DNA from: Escherichia coli
GTDB lineage: Bacteria; Pseudomonadota; Gammaproteobacteria; Enterobacterales; Enterobacteriaceae
Reading direction: 5' to 3' (one strand)
DNA: 64,000 nucleotides
Assembly (NCBI RefSeq): GCF_003334385.1
Contig: NZ_QOWN01000002.1
Shown: positions 1 to 64,000 of the stretch, one piece after another
Layout of the letters: each line of letters begins with the position of its first letter
Position numbering within the stretch: position 1 is the first letter of the stretch
Made by a program: the position numbers and the translations under genes
The notes under the pieces: model-generated
The model's input: the letters and a program-made list of their open reading frames with translations, nothing else
What the model was told of the DNA's origin: nothing
Database searches by the model: none

Positions 1-20025: not shown

Positions 20026-20313
20026 TCAATTTTCGAGGCGATAACCGGCCATAAAAAAGCGCAACGTAGAACAGGAATTATTCTCACGAAAGAAATCCAT
20101 TACCATCTCTTTATCCAGTCCATAGCGGCGCGTCAGAATCCCCGCTTCCCAGGCGCTAAGCTGGCGATCTCCGGTCTTTTCGTACATCCGGTGTGAGTAG
20201 CCTAATACAAAACCGCGTTTATAATCGGCACAGAATTTTGTCACATTAACCGCACTGTCGGCATGCGTTGCTTTTAATCCCGCCATTAAGCCTTTACCAA
20301 AATGGTTATTCAT
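20026..20313 (-). CDS. yghW: DUF-family small protein YghW
   Basis: 95-aa ORF at the K-12 yghW position. Confidence 0.7.
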
Positions 20314-20431
20314 CGTTCACCTCATTCGCTATATATTGTCATATATAGCGATATTTTAGGCAAAGAACGACTTTTGCGCACGCTATTTTTTCATGCTTGT
20401 TTAAGACGTAATCCCGTAAGAGATAAACCTA

Positions 20432-21316
20432 TCAGGAGAGATATTTATCGAACCATTTCAGTGTCCTTTGCCAGGCAAGATCGGCGGCAGATTTGTCATA
20501 ACGGGGCGTGGAATCATTATGGAATCCGTGATTAACCCCCGGATAGATATACGCCTCATAAACCTTATTATTGGCTTTCAACGCCGCCTCGTAAGCAGGC
20601 CAGCCCTCGTTGATTCGGGTGTCCAGTTCCGCGAAGTGGAGTAGTAAAGGCGCTTCAATCTTCGCCACATCGGCAGTGGGTGCCTGACGACCATAAAACG
20701 GCACCGCGCAGGCCAGTTCCGGATACGCGACAGCCGCCGCGTTCGATACGCCACCGCCATAGCAAAATCCGGTAATACCCACTTTGCCTGTCGCTTGCGG
20801 ATAGCGTTGCATAAACTCAATTGCGGCAAAGAAATCATTCATCAGTTTGTTGGATCAACCTGCTGTTGCAGCTCACGACCTTTATCATCATTTCCCGGAT
20901 AACCTCCAACGGAACTTAAGCCGTCAGGTGCCAGGGCGATATACCCCGCCTTCGCCACTCGCCGTGCCACATCTTCGATATACGGATTCAGTCCACGATT
21001 CTCATGCACCACCACTACGGCTGGCGTTTTGCCGCTCATCTTTGCGGGCTTCACCAGATAACCCCGCACCTCGCCGTGACCATTTGGCGAAGGATACGTG
21101 ATGTACTCAGCAACAATTTCCGGGTCGGTAAACTCTACCTGAGTCGCCAGCGCATAATTTGGCTTGAGCAAATCAAACAACGCTAATGCCGTCATCCCGC
21201 CTACCGCACTTCGCCGCAAGGTTGAGGAACTCACGTTTCGAGATTTTCCCGTGAGCGTAATAGTCATAGTAATCCAGCAACTCTTGTGGGAAATCTTTGG
21301 CGGTTAAACGCGGCAT
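20432..21316 (-). pseudogene. yghX: Dienelactone hydrolase-family gene yghX, disrupted by two frameshifts
   Basis: One protein is split across three minus-strand frames: 21316..21173 ([36 protein letters not shown]), 21267..20842 (...[24 protein letters not shown]...) and 20842..20432 (...GFCYGGGVSNAAAVAYPE...GVNHGFHND). Confidence 0.7.
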
Positions 21317-21472
21317 CGTTGCACTCCTCAGTTGGTGTTTTTTTAAGCAAAGCATAAGCACGTGTTTTTGCCCAGTTTTTCGTCACTCTGTGAGCCAGAC
21401 TACGGGATACGCGCTGGCGAATCGCTAAACTAGAAACATTGTTTCGAAATTGAACGGTGGAAAGGAGAGGTC

Positions 21473-22513
21473 ATGGTCTGGTTAGCGAATCCCGAACGTT
21501 ACGGGCAGATGCAATACCGCTATTGCGGAAAAAGTGGTTTACGCCTGCCCGCGTTATCGCTCGGTTTATGGCACAATTTCGGTCACGTTAACGCGTTGGA
21601 ATCACAGCGTGCGATCCTGCGTAAAGCGTTTGATTTGGGCATTACGCACTTTGATTTAGCCAACAATTACGGGCCGCCTCCAGGAAGCGCAGAAGAGAAC
21701 TTTGGTCGCCTGCTGCGGGAGGATTTTGCCGCTTATCGCGATGAACTGATTATCTCTACCAAGGCTGGCTACGATATGTGGCCCGGCCCTTACGGCTCTG
21801 GCGGTTCACGTAAATACCTGCTCGCCAGCCTCGACCAAAGCCTGAAGCGTATGGGGCTTGAGTATGTCGATATCTTTTACTCTCATCGCGTCGATGAAAA
21901 TACGCCGATGGAAGAAACCGCCTCTGCGCTGGCTCATGCGGTACAAAGCGGTAAGGCGCTGTATGTCGGGATCTCCTCTTACTCGCCAGAGCGGACGCAA
22001 AAAATGGTCGAGTTGCTGCGCGAGTGGAAAATTCCGCTGTTAATTCATCAACCTTCGTACAATTTACTGAACCGCTGGGTGGATAAAAGCGGCCTGCTGG
22101 ATACCCTGCAAAATAACGGCGTGGGCTGTATTGCCTTTACTCCTCTGGCTCAGGGATTGCTGACCGGAAAATATCTCAACGGCATTCCGCAAGATTCACG
22201 GATGCATCGTGAAGGGAATAAAGTTCGTGGTCTGACACCGAAAATGCTTACCGAAGCCAACCTCAACAGCCTGCGCTTATTGAATGAAATGGCACAGCAG
22301 CGTGGACAATCAATGGCGCAAATGGCGTTAAGCTGGTTGCTGAAAGATGATCGCGTGACGTCGGTATTGATTGGTGCCAGCCGCGCGGAGCAACTAGAGG
22401 AGAACGTGCAGGCGCTGAATAATCTGACATTTAGCACCAAGGAGCTGGCGCAGATTGATCAGCATATCGCCGATGGCGAGCTGAATCTGTGGCAGGCGTC
22501 TTCCGATAAATGA
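21473..22513 (+). CDS. yghZ: Aldo-keto reductase (L-glyceraldehyde 3-phosphate reductase) YghZ
   Basis: 346 aa, AKR family, MVWLANPERYGQMQYRYCGKSGLRLPALSLGLW. Confidence 0.9.
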   Translation: MVWLANPERYGQMQYRYCGKSGLRLPALSLGLWHNFGHVNALESQRAILRKAFDLGITHFDLANNYGPPPGSAEENFGRLLREDFAAYRDELIISTKAGYDMWPGPYGSGGSRKYLLASLDQSLKRMGLEYVDIFYSHRVDENTPMEETASALAHAVQSGKALYVGISSYSPERTQKMVELLREWKIPLLIHQPSYNLLNRWVDKSGLLDTLQNNGVGCIAFTPLAQGLLTGKYLNGIPQDSRMHREGNKVRGLTPKMLTEANLNSLRLLNEMAQQRGQSMAQMALSWLLKDDRVTSVLIGASRAEQLEENVQALNNLTFSTKELAQIDQHIADGELNLWQASSDK

Positions 22514-22523
22514 CCTGTTAATA

Positions 22524-22542
22524 ACGGGCGCGCGAACCGCGC
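22524..22542. terminator. Bidirectional hairpin between yghZ and yqhA
   Basis: gggcgcg cgaac cgcgccc perfect stem between convergent genes. Confidence 0.5.
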
Positions 22543-22552
22543 CCGAATCAGA

Positions 22553-23116
<564 letters not shown>

Positions 23117-23237
23117 TCAACATATACGTTAAACCTTTGTCGCATAATTCTGAGGTTTAGGGATCTTCCTGGTTCCCTTATCAACGCATCGAGAACGTCT
23201 ACCCTTAAAGGACGTTGAACCTGAAGGGAGAAAAACG

Positions 23238-24122
23238 ATGTCTCATTTAAAAGACCCGACCACGCAGTATTACACTGGTGAATATCCCAAACAGAAACAA
23301 CCGACGCCAGGCATCCAGGCGAAGATGACACCGGTACCGGATTGCGGCGAGAAAACCTATGTTGGTAGCGGTCGCCTGAAAGATCGTAAAGCACTGGTGA
23401 CAGGGGGCGATTCCGGAATAGGTCGCGCTGCCGCCATCGCTTACGCGCGTGAAGGGGCTGACGTGGCGATCAGTTATCTTCCCGTGGAAGAAGAAGACGC
23501 TCAGGATGTGAAAAAGATCATTGAAGAATGCGGACGCAAAGCCGTTCTGCTGCCAAGCGATTTAAGCGATGAGAAATTTGCCCGTTCGCTGGTTCACGAA
23601 GCGCACAAGGCGTTAGGCGGGCTGGATATTATGGCGCTGGTCGCCGGGAAACAGGTTGCCATTCCGGATATTGCAGACCTCACCAGCGAACAGTTTCAAA
23701 AGACCTTTGCCATTAACGTTTTCGCGCTGTTCTGGCTAACCCAGGAAGCGATCCCCCTGCTACCGAAAGGTACAAGTATCATCACCACTTCGTCAATCCA
23801 GGCATACCAGCCAAGTCCGCATTTACTGGACTATGCGGCTACGAAGGCGGCGATTCTGAACTACAGCCGTGGCTTGGCAAAACAGGTCGCGGAGAAAGGT
23901 ATTCGGGTGAATATTGTCGCGCCAGGCCCGATCTGGACAGCACTGCAAATTTCCGGCGGACAAACGCAGGATAAGATCCCGCAGTTTGGTCAGCAAACGC
24001 CGATGAAACGTGCGGGGCAACCGGCGGAACTGGCCCCTGTATATGTTTATCTGGCAAGTCAGGAGTCGAGCTACGTCACCGCAGAAGTGCACGGCGTGTG
24101 CGGCGGCGAGCATTTAGGTTAA
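23238..24122 (+). CDS. yghA: Short-chain dehydrogenase/reductase YghA
   Basis: 294 aa. SDR Rossmann motif [10 protein letters not shown] and catalytic YxxxK context. Confidence 0.9.
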
Positions 24123-24127
24123 AAAAA

Positions 24128-24155
24128 TGCCCGGTTGTGAAAAGCAACCGGGCAT
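24128..24155 (+). terminator. yghA terminator hairpin
   Basis: gcccggttg tgaaaag caaccgggc stem-loop right after the yghA stop. Confidence 0.5.
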
Positions 24156-24189
24156 CATTGTGAATTCACTCTTACCTGATGTGGCGAAA

Positions 24190-24390
24190 ACGCCTTATCC
24201 GCCTACAAACGCATGAAGATTCAACATGTTGCAATAGATTTTGTAGGCCTGATAAGCGTAGCGCATCAGGCATTGAGCACCTAATGCCGGATGCGTCGTG
24301 AACGCCTTATCCGGCCTACAAACGCACGAAGATTCAACATGTTGCAATAGATTTTGTAGGCCTGATGAGCGTAGCGCATCAGGCAATTCT
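24190..24390. repeat. Tandemly duplicated REP/BIME cluster
   Basis: Two near-identical ~110-bp units (cgccttatccgcctacaaacgcatgaagattcaacatgttgcaatagattttgtaggcctgataagcgtagcgcatcaggca and its copy), each with REP palindromes. Confidence 0.6.
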
Positions 24391-24393
24391 ACT

Positions 24394-24819
24394 TTACTTC
24401 GCTTTGGCGGTTTCTTCGCCGACCAGACCTATCTTCAGGTAACCCGCCTGATGCAGCGTATCCATTACCTTCATCAACGTCTCGTAATCGACGGTTTTGT
24501 CCGCTCGGAAGAAGATGGTGGTGTCTTTCTTGCCTTCGGTTAACGCATTCAACGCCGTAATCATTGTTTCATCGGTGACCGGATCGTTACCGATAAACAT
24601 CGAGTTGTCTGCCTTCACCGACAGATAAACCGGTTTTTCCGGGCGCGGCTGCGGCGTGCTGGTAGAAGCAGGCAAGTTCACCTTCACATCTACCGTCGCT
24701 AACGGTGCCGCCACCATAAAGATAATCAGCAGAACCAACATCACGTCGATAAACGGCGTCACGTTGATATCATGCATTTCGCCGTTATCGTCGAGGTTTT
24801 CGTTAAGATGCATTGCCAT
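24394..24819 (-). CDS. exbD: TonB-system biopolymer transport protein ExbD
   Basis: 141 aa, single N-terminal TM, MAMHLNENLDDNGEMHDINVTPFIDVMLVLLIIFMV. Confidence 0.95.
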   Translation of the reverse strand: MAMHLNENLDDNGEMHDINVTPFIDVMLVLLIIFMVAAPLATVDVKVNLPASTSTPQPRPEKPVYLSVKADNSMFIGNDPVTDETMITALNALTEGKKDTTIFFRADKTVDYETLMKVMDTLHQAGYLKIGLVGEETAKAK

Positions 24820-24825
24820 CGGATA

Positions 24826-25560
24826 TTATCCTGCGCGTAATTTTTGTGCGACACGAACCGGATGCGCAGCGGCGCTGGCTTCCAGATCCAGGTCACGGCT
24901 TTGCAGCAACAATACCTGCGCTGCAACATCACCCAGCATCGCTTTAAAGCCGCCAATCTGGCGTGCAAATACGTTATAGATAACGACCGCAGGAATCGCT
25001 GCCACGAGGCCGATTGCCGTTGCTAACAGAGCTTCTGCGATACCCGGCGCAACGACTGCCAGGTTAGTGGTCTGCGTTTGCGCGATACCAATAAAGCTGT
25101 TCATGATGCCCCAGACCGTACCAAACAGACCAACGAACGGAGAAATCGCGCCGATGGTTGCCAGATAGCCGTTACCGCGGCCCATTTGACGACCCACTGC
25201 GGCGACCCGACGCTCCAGACGGAAGCTGGTACGTTCTTTAATACCTTCGTTATCGTCGCTGCCTTCTGACAGTTCCAGCTCATTCTGCGCTTCATTGAGC
25301 AAATGCAGGCTTAAGCTTTTGCTACCAAAATCAGCGGCGATATCGTTGGCCTGGTTTAAGGAACGCGCTTCAGCCAGCAGTTGCTGCTCGCGCTTAAGGC
25401 GACGCTTCTGATTGAAGAACTCTACGCTCTTACTGAAGAAGATTGCCCAGGTGACTACGGAGGCCAAAATAAGCCCAATCATCACGCACTTAACGACAAT
25501 ATCGGCGTGCTGATACATACCCCAGACGGAAAGGTCCGTCTGCATTAAATTATTACCCAC
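24826..25560 (-). CDS. exbB: TonB-system proton channel ExbB
   Basis: 244 aa, MotA/TolQ/ExbB family, directly upstream of exbD. Confidence 0.95.
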   Translation of the reverse strand: MGNNLMQTDLSVWGMYQHADIVVKCVMIGLILASVVTWAIFFSKSVEFFNQKRRLKREQQLLAEARSLNQANDIAADFGSKSLSLHLLNEAQNELELSEGSDDNEGIKERTSFRLERRVAAVGRQMGRGNGYLATIGAISPFVGLFGTVWGIMNSFIGIAQTQTTNLAVVAPGIAEALLATAIGLVAAIPAVVIYNVFARQIGGFKAMLGDVAAQVLLLQSRDLDLEASAAAHPVRVAQKLRAG

Positions 25561-25676
25561 TGTGTATCTCCAGGACGCAAGTCACAAAATCTGCGCATAA
25601 TAATATCAAAACGACGTCGAATTGATAGTCGTTCTCATTACTATTTGCATACTGCCGTACCTTTGCTTTCTTTTCC
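25561..25676 (-). promoter_or_regulatory. exbB promoter with putative Fur box
   Basis: AT-rich segments (gcataataatatcaaa, tctcattactatttgc) loosely match Fur-box half-sites; exbBD is iron-regulated in E. coli (established knowledge). Match judged by eye only. Confidence 0.3.
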
Positions 25677-25777
25677 TTGCGTTTACGCAGTAAAAAAGTC
25701 ACCAGCACGCCATTTGCGAAAATTTTCTGCTTTATGCCAATTCTTCAGGATGCGCCCGCGAATATTCATGCTAGTTT

Positions 25778-25793
25778 AGACATCCAGACGTAT
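25778..25793 (+). promoter_or_regulatory. Tandem MetJ boxes upstream of metC
   Basis: agacatcc agacgtat, two adjacent 8-mers matching the met-box consensus AGACGTCT, ~20 nt upstream of the metC ATG. Confidence 0.5.
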
Positions 25794-25811
25794 AAAAACA
25801 GGAATCCCGAC

Positions 25812-26999
25812 ATGGCGGACAAAAAGCTTGATACTCAACTGGTGAATGCAGGACGCAGCAAAAAATACACTCTCGGCGCGGTAAATAGCGTGATTCAGCG
25901 CGCTTCTTCGCTGGTCTTTGACAGTGTAGAAGCCAAAAAACACGCGACACGTAATCGCGCCAATGGAGAGTTGTTCTATGGACGGCGCGGAACGTTAACC
26001 CATTTCTCCTTACAACAAGCGATGTGTGAACTGGAAGGTGGCGCAGGCTGCGTGCTATTTCCCTGCGGGGCGGCAGCGGTTGCTAATTCCATTCTTGCTT
26101 TTATCGAACAGGGCGATCATGTGTTGATGACCAACACCGCCTATGAACCGAGTCAGGATTTCTGTAGCAAAATCCTCAGCAAACTGGGCGTAACGACATC
26201 ATGGTTTGATCCGCTGATTGGTGCCGATATCGTTAAGCATCTGCAGCCAAACACTAAAATCGTGTTTCTGGAATCGCCAGGCTCCATCACCATGGAAGTC
26301 CACGACGTTCCGGCGATTGTTGCCGCCGTACGCAGTGTGGTGCCGGATGCCATCATTATGATCGACAACACCTGGGCAGCCGGTGTGCTGTTTAAGGCGC
26401 TGGATTTTGGCATCGATGTTTCTATTCAAGCCGCCACCAAATATCTGGTTGGGCATTCAGATGCGATGATTGGCACTGCCGTGTGCAATGCCCGTTGCTG
26501 GGAGCAGCTACGGGAAAATGCCTATCTGATGGGCCAGATGGTCGATGCCGATACCGCCTATATAACCAGCCGTGGCCTGCGCACATTAGGTGTGCGTTTG
26601 CGTCAACATCATGAAAGCAGTCTGAAAGTGGCTGAATGGCTGGCAGAACATCCGCAAGTTGCGCGAGTTAACCACCCTGCTCTGCCTGGCAGTAAAGGTC
26701 ACGAATTCTGGAAACGAGACTTTACAGGCAGCAGCGGGCTATTTTCCTTTGTGCTTAAGAAAAAACTCAATAATGAAGAGCTGGCGAACTATCTGGATAA
26801 CTTCAGTTTATTCAGCATGGCCTACTCGTGGGGCGGGTATGAATCGTTGATCCTGGCAAATCAACCAGAACATATCGCCGCCATTCGCCCACAAGGCGAG
26901 ATCGATTTTAGCGGGACCTTGATTCGCCTGCATATTGGTCTGGAAGATGTCGACGATCTGATTGCCGATCTGGACGCCGGTTTTGCGCGAATTGTATAA
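25812..26999 (+). CDS. metC: Cystathionine beta-lyase MetC
   Basis: 395 aa from [15 protein letters not shown]; PLP fold-type I. The ORF-track start at 25677 is an upstream extension. Confidence 0.95.
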
Positions 27000-27047
27000 C
27001 ATTGCCACTTTTGGACAATTTTGCAGACATTTTATTGTGAAAAGTCT

Positions 27048-27075
27048 TAAATTGTTGCGTCCGGGATCAAGGCGT
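27048..27075 (+). terminator. metC terminator hairpin
   Basis: cgtccggga tcaagg cgtcccggacg, 9-bp stem. Confidence 0.45.
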
Positions 27076-27138
27076 CCCGGACGATTCAGGAGTACAATAG
27101 GCAGATAAAGGCTTAAACGCTGTTCCACAGGAAAGTCC

Positions 27139-27798
27139 ATGGCTGTTATTCAAGATATCATCGCTGCGCTCTGGCAACACGACTTTGCCGCGCTGGCGGA
27201 TCCTCATATTGTTAGCGTTGTTTACTTTGTCATGTTTGCCACGCTGTTTTTAGAAAACGGCCTGCTGCCCGCCTCATTTTTGCCAGGCGACAGCTTGTTG
27301 ATACTGGCAGGCGCATTGATTGCCCAGGGGGTTATGGATTTTCTGCCTACGATTGCGATTCTGACCGCCGCAGCAAGTCTGGGCTGCTGGCTAAGTTATA
27401 TTCAGGGGCGCTGGTTAGGGAATACCAAAACGGTGAAAGGCTGGCTGGCACAGCTTCCTGCTAAATATCACCAGCGCGCCACCTGCATGTTTGACCGCCA
27501 CGGTCTGCTGGCGCTGCTGGCTGGACGTTTTCTTGCATTTGTCCGTACGCTGCTGCCAACCATGGCGGGAATTTCCGGTCTGCCAAACCGCCGCTTCCAG
27601 TTTTTCAACTGGTTAAGTGGATTGCTGTGGGTCAGCGTGGTAACCAGTTTTGGCTATGCCTTAAGTATGATTCCGTTCGTTAAACGCCATGAAGATCAGG
27701 TAATGACGTTCCTGATGATCCTGCCAATTGCCTTGTTAACCGCTGGCTTGTTAGGCACGCTGTTTGTGGTGATTAAAAAAAAATACTGTAACGCCTGA
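27139..27798 (+). CDS. yghB: DedA-family inner membrane protein YghB
   Basis: 219-aa polytopic membrane protein with DedA-family topology. Confidence 0.9.
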
Positions 27799-27837
27799 CG
27801 ATTTTCCCCGTTCCCGGTTGCTGTACCGGGAACGTAT

Positions 27838-28794
27838 TTAATTCCCCTGCATCGCCCGCATTCTTGCCGCATCTTCCCCCGGCGTCACACCGAAGTAACG
27901 TTTAAACTCACGGCTAAATTGCGATGCGCTTTCATAGCCGACGCGCATCGCTGCTGCGCTGGCCTTCATGCCGTCATGGATGATCATCATCCGCGCCTTA
28001 TGCAGACGGTAATTCTTCAAATACTGCAACGGCGAGGTACTGGTGACAGACTTAAAATTATGGTGGAACGCCGATACGCTCATGTTGGCTTCTGCCGCCA
28101 GTTGCTCGACGCTCAGGTTTTCGGTGTATTTATTCTCAATCCGTTTCAGCACGCGGCTAATCAGACTGAAGTGAGTCTGGCGACTGACCAGCGCCAGTAA
28201 CGCGCCGCCGCAAGGTCCGGTCAGCACGTAGTACAGAATTTCGCGGATGATCTGTTTGCCGAGAATACGCGCATCCAGTGGTCGCTCCATCACGTCGAGT
28301 AACCGCTCCGCCGCGCATAAAATCTCTTCTGATAACGTGGCGGAGTTAATCCCGCTGGCTGCCATCGACGGCTGGAAATGCTCATCTTCGCCAATGTCCA
28401 TCAACAGTTCCTGTAACTGCAAAATATCGACATTGAGACGCAACCCTGCCAGCGGCACCTCTGACGTGGCATAGGTTTCGCACTCAAACGGCAACGGCAC
28501 CGTCAGCAGCAGGTATTCATTGGCATCATAACGAAACACGCGTTCATTGATATAACCGATTTTATGCCCGGAAAAGAGAATTATGATGCCAGGCTCGTAC
28601 ATCACCGGTGTACGTGCGAAAGGCGTCTCGCCATACAACAAACGCACATCGGGCAACAGTTCTGACAAACTATTTTCTTTATTTTTCAGTTTATTAACTT
28701 TATCCGCCAGCAAGCGGCAAATCTCTTCACGTTTCATATCGCGTAATTTCTTAGGAATAATGCGGCAATTTGATTGTGCGCAATTTTGTAGCAT
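27838..28794 (-). CDS. yqhC: AraC-family transcriptional activator YqhC
   Basis: 318 aa from [10 protein letters not shown]; C-terminal AraC HTH (...[17 protein letters not shown]). The ORF track extends 57 codons upstream across the yqhD start and is rejected. Confidence 0.85.
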
Positions 28795-28930
28795 TTCTCC
28801 AGCACTCTGGAGAAATAGGCAAGACATTGGCAGAAATGAGCATTGAGAGCCAGGGCGCTGGCGATCACAATGAAAAACATCAGGCAGATCGTTCTCTGCC
28901 CTCATATTGGCCCAGCAAAGGGAGCAAGTA

Positions 28931-30094
28931 ATGAACAACTTTAATCTGCACACCCCAACCCGCATTCTGTTTGGTAAAGGCGCAATCGCTGGTTTACGCG
29001 AACAAATTCCTCACGATGCTCGCGTATTGATTACCTACGGCGGCGGCAGCGTGAAAAAAACCGGCGTTCTCGATCAAGTTCTGGATGCCCTGAAAGGCAT
29101 GGACGTGCTGGAATTTGGCGGTATTGAGCCAAACCCGGCTTATGAAACGCTGATGAACGCCGTGAAACTGGTTCGCGAACAGAAAGTGACTTTCCTGCTG
29201 GCGGTTGGCGGCGGTTCTGTACTGGACGGCACCAAATTTATCGCCGCAGCGGCTAACTATCTGGAAAATATCGATCCGTGGCACATTCTGCAAACGGGCG
29301 GTAAAGAGATTAAAAGCGCCATCCCGATGGGCTGTGTGCTGACGCTGCCAGCAACCGGTTCAGAATCCAACGCAGGCGCGGTGATCTCCCGTAAAACCAC
29401 AGGCGACAAGCAGGCGTTCCATTCTGCCCATGTTCAGCCGGTATTTGCCGTGCTCGATCCGGTTTATACCTACACCCTGCCGCCGCGTCAGGTGGCTAAC
29501 GGCGTAGTGGACGCCTTTGTACACACCGTGGAACAGTATGTTACCAAACCGGTTGATGCCAAAATTCAGGACCGTTTCGCAGAAGGCATTTTGCTGACGC
29601 TAATCGAAGATGGTCCGAAAGCCCTGAAAGAGCCAGAAAACTACGATGTGCGCGCCAACGTCATGTGGGCGGCGACTCAGGCGCTGAACGGTTTGATTGG
29701 CGCTGGCGTACCGCAGGACTGGGCAACGCATATGCTGGGCCACGAACTGACTGCGATGCACGGTCTGGATCACGCGCAAACACTGGCTATCGTCCTGCCT
29801 GCACTGTGGAATGAAAAACGCGATACCAAGCGCGCTAAGCTGCTGCAATATGCTGAACGCGTCTGGAACATCACTGAAGGTTCCGATGATGAGCGTATTG
29901 ACGCCGCGATTGCCGCAACCCGCAATTTCTTTGAGCAATTAGGCGTGCCGACCCACCTCTCCGACTACGGTCTGGACGGCAGCTCCATCCCGGCTTTGCT
30001 GAAAAAACTGGAAGAGCACGGCATGACCCAACTGGGCGAAAATCATGACATTACGTTGGATGTCAGCCGCCGTATATACGAAGCCGCCCGCTAA
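28931..30094 (+). CDS. yqhD: NADPH-dependent aldehyde reductase YqhD
   Basis: 387 aa from [22 protein letters not shown]; iron-type alcohol dehydrogenase fold (GGGSVLDG). Confidence 0.95.
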
Positions 30095-30198
30095 GCTTTT
30101 TACGCCTCAAACTTTCGTTTTCGGGCATTTCGTCCAGACTTAAGTTCACAACACCTCACCGGAGCCTGCTCCGGTGAGTTCATATAAAGGAGGAACGT

Positions 30199-31026
30199 AT
30201 GGCTAATCCAACCGTTATTAAGCTACAGGATGGCAATGTCATGCCCCAGCTGGGACTGGGCGTCTGGCAAGCAAGTAATGAGGAAGTAATCACCGCCATT
30301 CAAAAAGCGTTAGAAGTGGGTTATCGCTCGATTGATACCGCCGCGGCCTACAAGAACGAAGAAGGTGTCGGCAAAGCCCTGAAAAATGCCTCAGTCAACA
30401 GAGAAGAACTGTTCATCACCACTAAGCTGTGGAACGACGACCACAAGCGCCCCCGCGAAGCCCTGCTCGACAGCCTGAAAAAACTCCAGCTTGATTATAT
30501 CGACCTCTACTTAATGCACTGGCCCGTTCCCGCTATCGACCATTATGTCGAAGCATGGAAAGGCATGATCGAATTGCAAAAAGAGGGATTAATCAAAAGC
30601 ATCGGCGTGTGCAACTTCCAGATCCATCACCTGCAACGCCTGATTGATGAAACTGGCGTGACGCCTGTGATAAACCAGATCGAACTTCATCCGCTGATGC
30701 AACAACGCCAGCTACACGCCTGGAACGCGACACACAAAATCCAGACCGAATCCTGGAGCCCATTAGCGCAAGGAGGGAAAGGCGTTTTCGATCAGAAAGT
30801 CATTCGCGATCTGGCAGATAAATACGGCAAAACCCCGGCGCAGATTGTTATCCGCTGGCATCTGGATAGCGGCCTGGTGGTGATCCCGAAATCGGTCACA
30901 CCTTCACGTATTGCCGAAAACTTTGATGTCTGGGATTTCCGTCTCGACAAAGACGAACTCGGCGAAATTGCAAAACTCGATCAGGGCAAGCGTCTCGGTC
31001 CCGATCCTGACCAGTTCGGCGGCTAA
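30199..31026 (+). CDS. dkgA: 2,5-diketo-D-gluconate/methylglyoxal reductase DkgA (aldo-keto reductase)
   Basis: 275 aa, AKR family, SD aggagg upstream; preceded by hairpin caccggagc / gctccggtg. Confidence 0.95.
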   Translation: MANPTVIKLQDGNVMPQLGLGVWQASNEEVITAIQKALEVGYRSIDTAAAYKNEEGVGKALKNASVNREELFITTKLWNDDHKRPREALLDSLKKLQLDYIDLYLMHWPVPAIDHYVEAWKGMIELQKEGLIKSIGVCNFQIHHLQRLIDETGVTPVINQIELHPLMQQRQLHAWNATHKIQTESWSPLAQGGKGVFDQKVIRDLADKYGKTPAQIVIRWHLDSGLVVIPKSVTPSRIAENFDVWDFRLDKDELGEIAKLDQGKRLGPDPDQFGG

Positions 31027-31225
31027 CATGCAAATTCTCCCGGTGGCGGTAATGTTCCGCTACCGGACTTTTCAGAAATCATTTATTCCCCTCGCGTCCC
31101 GCCCGTTGTTACTCTTCCTTGTTCAGGAATGCCAAATATAAGGACATCATCATGCAGAGCCGGAAGCTCTTAAAAGAACAACTCATCTATATCCGGGATA
31201 AACGCAACGGAGAGGTGAAAAACAG

Positions 31226-32152
31226 ATGAAAATAATACTTCTGTTTTTAGCAGCCCTGGCAAGTTTTACCGTACACGCACAGCCCCCCTCACAGACCGTA
31301 GAACAAACAGTCCGGCATATTTATCAGAACTATAAATCAGATGCCACTGCCCCTTATTTTGGTGAAACCGGAGAGCGGGCGATAACTTCTGCGCGTATTC
31401 AACAGGCGCTTACCCTGAACGACAATCTTACGCTGCCGGGCAATATTGGCTGGCTGGATTATGATCCGGTTTGTGATTGTCAGGATTTTGGCGATCTGGT
31501 GCTAGAAAGCGTTGCGATAACCCAAACTGACGCCGATCATGCCGATGCCGTTGTGCGCTTTCGTATCTTTAAAGATGATAAAGAAAAGACCACGCAGACA
31601 CTGAAAATGGTGGCGGAAAATGGTCGTTGGGTCATTGACGATATTGTCAGCAATCATGGCAGCGTCTTACAAGCAGTTAATAGCGAGAATGAAAAAACGC
31701 TGGCCGCTTTAGCTTCGTTGCAAAAAGAACAGCCGGAAGCCTTTGTTGCCGAACTCTTTGAACATATTGCTGATTATAGCTGGCCGTGGACGTGGGTGGT
31801 TTCCGACTCTTACCGCCAGGCGGTTAATGCCTTCTATAAAACCACCTTCAAGACGGCCAATAATCCCGATGAAGATATGCAAATAGAACGGCAATTTATT
31901 TACGACAATCCGATCTGTTTTGGCGAAGAGTCGCTATTTTCACGCGTTGATGAAATTCGAGCCCTGGAGAAAACCGCCGATTCCGCCCGCATTCATGTTC
32001 GTTTTACGCTGACCAATGGCAACAACGAAGAGCAAGAACTGGTTTTACAGCGGCGCGAAGGCAAGTGGGAAATCGCTGATTTTATCCGCCCGAACAGCGG
32101 CAGCCTACTTAAGCAGATTGAGGCAAAAACTGCCGCCAGATTAAAGCAATGA
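31226..32152 (+). CDS. yqhG: Periplasmic DUF-family protein YqhG
   Basis: 308 aa with signal peptide MKIILLFLAALASFTVHA. Confidence 0.8.
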   Translation: MKIILLFLAALASFTVHAQPPSQTVEQTVRHIYQNYKSDATAPYFGETGERAITSARIQQALTLNDNLTLPGNIGWLDYDPVCDCQDFGDLVLESVAITQTDADHADAVVRFRIFKDDKEKTTQTLKMVAENGRWVIDDIVSNHGSVLQAVNSENEKTLAALASLQKEQPEAFVAELFEHIADYSWPWTWVVSDSYRQAVNAFYKTTFKTANNPDEDMQIERQFIYDNPICFGEESLFSRVDEIRALEKTADSARIHVRFTLTNGNNEEQELVLQRREGKWEIADFIRPNSGSLLKQIEAKTAARLKQ

Positions 32153-32202
32153 GCTGAATTAAATAACAATTAGCCGGAACAATAAATAAAAGGGAACACT
32201 AT

Positions 32203-32460
32203 ATGAAAACGATTTTCACCGTGGGAGCTGTTGTTCTGGCAACCTGCTTGCTCAGTGGCTGCGTCAATGAGCAAAAGGTCAATCAGCTGGCGAGCAATGT
32301 GCAAACATTAAATGCCAAAATCGCCCGGCTTGAGCAGGATATGAAAGCACTACGCCCACAAATCTATGCTGCCAAATCCGAAGCTAACAGAGCCAATACG
32401 CGTCTTGATGCTCAGGACTATTTTGATTGCCTGCGCTGCTTGCGTATGTACGCAGAATGA
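32203..32460 (+). CDS. yqhH: Small lipoprotein YqhH
   Basis: 85 aa; lipobox LSGC; coiled-coil, Lpp-like. Confidence 0.8.
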
Positions 32461-32502
32461 TAAAAAAATCCCCGGTAGCGTGTCAGTTGCCGGGGATATT
32501 TT

Positions 32503-34722
32503 TTAACGTCCAACCGCCGCTTTAGGCCGTTTCTTCGCACCAGCATTCACCGGACGAGATTGCGTAGACGACGCTTTTTTTGCCGTAGCAGGCGTCTGAC
32601 GCTGGGTCGCCATCGGCGTATGTTTCGTCAACGCCGGACGGGTATTGCGGTTCTGGCGACGAGCTTCACGCATCTCTTCAATGGTTGGCGCAGGCACTAA
32701 GCAATCGCGACGGCTGCCAATCAGATGCTTTTTGCCCATCGCTTCCAGCGCCTGGCGGATTAACGGCCAGTTTGCCGGATCGTGGTAACGCAACAACGCT
32801 TTATGCAAACGACGCTGTTTGTCGCCCTTCGGTACGAAGACGTCTTCGCTCTTATAACCAATCTTCGCCAGCGGGTTTTTCCCGGTGTAATACATGGTGG
32901 TTGAGTTCGCCAGCGGCGACGGATAGAAGTTCTGCACCTGGTCGAGGCGGAAGCGGTGCTTTTTCAGCCACAGCGCCAGATTCACCATATCTTCATCACG
33001 CGTACCGGGGTGCGCGGAGATGAAATAGGGGATCAGATACTGCTCTTTACCTGCCTGTTTTGAGTAAGTATCGAACAGCTCTTTAAAGCGGTCATAGCTG
33101 CCCATGCCCGGCTTCATCATCTTCGATAACGGCCCTTCTTCGGTATGTTCCGGGGCAATCTTCAGATAACCGCCGACGTGATGGGTCGCCAGTTCTTTGA
33201 TATAGCGCGGATCTTCTACGGCTATGTCATAACGCACACCAGAGGCAATCAGGATCTTTTTAATGCCTTTCAGATCACGCGCACGGCGATAGAGGTTGAT
33301 CGTTGGTTCGTGGTTCGTGTCCATGTGCGGACAAATATCCGGATAAACGCACGACAAACGGCGACAAGTTTGTTCAGCGCGTGGCGATTTGCAGCGCAAC
33401 ATATACATGTTGGCAGTTGGCCCACCAAGATCGGAAATCACGCCCGTAAAACCTGGAACGGTGTCGCGGATCGCTTCGATCTCATTAATGATCGAATCTT
33501 CGGAACGGCTCTGAATAATGCGCCCTTCGTGCTCGGTGATAGAACAGAAAGAGCAGCCGCCAAAGCAGCCACGCATAATGTTGACCGAAAAACGGATCAT
33601 TTCGTAAGCCGGAATACGGGCATTGCCATAGGCCGGATGTGGCACGCGCTTGTATGGCAGCGCAAAAACGCTGTCCATCTCTTCGGTAGAAAGCGGAATA
33701 GCAGGCGGGTTGATCCACACATAGCGGTCGCCGTGTTTTTGCATCAATGCGCGGGCACAGCCTGGGTTGGTTTCGTGGTGCAGAATACGCGAAGCATGGG
33801 CGTACAGCACTTTATCGCCCTTCACTTTCTCGAAAGAAGGCAGCAACACGTAGGTTTTTTCCCACGGTTTCGGGCGCGGTGGCTGCACGGTTACGGCTTT
33901 GGCTTCCTGCTTTTTCGGTGCCACCGGTTTGTTATCCGCGCACGGCAAATCTTCACCATACGGATGCGGGATTGGGTCGATTTTTCCAGGGGTATCAAGA
34001 CGGGTGGAATCCACGCCGCTCCAGCCAGGCAGCGCCTCTTTCACGATAATCGCGGTATTACGCACATCGCGGATTTCACTAATTGGCTCGCCCATCGCCA
34101 GACGATGCGCCACTTCCACCAGCGGACGCTCACCGTTACCAAACATCAGCATGTCGGCTTTCGAATCCACCAGCACGGAACGGCGCACGGTATCGGACCA
34201 GTAATCATAATGCGCGGTACGGCGCAGACTAGCCTCAATACCGCCGAGGATCACCGGTACATCTTTCCACGCCTCTTTACAACGCTGGGTATAAACCAGT
34301 GTGGCGCGATCCGGGCGCTTACCCGCGACGTTATCCGGCGTGTAGGCATCGTCATGACGTAAACGGCGATCGGCGGTATAACGGTTGATCATCGAATCCA
34401 TGTTGCCAGCAGTAACACCGAAAAACAGATTCGGTTTACCCAGACGCATAAAGTCGTCTTTGCTGCTCCAGTCCGGCTGGGCGATGATCCCGACGCGAAA
34501 GCCCTGCGCTTCCAGCATACGACCGCAAATCGCCATCCCGAAGCTTGGGTGATCGACATACGCGTCGCCAGTAACCAAAATGATGTCGCAGCTATCCCAG
34601 CCAAGTTGATCCATCTCTTCACGAGACATCGGCAAAAACGGTGCCGGTCCAAAACAGGCGGCCCAGTACTGCGGCCAGGAGAACAGGTCGCGATCCGGTT
34701 GGATCAGGGAGATAGAGCTCAT
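32503..34722 (-). CDS. ygiQ: Radical SAM protein YgiQ (UPF0313)
   Basis: 739 aa; radical SAM cysteine cluster CFGGCSFC; basic C-terminal tail. Confidence 0.9.
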
Positions 34723-34832
34723 TTTGCTTCCAGAAATGATAAAAAAATAATCAAAGGCCGGGGATTATAAGCCGGAACGAAAGAGAAATCGAAAGGTATT
34801 CCATACTCGCCCTCCTCGGGCGAGTATGAAGA

Positions 34833-36245
34833 TTACGGTACCGGATTGACCAACAGTTGCCCAATCGAGCCACGGTCCGCCATTTCCAGCGTCTGACTGT
34901 TGAAGTAGAACGGGAAGTGCGCCCAGGAAGGCTGACCGAAATAAACAAGCAGCTCCACTTGTCCGTCAACCCAAACGGTATCTTTCCAGCCTCTGTCTTC
35001 CGGGAACGGCATCGCGCCATTCACGTTACGGATCTGGAACATTACGCCTTCAATATGGAACGCTTGCGGCTCGTCCGCGCGTACCGTCCAGCGTTCCCAC
35101 GTTCCTTGCTGCGCGGTGACATCAATACGGTTGACGTCCCACAGCTGTCCATTAATACCCGGGTCATCACCCAGACTGATATCGCGACTGCGAATTGGCG
35201 AACCAGCCATGATTTCAGTTGGCAGCAAGCGCATCGGAAGACTGTCTGTGACCAGCGGCAGAAGGCCGGTTGGGCGCAGCGTTAGCACCAGGGTAGAAAC
35301 CAGAATACTGGATGGCTCAAAGAAGCCACGAATACGATCAACAATGCTCGCCGCTTCGCCACAGGTGATCGACACTTCATCGCCGTTGCTCATATCCACC
35401 AGAATCTCGCGGCGCTCGCCCGGTGCCAGCGAAAGTTGCTTCACCGATACAGGAGCAGGCAGGAATCCCTGATCGCCAGAAATCACATGTAACGGGCGAC
35501 CATCGTTCATCTGTAGTTGATAGCGACGAGAGTTCGACGCGTTCAGCAGTCGCAAGCGCACCCAGCCACGCGAGACTTCAACGTACGGGCTTTGTACACC
35601 GTTAACCAGCAGCGTATCACCAACAAAGCCGCCGCTTCCCGGTTCGTTGTATTCTGGCGTACCAAAGTTATCCAGCCGTTTATCCTGGATAATGACCGGA
35701 AAATCATCCACACCATAATGGTTGGGGATAGGCAGCGACTTGCTGACTTCATCTTCCACCAGCCACATTCCGGCAAGGCCGTTATAGACCTGCTGAGCCG
35801 TGCGGTTGGGAGTATTGGCGTGATACCACAGAGTAGCTGCGTTCTGGCGAATGGGCAGTACGGGTGCCCAGTCAGCGTTTGGCGACATCATCCGTGCCGG
35901 ACCGCCCATCAGCGGGCCTGGTACCTGTAGCCCGGCCACCGTCATTGAGACATTTTCTGTCAGGCGGTTGCTGTAAATAAGCTTAACATCGTCGCCCTTC
36001 CAGACGCGGATAGTCGGCCCCAGGTAACGACCATTGATTCCCCAGACCGACGCGCGTGTCCCTGGCGTAAATGACCAGTGCGCACGTTGTACAGTCATAA
36101 ACAGCGGTTGCCCACGGCGAGATTCAAGTAGCGGCGGAACGGGTAGCGGTTGCTGTTGCCCGGCTGCGCTGGCCTTCAGGGGAACAGCGCCTGCACAAAG
36201 TGCAATCCCCGATGCCTGAATGAACTGACGCCGACTGAGTGACAT
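34833..36245 (-). CDS. ftsP: Cell division protein FtsP (SufI), multicopper-oxidase-like
   Basis: 470 aa; Tat signal MSLSRRQFIQASGIALCAGA. Confidence 0.9.
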   Translation of the reverse strand: MSLSRRQFIQASGIALCAGAVPLKASAAGQQQPLPVPPLLESRRGQPLFMTVQRAHWSFTPGTRASVWGINGRYLGPTIRVWKGDDVKLIYSNRLTENVSMTVAGLQVPGPLMGGPARMMSPNADWAPVLPIRQNAATLWYHANTPNRTAQQVYNGLAGMWLVEDEVSKSLPIPNHYGVDDFPVIIQDKRLDNFGTPEYNEPGSGGFVGDTLLVNGVQSPYVEVSRGWVRLRLLNASNSRRYQLQMNDGRPLHVISGDQGFLPAPVSVKQLSLAPGERREILVDMSNGDEVSITCGEAASIVDRIRGFFEPSSILVSTLVLTLRPTGLLPLVTDSLPMRLLPTEIMAGSPIRSRDISLGDDPGINGQLWDVNRIDVTAQQGTWERWTVRADEPQAFHIEGVMFQIRNVNGAMPFPEDRGWKDTVWVDGQVELLVYFGQPSWAHFPFYFNSQTLEMADRGSIGQLLVNPVP

Positions 36246-36319
36246 ATTTGCTCCATGTAAAACTGGCTAAAGTAATACCGTGCAGGAAAGTGTTCCCCGC
36301 AAAAATACAGATTGCCGAC

Positions 36320-37057
36320 TTAAACTTTTCCGGCGGCTTCGCGTTCTGCGACTTCTTTATCGAGCTCGGCGATTTTTTGTTCCATTATCGAACGACAATG
36401 GGCAGCCAGCTCACGAACCTGATCTTTGCCATACTGACTGACGTCAATTGGCGGCAGCATTTCGACAATCACCAGACCGTTGTGCAGTCGATTAAGATTA
36501 ATCTTATTCGAAGTTGTAGAGACGCACACGGGAATAATCGGGACGCCCGCCGCAATTGCCGCGTGAAATGCTCCAGTCTTGAACGGTAGCAGGCCGCGAC
36601 CACGGCTGCGGGTTCCTTCCGGGAACATCCAGATGGAAATACGGCGTTTTTTGAAGTGATTCACTACTTCCGCAATGGTGCCGTGAGCTTTAGTGCGATT
36701 GTTTCTGTCGATCAATAAGTTGCCGGTTAACCAGTACAACTGCCCGAAGAAGGGGATCCACAGCAAGCTCTTTTTACCTACCGTCACCGTCGGCGGTTGC
36801 ACGATGTTCGATGCTGTCACCATGTCATAGTTGTTCTGGTGGTTAGCGATATAGATAGCATTGCCGTAGCTTTCAGCGTCTGTAGGTTTACGGCACTCAA
36901 CTTTCAGGCCAAACAGCGGCGCAAGACGGCCAAACATATGCCCAAAGGTGGCCACATGTTTCGGGTTACGCGGGCTGAAAAGGCAGTAAATGGAGCCGAA
37001 TACACAGACTAAGATGCTGTAAATCACGGTAATAATAAGACGAAAGATATATAGCAT
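36320..37057 (-). CDS. plsC: 1-acyl-sn-glycerol-3-phosphate acyltransferase PlsC
   Basis: 245 aa; acyltransferase HxxxxD motif (NHQNNYD) and FPEGTRS motif. Confidence 0.95.
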   Translation of the reverse strand: MLYIFRLIITVIYSILVCVFGSIYCLFSPRNPKHVATFGHMFGRLAPLFGLKVECRKPTDAESYGNAIYIANHQNNYDMVTASNIVQPPTVTVGKKSLLWIPFFGQLYWLTGNLLIDRNNRTKAHGTIAEVVNHFKKRRISIWMFPEGTRSRGRGLLPFKTGAFHAAIAAGVPIIPVCVSTTSNKINLNRLHNGLVIVEMLPPIDVSQYGKDQVRELAAHCRSIMEQKIAELDKEVAEREAAGKV

Positions 37058-37290
37058 AACACCCTCTGAAGGTCTGAGAGACTGGCATTGTACGTCACCT
37101 GAAATCAGGTTAGGGCATTGTTAAAAGCCGCTCTCTGGAAAAGCGTATTGTTAATCGCAACGCATGAATAAACAACGGTTTCAAGGGAATTTTTATCGTT
37201 TCCGGGGGTTGAATACGCTGCCGGATGACGACTTAACGTTTCATCCGGCGTTCCTTGCAAGCGGGAGGAAACAGCGCCCTCCCCGGCATA

Positions 37291-39549
37291 TTACTCTTCG
37301 CTATCACCGCTGCTGGCACGGCGAGGAGAGTCGATCTCAACACGATCGATACGCTGCAAACCGCGCATCAACGTACCGCGGCGTCCACGTTCGCCAGTGA
37401 CTTTCTGTAACTCTTCCGGGCGCAGTTTAATTTTGCGTTTCCCAACATGAATGGTCAGCGTGCTTTGCGGCGGCAGAACGTACAATTGCGCCAGACCATC
37501 TTCTCCACGCGCGGCTTCTGCCGATGGAATGTTGATAATCTTGTTGCCTTTGCCCTTCGACAGCTGCGGCAGATCACTTACCGGGAACATCAACATACGG
37601 CCTGCCTGAGTGATTGCCAGCAGCATATCGGAAGCATCTTCAATCACCACCGGCGGCATAACATGGGCATTTTCCGGTAAGGTGATCAAAGCCTTACCTG
37701 CACGGTTACGCGCCACCAGATCGTTAAAGGTGCAGACGAAACCGTAACCCGCATCGGAAGCCATCAGCAGTTTCTGATCGTCGCTTTCCATCAGCATATG
37801 GTCAACGGTCGCCCCAGGCGGCAACGTTAATTTGCCGGTGAGCGGCTCGCCCTGACCACGCGCCGACGGCAGCGTAATCGGGTCAATGGCATAGCTACGA
37901 CCGGTGGAATCAACAAACACTACCGGTTGGTTGCTCTTACCTTTCACCGCCGCTTTGAAGCTATCACCCGCTTTATAATTCAGGCCCGGCGCGTCGATAT
38001 CATGGCCTTTAGCGCTGCGTACCCAGCCCATCTGCGACAGCACAATGGTGACAGGTTCAGACGGCAGCATGTCGTGCTCGCTCATCGCTTTCGCTTCTTC
38101 GCGTTCCTGCAACGGCGAACGACGATCGTCACCGTAGGCTTGCGCGTCTGCCTGCAGTTCTTTCTTCAGCAGGTTATTCATTTTACGCTCGGAAGCCAAA
38201 ATGCCCTGCAACTGGTCGCGCTCTTTTTCCAGTTCACTCTGCTCACCGCGAATCTTCATCTCTTCCAGTTTGGCAAGATGACGCAGTTTCAGTTCGAGGA
38301 TCGCTTCCGCCTGGGTTTCCGTAAGGCCAAACCGCGACATCAGCGCCGGTTTCGGTTCATCTTCATTACGAATGATCTCAATCACTTCGTCGATATTGAG
38401 AAACGCCACCAGCAAACCTTCGAGGATATGCAGGCGCTTGAGGACTTTCTCCAGACGATAGTTCAGTCGGCGGCGCACGGTATCGCGGCGGAACACCAGC
38501 CATTCGGAGAGGATTTCCAGCAGGTTTTTCACCGCCGGACGACCATCCAGACCGATCATATTAAGGTTAATACGATAGCTCTTTTCCAGATCGGTGGTAG
38601 CGAAGAGGTGGTTCATCACCTGATCCATATCCACGCGGTTGGAACGCGGCACAATCACCAGGCGGGTCGGGTTCTCGTGGTCAGATTCATCGCGCAGATC
38701 GTCAACCATCGGCAGCTTTTTGTTGCGCATTTGCGCAGCAATTTGCTCCAGTACGCGCACACCTGAAACCTGATGCGGCAATGCGCTGATAACCACCGCG
38801 CCATCTTCTTTCTTCCACACCGCGCGCATACGCACTGAACCACGTCCGTTCTCGTAGATTTTACGGATCTCGGCGCGCGAAGTGATAATTTCCGCTTCAG
38901 TCGGATAATCCGGCCCCTGCACGATATCCAGCAGCTGATCGAGCGTGGTTTTCGGCTGGTCGATTAATGCGATTGCCGCCTGAGCCACTTCACGCAGGTT
39001 ATGCGGTGGAATATCGGTCGCCATGCCGACGGCAATACCGGTGGTGCCGTTAAGCAAAATGTTTGGCAGACGGGCAGGTAGCATTTTCGGCTCCTGCAAA
39101 GTGCCGTCGAAGTTTGGCACCCAGTCAGCCGTCCCCTGCCCCAGCTCGCTCAATAGCAGCTCGGAATATTTCGACAACCGGGATTCGGTGTAACGCATTG
39201 CCGCGAACGATTTCGGATCGTCCGGCGCGCCCCAGTTCCCCTGACCATCAACCAGCGGATAACGGTAAGAGAACGGTTGCGCCATCAGGACCATCGCTTC
39301 ATAACAGGCGCTATCGCCGTGCGGATGGTATTTACCCAGTACGTCACCGACGGTACGGGCCGATTTTTTAAATTTGGCGCTGGCATTCAGGCCCAGTTCA
39401 GACATCGCATACACAATGCGGCGCTGAACAGGTTTCAGACCATCACCAATAAACGGCAACGCACGGTCCATGATCACGTACATGGAGTAGTTTAAGTAGG
39501 CGTTTTCCGTAAATTCATGTAGCGCAAGGCGCTCTGCCATATCGCTCAT
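37291..39549 (-). CDS. parC: DNA topoisomerase IV subunit A
   Basis: 752 aa; GyrA/ParC family ([18 protein letters not shown], catalytic AAMRYTE). Confidence 0.95.
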
Positions 39550-39686
39550 TAATTCTGATTCCTCAACTTATTCGCCAGCCTTCAAAGGGGCAATATTGCC
39601 GGAGATACTACATTATCTGCCGCGTCGAGTCACAGGAGATCAGCGTGAATAGCGCCGCCGGACGTGCTCCGACGGCGATAAAGGCA

Positions 39687-41294
39687 TCAATGTGCCTTGA
39701 TATACAACTCTTTGCTGTAGACATAATCCTGGGGATTATGCAGCGGAAAACCGCCAACGTAGGGTTTAAGCAGTTTGATTAACGGCTGATAGTAGATAGG
39801 AATCAGCGGTGCCTGTTGGTTGATGATCACTTCTGCCTGCTGATACAACGCATTACGCTTTGTCGCATCAGTGATCTGCGTGGCCTGGTTTAGTAAGGCG
39901 TCATACTGCGCATTTTTCCAGTGACCGACGTTTTCTTCACTATCGCTTTTGAGCGTGTTCAGGAAGCTGGAAGCATCATTGTACGTCGCATCCCACGACT
40001 GCCGAGACAGCATGAAATCACCGGCTCGTCGGGCATCAAGATAGGTTTTCCACTCCATTGTGCGCAGCGTCACCTGTGCACCCAGCCATTTTTTCCATTC
40101 GGAAGACAACGCTATCGCGGTCTTTTCATGCAGATCGTACTTGTTGTAGAACAGCTCAAAGCGTAGCGGATGAGAGGCGTCGTATCCCGCCTGTTTCAGC
40201 AAGGCTTTTGCCATCGCGACGCGCTCACTCATTGGCTTTTGCAGTTCATCGAACGTCGTCGCGCTAAAGCCTTTTACCTCTGGCGGCGTCAGCGTGGTTG
40301 CGGGCGTTCTCAACCCCAGTACCTTTTGCGCAATAAGCTGTCGATCAACCGTAAGATATAGCGCCCGACGCACTCGCACATCGTTAAATGGCGGTTTCTC
40401 AAGGTTGAAGTTGTAATATTCGCTGTTCAGACGCGGAATAATTCGTAGCTCGCCAGGCAGTGATTTTTCAATGGCGGGAATTTGCTGCGCCGGAACCCAG
40501 GTGAGATCGACCTCTCCCGCGCGATAGCGGTTATAGCCGGTGACCGAATTATCTAGCGCCAGATACTCAACCTGTTGCAATACTGTATGTTGCGCATCGC
40601 GGTACTTTGGATTTTTGCGTGCAGTAATCTTTTCGTTAACTACCCACTGATCAAGCACAAAGGCACCGTTGTAAACCATGTTCTCTGGCTTACTCCAGCT
40701 ATCGCCATGTTTAGCGATGACATGATGAGGAACCGGGAACAGCGTCGGCCAGGCGAGCATCGTCGTGAACCAAGGAACCGGCTGCTCAAGCGTAACTTCA
40801 AGAGTACGATCATCCGTCGCTTTGACACCCAGCGATGTAACATCTGCTTTACCCGCAACAATAGCTGCGGCATTGTTAATGTGCGCCTGTGCCAGATAGC
40901 CAGCAAAAGGGCTTGCCGTTTTCGGGTCAACCGCGCGCTGCCAGCCGAGGACAAAATCCTCTGCCGTCAGAGGCTGACCGTCGGACCACTGCAAACCGCT
41001 ACGCAGATGGAAAATATAGCGCTTGCCGCCGTCCAGTATCTCCCAGCGTTCAGCCTGAGCGGGCTGCACCTGGCCTTCACCGTCCATCCATACCAGACCT
41101 TCAAACAGATCCAGCACAATCTGCGCGGCAGTATTCTCCTCCACCTTTTGCGGGTCGAGCGTACCTGGGTCGCTATGATTGTTGTAACGAAAGACTTGTT
41201 GCGGGGCGAGCGGTGTGTTGGCGGGAACGTCAGCAGCGTAGAGAGGAGCCGCACTTACCAGGCTGACCAGCCATAATAAATTTCGCGTATACAT
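39687..41294 (-). CDS. ygiS: Periplasmic oligopeptide-binding-family protein YgiS
   Basis: 535 aa from MYTRNLLWLVSLVSAAPLYA (signal peptide); ABC substrate-binding family 5 features. The ORF track includes a 21-codon upstream extension. Confidence 0.85.
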   Translation of the reverse strand: MYTRNLLWLVSLVSAAPLYAADVPANTPLAPQQVFRYNNHSDPGTLDPQKVEENTAAQIVLDLFEGLVWMDGEGQVQPAQAERWEILDGGKRYIFHLRSGLQWSDGQPLTAEDFVLGWQRAVDPKTASPFAGYLAQAHINNAAAIVAGKADVTSLGVKATDDRTLEVTLEQPVPWFTTMLAWPTLFPVPHHVIAKHGDSWSKPENMVYNGAFVLDQWVVNEKITARKNPKYRDAQHTVLQQVEYLALDNSVTGYNRYRAGEVDLTWVPAQQIPAIEKSLPGELRIIPRLNSEYYNFNLEKPPFNDVRVRRALYLTVDRQLIAQKVLGLRTPATTLTPPEVKGFSATTFDELQKPMSERVAMAKALLKQAGYDASHPLRFELFYNKYDLHEKTAIALSSEWKKWLGAQVTLRTMEWKTYLDARRAGDFMLSRQSWDATYNDASSFLNTLKSDSEENVGHWKNAQYDALLNQATQITDATKRNALYQQAEVIINQQAPLIPIYYQPLIKLLKPYVGGFPLHNPQDYVYSKELYIKAH

Positions 41295-41426
41295 GGTATT
41301 CCTTACCGGAGAAATTATAAGCCCAACAACAATACGCCTGTGGCATTGTTCGCTCAAACTTATCGCGAGTGATTTGGCTCACACTCCGGTAAAGAAAAAA
41401 GCGAGTTGCCCCCGCTTTTCCATTAA

Positions 41427-41822
41427 TTAACGGATTTCATTCAATAGTTCTGGATGCTTATCCAGAACACGTAAAAGTTTGATTGTGGAAGGATGAGGTT
41501 GGGCATTGCCTTTTTCGTAACGCGAAAACGCATTTACACCTCCCCCAAAAATTTCGCTTGCCTCTTTTTGGGTAAGAGAGAGCTTTTTTCGAACCTTCAC
41601 TATAAATTCAGGTGCCACTGTTTCGGCATTTACCGAAGCCCGAAATGCCTTTACTTGCGCCATGAAAGCATCTGACTCTTCTTTATTCATGATGCTCTCT
41701 TCGCAATGGACACAATATAAACCGTGGATACCTTTCAATACTGTTTTTCGTCCACGGAAGGTGTATGGAATATCTTTAATGCCAGAAACCATTTCTCCCT
41801 GGTGGCAAACCGGACATTTCAT
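41427..41822 (-). CDS. mqsA: Antitoxin / transcriptional regulator MqsA
   Basis: 131 aa; N-terminal zinc ribbon CPVCHQGEM...CVHCEE, C-terminal XRE-type HTH. Confidence 0.95.
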   Translation of the reverse strand: MKCPVCHQGEMVSGIKDIPYTFRGRKTVLKGIHGLYCVHCEESIMNKEESDAFMAQVKAFRASVNAETVAPEFIVKVRKKLSLTQKEASEIFGGGVNAFSRYEKGNAQPHPSTIKLLRVLDKHPELLNEIR

Positions 41823-41823
41823 A

Positions 41824-42120
41824 TTACTTCTCCTTAAACGAGACGATCAGTACGTCATGAATTACCGTAATTTTAAGATAAACCTGGCCTGTAACAAGCC
41901 TGGGTCTGTAAACATCCTGCCAGATAGTATGATCAGAGTAGGTGGTCATGCTTTTATAAAAGTCGCTCTCTGATAATCCAATGATAACATTACACATACC
42001 ATCAAAATCCAAACCTAACTCATCTGCATTTAACAGGGCACTACGTGTTGTACGAACTTGCCCGGCATTGACAAGTTTTTTAACCTGACTCAAACGTGTA
42101 TGTGGTGTGCGTTTTTCCAT
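41824..42120 (-). CDS. mqsR: mRNA interferase toxin MqsR
   Basis: 98 aa, MEKRTPHTRLSQVKKLVNAGQVRTT; toxin encoded upstream of the antitoxin with a 1-nt spacer. Confidence 0.95.
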   Translation of the reverse strand: MEKRTPHTRLSQVKKLVNAGQVRTTRSALLNADELGLDFDGMCNVIIGLSESDFYKSMTTYSDHTIWQDVYRPRLVTGQVYLKITVIHDVLIVSFKEK

Positions 42121-42150
42121 AACCCCCGCCTCCCTGTTACTTTAGTTATA

Positions 42151-42228
42151 ACCTAAAAGGTTAATTACAGCAATGAAAAAGCACCTAAAAGGTTAATTAC
42201 AGCAATGAAAAAGCACCTAAAAGGTTAG
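42151..42228. repeat. Tandem 32-bp direct repeat (2.4 copies) carrying MqsA-operator palindromes
   Basis: acctaaaaggttaattacagcaatgaaaaagc occurs at 42151-42182 and again at 42183-42214, followed by a partial copy acctaaaaggttag. Each copy contains an ACCT-AAA-AGGT palindrome. Confidence 0.7.
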
Positions 42229-42356
42229 TTAGATGTACGGAGATAGTGACCACACAAAACGTATTCTTTAAGGAAAGTGATTGACCATATAAGAAAGTGG
42301 CGCATTAGTAGCGCCAGTTTGAAGCAGGAATTTATAAGGGAAGCTGGAGTCAGGCA

Positions 42357-42839
42357 TCACGCCAACGGCACATAAACATCCGTTTCCAGTCGCTGCTCTG
42401 TCACCCCTTCGGCAAGATTGGTGTAGTGAAACAGAATCGGTGCTTTACGCATTTTCTCGCCGCTTGCAGGCAGCCAGTGGCGAATGATGCCCCATACCGT
42501 GTGTGAAATATCGTCCAGCTCGCCAACGTGGCGGGCCACGGCATAACGTCCACCGGTAAGTTCACCATTGCTCACACCATAACGATTATCGGGAATCGGT
42601 TCGCTAACGCTGCCGCAGATATCAAAGCGAAACGCTTCCGGTGCGGTGGTGGCAGGGTCGTCCCAGGCGACGCCAAAAGTCTGGCTTTGGTTAACAGGAG
42701 AAAGCCCCGTCTCTTTACGCCACATGATAAATTTCGCCACGCTGTAGTTGAGCAATTCAGGGCTACAGCGGTGCGGCAACATCGCCACAGGTATTGATGG
42801 GAAATCGATAATGTTTACATCCAGTGTCAGGTTTGTCAT
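42357..42839 (-). CDS. ygiV: GyrI-like domain transcriptional regulator YgiV
   Basis: 160-aa ORF at the K-12 ygiV position. Confidence 0.8.
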   Translation of the reverse strand: MTNLTLDVNIIDFPSIPVAMLPHRCSPELLNYSVAKFIMWRKETGLSPVNQSQTFGVAWDDPATTAPEAFRFDICGSVSEPIPDNRYGVSNGELTGGRYAVARHVGELDDISHTVWGIIRHWLPASGEKMRKAPILFHYTNLAEGVTEQRLETDVYVPLA

Positions 42840-42891
42840 TTTGCCTCCCTGCGAAATTATTCCCGGGAACGCGTCCCGGGAGCGGTAACAA

Positions 42892-43284
42892 TTACGGATT
42901 TACTTTGCGGATCTGTTTGACGTCAATTTCAACAGAATTCCAGTCTTTATCGACTTCACCCTGAATCTCAACCGTATCTTTCGGCGTCACCGTCACGCCG
43001 TTCCAGCGTTTGTGGTCGATATCAACATTGATAGTACCGCTGGCATCTTTGAACACGTAGAGATCGTCAGAGATGCGTTCAACGATATTGCCGCGCAGGG
43101 TTACCCAGGTGTCGTCACGCAGGGATTTTGCGCTTTCTACAGTCGTTACGCTGCCGTTCGGCCCCTGGAATCCTCCGGCCTGACTTTGCGTTGCCGATGG
43201 GCCAGAAAAACCGCCCTGCTCTGCTGCCATCACCGGTGCGCTGCACAGGGCCATTACTGCGATTACTGCTGCGAATTTTTTCAT
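42892..43284 (-). CDS. ygiW: BOF/OB-fold periplasmic stress protein YgiW (VisP)
   Basis: 130 aa from MKKFAAVIAVMALCSAPVMA (signal peptide); divergent from qseBC. Confidence 0.85.
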   Translation of the reverse strand: MKKFAAVIAVMALCSAPVMAAEQGGFSGPSATQSQAGGFQGPNGSVTTVESAKSLRDDTWVTLRGNIVERISDDLYVFKDASGTINVDIDHKRWNGVTVTPKDTVEIQGEVDKDWNSVEIDVKQIRKVNP

Positions 43285-43435
43285 GTTTATTACTCCCTTT
43301 AATGTCTGTTTCCGAGCATTTAACAAGATAGTCCTTAACAACTTCTTAAGGGAAAAAAATAAAATTTAGTGCTGTACAGAGCGCGTTACAACACGGTTTA
43401 CTGGCAGCAAATACGGTTATCGCAGGGATGAAAAA

Positions 43436-44095
43436 ATGCGAATTTTACTGATAGAAGATGACATGCTGATTGGCGACGGCATCAAAACGGGCCTTAGTAA
43501 AATGGGTTTTAGCGTCGACTGGTTTACACAAGGTCGTCAGGGAAAAGAGGCGCTTTATAGCGCACCTTATGATGCGGTGATCCTGGATTTAACCTTACCA
43601 GGCATGGATGGTCGCGATATTTTGCGCGAATGGCGAGAAAAAGGTCAGCGTGAGCCGGTACTGATCCTGACCGCGCGCGATGCGCTGGCGGAACGTGTAG
43701 AAGGGCTGCGTCTGGGAGCTGACGATTATCTGTGTAAACCTTTTGCGTTGATAGAAGTCGCCGCCAGGCTGGAAGCTCTGATGCGCCGAACCAACGGCCA
43801 GGCCAGCAACGAGCTGCGCCACGGTAACGTCATGCTCGACCCCGGCAAACGTATCGCCACGCTGGCTGGCGAACCCTTAACACTGAAACCAAAAGAATTT
43901 GCCCTGCTGGAATTACTGATGCGTAACGCTGGTCGGGTACTGCCGCGCAAACTGATTGAAGAGAAACTGTATACCTGGGACGAAGAGGTCACCAGTAATG
44001 CCGTTGAAGTGCATGTGCATCATCTGCGACGCAAACTCGGTAGTGATTTTATTCGTACCGTGCATGGTATTGGTTACACATTAGGTGAGAAATGA
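43436..44095 (+). CDS. qseB: Two-component response regulator QseB (OmpR family)
   Basis: 219 aa; receiver domain MRILLIEDD...D51 context; winged-helix C-terminus. Confidence 0.95.
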
Positions 44096-45441
44096 AATTT
44101 ACCCAACGTCTTAGTCTGCGCGTCAGGCTGACGCTAATCTTTTTAATTCTGGCCTCGGTGACCTGGCTGCTTTCCAGCTTTGTCGCCTGGAAACAAACAA
44201 CGGATAACGTCGATGAATTGTTCGACACCCAACTGATGCTGTTTGCCAAGCGGTTAAGTACGCTCGATCTCAACGAAATCAACGCGGCGGATCGCATGGC
44301 ACAGACGCCAAATAGATTAAAACACGGTCATGTTGATGACGATGCGCTGACCTTTGCCATCTTTACCCACGACGGCAGAATGGTCCTTAATGATGGCGAT
44401 AACGGAGAAGATATTCCCTATAGCTATCAACGGGAAGGTTTTGCTGACGGGCAACTGGTCGGTGAAGACGATCCTTGGCGTTTTGTCTGGATGACCTCAC
44501 CTGATGGCAAATATCGCATCGTTGTTGGCCAGGAATGGGAATACCGTGAAGACATGGCGCTGGCGATTGTTGCCGGGCAATTGATCCCGTGGCTGGTCGC
44601 ACTGCCGATTATGTTAATCATCATGATGGTACTACTGGGTCGTGAACTCGCGCCGCTGAACAAACTGGCGCTGGCACTACGTATGCGTGACCCTGACTCG
44701 GAAAAACCACTAAACGCGACTGGCGTACCCAGCGAAGTGCGGCCACTGGTTGAGTCGCTAAATCAACTGTTCGCCCGCACACATGCGATGATGGTTCGTG
44801 AACGACGCTTTACCTCCGACGCAGCTCACGAACTTCGTAGCCCGTTAACGGCGCTGAAAGTGCAAACCGAAGTTGCGCAGCTCTCTGACGATGATCCGCA
44901 GGCGCGGAAAAAAGCACTGCTCCAATTACATTCCGGGATCGATCGCGCTACTCGTCTGGTTGATCAACTGCTCACGCTATCGCGGCTGGACTCACTGGAT
45001 AACCTTCAGGACGTCGCGGAGATCCCGCTTGAAGATCTCCTGCAATCGTCGGTGATGGATATTTACCACACGGCGCAGCAGGCGAAAATTGACGTGCGAC
45101 TGACACTCAATGCCCACAGCATCAAACGCACCGGGCAACCGCTATTGCTAAGTTTGTTGGTGCGAAATTTGCTGGATAACGCCGTGCGCTACAGTCCACA
45201 GGGCAGCGTGGTAGACGTCACGCTGAATGCTGATAATTTCATCGTGAGGGATAACGGCCCCGGTGTGACACCAGAGGCACTGGCGCGAATTGGCGAACGC
45301 TTCTATCGCCCACCCGGACAAACCGCTACCGGCAGCGGGCTTGGGCTATCGATTGTCCAGCGAATCGCCAAATTGCATGGCATGAATGTTGAATTTGGGA
45401 ATGCGGAACAAGGTGGATTTGAGGCGAAGGTAAGCTGGTAA
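44092..45441 (+). CDS. qseC: Sensor histidine kinase QseC
   Basis: 449 aa; two TM segments; H-box AAHELRSPL; ATPase G-boxes; 4-nt overlap with qseB. Confidence 0.95.
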
Positions 45442-45447
45442 CTTCTC

Positions 45448-45481
45448 TGTCTATGAGAGCCGTTAAAACGACTCTCATAGA
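45448..45481. terminator. Hairpin between qseC and ygiZ
   Basis: ctatgagag ccgttaaaacgac tctcatag inverted repeat. Confidence 0.45.
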
Positions 45482-45486
45482 TTTTA

Positions 45487-45819
45487 CTAATAGCAAAATA
45501 TAAACCGTCCCCAAAAAAGCCACCAACCACAAACCAGACAAATACCGAGCGAGAATACATATACCCAAAACTCGAACATTTCCCGCATAAAGAGTTTTCT
45601 TAAGATAAGAATAATAAGTGGCGTAAGAAGAAAAAATGCTGCAATCATTGCTTGCAATATACGATCTTCGCCTGAAACGGAAGGTATACTGCAAATATTT
45701 CCTCCCGACTCAAGCATCCAGTCATACTTATTGAAAGCAAAAAAAGAATCTATTAACCAATAAGTAAGCATTATATATAGCAATGCTTCAAATATTGTTT
45801 TAATTTTCTGCTTTAACAT
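45487..45819 (-). CDS. ygiZ: Inner membrane protein YgiZ
   Basis: 110-aa hydrophobic protein; preferred over the overlapping out-of-frame ORF 45326..45694. Confidence 0.7.
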   Translation of the reverse strand: MLKQKIKTIFEALLYIMLTYWLIDSFFAFNKYDWMLESGGNICSIPSVSGEDRILQAMIAAFFLLTPLIILILRKLFMREMFEFWVYVFSLGICLVCGWWLFWGRFIFCY

Positions 45820-46137
45820 ATATCAGTACGCTCATAAAAATCCATTTATAATTATCAACATGACACGTTGATACTTTCATCTTTTACTTATTCAAAGCCA
45901 TATTTTCAATCCCCAAAAAAACCGAACCAAACGTGTAAATTATTCCGGTGCGAGTAAGAATTATGAGGAATGGCTATCAGTATTGTCATTTTCAGAAAAT
46001 ATTTATCCTGCATCGGTGAGTCAGAGTAAGATCAGACTTTTGCTAAATTCGCAAAAGACTTTGCACATTTTGCTAATTTCACCGTACCGCTCTGTGACGT
46101 ACTATAGTCGGCAAACGTCTCACCTTGAGGTTAAAAA

Positions 46138-46719
46138 ATGAGCAACATCCTGATTATCAACGGCGCGAAAAAATTCGCCCACTCCAATGGTCAACTGAAC
46201 GACACCCTGACCGAAGTCGCGGATGGCACACTGCGCGACCTTGGGCATGATGTCCGCATCGTTCGCGCCGACAGCGACTACGATGTCAAAGCGGAAGTAC
46301 AAAACTTTCTCTGGGCTGATGTGGTGATCTGGCAGATGCCAGGCTGGTGGATGGGCGCGCCGTGGACAGTGAAAAAATACATTGATGATGTATTCACCGA
46401 AGGTCACGGGACGCTGTATGCCAGCGATGGTCGTACCCGCAAAGATCCGTCGAAAAAATACGGTTCCGGCGGCCTGGTACAGGGCAAAAAATATATGCTT
46501 TCTCTGACCTGGAACGCACCAATGGAAGCCTTCACCGAAAAAGATCAGTTCTTCCACGGCGTTGGCGTTGACGGTGTGTATCTGCCGTTCCATAAAGCAA
46601 ACCAATTCCTCGGTATGGAACCGCTGCCGACATTTATCGCTAATGACGTGATAAAAATGCCTGATGTTCCCCGCTATACTGAAGAATATCGCAAGCATCT
46701 TGTGGAAATTTTTGGTTAA
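46138..46719 (+). CDS. mdaB: NADPH:quinone oxidoreductase MdaB
   Basis: 193 aa, flavodoxin-like fold, MSNILIINGAKKFAHSNGQLN. Confidence 0.95.
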   Translation: MSNILIINGAKKFAHSNGQLNDTLTEVADGTLRDLGHDVRIVRADSDYDVKAEVQNFLWADVVIWQMPGWWMGAPWTVKKYIDDVFTEGHGTLYASDGRTRKDPSKKYGSGGLVQGKKYMLSLTWNAPMEAFTEKDQFFHGVGVDGVYLPFHKANQFLGMEPLPTFIANDVIKMPDVPRYTEEYRKHLVEIFG

Positions 46720-46749
46720 CTAGAGCTCAGGCTTTAGAAGGAGTTAACC

Positions 46750-47064
46750 ATGCTTACCGTAATCGCAGAAATCCGTACTCGTCCTGGTCAACATCACCGT
46801 CAGGCGGTATTGGATCAGTTTGCTAAAATCGTTCCAACCGTACTGAAAGAAGAAGGTTGCCACGGCTATGCGCCAATGGTGGATTGCGCAGCTGGCGTGA
46901 GTTTCCAGTCTATGGCACCGGATTCTATCGTGATGATTGAGCAGTGGGAAAGCATCGCGCATCTTGAAGCGCATCTGCAAACCCCGCACATGAAGGCGTA
47001 TAGCGAAGCCGTAAAAGGTGACGTGCTGGAGATGAATATCCGTATTCTGCAGCCAGGGATTTAA
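46750..47064 (+). CDS. ygiN: Quinol monooxygenase YgiN
   Basis: 104 aa, ABM-domain, MLTVIAEIRTRPG. Confidence 0.9.
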   Translation: MLTVIAEIRTRPGQHHRQAVLDQFAKIVPTVLKEEGCHGYAPMVDCAAGVSFQSMAPDSIVMIEQWESIAHLEAHLQTPHMKAYSEAVKGDVLEMNIRILQPGI

Positions 47065-47111
47065 TCCTGCCTTGTTTGCCCGGCCATCCTGACCGGGCAA
47101 TGTTCTTTCCT

Positions 47112-49007
<1,896 letters not shown>

Positions 49008-49032
49008 TTAAGTTAGTAATTCGAGTTGATCG

Positions 49033-49614
49033 TCAGAGATGGTGCAGACCAAGAAAATCGACGATCGGGTTGAAATAATCTTCGAAGCCCGTGAATGCGT
49101 GGTTGCCGCCTTCTATGACAGTCTGGCGGCAGGAAGCGTAGTACGCCACCGCCTGGCGGTAATCCAGCACTTCATCTCCCGTCTGTTGCAGCAGCCAGAT
49201 CAAATCCGGCGCTTCCAGCGGGTCAATCTGCATGACTTTAAGATCGTAAATATGGCGTGACTCTAGCACATATTGCTGCCCGGTGTAGGGGTTCTCGTTC
49301 TGACCGAGATAGTCCGTCAGCAGTTCAAACGGGCGCACCGCCGGGTTTACCACCACTGCGGGCAGCATAAAACATTGTGACAACCAGGTGGCGTAATATC
49401 CCCCCAGTGACGAACCGACAATACCCAGCGAATCACCGCCATGTTCCAGGACAATGGATTCCAGCAGCTCTGCCGCGTCGGAAGGATACGGCGGCAACTG
49501 CGGAATGATCATCTCAACGTCAGGGTGATGTTCCGCCAGCCAGTTTTTTAACAAGCTCGCTTTTGCAGAGCGCGGCGAGCTGTTGAAACCGTGTAAATAA
49601 AGAAGCGTAGACAT
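49033..49614 (-). CDS. yqiA: Esterase YqiA (alpha/beta hydrolase)
   Basis: 193 aa; [13 protein letters not shown] and GSSLGG nucleophile elbow. Confidence 0.85.
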
Positions 49615-50441
49615 CAGTAGCCTTCTGAAGCGGTATCAGGTTGGAAACGTGTGTCCGCCAGGCGATGCACCTCGGTGGTCAGCGTGCCATCAGCATGTAA
49701 CTCGAGAGTACGCCAGCCGGGCGCGATGGTATCCAGCGTAAAGTTGGAACAGTGCGGCTTAAACTGCACACAGGTCGACGGCGTTGCCAGCAGGCGGCGA
49801 CCATTCCAGTCGAGATCCAGCTCCTGATGAATATGACCGCACAGCAAGTATTTGACGTGCGGAAACTTCGCCAGCACGGTATCCAGTTCGCCCGCGTTAC
49901 GCAGACTGTGTTGATCGAGCCAACTACAACCCGCAGGTAGCGGATGATGATGCAGCAGCAGCAACGTATGGCGTTCTGGCGCATCGGCCAGTTTACGTTC
50001 CAGCCACTCAAGCTGAAACTCGCTCAGCTCACCGTGCGGCACGCCAAACACCTGGCTATCCAGCAACAGGATTTGCCATTGCTCACCAATAAACACGCGC
50101 TTCGCCGGGGAGATACCCGCATCCTGTAACGCGCTGTACATCGCGGGCTGGAAATCGTGGTTGCCCGGCAGCCAGACGCAGGGCGCACGAAAACTTGCGA
50201 TGCCTTCAGCGAAATGCTGATAGGCCGCAGAGGATTGATCCTGCGCTAAATCACCTGTCGCGACAATCAGGTCGAATTCGTGCTGGTGTGGCCGAATCGC
50301 CTCCAGCACCGCCTGGTAACTCTCCCAGGTGTTTACCCCTAACAGGGCTTCGTGCTTTTGTGCAAACAGGTGAGTGTCGGTAATTTGTAAAATCCTGACT
50401 CTGGCCTCACCAGCCAGAGGAAGGGTTAACAGGCTTTCCAA
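49614..50441 (-). CDS. cpdA: 3',5'-cyclic AMP phosphodiesterase CpdA
   Basis: 275 aa; calcineurin-like metallophosphoesterase motifs (ITDTH, GDLAQD, GNHD); 1-nt overlap with yqiA. Confidence 0.9.
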
Positions 50442-50465
50442 ATGGTGTCCTTAGGTTTCACGACG

Positions 50466-50888
50466 CTAATAAACCGGAATCGCCATCGCTCCATGTGCTA
50501 AACAGTATCGCAACCAGTCCGCTAAAAACTGATTAATTTGATGCTTTTCGTCGCGTTGATGCAACTTTTTATTAGGATAATCATACCGCGCTTTGAAGCG
50601 AAAAATCTGCTGGCTTGAACACACTTCAGCCACCATCGCGTCATGATACAGACGCACCGTCATTGACGGAAGGCTCCAGTAACTGATCGCGGGCGCAGTC
50701 TGTTCTATTGTCACCAGGGTAGTGTATCGGGTCGATTCCACAATCGTCAGCCGATATTGTGCGTTTGCCACCTGATAGCTTACAGTTTCGCCGGGTGCGT
50801 CATTGCGCGGTAACAAACGGCGCAATTGTGAAAAGTTCATCTCGCACAGGCGCATCATTTCAGGAAAGTCAGGTGTGTAACGCTTCAT
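50466..50888 (-). CDS. yqiB: DUF1249 protein YqiB
   Basis: 140-aa ORF abutting nudF. Confidence 0.8.
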
Positions 50889-51518
50889 TTATGCCCACTC
50901 ATTTTTTAACGCTTGATGATGCAGCTGCAGCCATTGCAAAGCGATGACCGACGCTGCGTTGTCGATTTTCCCCTCTTCTACCCACTGGTATGCCTGTTCC
51001 CGGCTTACCACATGAACGCGAATATCTTCGTTTTCATCAGCCAGACCGTGAATACCGCTTGCGGTCGTGGCGTCCACTTCGCCCACCATAATTGACGAAC
51101 GCTCACTGGTGCCCCCCGGGCTTGCCAGGAAACTTAACACCGGTTTGGTCCGTTTGACTATCAGTCCCGCCTCTTCAATCGCTTCGCGACGGGCAACATC
51201 TTCCACACTTTCACCCTCTTCAATCATCCCGGCAACCATCTCCAGTAGCCAAGGGGTTTCGCTGGTGTCGTACGCGGCAATCCGAATCTGCTCAATCAGC
51301 ACAACTTCATCACGCACTGGGTCAAAGGGTAGCAAGACTGCGGCGTGACCGCGCTCAAAAATTTCCCGCCGCACCTCATGACTCATTTGCCCGTTGAATA
51401 GACGATGACGAAATCTATAAAGATCTAATGAAAAAAAGCCGCGATAAAGTGTTTCTCGTGCAATAATTTCTACATCGTTTTTGCCAAATGTAACGGGCAG
51501 GTTGTCTGGCTTAAGCAT
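50889..51518 (-). CDS. nudF: ADP-ribose pyrophosphatase NudF
   Basis: 209 aa; Nudix box [22 protein letters not shown]. Confidence 0.9.
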
Positions 51519-51722
51519 TGTTAATGTCCTGGCACTAATAGTGAATTAAATGTGAATTTCAGCGACGTTTGACTGCCGTTTGAGCAGTCATGTGTTAAAT
51601 TGAGGCACATTAACGCCCTATGGCACGTAACGCCAACCTTTTGCGGTAGCGGCTTCTGCTAGAATCCGCAATAATTTTACAGTTTGATCGCGCTAAATAC
51701 TGCTTCACCACAAGGAATGCAA

Positions 51723-53204
51723 ATGAAGAAATTGCTCCCCATTCTTATCGGCCTGAGCCTTTCTGGGTTCAGTTCGTTGAGCCAGGCCGAGAACCTGATG
51801 CAAGTTTATCAGCAAGCACGCCTTAGTAACCCGGAATTGCGTAAGTCTGCCGCCGATCGTGATGCTGCCTTTGAAAAAATTAATGAAGCGCGCAGTCCAT
51901 TACTGCCACAGCTAGGTTTAGGTGCAGATTACACCTATAGCAACGGCTACCGCGACGCGAACGGCATCAACTCTAACGCGACCAGTGCGTCCTTGCAGTT
52001 AACTCAATCCATTTTTGATATGTCGAAATGGCGTGCGTTAACGCTGCAGGAAAAAGCAGCAGGGATTCAGGACGTCACGTATCAGACCGATCAGCAAACC
52101 TTGATCCTCAACACCGCGACCGCTTATTTCAACGTGTTGAATGCTATTGACGTTCTTTCCTATACACAGGCACAAAAAGAAGCGATCTACCGTCAATTAG
52201 ATCAAACCACCCAACGTTTTAACGTGGGCCTGGTAGCGATCACCGACGTGCAGAACGCCCGCGCACAGTACGATACCGTGCTGGCGAACGAAGTGACCGC
52301 ACGTAATAACCTTGATAACGCGGTAGAGCAGCTGCGCCAGATCACCGGTAACTACTATCCGGAACTGGCTGCGCTGAATGTCGAAAACTTTAAAACCGAC
52401 AAACCACAGCCGGTTAACGCGCTGCTGAAAGAAGCCGAAAAACGCAACCTGTCGCTGTTACAGGCACGCTTGAGCCAGGACCTGGCGCGCGAGCAAATTC
52501 GCCAGGCGCAGGATGGTCACTTACCGACTCTGGATTTAACGGCTTCTACCGGGATTTCTGACACCTCTTATAGCGGTTCGAAAACCCGTGGTGCCGCTGG
52601 TACCCAGTATGACGATAGCAATATGGGCCAGAACAAAGTTGGCCTGAGCTTCTCGCTGCCGATTTATCAGGGCGGAATGGTTAACTCGCAGGTGAAACAG
52701 GCACAGTACAACTTTGTCGGTGCCAGCGAGCAACTGGAAAGTGCCCATCGTAGCGTCGTGCAGACCGTGCGTTCCTCCTTCAACAACATTAATGCATCTA
52801 TCAGTAGCATTAACGCCTACAAACAAGCCGTAGTTTCCGCTCAAAGCTCATTAGACGCGATGGAAGCGGGCTACTCGGTCGGTACGCGTACCATTGTTGA
52901 TGTGTTGGATGCGACCACCACGTTGTACAACGCCAAGCAAGAGCTGGCGAATGCGCGTTATAACTACCTGATTAATCAGCTGAATATTAAGTCAGCTCTG
53001 GGTACGTTGAACGAGCAGGATCTGCTGGCACTGAACAATGCGCTGAGCAAACCGGTTTCCACTAATCCGGAAAACGTTGCACCGCAAACGCCGGAACAGA
53101 ATGCTATTGCTGATGGTTATGCGCCTGATAGCCCGGCACCAGTCGTTCAGCAAACATCCGCACGCACTACCACCAGTAACGGTCATAACCCTTTCCGTAA
53201 CTGA
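51723..53204 (+). CDS. tolC: Outer membrane efflux channel TolC
   Basis: 493 aa from MKKLLPILIGLSLSGFSSLSQA (signal peptide); the ORF-track start at 51684 is an extension. Confidence 0.95.
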   Translation: MKKLLPILIGLSLSGFSSLSQAENLMQVYQQARLSNPELRKSAADRDAAFEKINEARSPLLPQLGLGADYTYSNGYRDANGINSNATSASLQLTQSIFDMSKWRALTLQEKAAGIQDVTYQTDQQTLILNTATAYFNVLNAIDVLSYTQAQKEAIYRQLDQTTQRFNVGLVAITDVQNARAQYDTVLANEVTARNNLDNAVEQLRQITGNYYPELAALNVENFKTDKPQPVNALLKEAEKRNLSLLQARLSQDLAREQIRQAQDGHLPTLDLTASTGISDTSYSGSKTRGAAGTQYDDSNMGQNKVGLSFSLPIYQGGMVNSQVKQAQYNFVGASEQLESAHRSVVQTVRSSFNNINASISSINAYKQAVVSAQSSLDAMEAGYSVGTRTIVDVLDATTTLYNAKQELANARYNYLINQLNIKSALGTLNEQDLLALNNALSKPVSTNPENVAPQTPEQNAIADGYAPDSPAPVVQQTSARTTTSNGHNPFRN

Positions 53205-53351
53205 TGACGACGACGGGGCTTCGGCCCCGTCTGAACGTAAGGCAACGTAAAGATACGGGTTATCTGCCGCATTCTTCCCCCTTCTCGCTTCAATTTCGAC
53301 CAGCCATCCTCTATTCTGATGGGTATTTACCACTGGTCCCGGAAGACAAAA

Positions 53352-54023
53352 ATGAAACGGACAAAATCCATACGCCACGCATCGTTCCGCAAAAACTGGA
53401 GCGCACGCCATCTGACACCAGTCGCTCTCGCGGTTGCCACTGTTTTTATGCTGGCTGGCTGTGAAAAGAGTGATGAAACAGTGTCTCTCTATCAAAATGC
53501 TGACGACTGTTCAGCTGCAAACCCAGGCAAAAGCGCCGAATGTACCACCGCGTACAACAATGCGCTGAAAGAAGCCGAACGTACTGCGCCGAAATACGCC
53601 ACCCGTGAAGACTGTGTTGCTGAATTTGGTGAAGGTCAGTGCCAGCAGGCACCAGCCCAGGCTGGCATGGCACCAGAAAACCAGGCGCAGGCCCAGCAAT
53701 CCAGCGGGAGTTTCTGGATGCCGCTGATGGCCGGTTACATGATGGGGCGTCTGATGGGCGGCGGCGCGGGATTTGCACAGCAGCCGCTGTTCTCCTCGAA
53801 AAACCCAGCCAGTCCGGCTTACGGTAAATATACCGACGCGACGGGTAAAAACTATGGCGCAGCCCAGCCAGGCCGCACCATGACCGTACCGAAGACGGCA
53901 ATGGCACCAAAACCGGCGACCACCACTACCGTTACCCGTGGCGGTTTTGGTGAATCTGTTGCCAAACAAAGCACTATGCAGCGTAGTGCAACCGGTACCT
54001 CTTCTCGTTCAATGGGTGGCTGA
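53352..54023 (+). CDS. ygiB: DUF1190 lipoprotein YgiB
   Basis: 223 aa from [11 protein letters not shown]; lipobox LAGC; glycine/methionine-rich. Confidence 0.8.
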
Positions 54024-54028
54024 TACCG

Positions 54029-55189
54029 ATGGAAAGAGTCAGTATTACCGAGCGCCCGGACTGGCGTGAGAAAGCCCACGAATACGGTTTCAATTTTCAC
54101 ACCATGTACGGCGAGCCGTACTGGTGTGAAGATGCTTACTACAAGTTGACCCTCGCCCAGGTTGAAAAGCTGGAAGAAGTCACCGCCGAACTGCACCAGA
54201 TGTGCCTGAAAGTGGTGGAAAAAGTGATCGCCAGCGATGAGCTGATGACCAAATTCCGCATTCCAAAACACACCTGGAGTTTTGTGCGCCAGTCATGGCT
54301 GACGCACCAGCCATCGCTTTATTCGCGTCTTGATCTGGCGTGGGATGGCACTGGTGAACCTAAACTTCTGGAAAATAACGCCGATACGCCAACGTCACTA
54401 TACGAGGCGGCGTTCTTTCAGTGGATCTGGCTGGAAGATCAGCTTAACGCCGGTAACTTGCCGGAGGGCAGCGACCAGTTTAACAGTCTGCAAGAAAAAC
54501 TGATCGATCGCTTCGTTGAGCTGCGTGAACAGTATGGCTTCCAGTTGCTGCATCTCACCTGCTGTCGCGACACGGTGGAAGATCGCGGAACCATTCAGTA
54601 TTTGCAGGACTGCGCAACGGAAGCTGAAATTGCTACTGAGTTCCTCTACATCGATGATATCGGGTTAGGTGAAAAAGGTCAGTTCACGGATTTACAGGAT
54701 CAGGTAATTTCCAACCTGTTCAAACTGTATCCGTGGGAATTTATGTTGCGTGAGATGTTCTCAACCAAGCTGGAGGATGCAGGCGTACGCTGGCTGGAAC
54801 CGGCGTGGAAGAGCATTATCTCCAACAAGGCACTTCTACCGCTACTGTGGGAGATGTTCCCGAATCACCCGAACCTGCTGCCCGCTTATTTTGCGGAAGA
54901 TGATCATCCGCAAATGGAAAAATATGTGGTTAAACCGATCTTCTCCCGTGAAGGCGCAAACGTGTCGATCATTGAGAACGGCAAAACCATTGAAGCAGCG
55001 GAAGGTCCGTATGGCGAAGAAGGGATGATTGTTCAGCAATTCCACCCGTTACCGAAATTCGGCGACAGCTATATGCTGATTGGTAGCTGGCTGGTGAACG
55101 ATCAACCCGCCGGAATTGGCATTCGTGAAGACCGTGCATTGATCACCCAGGATATGTCTCGGTTTTATCCACATATTTTTGTTGAATAA
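54029..55189 (+). CDS. ygiC: Glutathionylspermidine-synthase-like ATP-grasp protein YgiC
   Basis: 386 aa; paralogous to the C-terminal synthetase domain of Gss in this same window. Confidence 0.85.
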
Positions 55190-55226
55190 GCCACGATACC
55201 GGATGGCACTCGCCATCCGGTAATTG

Positions 55227-56042
55227 TTAGCCTATCTGCACCGACAGCATACTCAGGCTGCCCATTTCTATACCCTCAACCGGAATGGTAATTGGCTCCT
55301 GCCCATCCCACGCACCTAACACATACAACAACGGCAAATAATGCTCTGGCGTTGGGTTCGATAACGTGCCACCTTCATGGTCGAGGTAATTCACCAGAGG
55401 ATGTTGTTCCACTGGCCCTTGCCACGTCAGATTCGCTTTCACATACTCATTAAACGACGTCGCCCACGGATACGGTGAACTATCACCGTGCCACTTCACT
55501 GTGCGCAGGTTATGCACCACGTTACCGCTGGCGACCAACATTATTCCTTCATCTCGCAGCGCTGCCAGTTTGCGCCCCATTTCGAAATGCCAGGCGGCAG
55601 GTTTGCTACTGTCGATACTCAACTGCACCATCGGGATATCAGCGTCAGGATACATCTTAATCAGCACGCCCCACGAGCCGTGGTCAAAGCCCCAGGCTTC
55701 TTTATCCAGCGTCACCGGGATCGGCGCTAACAGCTCAACCAGACGCTGTGCCAGCGCAGGCGAACCCGGAGCAGGATAATGCGTATCGTACAGCGCCTGC
55801 GGGAAGCCACCAAAGTCATGAATCGTGGGCGGCGTCTCCATCGCGGTCACTCCTGTTCCACGGGTAAACCAGTGAGCCGAAACCACCACAATCGCTTGCG
55901 GGCGTGGCAATGTCATCCCCAACTTCTGCCAGCTGCGGGTATACAAATTATCTTCCAGCACGTTCATCGGACTACCGTGACCTAAAAACAATGCTGGCAT
56001 ACGTGTTGAAGACATGATGATATCCTTAACTAAAGGTGTCAT
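55227..56042 (-). CDS. ygiD: Extradiol (DOPA-dioxygenase-like) ring-cleavage enzyme YgiD
   Basis: 271-aa ORF at the K-12 ygiD position; the true start may be the internal Met MSSTRMPALFLGHGSP. Confidence 0.75.
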   Translation of the reverse strand: MTPLVKDIIMSSTRMPALFLGHGSPMNVLEDNLYTRSWQKLGMTLPRPQAIVVVSAHWFTRGTGVTAMETPPTIHDFGGFPQALYDTHYPAPGSPALAQRLVELLAPIPVTLDKEAWGFDHGSWGVLIKMYPDADIPMVQLSIDSSKPAAWHFEMGRKLAALRDEGIMLVASGNVVHNLRTVKWHGDSSPYPWATSFNEYVKANLTWQGPVEQHPLVNYLDHEGGTLSNPTPEHYLPLLYVLGAWDGQEPITIPVEGIEMGSLSMLSVQIG

Positions 56043-56157
56043 TTTGATATCCTCACAATACGCTTGTTCGGCGGAGTAAGAACCCGGATAACAATGATGA
56101 TGATCATCAGTTATTTTGACGATCTGCCTGAAGGTGAAGATTTATAAGGAGTTGTCG

Positions 56158-56931
56158 ATGTCAGTACCTCTCATTCTGACCATACTGGCGGGGGCAGCCA
56201 CGTTTATTGGCGCGTTTCTCGGCGTTCTCGGGCAAAAACCCTCGAACCGCTTACTGGCGTTTTCGCTAGGTTTTGCGGCGGGGATCATGTTGCTCATCTC
56301 ATTAATGGAAATGCTTCCTGCCGCACTAGCAGCTGAAGGAATGTCGCCTGTGTTGGGTTATGGAATGTTTATCTTCGGTCTGCTTGGCTATTTTGGCCTG
56401 GACCGCATGTTGCCACATGCTCATCCGCAGGATTTAATGCAAAAATCGGTGCAGCCGTTGCCAAAATCGATCAAGCGCACAGCCATTCTGCTCACTCTCG
56501 GCATCAGTCTGCATAACTTCCCGGAAGGGATTGCCACCTTTGTCACGGCGAGCAGCAACCTGGAGCTGGGATTTGGCATCGCACTGGCCGTCGCGTTGCA
56601 CAATATCCCTGAAGGTCTGGCAGTGGCAGGCCCGGTTTATGCGGCAACGGGGTCTAAACGCACCGCGATTCTGTGGGCGGGAATTTCTGGACTAGCAGAA
56701 ATTCTTGGTGGTGTGCTGGCGTGGTTAATCCTCGGTAGCATGATTTCCCCGGTGGTCATGGCGGCAATCATGGCGGCGGTTGCAGGAATTATGGTGGCGC
56801 TCTCGGTTGATGAATTAATGCCGCTCGCCAAAGAGATTGACCCTAATAATAACCCCAGCTATGGCGTACTATGTGGAATGTCAGTGATGGGATTCAGTTT
56901 AGTGCTGCTACAAACGGCGGGAATTGGTTAA
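56158..56931 (+). CDS. zupT: ZIP-family zinc transporter ZupT
   Basis: 257 aa from [19 protein letters not shown]; His-rich and HNxPEG motifs (LHNFPEG, LHNIPEG). Confidence 0.9.
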
Positions 56932-56940
56932 AAACAACAT

Positions 56941-56971
56941 CAGAAGTTGTCCAGCGCATGGACAACTTCTG
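56941..56971. terminator. Hairpin after zupT
   Basis: Perfect 12-bp inverted repeat cagaagttgtcc / ggacaacttctg. Confidence 0.55.
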
Positions 56972-56988
56972 CCAGCTTCACGAAAGCC

Positions 56989-64000: not shown

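Follow-up and report, generated by a model that had tools for sequence, protein, structure and literature searches.

A yghX dienelactone hydrolase pseudogene with two frameshift deletions shared by descent with Escherichia coli K-12

Results

One hydrolase coding sequence is interrupted twice at the yghX locus

We analyzed a 64,000-nucleotide stretch of Escherichia coli DNA (contig NZ_QOWN01000002.1 of RefSeq assembly GCF_003334385.1), referred to here as the window. A dienelactone hydrolase gene of the yghX family lies on its minus strand at 20432 to 21316 and is broken by two frameshifts. These 885 nt begin at the ancestral ATG and end at the ancestral TGA, as delimited from translations, alignment with the intact alleles of strains HH97 and BL21, the NF041440 profile, and Pfam; intact E. 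coli alleles comprise 888 nt (295 codons). The gene is flanked by yghW (20026 to 20313) on one side and by the divergently transcribed gpr (yghZ; 21473 to 22513) on the other, and the region sits just upstream of the hyb hydrogenase-2 operon. A consensus scan of 20300 to 21500 returned no promoter or terminator above shuffled expectation and none on the yghX strand, and an Rfam scan of the whole window placed no RNA family within or beside yghX.

Three consecutive open reading frames (ORFs) cover the gene: 21173 to 21361 (containing the ATG at 21316), 20842 to 21267, and 20432 to 20842. The longest in-frame pieces measure 47, 141, and 136 codons, respectively, and no uninterrupted frame spans the whole domain. 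Against the 292-position NF041440 profile, the middle ORF (20845 to 21267) matched positions 34 to 155 (E = 2 × 10−69; 234 bits) and the C-terminal ORF (20435 to 20842) matched positions 158 to 292 (E = 5 × 10−78; 262 bits), so that the two matches are colinear and abutting. Residues 1 to 36 of the N-terminal ORF were identical to the intact YghX protein. This arrangement is far beyond chance: one hydrolase coding sequence has been interrupted twice.

A preliminary description of this DNA had read the hydrolase as one continuous sequence spread over three minus-strand frames. The single sequence and the strand were upheld, but translations placed it in two frames rather than three. Translation of 20432 to 21316 in a single frame yields both the N terminus (MPRLTAKDF...LNLAAK) and the C-terminal 138 residues (KLMNDFF...KYLS, then stop), and the middle segment alone sits in the +1 frame. 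The outer segments share a frame because the deletions total 2 + 1 = 3 bases (885 versus 888 nt). The middle segment (20850 to 21207, minus strand; ancestral codons 38 to 157, profile positions 34 to 155) holds the first half of the alpha/beta-hydrolase fold together with Glu106. The C-terminal segment (20432 to 20848, minus strand; ancestral codons 158 to 295 plus stop, profile positions 158 to 292) contains the 136-codon ORF (20432 to 20842) and the entire catalytic triad.

Intact YghX is a conserved, probably exported hydrolase

Comparison with orthologues, which the preliminary description had proposed, recovered intact forms in other E. coli lineages (295 aa) and in Citrobacter koseri, Pseudescherichia, Enterobacter, Kosakonia, Leclercia, and others (292 to 299 aa; 85 to 92% identity). 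In examples such as WP_001137768.1 of HH97 and WP_001424373.1 of BL21(DE3), the gene occupies 888 nt in a single frame; the window copy has all of the catalytic codons, yet it is unable to yield the 295-aa protein. Differences among the intact alleles of HH97, BL21, O157:H7 PA20, and EC958 were mostly synonymous (pairwise dN/dS of 0.035 to 0.13), and intact yghX is under strong purifying selection. The reconstructed or intact allele scored 587 bits against NF041440 over positions 1 to 292, whereas each large window ORF alone scored below the 460-bit cutoff. The window locus is a member of the YghX family by descent, and no single ORF in it qualifies.

Residues 84 to 294 of intact YghX matched the Pfam dienelactone hydrolase family (DLH; PF01738; E = 3 × 10−48), and residues 59 to 294 are covered at near identity by PDB entry 4ZV9 ("uncharacterized protein"), a 2.0-Å structure from E. 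coli O157:H7 Sakai (PMC8533429). ClcD of Pseudomonas knackmussii (PDB 1din and 4u2c) belongs to the same fold family, and alignment with 4u2c placed Cys186, Asp233, and His264 of YghX on Cys/Ser123, Asp171, and His202, and Glu106 on Glu36. Cys186, the nucleophile, lies in the context GFCYGG (G-x-C-x-G). ClcD is nevertheless distant (phmmer E of about 4 × 10−15): its 236-aa chain aligns only with YghX residues 70 to 289 and is without the N-terminal signal region of about 58 residues. Across 22 relatives, with identities as low as 36%, the triad and Glu106 showed little or no variation. In the window, the minus-strand codons for Cys186 (20762 to 20764), Asp233 (20621 to 20623), and His264 (20528 to 20530) all lie downstream of the second lesion; that for Glu106 (21001 to 21003) lies in the middle segment. 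The ancestral product was a 295-aa alpha/beta hydrolase of the dienelactone hydrolase fold with a cysteine nucleophile, the triad Cys186-Asp233-His264, and Glu106.

The literature on 4ZV9 that we found consists of uses as a structural template and one negative phosphotriesterase assay, in which purified EcoDLH had no detectable activity (bioRxiv 10.1101/2025.10.30.685675). YghX has also been put forward as a cPHB polymerase candidate from its GxCxG motif (PMC3709699); this is a motif-based proposal only, and we did not adopt it.

The N-terminal 58 residues of YghX comprise a long n-region, the motif SKREFL, a mildly hydrophobic core, and an ALA motif. In ortholog alignments, SKREFL (S26-K27-R28-E29-F30-L31; 21224 to 21241, minus strand) appears as a KR variant of the twin-arginine (Tat) motif, with K27, R28, and F30 invariant in enterobacterial orthologues; in these columns, most of the distant relatives have RRxF(L/I/M). 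The signal h-region and ALA cleavage motif follow at 21145 to 21207 (minus strand), and the ALA motif directly precedes the first residue of the crystallized 4ZV9 construct (start residue 57 to 59). These features suggest that ancestral YghX was probably periplasmic, exported by a Tat-type signal of about 58 residues; since the E. coli signal carries KR rather than RR, Tat export is put forward as a prediction.

The n-region itself (21209 to 21316, minus strand; alignment columns 11 to 45) was invariant across enterobacterial genera and recognizable (LYDxYxH…RRxF) in relatives of only 36 to 50% identity. Such conservation is unusually strong for a signal peptide and suggests an extra role, for example, in chaperone or proofreading binding.

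Two small deletions break the reading frame

We placed the lesions by aligning the window with the intact 888-nt alleles of HH97 and BL21(DE3). The first is a 2-bp deletion (dTA) at the junction 21209|21208 (minus strand; alignment columns 109 and 110), which removed TA or AT from codon 37 (TAT, Tyr37). It changes AAG-TAT-GCG to AAG-T-GCG and moves downstream reading into the +1 frame. It falls within the signal peptide, with the KR motif on one side and the hydrophobic core on the other. The second is a 1-bp deletion (dC) at 20849 (minus strand; alignment column 470), where a single C replaces the CC of intact alleles in codon 157 (ACC, Thr157); CCAACCAAA becomes CCAACAAA (CCA-ACC-AAA to CCA-AC-AAA). 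This lesion brings reading back to its initial frame, and in the middle frame it produces a TGA at 20842 to 20844.

The frame switches had previously been put near 21170 to 21270 and at 20842. The first range brackets the 2-bp deletion, and the second position is inexact: 20842 marks a TGATG stop/start overlap seven bases downstream of the actual lesion at C20849. Homopolymer runs of 3 or more bases are absent from both junctions (lesion 1 lies in GTATG, and lesion 2 changes CC to C), which makes moot an earlier proposal to verify homopolymer runs at both.

Once both deletions are set aside, a single base separates the window from the HH97 allele, its nearest intact relative: a G-to-A change at 21202 (minus strand) that converts GTG to GTA and is synonymous in the ancestral frame (Val39). 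Since the intact O157:H7 allele carries the same A, this change is a standing polymorphism.

The window allele is identical to the K-12 pseudogene

The window sequence matched that of K-12 MG1655, and also that of K-12 DHB4, at 885 of 885 nt. MG1655 has the same two lesions and the same gene order (hybO-yghW-yghX-gpr-yqhA); the window differs from it by three substitutions in the surrounding 4 kb, namely at 20140 (yghW Gly58, synonymous), 21596 (gpr Leu42, synonymous), and 21364 (intergenic). The window therefore comes from a K-12-like strain other than MG1655. Five other genomes compared lacked the changes at 20140 and 21596.

The locus is annotated as inactive in both conventions that we encountered, which differ in style. 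MG1655 (NC_000913.3) has a curated pseudogene, yghX b4658, of 836 nt, whose start is the internal ATG at window position 21267 and which overlaps a separate protein-coding gene, yqhI b4755 (window 21173 to 21316). In all carriers that we inspected (K-12 DHB4 and non-K-12 strains; five independent genomes), the RefSeq pipeline PGAP labels the whole 885 nt "YghX family hydrolase, frameshifted." The literature on "b4658" yielded nothing relevant. Together with the lesions relative to intact alleles, these annotations bear out the original identification of a yghX dienelactone hydrolase pseudogene, and the sequence identity confirms the statement, made in the same description, that yghX is also frameshifted in K-12. 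The K-12 lesions were absent from HH97, BL21, O157:H7, EC958, and the other genera. The window yghX is a frameshift pseudogene shared by descent with K-12; it was already known and annotated and is a case of recent, lineage-specific decay.

The deletions are inherited, and the 2-bp deletion probably came first

The frequency of each junction was determined with probes of 50 to 52 nt centered on it, searched by megablast with a junction-spanning 28-nt seed against 5,426 complete E. coli genomes. The dTA junction was present in 1,505 genomes (27.7%) and the dC junction in 1,199 (22.1%); the intact TA and CC junctions were present in 3,786 and 4,222 genomes, respectively. Most of the yghX locus was missing in only 10 of the 5,426. 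As the same lesions recur in 1,199 to 1,505 independent genomes, they are inherited and not sequencing errors, which agrees with the earlier suggestion that the decay is ancestral.

These counts bear directly on the possibility, raised in the preliminary description, that yghX is really intact and both indels are sequencing or assembly artifacts. Single-base indels are the commonest assembly error; against this, MG1655, K-12 DHB4, and more than 1,100 further complete genomes, each sequenced independently, share the two lesions, the junctions contain no homopolymer of 3 or more bases, and C-terminal tagging has detected the 47-aa product that ends at the frameshift-made stop (PMC6001520; PMC11429745). 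On the junction sequences and population counts, we rejected sequencing error and homopolymer slippage, to which we assign a negligible probability.

The counts also fit a nesting of dC within dTA: 3,921 non-dTA genomes plus about 306 with dTA only give 4,227, and the observed figure was 4,222, with 5 unassigned. Consistent with this nesting, which rests on count arithmetic and sampled genomes, strain CUVET20-PYO1 (NZ_CP115390.1, 1585 to 2470) carries an intermediate allele of 886 nt with the 2-bp deletion only, and both variant dC alleles sampled (ARB349 and EcN_Sk) also carry dTA. Because the counts fit this nesting, the order was probably the 2-bp deletion followed by the 1-bp deletion. In such a sequence of events, one E. 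coli lineage, K-12 included, would first have lost the frame within the signal peptide through the deletion in codon 37, and the deletion in codon 157 would then have struck an already-dead gene.

Decay continues in relatives. In STK78-E (NZ_CP162185.1, 1458 to 2155), an IS1 element is inserted inside the yghX pseudogene. In EcN_Sk (NZ_CP172017.1), gene positions 352 to 447 form a recombinant patch of about 100 bp with 19 substitutions on the double-lesion background, nearly matching the B2-type allele of EC958.

Genomes with the 2-bp deletion only (about 300) offer a different view of the first lesion. In these, the internal ATG (equivalent to window position 21267) opens a 278-aa frame, which places a new N terminus with a basic n-region including an RR pair ahead of the original hydrophobic core and cleavage site. 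On 161 contigs in GenBank, the 278-aa ORF is entered as an ordinary "dienelactone hydrolase family protein"; PGAP in its current form labels the locus frameshifted. It is conceivable that the first lesion remodeled yghX rather than killing it, so that dTA-only genomes would make an exported, active hydrolase, and that YqhI was separately kept as a peptide induced by low Mg2+. We consider this unlikely. Most of the dTA clade then took the 1-bp deletion, which argues that constraint had already been lost before the second hit. Even if such remodeling took place, the double-lesion copy in the window would still be no working hydrolase gene.

The translated small protein YqhI is the 5' stump of yghX

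The N-terminal stump ORF (21173 to 21316, minus strand; 47 codons plus stop) corresponds to K-12 yqhI (b4755), as identified from the ORF itself, the MG1655 annotation, and the published small protein (PMC6001520). Its 47-aa product is identical to YqhI in that study and to UniProt YQHI_ECOLI, and the yqhI start, which is the native yghX ATG, is well placed, with a Shine-Dalgarno-like GAGGAG upstream. Codons 1 to 36 are ancestral YghX (the signal n-region and KR motif), and codons 37 to 47 are out-of-frame read-through. The Pfam family PF23678 ("YqhI-like") matched intact YghX at residues 1 to 36 (E = 8 × 10−20), and all YghX orthologues carry PF23678 together with DLH. Because of these two matches, we identify YqhI as the signal-peptide stump of YghX plus 11 read-through residues. 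Translation from the native start now stops after 47 codons and gives the YqhI peptide.

That the stump is translated is known from the literature. YqhI is listed among the small proteins in a study that used chromosomal 3' epitope tagging with immunoblot confirmation (PMC6001520). Another study describes it as previously validated by genomic epitope tagging and reports ribosome footprints and induction under low Mg2+; there, deletion of yqhI cut the growth yield in low Mg2+, and plasmid-borne YqhI did not complement the deletion (PMC11429745). Neither paper shows that it draws the link between YqhI and YghX: PMC6001520 does not use the word "pseudogene," and the papers that contain "yghX" did not include PMC11429745.

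Programmed frameshifting and residual function account poorly for the locus

The preliminary description had called the gene a pseudogene unless sequencing errors or programmed frameshifting were involved. Like the first of these exceptions, the second is effectively excluded, by the population counts, the lack of a motif, and the lack of conservation. Restoring the full-length hydrolase would take two shifts, +1 near codon 37 and −1 near codon 157, and some features invite this reading: the N- and C-terminal pieces share a frame, so that two opposite shifts rebuild a 294-aa protein, lesion 1 is followed by the rare codons AGG-CGG, and lesion 2 is followed by a TGA stop. However, the gene is read in a plain frame in at least 3,786 of the 5,426 E. 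coli genomes and in every orthologue seen in other genera, and neither junction has an X XXY YYZ heptamer or a prfB-like CUU-UGA-C preceded by a Shine-Dalgarno motif. Both shifts would have to be efficient and to occur independently, while the tagged 47-aa YqhI indicates that ribosomes reach the frame 1 stop. The IS1 insertion is tolerated (in one strain), and the locus serves as a neutral integration site. With shift sites that are neither conserved nor motif bearing, we rejected programmed frameshifting as extremely improbable.

Some function might instead persist without recoding, either because the 141-aa and 136-aa fragments, each made separately, come together as an active hydrolase or because YqhI gained a function of its own. 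The middle ORF, the historical "ORF_f141" of MG1655 (20842 to 21267, minus strand; 141 codons), runs from an internal out-of-frame ATG at 21267 to the lesion 2 TGA, and the 136-codon C-terminal ORF starts at its TGATG overlap with the middle ORF. This stop/start overlap, which joins the two ORFs, speaks for residual function, as do transcription of the yghX locus (PMC9746237) and the translation, low-Mg2+ induction, and deletion phenotype of yqhI (PMC11429745). Several observations weigh against it. No clear Shine-Dalgarno motif precedes ATG 21267, and the middle ORF begins out of frame inside yqhI. Glu106 and the triad are on different fragments, and the export h-region is on one fragment only. 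Residues 37 to 47 of YqhI are frameshift read-through without homologues, and plasmid-borne YqhI failed to complement the yqhI deletion (PMC11429745). Finally, in W3110-derived production strains yghX is a routine site of integration, chosen as a dispensable "pseudogene" (PMC7677707), and we found no reported effect of yghX disruption in the literature on such strains. We found no evidence in support of a useful product from either fragment, and we regard residual function as very unlikely.

Discussion

The window yghX is almost certainly inactivated and encodes no hydrolase, through lesions of the lineage shared with K-12 in which dC probably arose on a dTA background. The catalytic domain is left split between two frames, without an adequate start of its own, and the loss of enzyme function is probably complete. 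Two points count against the reading of a dead gene: the TGATG overlap could allow some coupled translation, and the locus is still transcribed (it is differentially expressed; PMC9746237), with its 5' stump translated. We found no evidence that contradicts the pseudogene reading.

As an instance of recent, lineage-specific gene decay in phylogroup-A-like strains of E. coli, yghX is a textbook case and of little wider biological weight. It has practical consequences nonetheless. Studies of YghX function need a non-K-12 allele, for example, from BL21, O157:H7, or B2 strains. The identity of YqhI and PF23678 with the YghX signal region affects how phenotypes of yqhI deletions are read, and part of the K-12 "small protein" catalogue may likewise consist of translated pseudogene stumps.

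Elsewhere in the window, Rfam matches above the gathering threshold were found at 13200 to 13276 (both strands), 24246 to 24316 (minus strand), 30097 to 30160 (plus strand), and 58178 to 58326 (minus strand). They represent naRNA4/CssrE-type (REP-derived) elements, the ES173 sRNA, and an FMN riboswitch, presumably the ribB leader, and are unrelated to yghX.

Follow-up and report, generated by a model that had tools for sequence, protein, structure and literature searches.

The intergenic stretch between yghA and exbD of Escherichia coli holds a tandem dimer of BIME-1 elements, REP222, which very probably acts mainly as an RNA structure of the exbBD 3′UTR, serving there as an exonuclease barrier and an attenuator. 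The window in which it was analysed is a 64-kb stretch of E. coli DNA that is colinear with MG1655; in 8 kb the two differ at four sites, none of them inside the repeat, and the element is identical to that of K-12 (MG1655 ~3150599–3150808; adding 3126424 to a window position gives the MG1655 coordinate). All four differences (21364, 21596, 23556 and 23772) are transitions, two of which are non-synonymous in yghA (Gly107Ser and Ala179Thr), so that the window is K-12-like and differs from the reference sequence. The element is already known, as a catalogued E. coli repeat that has served experimentally as a model for transcripts with REPs: it is named REP222 in EcoCyc (REP222a–d and REPv222e) and is linked to exbB, exbD and yghA (PMC10100675). 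In the RefSeq feature table of NC_000913.3, there is no repeat entry at REP222.

A repeat search of the window recovered a 72-nt direct repeat (24201–24272 and 24314–24385, 97% identity, 113-bp spacing), preceded by a 27-nt stretch of 81% identity at 112-bp spacing. A 38-nt core is present in exactly two copies in the 64-kb window (24216–24253 and 24329–24366) and in 0 of 100 shuffles. The element as a whole extends over 24175–24384, comprising two units with a 113-bp period in an array of ~210 nt. The first-pass annotation had described two nearly identical units between convergent genes; the 72-nt repeat and the twofold core bear out the former, and yghA (+) and exbD (−) do flank the array. 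It had also given the unit as ~110 bp, at 24190–24390; the units stand, but the period is really 113 bp and a start at 24190 clips the first REP by ~15 nt. Small ORFs over the repeat (40–81 aa) were regarded as arising mechanically from the palindromes. The features of the locus are as follows.

23238–24122, plus strand: coding sequence of yghA (NADP+-dependent aldehyde reductase), the convergent left neighbour (ORF and RefSeq annotation of identical DNA).
24126–24156, minus strand: shared terminator hairpin, 12-bp stem, A7 on one side (terminator scan and SEnd-seq listing).
24160–24392: 233-bp stretch missing from the empty-site allele, i.e., the whole BIME insert with short non-REP flanks (allele alignment, record spans).
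24175–24207, plus strand: REP1, a decayed Y-type with 30/35 matches to the Y consensus, a single-base deletion and a weakened stem (consensus comparison).
24208–24241: L linker 1, 34 nt, with an IHF-type motif ATTCAACATGTTG at 24219–24231 and with CAACATGTTG, a 10-nt palindrome; BIME-1 paralogues share the core.
24242–24271, minus strand: REP2, Z1-type, 29/30 to the published short Z; contains the IS621 target ATCAGGCCTAC.
24272–24285: head-to-head linker, 14 nt, joining unit 1 to unit 2 (pairwise unit alignment).
24286–24320, plus strand: REP3, Y-type, 33/35 to the Y consensus; the REP2–REP3 pair is aligned by Rfam naRNA4.
24321–24354: L linker 2, again of 34 nt; IHF-type motif at 24332–24344.
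24355–24384, minus strand: REP4, Z1-type, matching the short Z at 28/30; it comes first among the hairpins of the exbBD 3′UTR and has the IS621 target.
24394–24819, minus strand: coding sequence of exbD, stop codon TAA at 24394–24396 (ORF and RefSeq annotation).
24826–25560: exbB, following exbD (RefSeq annotation of identical DNA).

The four REP palindromes, typed by comparison with three E. coli REP sequences printed in PMC11208160, alternate in orientation (+, −, +, −) and follow the order Y (degenerate), Z1, Y and Z1. In keeping with the definition of the REP family, they are imperfect palindromes of 30–37 nt with a GCCTAC/GTAGGC tail, close to Y or Z1 sequences, and the alternation of REPs separated by conserved linkers (L, 14-nt, L) is that of a BIME. 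Divergence between the two units is uneven, the Y-REP part being 81% identical versus 97% for the L–Z1 part, and is concentrated in REP1; judged from the sequences, this could stem from decay of REP1 or from gene conversion of the rest. REP1 carries five changes from the Y consensus. Both L linkers contain ATTCAACATGTTG, a putative site that agrees with the IHF consensus WATCAANNNNTTR at 12 of 13 positions; because matches of this grade are expected about once per kb by chance in the window, the motif alone is weak evidence. The yghA–exbD locus is unmentioned in the IHF GeF-seq paper, and no IHF binding at REP222 was found in the accessible data.

BIMEs are divided into three kinds (PMC3333891). 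BIME-1 consists of y and z1 with a long conserved L linker, often with an IHF site, and is found in single copies; BIME-2 consists of y and z2 with a short S linker and is found in tandem copies; atypical BIMEs are multi-copy chimeras of the two. Membership was tested here by homology. A query composed of the Y tail, the L linker and the Z1 tail, taken from a diverged single-unit allele of the yghA–exbD locus, found full-length matches in every E. coli genome, at a median of 32 places per genome. The BIME-1 elements of rutG–ymdF, gyrB–yidB and livF–ugpB align with both window units over the whole Y–L–Z1 length, and the IHF-type core ATTCAANNNNTTG is invariant in all six aligned BIME-1 units, the two window units included; therefore, each unit is a BIME-1. 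The reading of the region as REP/BIME sequence, made beforehand from the bare letters, is accordingly confirmed by the four REP matches, their alternating orientation and the whole-unit alignment to BIME-1 elements.

Each unit has one Y and one Z1 REP and a 34-nt L linker with a match to the IHF consensus, as in BIME-1. The single-copy character of BIME-1 does not hold in the window, where two units stand in tandem, but holds in strains 98197, MFDS1019527 and RMDEC465, whose alleles have one unit; by the scheme of PMC3333891, the K-12 dimer would formally be filed under ‘atypical BIME’. An atypical Y–L–Z2 chimera, with the short Z REPs taken as Z2, was considered and ruled out: the short Z is Z1 because naRNA4 units are Y + Z2 (PMC4550694) and the Rfam naRNA4 consensus has the long Z. 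BIME-2, defined by Y + Z2, a short S linker and tandem arrangement, shares the tandem character with REP222 but differs in the rest, the Z REPs here being short and the tail-to-tail linker being the 34-nt L. In summary, REP222 resembles BIME-1 (also RIP/RIB) in the order Y REP, L linker with an IHF-type motif and Z1 REP within each unit, and departs from it in being a tandem dimer with a 14-nt head-to-head linker, a locus-specific L variant and a decayed first Y REP. In a distant-match search of 5,426 genomes, the K-12 variant of the L linker had no paralogue anywhere else in any genome, the two local copies being the only ones.

The shared terminator hairpin at 24126–24156 is followed by T7 after its 12-bp stem, and this T-run is present only on the minus (exbD) strand (terminator scan). 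The SEnd-seq list of bidirectional terminators gives UUAAAAAAAUGCCCGGUUGUGAAAAGCAACCGGGCAUCAUUGUGA as a 37-nt overlap site of exbB:exbD:yghA in stationary phase, and this site overlaps REP222 by 27 nt (bioRxiv 10.64898/2026.03.23.713779, supplement). In the empty allele, the hairpin stands between A7 and CATTTTTATTT, making a symmetrical bidirectional terminator, with CATCATTTTTATTT standing after the stem. In the BIME alleles, the plus-strand T-rich tract is replaced on the yghA side by GTGAATTC; the K-12 hairpin is still listed by SEnd-seq as bidirectional. A comparison of window 24150–24175 with the empty allele places the insertion within the T-rich tract, which was split such that the U-tract on the yghA side was lost and that on the exbD side was kept. 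With the T-run confined to the minus strand, transcripts of exbBD have to run through the entire array to reach their terminator, and the array is predicted to belong mainly to the exbBD 3′UTR, of ~275 nt by this geometry.

This bears on published work on RNA decay, in which exbB, exbD and yghA were all among the top NaF-stabilised REP222 transcripts, the full-length yghA RNA measured ~1000 nt, and a REP-containing species of ~300 nt was stabilised by NaF, its decay being RNase E-dependent (PMC10100675). The suggestion that such units stabilise upstream mRNA therefore has direct published support for REP222 itself, with the qualification that the mapped terminator puts the repeat more in the exbBD 3′UTR than in the yghA mRNA. 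The Northern work of the same study assigns the REPs to yghA, in contrast to the terminator geometry, by which they lie mainly in exbBD RNA. A yghA RNA of ~1000 nt would fit termination at the hairpin better than an end beyond the array (~1230 nt), and the ~300-nt REP species fits either an exbBD 3′UTR or yghA read-through of ~260 nt; given that the REPs are palindromic, a probe for the REP region could detect either strand. The size of the published 300-nt ‘yghA decay intermediate’ is close to that of the predicted exbBD 3′UTR (~275 nt; window 24119–24393). It should be noted that EcoCyc, describing the same DNA, counts five REPs as opposed to the four REP-type palindromes counted here; the fifth, REPv222e, is probably the terminator hairpin at 24126–24156, as suggested by the 27-nt overlap of REP222 with the mapped terminator.

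Predicted folding of 24115–24400 is, on either strand, much more stable than that of shuffled sequences (z = −7.2 and −8.0). The predicted minimum-energy structure is one long hairpin in which REP4 pairs with REP1, L2 with L1 and REP3 with REP2; local REP hairpins would be the obvious co-transcriptional alternative. The spacer between the exbD stop codon and REP4 is 9 nt, within the 15-nt limit for stop-proximal REPs: according to Liang et al. 2015, as summarised in PMC12306157, REPs less than 16 nt from a stop codon lower translation. REP4 is in this respect like the stop-proximal REP regulators of Liang, Rudd and Deutscher (2015), for example that of nrdAB. At this locus, however, the terminator hairpin of the empty allele is equally near the exbD stop codon, so any effect of stop proximity may not be specific to the REP.

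The copy number of the unit varies among strains, as had been expected of such repeats: comparison across genomes revealed 0, 1 or 2 units. The locus-specific L linker occurs in 3,791 (70%) of the 5,426 complete E. coli genomes searched, at 7,469 places with a median of 2 per genome, which implies roughly 3,700 two-unit and at least ~110 one-unit genomes. Some genomes match this linker at up to four places and may have a duplicated locus. An even sample of 40 genomes searched with the two-unit query yielded 25 two-unit, 1 one-unit and 12 empty alleles, and a second sample of 40, searched with the empty-site query, yielded 23, 3 and 11, respectively, and 3 others. Overall, ~30% of genomes are without the element, a few percent have one unit and about two thirds have two. 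Arrays of more than two units were not found with a synthetic four-unit query, for which 40 of the 40 top-ranked genomes were two-unit.

The empty allele is without the 233 bp of 24160–24392 (record spans of 571 vs 338 bp and of 413 vs 180 bp for two-unit and empty alleles), and the one-unit allele carries 120 bp of those. One-unit alleles are of two kinds. That of strain 98197 combines the SNP of unit 1 (CATG) with that of unit 2 (GATGAG), which is most simply explained by a deletion through recombination within an identical 48-bp stretch of the two-unit allele. Strains MFDS1019527 and RMDEC465 share the insertion point and have one diverged unit there, in which the Y REP is intact and the L linker is closer to the consensus of the family, and by its sequence this allele probably represents the state before duplication; ~18 genomes fall in its identity band. 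In the unit-to-unit alignment, the 14-nt middle linker is similar to the sequence that flanks unit 1 on the left, fitting a junction of tandem duplication. Outside the species, an exact hairpin pattern run over species-representative genomes returned one locus, hence a single outgroup, Escherichia sp. MOD1-EC7003 (a separate species), whose site is empty and whose flanks are 93–96% identical to the window; with this one outgroup, the comparison supports the insertion as the derived state.

Insertion sequences also enter the locus. IS621, an element of the IS110 family with a bridge-RNA recombinase, lies inside REP2 in strain PK8568 and inside REP4 in strain SW071614, two independent insertions at the same position, GTAG|GCC, within the 11-nt ATCAGGCCTAC. 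This sequence is a natural IS621 target (PMC11208160), and the Z1 REPs of the array are natural IS621 targets. In strain EF5-18-41, an IS200C copy separates the yghA stop codon from the hairpin (equivalent to window 24123–24126), the two-unit array being otherwise intact. In 298 genomes the flanks were not joined by the search; of four such cases examined, three were IS insertions and one was sequence divergence only.

Taken as a mechanism, the preferred reading begins with a single BIME-1 unit that would have landed in the T-tract separating the exbD stop codon from the terminator hairpin shared by yghA and exbBD, and would later have duplicated to give the tandem dimer, one-unit derivatives re-arising by recombination between the direct repeats. 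With the T-run terminator beyond the repeat on the exbD strand, the ~210-nt array would be transcribed within the exbBD 3′UTR, and yghA read-through would reach it from the opposite side. The four stable hairpins, or the long REP4:REP1/REP3:REP2 hairpin, would then block 3′-to-5′ exonucleases and partly attenuate transcription, and such a barrier may raise or buffer the levels of the convergent transcripts. In addition, the REP situated 9 nt from the exbD stop codon may dampen ExbD translation, and at the DNA level each L linker would offer a putative IHF-type site. Across the genome, REPs do not alter half-life in one uniform way, the effect depending on context (bioRxiv 10.64898/2026.03.23.713779).

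A doubtful but by no means negligible alternative is that the array is a neutral relic of a selfish repeat, spread by TnpA-REP/RAYT into a permissive landing site and duplicated by slippage or recombination, with any effects on RNA or protein being incidental. The counterpoint to function is that ~30% of E. coli, along with the outgroup species, are without the element and keep a cleaner bidirectional terminator (A7, hairpin, T-rich), which makes the repeat dispensable and possibly neutral to selection. In line with this, the locus is polymorphic for presence, absence and duplication with no fixed state, the terminator of the empty allele is not only intact but even better, REP1 is visibly decaying (30/35), and IS elements enter the array without apparent consequence; variation in BIME copy number between strains, and cleavage and recombination by TnpA-REP in vitro, are documented (PMC3333891). 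A relic would nevertheless have to accommodate the 97% identity of the L–Z1 parts of the two units and the base-for-base conservation of the two-unit allele in type strains of phylogroups A, B1 and E, among them K-12, W and O157:H7, as well as the measurable response of REP222 transcripts in RNA-decay experiments (PMC10100675) and the higher expression, genome-wide, of convergent gene pairs with REPs (bioRxiv 10.64898/2026.03.23.713779).

At the other extreme, the 0/1/2-unit polymorphism might act as a naturally occurring dial on the expression of the TonB energising complex, in which the number of units would set exbBD mRNA stability, the stop-proximal REP would set the ExbD:ExbB ratio, and the insertion would weaken yghA termination through loss of the plus-strand U-tract. 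We regard this as improbable; if it were true, lineages would differ heritably in iron uptake and in colicin and phage sensitivity without any change in coding sequence or promoter.

Less probable still is a role at the DNA level as a BIME-2-type site of gyrase binding and cleavage, relieving supercoiling between convergent transcription units. The position between convergent, inducible operons would suit such a site, and the array is multi-copy, like BIME-2 or atypical BIMEs (PMC3333891). Its composition, however, is Y + Z1 with a long L linker, unlike the Y + Z2 with a short S linker of BIME-2, and strong gyrase binding is ascribed in the sources consulted, PMC3333891 among them, to BIME-2 and atypical BIMEs, BIME-1 being excepted. 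On account of this difference in composition, gyrase binding, which the first-pass annotation had put forward, is left without support.

It is very unlikely that the array encodes a small RNA like naRNA4, which would bind HU and condense the nucleoid. The minus strand of 24246–24316 does match the Rfam model RF02564, marginally passing with 61.0 bits where the gathering score is 59.5, but the model is merely that of a head-to-head REP pair, and the true Y + Z2 pair at 13200–13276 of the same window scores 92.6 bits; the match of REP222 is therefore one of generic REP-pair similarity and not of a specific small-RNA gene. The naRNA4 unit is made of Y, an l linker and Z2, as in REP325, whereas REP222 has in the second place a Z1 hairpin, whose alignment lacks 7 nt of the Z2 of the model. 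Moreover, the role of naRNA4/REP325 itself in nucleoid compaction has been contradicted (bioRxiv 10.64898/2026.03.23.713779), REP325 being described in the same work as a partial terminator and mRNA stabiliser. REP325, a BIME-2-type array at yjdM–yjdN, is thus like REP222 in being a tandem array of REP pairs in a 3′UTR and in the marginal match to the Rfam model; the two differ in that REP325 has six Y + Z2 units with the l linker (PMC4550694) between tandem genes, and REP222 has two Y + Z1 units with the L linker between convergent genes. Finally, beyond the general risk attached to tandem repeats, nothing speaks for the duplication being an assembly artefact, a next to inconceivable explanation given that the two-unit structure is matched without a break in thousands of complete genomes of independent origin and is identical in the large majority of those sampled, many of them long-read and MG1655 and EMG2 among them.

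Several other features of the window were recorded in passing. A separate head-to-head pair of a Y and a long-Z (Z2) REP lies at 13200–13279, downstream of an ORF ending at 13169, and is of the BIME-2 type (92.6 bits to naRNA4). Two further matches reach the Rfam gathering level, an FMN riboswitch at 58178–58326 on the minus strand (120.9 bits) and the ES173 sRNA at 30097–30160 on the plus strand (99 bits).

By itself, REP222 matters little, belonging to a textbook class of enterobacterial repeats at a locus that has been named and used experimentally already. The additions made here are minor: a precise anatomy, according to which the element is a tandem BIME-1 dimer and not a BIME-2; its placement inside the exbBD 3′UTR, upstream of the mapped shared terminator; and a natural allelic series of 0, 1 or 2 units, together with forms disrupted by IS621 or IS200, in more than 5,000 genomes. 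The L linker, being particular to the locus, would permit strand- and locus-specific probes. The yghA–exbD locus is a convenient natural test case for the role of REPs in 3′UTRs, which is a current question.

Follow-up and report, generated by a model that had tools for sequence, protein, structure and literature searches.

The spacer between yqhD and dkgA of Escherichia coli contains a hairpin that, judging from how its pairing is preserved among relatives, is almost certainly an RNA structure kept by selection, and whose conserved role, at least, is probably not primarily that of a terminator. The half of the spacer upstream of this hairpin most likely holds an internal promoter for dkgA of a stationary-phase type, its activity and sigma factor being deduced from the pattern of conservation, and this promoter-like module belongs with dkgA rather than with yqhD. 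We tentatively regard the whole package as an internal dkgA promoter joined to a leader stem-loop that would act on RNA stability or processing, a composite reading held with somewhat less than even confidence, in which the promoter activity, the sigma factor, the start site and the effect on half-life are all predicted features.

In the window (the whole 64-kb stretch of DNA that was analysed), the TAA of yqhD ends at 30094 and the ATG of dkgA lies at 30199, so that the spacer occupies 30095-30198 and is 104 nt long. It corresponds to positions 3156519-3156622 of MG1655 with 100% identity, a window position being the MG1655 position minus 3126424. The identities of both genes agree with the RefSeq annotation. 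A 1.1-kb region with the yqhD and dkgA annotation is present in 5413 of 5426 complete E. coli genomes; in these 5413 genomes the spacer is found at one place per genome with at least 99% identity, and none of them carries an annotation on it. Among 80 loci with YqhD orthologues, dkgA follows yqhD throughout the Enterobacteriaceae and also in Serratia and Yersinia, where the spacers are longer. The features to which the text refers are as follows.

28931-30094, + strand: coding sequence of yqhD, an NADPH-dependent aldehyde reductase (MG1655 3155355-3156518), with the stop codon TAA at 30092-30094.
30097-30101, + strand: T-run immediately 3' of the yqhD stop, with an identity of 0.72 to E. coli across 22 other genera.
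30097-30160, + strand: match to Rfam RF02753, 'ES173 sRNA' (99 bits, where the gathering score is 90; E = 9e-22).
30112-30121, + strand: block 1, CTTTCGTTTT, which has the highest conservation in the spacer (identity 0.94), with invariant columns.
30133-30143, + strand: the extended -10-like element of block 2, TCCAGACTTAA, with the hexamer CAGACT at 30135-30140.
30145-30154, + strand: CA-rich linker, TTCACAACAC, unpaired, with an identity of 0.51, which is at the neutral level.
30155-30178, + strand: the hairpin, with its 5' arm at 30155-30164, its loop CCUG at 30165-30168 and its 3' arm at 30169-30178.
30179-30187, + strand: AU-rich single-stranded stretch, UUCAUAUAA, from the hairpin to the Shine-Dalgarno sequence, which does not amount to a U-tract and is neutral in identity (0.40).
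30188-30193, + strand: Shine-Dalgarno sequence of dkgA, AGGAGG, 5 nt upstream of the ATG (identity 0.91).
30199-31026, + strand: coding sequence of dkgA, a methylglyoxal / 2,5-diketo-D-gluconate reductase A, from the open reading frame and the RefSeq annotation.
31040-31073, + strand: terminator of dkgA, a stem CCGGTGGCGG / CCGCTACCGG followed by ACUUUUC; its hairpin spans 31040-31066, and a published 3' end at 3157494 falls on window position 31070.

A small open reading frame also begins inside the stem, with a GTG at 30174; it has 10 codons, overlaps the start of dkgA and lacks a ribosome-binding site.

An earlier note on this DNA had described a stem, caccggagc / gctccggtg, between the yqhD stop and AGGAGG, and that stem is indeed present. 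It lies within an inverted repeat that is perfect over 11 nt, CTCACCGGAGC / GCTCCGGTGAG, at 30155-30165 and 30168-30178. As RNA, the repeat can form at most 10 bp with a CCUG loop, because pair eleven would leave a loop of 2 nt. The hairpin has a stability of about -18 kcal/mol, and the fold of the whole spacer reaches -31.9 kcal/mol (z = -3.3 relative to shuffles). Perfect hairpins of at least 10 bp are scarce in shuffled DNA: the 64-kb window contains 11 distinct ones versus a mean of 0.48 in 40 dinucleotide shuffles, an excess of about 20-fold, and the stem is therefore not a chance feature.

The conservation of the hairpin was assessed on the 80 loci with YqhD orthologues, on an alignment of 20 genera and with a covariance model built from that alignment. 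In the 20-genus alignment, 94% of the stem positions hold a standard pair, versus 24-50% when the partner is slid, and eight of the ten pairs have changed on both sides; none of 500 shuffles reached the observed values. A search with the covariance model recovered the element from 46 enterobacterial loci, always in the same position, with 91% pairing over 33 different stem sequences, and RNAalifold, given 27 leaders, predicted the hairpin stem as the sole helix, with compensatory changes in 9 of its 10 pairs. So many different stems, with their pairing preserved and compensatory changes on both arms, point to a selected RNA structure. Among the 46 loci, mismatches of the G.U type outnumber those of the A.C type by 14 to 4 when the outermost pair is excluded, an excess which fits the + strand RNA as the folding molecule; the outermost pair is unreliable and its inclusion adds five C.A cases, so the asymmetry is supportive only. 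An origin of the hairpin in a REP, BIME or ERIC repeat was considered and dropped, as the spacer is single-copy in the 5413 E. coli genomes and the ERIC-like insertions found elsewhere are distinct from the hairpin. The IS1 insertion of strain EC102 was also set aside as evidence on the hairpin, since it lies in codon 5 of dkgA, outside the spacer, and is uninformative.

The stem is not the most conserved part of the spacer. Identity to E. coli was measured across 22 other genera, with the third codon positions of yqhD and dkgA (0.54) as a near-neutral baseline. On this scale the stem arms reach 0.69, the T-run 0.72, block 2 (30127-30144) 0.85, the Shine-Dalgarno sequence 0.91 and block 1 0.94, while the loop and the linkers lie between 0.39 and 0.58. 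Within the CAGACT hexamer of block 2, the C at -13, the A at -11 and the T's at -7 and -6 are each found in 47 of 47 loci. It is on these positions that a -10 element depends most. The same hexamer is preceded by a C and followed by TAA, and TCCAGACTTAA agrees with the sigma-S consensus KCTAYRCTTAA (Weber 2005, cited in PMC5650638) at 9 of 11 positions; in that consensus, the C at -13 and the TAA further downstream confer the selectivity for sigma-S. A 9/11 match to this consensus is in no excess over chance, with 66 occurrences in the window and 74 expected; the argument for a promoter therefore rests on the pattern of conservation. Scored against the sigma-70 consensus, the site has 3 of 6 positions in the -10 and 2 of 6 in the -35, and a promoter scan made no call. 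Compared with known sigma-S and sigma-70 extended -10 promoters, TCCAGACTTAA shares the -13 C, the -11 A, the -7 T and the TAA that follows, which vary little or not at all among 47 loci, but misses two consensus positions and has no recognisable -35. Block 1 would stand in the -35 region, at -36 to -27 of the proposed promoter, and contains no TTGACA-like hexamer (2/6). Because it is unlike TTGACA, block 1 may be an activator site. The T-run at 30097-30101 would occupy a position like that of an UP element, at about -51 to -47. Equivalents of CAGACT stand before dkgA in other genera, namely TAGACT in Cedecea, TAAACT in Yersinia and TAGAAT or TAAAAT in Serratia, with TACAAT also occurring in the Cedecea, Yersinia and Serratia set.

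From the position of the -10 element, the start of a transcript carrying dkgA alone is predicted at about 30147-30148. The parts of the supplements of Kim 2012, Ettwiller 2016 and Cho 2014 that were available list no mapped transcription start in the spacer, and nothing in the literature within our limited access directly reports an RpoS dependence of dkgA. In the transition of O157 Sakai to stationary phase, yqhE (= dkgA) is listed as up and yqhD is not (PMC2241611). The detection of the dkgA 3' end by Term-seq at OD 2.0 alone is further, indirect expression evidence of this kind. The spacer resembles the internal operon promoters that uncouple a distal gene from the regulator of its operon, both in having a conserved promoter-like module between the genes, whose activity here would be a prediction, and in the reported rise of dkgA but not of yqhD at entry into stationary phase (PMC2241611). 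The earlier note had seen the hairpin but missed both this promoter-like upstream half and the ES173 match, which alter the unit to which the hairpin is assigned and offer another route to the yqhD:dkgA ratio.

Where the two genes have moved apart, the module is found beside dkgA. The stretch from the yqhD stop to block 1 contains additional hairpins or terminator-like elements in Klebsiella, Raoultella and Kluyvera, and the blocks, the hairpin and the Shine-Dalgarno sequence remain together next to dkgA. In two Serratia loci (L051 and L056) and in Yersinia nurmii (L065), a whole gene lies between yqhD and dkgA, and a -10-like element still stands some 60-70 nt upstream of the dkgA ATG; it reads ATTTCGACTACAAT in Y. 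nurmii, and in Serratia L051 it is followed by a small hairpin. As the blocks stay by dkgA despite its separation from yqhD, the module travels with dkgA. ERIC-like insertions (in Citrobacter, in Pluralibacter and in an Enterobacter) are mostly 3' of the hairpin, with the exception of one Citrobacter locus (L025) in which such an insertion separates the two blocks. The hairpin keeps a distance of 11-15 nt from the -10, and its distance to the Shine-Dalgarno sequence extends to 100 nt or more.

As to which protein might act on the inner blocks, the yqhC/yqhD intergenic region holds a 24-bp palindrome, ATTTCTCCAGCACTCTGGAGAAAT, and CATTTCGTCCAGAC in the spacer is similar to one of its halves. 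This candidate YqhC half-site was dropped as unsupported: the only YqhC peak in genomic SELEX falls in the yqhC/yqhD spacer (PMC8249747), which makes an action of YqhC on the inner blocks unlikely. Compared by eye with the marbox, PurR, FadR, PhoP, PmrA, CpxR, GntR-type, sigma-E, sigma-32 and sigma-54 patterns, blocks 1 and 2 gave no convincing fit.

The Rfam match invites a different account of the same conservation. ES173 was reportedly first described by Raghavan in 2011. If the hairpin were the 3'-terminal stem-loop of an sRNA derived from the 3' UTR of yqhD (ES173, at about 30097-30180), with the upstream block as its functional body or seed, then a conserved sequence followed by a conserved stem-loop would be the usual layout of such an RNA. 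In favour of this account, the match at 30097-30160 scores above the gathering score, and the insertions fall mostly 3' of the hairpin. The Rfam entry also implies an RNA that spans the 'promoter' block, which read-through would produce but which suits an RNA from the yqhD 3' UTR too. Nonetheless, we consider such an sRNA unlikely. The match runs from end to end of the model and covers the upstream 60% of the spacer, and it stops within the 5' arm, so the hairpin lies outside ES173 as defined; the U-tail required for the 3' ends of Hfq-type sRNAs is absent, and the published Term-seq tables for three conditions hold no 3' end at the hairpin (PMC7815308). The Rfam fold itself is 81.7% paired, compared with 79.8% in shuffles, and only 3 of its 13 pairs have changed on both sides, many of the others being invariant or broken. 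The lack of clear covariation for this fold suggests that the region is constrained as sequence and not as structure, and ES173 was on these figures set aside as a structured RNA. In addition, the invariant positions suit a -10 element, and where yqhD lies apart from dkgA, it is dkgA that the block accompanies. RF02753 shares locus and strand with the module (99 bits), while its conserved core coincides with the promoter-like elements. The earlier note, for its part, had suggested that the hairpin, in a YqhC-activated unit, could be a partial terminator or a processing site. That the hairpin looks functional is borne out by the structural selection, and the processing or stability half of that proposal is plausible; the terminator half is unsupported in view of the missing U-tract, the Term-seq data and the co-induction of the two proteins. 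On the latter reading, some polymerases from the yqhD promoter would stop at the hairpin as at a partial intrinsic terminator or attenuator, and dkgA would be lowered relative to yqhD. The stem is stable and GC-rich and has two U's directly after it, and yqhD mRNA is induced more strongly by glycolaldehyde than dkgA mRNA (26-fold and 10-fold, as quoted in PMC6115493). However, the tail 3' of the stem, UUCAUAUA (UUCAUAUAAAGG in its longer form), contains no U-tract in E. coli, and a terminator consensus scan made no call there. Genuine T-runs do occur in a few relatives: 5 of 39 distinct tails have at least five T's in 8 nt, 1 of 39 has a run of at least four, and the tail of Cedecea neteri (L046) has TTTTT. 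The stem is kept throughout all 39 combinations of hairpin and tail; it is thus the stem that is conserved and not the U-tract. RNA 3' ends at the hairpin are absent from the published Term-seq tables, which hold none in 3156519-3156622 for LB at OD 0.4, LB at OD 2.0 or M63 (Adams 2021; PMC7815308), three uninduced conditions which, with yqhD barely expressed in the absence of aldehydes, make this weak evidence for the read-through RNA. The same study placed a 3' end at 3157494, after dkgA, in the LB OD 2.0 sheet only and with no yqhD entry (PMC7815308). That end, at window position 31070, is inside the ACUUUUC tail of the hairpin at 31040-31066, and the element at 31040-31073 is the actual terminator of the yqhD-dkgA unit. 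The spacer hairpin shares a 10-bp GC-rich stem and a short loop with intrinsic terminators such as this one, but in place of the ACUUUUC and the mapped 3' end seen after dkgA, it has UUCAUAUA, no U-run and no mapped 3' end. Moreover, in vanillin the YqhD protein rises 35-fold and DkgA 41-fold, together (PMC6561319), so the induction of DkgA is at least that of YqhD, and a terminator placed downstream of the promoter-like block would abort the transcripts that carry dkgA alone as well. Partial termination at the hairpin is, on balance, unlikely.

Two further readings concern the dkgA leader as a regulator of translation and the inverted repeat as DNA. In the former, the stem-loop would shape the leader in such a way that the dkgA ribosome-binding site is not equally accessible in the long and the short transcript, and sequence upstream of it would pair with the Shine-Dalgarno sequence or start codon of dkgA in the read-through RNA alone. 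The lowest-energy structure predicted for the spacer does pair ACGCCUC (30102-30108) with the Shine-Dalgarno region, and in many genera the segment after the -10 complements the start-codon region (8 bp in locus L037, 7 bp in L036, AUGCA/UGCAU in several), with duplexes within a species slightly better than those across species (permutation p = 0.013, uncorrected for phylogeny). The pairing in E. coli amounts to just 4 bp and -4.2 kcal/mol, however; RNAalifold returned no such helix from the 27 leaders, the candidate anti-Shine-Dalgarno tract is poorly conserved (identity 0.39), and several loci, in Citrobacter and elsewhere, tolerate ERIC-like insertions of more than 100 nt that separate the hairpin from the Shine-Dalgarno sequence. 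Translational control of this kind is very unlikely. A dimeric repressor bound to the inverted repeat, which would span about +8 to +31 relative to the internal promoter, would account for the perfection of the repeat and for its core, ACCGG...CCGGT, which is nearly invariant. Orthologous operators normally keep their sequence, and not symmetry alone. Here, the 33 distinct stems with coordinated changes of both arms at 8-9 of 10 positions, the preponderance of G.T-type over A.C-type asymmetries (14 versus 4 without the outermost pair) and a loop that varies across loci from 3 to more than 20 nt all speak against an operator, and we consider one highly improbable.

The reading that we prefer, an internal dkgA promoter with a leader stem-loop, would work as follows. 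From 5' to 3', the module would consist of the T-run, block 1 (CTTTCGTTTT), a sigma-S-type extended -10 (TCCAGACTTAA), a CA-rich start segment, the stem-loop, the AU-rich stretch and a strong Shine-Dalgarno sequence. Expression of dkgA would draw on two RNAs, a YqhC-driven yqhD-dkgA read-through and a shorter species that carries dkgA alone or arises by processing. The short RNA would begin a few nucleotides 5' of the stem-loop, with the hairpin at about +7 to +31, and a stem-loop so near its 5' end would impede RNase E in its 5'-end-dependent attack or scanning. The read-through RNA could be cut in the AU-rich stretch at 30179-30187, a candidate endonuclease target, whereupon the stem-loop would block 3' exonucleases and thereby mark the end of the yqhD segment. 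A higher level of dkgA in the uninduced state would fit the 26-fold induction of yqhD mRNA compared with 10-fold for dkgA.

A processing or stability role for the hairpin is plausible because a coverage boundary or cleavage has been reported 3 nt 5' of the stem. Table 1 of Sauert 2016 lists dkgA in the MazF regulon as 'cleaved ACA, 47 nt to start' (PMC5001579). The boundary so described falls at about 30152, and two ACA sites for MazF, at 30148-30150 and 30151-30153, lie in the linker. According to the text of that study, the dkgA boundary was derived from coverage profiles without individual validation for this gene, and it fits a transcription start too (PMC5001579).

In its architecture the hairpin can be set beside stem-loops that stabilise leaders or intercistronic RNA, such as the hairpin in the ompA 5' UTR, the REP/hairpin barriers of malE-malF and the processed papBA RNA. 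It shares with them a stable GC-rich stem-loop in untranslated RNA without a U-tail, a strong ribosome-binding site nearby, conservation of structure and not of sequence, and adjoining AU-rich single-stranded RNA. Unlike REP elements of the malE-malF type, it is single-copy. Classical 5'-terminal stabilisers usually have 2-4 unpaired nucleotides before the stem, and the predicted start would leave 5-8 here, a longer 5' overhang than in stabilisers of the ompA type, whose role this hairpin may share.

These findings refine the architecture of an operon and establish no new principle, each kind of element being well known. In the literature within our limited access, no paper was found that describes the spacer hairpin or an internal dkgA promoter. 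A more elaborate possibility, which is distinctly unlikely, is that the spacer works as a dual-output switch, in which an internal stationary-phase promoter (sigma-S-type, and possibly activator-dependent) lies between a segment that pairs with the Shine-Dalgarno and start region and the stem-loop, and yields two leaders that differ in translation efficiency and stability. If so, the YqhD:DkgA ratio would be set differently in aldehyde stress and in stationary phase, and the 'ES173 sRNA' would be a by-product of the module and not a regulator. Both yqhD and dkgA are much used or deleted in metabolic engineering (for furfural, vanillin, glycolaldehyde, glutaraldehyde and isobutanol), a field that usually regards them as a plain operon of two genes under YqhC. 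If the proposed architecture is correct, Rfam ES173 may describe a promoter-and-leader region and not a regulatory RNA, and replacements of yqhD, such as Keio-type deletions, would retain or lose the module according to their end points. Likewise, if a conserved promoter of its own and a structured leader serve dkgA, then deleting or rewiring yqhC or the yqhD promoter would leave dkgA unsilenced.

The 5' part of the yqhD-dkgA spacer matches the Rfam family RF02753 ('ES173 sRNA'; 30097-30160, plus strand) with 99 bits against a gathering score of 90. The region carries no RefSeq annotation in any of 5413 E. coli genomes, the fold predicted for the family is without clear covariation support, and the conserved core of ES173 overlaps the promoter-like elements of the spacer.

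The start-codon region of dkgA is complementary, in many genera, to the segment directly 3' of the -10-like hexamer. At one of the loci with YqhD orthologues (L037) the leader segment and the start-codon region form 8 bp (GUCAUUAC/GUAAUGAC), and in L036 and L037 the pairing leader segment lies 3 nt after the -10. An AUGCA/UGCAU pairing is present in several genera, and in E. coli the pairing is limited to GUUC/GAAC (30144-30147 with 30192-30195). Partners from the same species gave slightly stabler duplexes than partners from different species (p = 0.013, not corrected for phylogeny).

A known palindrome overlaps the start of yqhC:

28793-28816, both strands: 24-bp palindrome ATTTCTCCAGCACTCTGGAGAAAT, yqhC/yqhD intergenic region
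27838-28794, minus strand: yqhC coding sequence

The palindrome is a perfect 10-bp hairpin whose 3' arm, read on the minus strand, includes the Shine-Dalgarno-like GGAG of yqhC together with bases 1 and 2 of the yqhC start codon. Because of this placement, the hairpin could, as RNA, block translation initiation of yqhC, besides any role in DNA binding.

The window holds nine further perfect hairpins, whose stems are 10-15 bp long (1034-1060, 10189-10223, 13767-13792, 20326-20351, 24127-24155, 27809-27834, 34802-34828, 55197-55222 and 56941-56971). The one at 27809-27834, between the convergent genes yghB and yqhC, is probably a terminator common to both. The dkgA terminator (31040-31073, plus strand) consists of the stem CCGGTGGCGG / CCGCTACCGG followed by ACUUUUC; it was not called by the consensus terminator scan, and the published Term-seq 3' end at MG1655 position 3157494, listed for LB OD 2.0 only (PMC7815308), corresponds to 31070 within it. 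The dkgA coding sequence itself is interrupted in E. coli EC102, a bovine milk isolate (L082), by an IS1A insertion at codon 5 (30207-30215) with a 9-bp target duplication, TCCAACCGT; dkgA is therefore shortened in the RefSeq annotation of this strain.

In other genera, the yqhD-dkgA spacer has repeatedly taken up palindromic mobile elements, ERIC-like or of other kinds:

3' of the conserved hairpin: L010, L014, L015, L055, L029, L038
between block 1 and the -10-like block 2: L025
replacing the hairpin: L034, L035

In Buttiauxella, a longer palindromic element occupies the place expected for the hairpin, and the spacer of Enterobacter sp. Cy-643 (L043) carries an insertion of about 165 nt with a copy of the hairpin, ACACCGGGCTTGCCCGGTGTTT, on either side.

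Serratia and some Yersinia have a second conserved -10-like motif, (C/T)TGCTAGGCTTTAG, just 3' of the yqhD stop (L050-L052, L054, L056, L058 and L065), which in L051 and L056 lies 5' of an additional, inserted gene that keeps yqhD and dkgA apart. In Klebsiella and Raoultella (L005, L009, L013 and L027; about 3665-3720) and in Kluyvera (L028), the yqhD stop is separated from the conserved block by an extra GC-rich hairpin (CCTCTCC...GGAGAGG) or by terminator-like hairpins. Their presence suggests a fuller uncoupling of yqhD and dkgA in these three genera.

Follow-up and report, generated by a model that had tools for sequence, protein, structure and literature searches.

The stretch of Escherichia coli DNA analysed here (the window; 64,000 nucleotides of contig NZ_QOWN01000002.1, assembly GCF_003334385.1) carries the toxin–antitoxin operon mqsR-mqsA on its minus strand, with ygiV upstream of it. 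Few toxin–antitoxin operators have been studied as closely as the mqsRA promoter, and what its autoregulation does physiologically is a matter of dispute. In E. coli it has been described as a single promoter upstream of mqsR that is autoregulated by the antitoxin (PMC2814082), with two palindromes (PMC4894380, PMC5422877) to which MqsA binds (PMC4894380). The window departs from this two-palindrome architecture in having three operators, which lie immediately upstream of mqsR-mqsA, the proximal one overlapping the predicted core promoter. MqsA, their cognate repressor, is a product of the operon that follows them, and gives full-length matches to PDB entries 3GN5 and 3O9X, the latter being a solved MqsA–DNA complex. 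The features of the region are as follows:

41427..41822, minus strand: mqsA antitoxin/repressor gene, 131 aa, protein identical to that of K-12
41824..42120, minus strand: mqsR toxin gene, 98 aa, protein identical to that of K-12
42145..42150, minus strand: predicted -10 hexamer TATAAC, abutting the proximal palindrome
42151..42161, no strand assigned: proximal MqsA palindrome ACCTAAAAGGT, about -23 to -13 from the predicted start
42151..42182, minus strand: repeat unit 1, promoter-proximal, including the proximal palindrome and the functional -35 hexamer
42168..42173, minus strand: predicted -35 hexamer TTGCTG, within the repeat unit
42183..42193, no strand assigned: middle MqsA palindrome, about -55 to -45 from the predicted start
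42183..42214, minus strand: repeat unit 2, 100% identical to unit 1
42200..42205, minus strand: second TTGCTG (copy of the -35 hexamer), with GCTTTT as the hexamer 17 nt downstream
42215..42225, no strand assigned: distal MqsA palindrome, about -87 to -77 from the predicted start, where K-12 is without an operator
42215..42231, minus strand: partial third copy, consisting of the distal palindrome and a few flanking bases
42298..42316, minus strand: terminator-like hairpin after ygiV, about 70 bp upstream of the distal palindrome
42357..42839, minus strand: ygiV, upstream of mqsR

A single repeat array was detected by Tandem Repeats Finder at positions 42151-42231 (period 32, 2.5 copies, 97% matches, score 155), with the consensus unit ACCTAAAAGGTTAATTACAGCAATGAAAAAGC, at a distance of 31 bp from the mqsR start codon. 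A repeat comparison of the third copy over 42215-42246 showed that its match to the unit ends with the palindrome. Using the MqsA operator motif as defined in PMC4894380 and PMC5422877, three exact ACCT-N3-AGGT palindromes were found, starting at 42151, 42183 and 42215, all directly upstream of mqsR, and the extended operator form TAACCT-N3-AGGTTA is likewise present in the window in three exact copies. The repeat and motif scans agree with an earlier note on this DNA, which had described a perfect tandem 32-bp duplication followed by a partial third copy, giving three palindromes. The array is not a chance arrangement: it contains exactly one perfect 32-bp unit more than the standard allele.

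Since the 32-bp operator spacing corresponds to about three helical turns, all three operators are placed on the same side of the helix. The array also contains A-tracts of 4-5 bases, which begin at 42155, 42176, 42187, 42208 and 42219, and their spacings of 21, 11, 21 and 11 nt mean that they too are helically phased; their number rises from three to five through the duplication. The segment 42155-42223, lengthened by the duplication, may be intrinsically curved.

The best sigma-70-like pair on the mqsR strand is TTGCTG and TATAAC separated by 17 nt, with the proximal palindrome occupying the spacer. It was obtained with a relaxed scan, as the standard promoter scan made no call for mqsR, the -35 hexamer having 3/6 matches. 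The transcription start near 42138 is a prediction from these hexamers, not from mapped data, and relative to it the operators are centred at about -18, -50 and -82, of which K-12 has the first two only. A second promoter at the duplicated -35 hexamer was considered and rejected, as the GCTTTT found 17 nt downstream does not provide a usable -10. Within mqsR, another sigma-70-like site was noted on the minus strand at 41897-41870 (TTGTTA, 16 nt, TAAAAT). In K-12, mqsA is also transcribed from constitutive internal promoters (Fraikin et al. 2019, PMC6918082), and this putative site is consistent with one of them.

To place the window beside the reference promoter, it was aligned to K-12 MG1655 (NC_000913.3), which contains exactly two palindromes and is otherwise base-for-base the same as the window throughout the promoter. 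An O16:H48 K-12-like genome also has two palindromes in a promoter that otherwise matches the window. The palindromes, the 21-nt spacer, the -35 and -10 hexamers, the ribosome-binding site and the MqsR and MqsA proteins are thus shared with the K-12 promoter (p-mqsRA, or pRA), whereas the window has three operators instead of two, with the added site near -82 and the -35 hexamer doubled. The added operator, including its flanks, is the same as the upstream operator of K-12, and the extra unit relative to K-12 can be taken as either unit 1 or unit 2. The earlier note had described K-12 as having only two palindromes with the same spacer, and this was borne out in both NC_000913.3 and the O16:H48 genome; a three-copy arrangement in K-12 itself, which would have removed the distinction, was looked for in the alignment and K-12 has two copies. 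Its proposal that this strain carries one extra operator unit also holds, the 32-bp unit being the sole promoter difference from K-12.

To estimate how common this arrangement is, complete E. coli genomes were searched with a 321-bp query, and the mqsRA locus was found in 2,296 of 5,426. Among the matches listed, nearly all span 289 bp of that query, one unit shorter than the window. The three-unit allele was sought separately using a 91-bp query consisting of the repeat only, at an E-value threshold that admits full-length matches alone, and was found in three of the 2,296 genomes with the locus: N18-04097 (Canada, human), SCU-104 (California, human) and SW070917 (Galápagos wastewater). In each of these the match covers the whole query and both flanks at 100%, which excludes four or more units, and such alleles number zero among the 2,296 genomes. 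Other natural variants of the promoter region that were inspected (a spacer SNP, an mqsR frameshift and an upstream IS1) all keep two palindromes. In strain NC19 a spacer G, two bases away from the distal palindrome, is replaced by C. JNEC-KY203 has a 1-nt deletion in the T-run that directly follows the start codon of mqsR, the gene being annotated as a pseudogene, and its ribosome-binding site is also changed. VL7S7 carries an IS1A inserted between ygiV and mqsR.

The window constitutes a fourth three-unit sequence and is identical to none of the three carriers. The four sequences lie 7-12 SNPs apart over 36.4 kb, nearly all of these SNPs being private, and the centre of the resulting star is occupied by two-unit genomes such as EC416. 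All four have an A at 56682, in zupT, an allele that is found as an exact 61-mer in 230 of 2,498 genomes (about 9%). An A at 38759, in contrast, is common to the window and SCU-104 only; it produces ParC A264V (codon 264, GCG to GTG, minus strand), a substitution present in one of 5,355 complete E. coli genomes, namely SCU-104. Two further SNPs in the left 22 kb are also common to the window and SCU-104, and these together with ParC A264V imply that the allele has been passed on by descent at least once. The ParC quinolone-resistance residues S80 and E84 are wild type in the window.

The flanking gene content separates the carriers further. N18-04097 (locus L006, 36659-38598) and SW070917 (locus L005, 36938-37635) have different IS1 insertions/deletions after ubiK and have lost the ygiL fimbrial genes, in regions that correspond to the window just beyond about 58800, while SCU-104 retains the ygiL fimbrial genes and its alignment to the window is unbroken there, up to 62235. 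From these sequence comparisons the window is close kin of SCU-104, and the three-unit allele is present in at least three distinct strain backgrounds. Over 58 kb, which is conserved across phylogroup A, the SNPs group only the window with SCU-104 as a sub-clade and otherwise offer one shared allele of about 9% frequency; the duplication may have occurred once, or may have had up to three separate origins. SNPs private to the window are found at 23556, 23772, 29262, 31962 and 41631 when it is compared with seven genomes, and at 14790 and 21596 when it is compared with four; the SNP at 41631 lies within mqsA and is silent at the protein level. Judging by these private SNPs, the strain from which the window derives is not one of the complete RefSeq genomes.

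Tandem repeats can be miscounted by assemblers, and the third unit might on that account be an artefact of assembly or sequencing. However, an ordinary read is longer than the whole array of about 80 bp with its 32-bp unit, and three complete genomes that come from different laboratories and different countries carry the identical allele, as does the non-identical window, with two of the four sequences having unique SNPs in common by descent. Given the same allele in three independent complete assemblies and in the window, and the shortness of the array, we regard the likelihood of an artefact as close to negligible.

The structure of the repeat suggests how the third operator could have been acquired. 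The two operators of the standard allele constitute direct repeats of 13 nt (TAACCTTTTAGGT) at an interval of 32 bp; the copies in the window are perfect and head-to-tail, and the corresponding unit in K-12 is bounded by this same 13-nt repeat. Slipped-strand mispairing or unequal exchange between the operator repeats would duplicate the 32-bp unit, comprising an operator and its spacer, and would yield three operators with identical cores at 32-bp spacing, without altering MqsR, MqsA, the ribosome-binding site or the core promoter. Judged from these repeats, slippage or unequal exchange is the most likely origin. On this reading, the allele is an example of palindromic operators that, by constituting direct repeats, give rise to their own duplication. 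The reciprocal deletion, leaving one operator, would be expected from slippage though it is not an obligatory product, and a search with a synthetic one-palindrome query found this allele in none of the 5,426 complete genomes, an absence that may reflect selection against it.

An array of this kind could also behave as a hypermutable contingency locus, in which frequent gain and loss of units varies toxin expression within populations. The perfect repeat tract is now 78 bp long and would be more prone to slippage than the 13-nt repeats of the ancestral allele. In a phase-variable repeat one would expect a range of copy numbers that often differ even between closely related strains. The 2,296 genomes contain only two alleles, of two and of three units; neither a one-unit form nor one with four or more was seen. 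Exactly three units are retained in both the window and SCU-104, although these are separated by 8 SNPs in 36 kb and several others in the left 22 kb. The exact three-unit string was found in no metagenome contig, against 13 contigs matched by the two-unit control, a number that makes this a small sample. A contingency locus is accordingly a highly improbable description of this promoter.

The reading we favour, to which we assign a probability of about 0.75, is that the window contains a genuine, inherited and rare mqsRA promoter allele, which originated by slippage, is bound by a third MqsA dimer and has a small effect. A third dimer, centred near -82, would be expected to bind the added operator, since this is the upstream operator of K-12 with its flanks and MqsA is unchanged. 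The proximal operator in the -35/-10 spacer is left untouched, and the effect on mqsR would not go beyond a slight strengthening of repression or a small rise in the threshold for its relief by MqsR, which acts as a derepressor (PMC4803016, PMC3920265) and not as a co-repressor (PMC4803016). The effect is expected to be small because the proximal operator is intact and repression of the K-12 promoter is already nearly complete: the wild-type reading of pRA is 111 AU, against 104 AU for background and 369 AU upon derepression (PMC6918082). If MqsA dimers on adjacent operators cooperate, the effect could exceed the small one assumed.

The earlier note had suggested that an extra MqsA site could tighten autorepression and change toxin induction dynamics. 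In a substantial effect of this kind, cooperative binding of MqsA to three in-phase sites would markedly tighten mqsR repression and raise the switch-on threshold, so that more free MqsR or more loss of MqsA would be needed to turn the operon on. Three sites with identical cores, 32 bp apart on the same DNA face, are compatible with this, the authors of the P. putida study speculate that two sites repress better than one (PMC5422877), and enterobacterial homologues retain two sites at 31-32 bp, suggesting that the spacing matters. However, the difference between 111 and 104 AU leaves little room for tighter repression at steady state, and MqsA is also supplied by the constitutive internal promoters independently of the operator (both PMC6918082). 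The third site, near -82 from the predicted start, would not overlap the RNA polymerase contacts, and the great rarity of the allele (3/2,296) does not suggest an advantage. We consider a substantial effect to be unlikely, though not implausible. A broader proposal is that operator number serves as an evolvable dial, with the operators as the recombination substrate and a cooperative three-site allele that measurably shifts the threshold of the toxin operon. If true, it would mean a lineage-specific change in stress- or phage-triggered growth arrest; we view it as doubtful.

The duplication might, conversely, raise mqsR expression, by creating a second promoter, by providing a phased A-tract upstream activating element or by moving the upstream DNA 32 bp farther away. 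The unit does carry the -35 hexamer, with the consequence that a second TTGCTG is present at 42205-42200, and the phased A-tracts increase from three to five. But GCTTTT has 2/6 matches to the -10 consensus TATAAT, the other hexamer pairs in the repeat reach at most 7/12, and the standard scan calls no promoter at the duplicated -35; two of the added A-tracts are operator centres and would be covered by MqsA. Raised expression is therefore very unlikely.

A core promoter with several repressor sites spread over it and upstream of it, as in the window, is also a feature of hipBA, with its four operators, and of relBE. Site number is fixed in those systems, whereas at mqsRA it is a rare within-species polymorphism. 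The mqsRA operon also differs from hipBA/relBE-type systems in that MqsR derepresses and does not co-repress (PMC4803016).

Within the MqsRA family, nine homologous mqsRA loci on plasmids were sampled, and none of the nine has a three-site promoter. The plasmid loci of Rahnella and Yersinia resemble that of E. coli: their two palindromes lie 31-32 bp from each other and the -10 hexamer directly adjoins the proximal palindrome, and the Rahnella homologues have the same promoter layout, AGGTTATAAT. They differ from E. coli in the sequence of the spacer, and those of Yersinia also in their half-sites. The sampled loci of Pseudomonas, Azotobacter, Burkholderia, Diaphorobacter, Sulfuriferula and Vibrio have one site or one near-match. 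The mqsRA operon of P. putida KT2440 has an ACCT-N3-AGGT-type operator bound by MqsA, as in E. coli (PMC5422877), and operators of this type are also present at the related loci of Pseudomonas, Azotobacter, Burkholderia and Vibrio. In contrast to E. coli, however, P. putida and these related loci have a single palindrome, near or overlapping the ribosome-binding site (PMC5422877 and the sampled loci).

In the literature searched, no earlier report of a duplication in the mqsRA promoter was found. The three-operator allele is thus a previously undescribed variant of a well-known operator, and probably an ordinary, rare and near-neutral polymorphism. Since its only difference from K-12 is one operator, the proteins and the core promoter being the same, it offers a clean natural reagent, which could be used to ask whether operator number and spacing matter for cooperativity, repression depth and induction threshold.

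A degenerate scan of GTDB genomes for three ACCT-N3-AGGT motifs separated by 11-31 nt gave, among the matches listed, unrelated arrays of mini-palindromes in Bacteroidota, cyanobacteria and others. Belliella alkalica (locus L035, 6763-7538) has 8.7 copies of an 89-nt unit and Pollutibacter soli (locus L071, 615-1331) has 4.5 copies of a 157-nt unit, each with ACCT-N3-AGGT-type mini-palindromes that are unrelated to MqsA.
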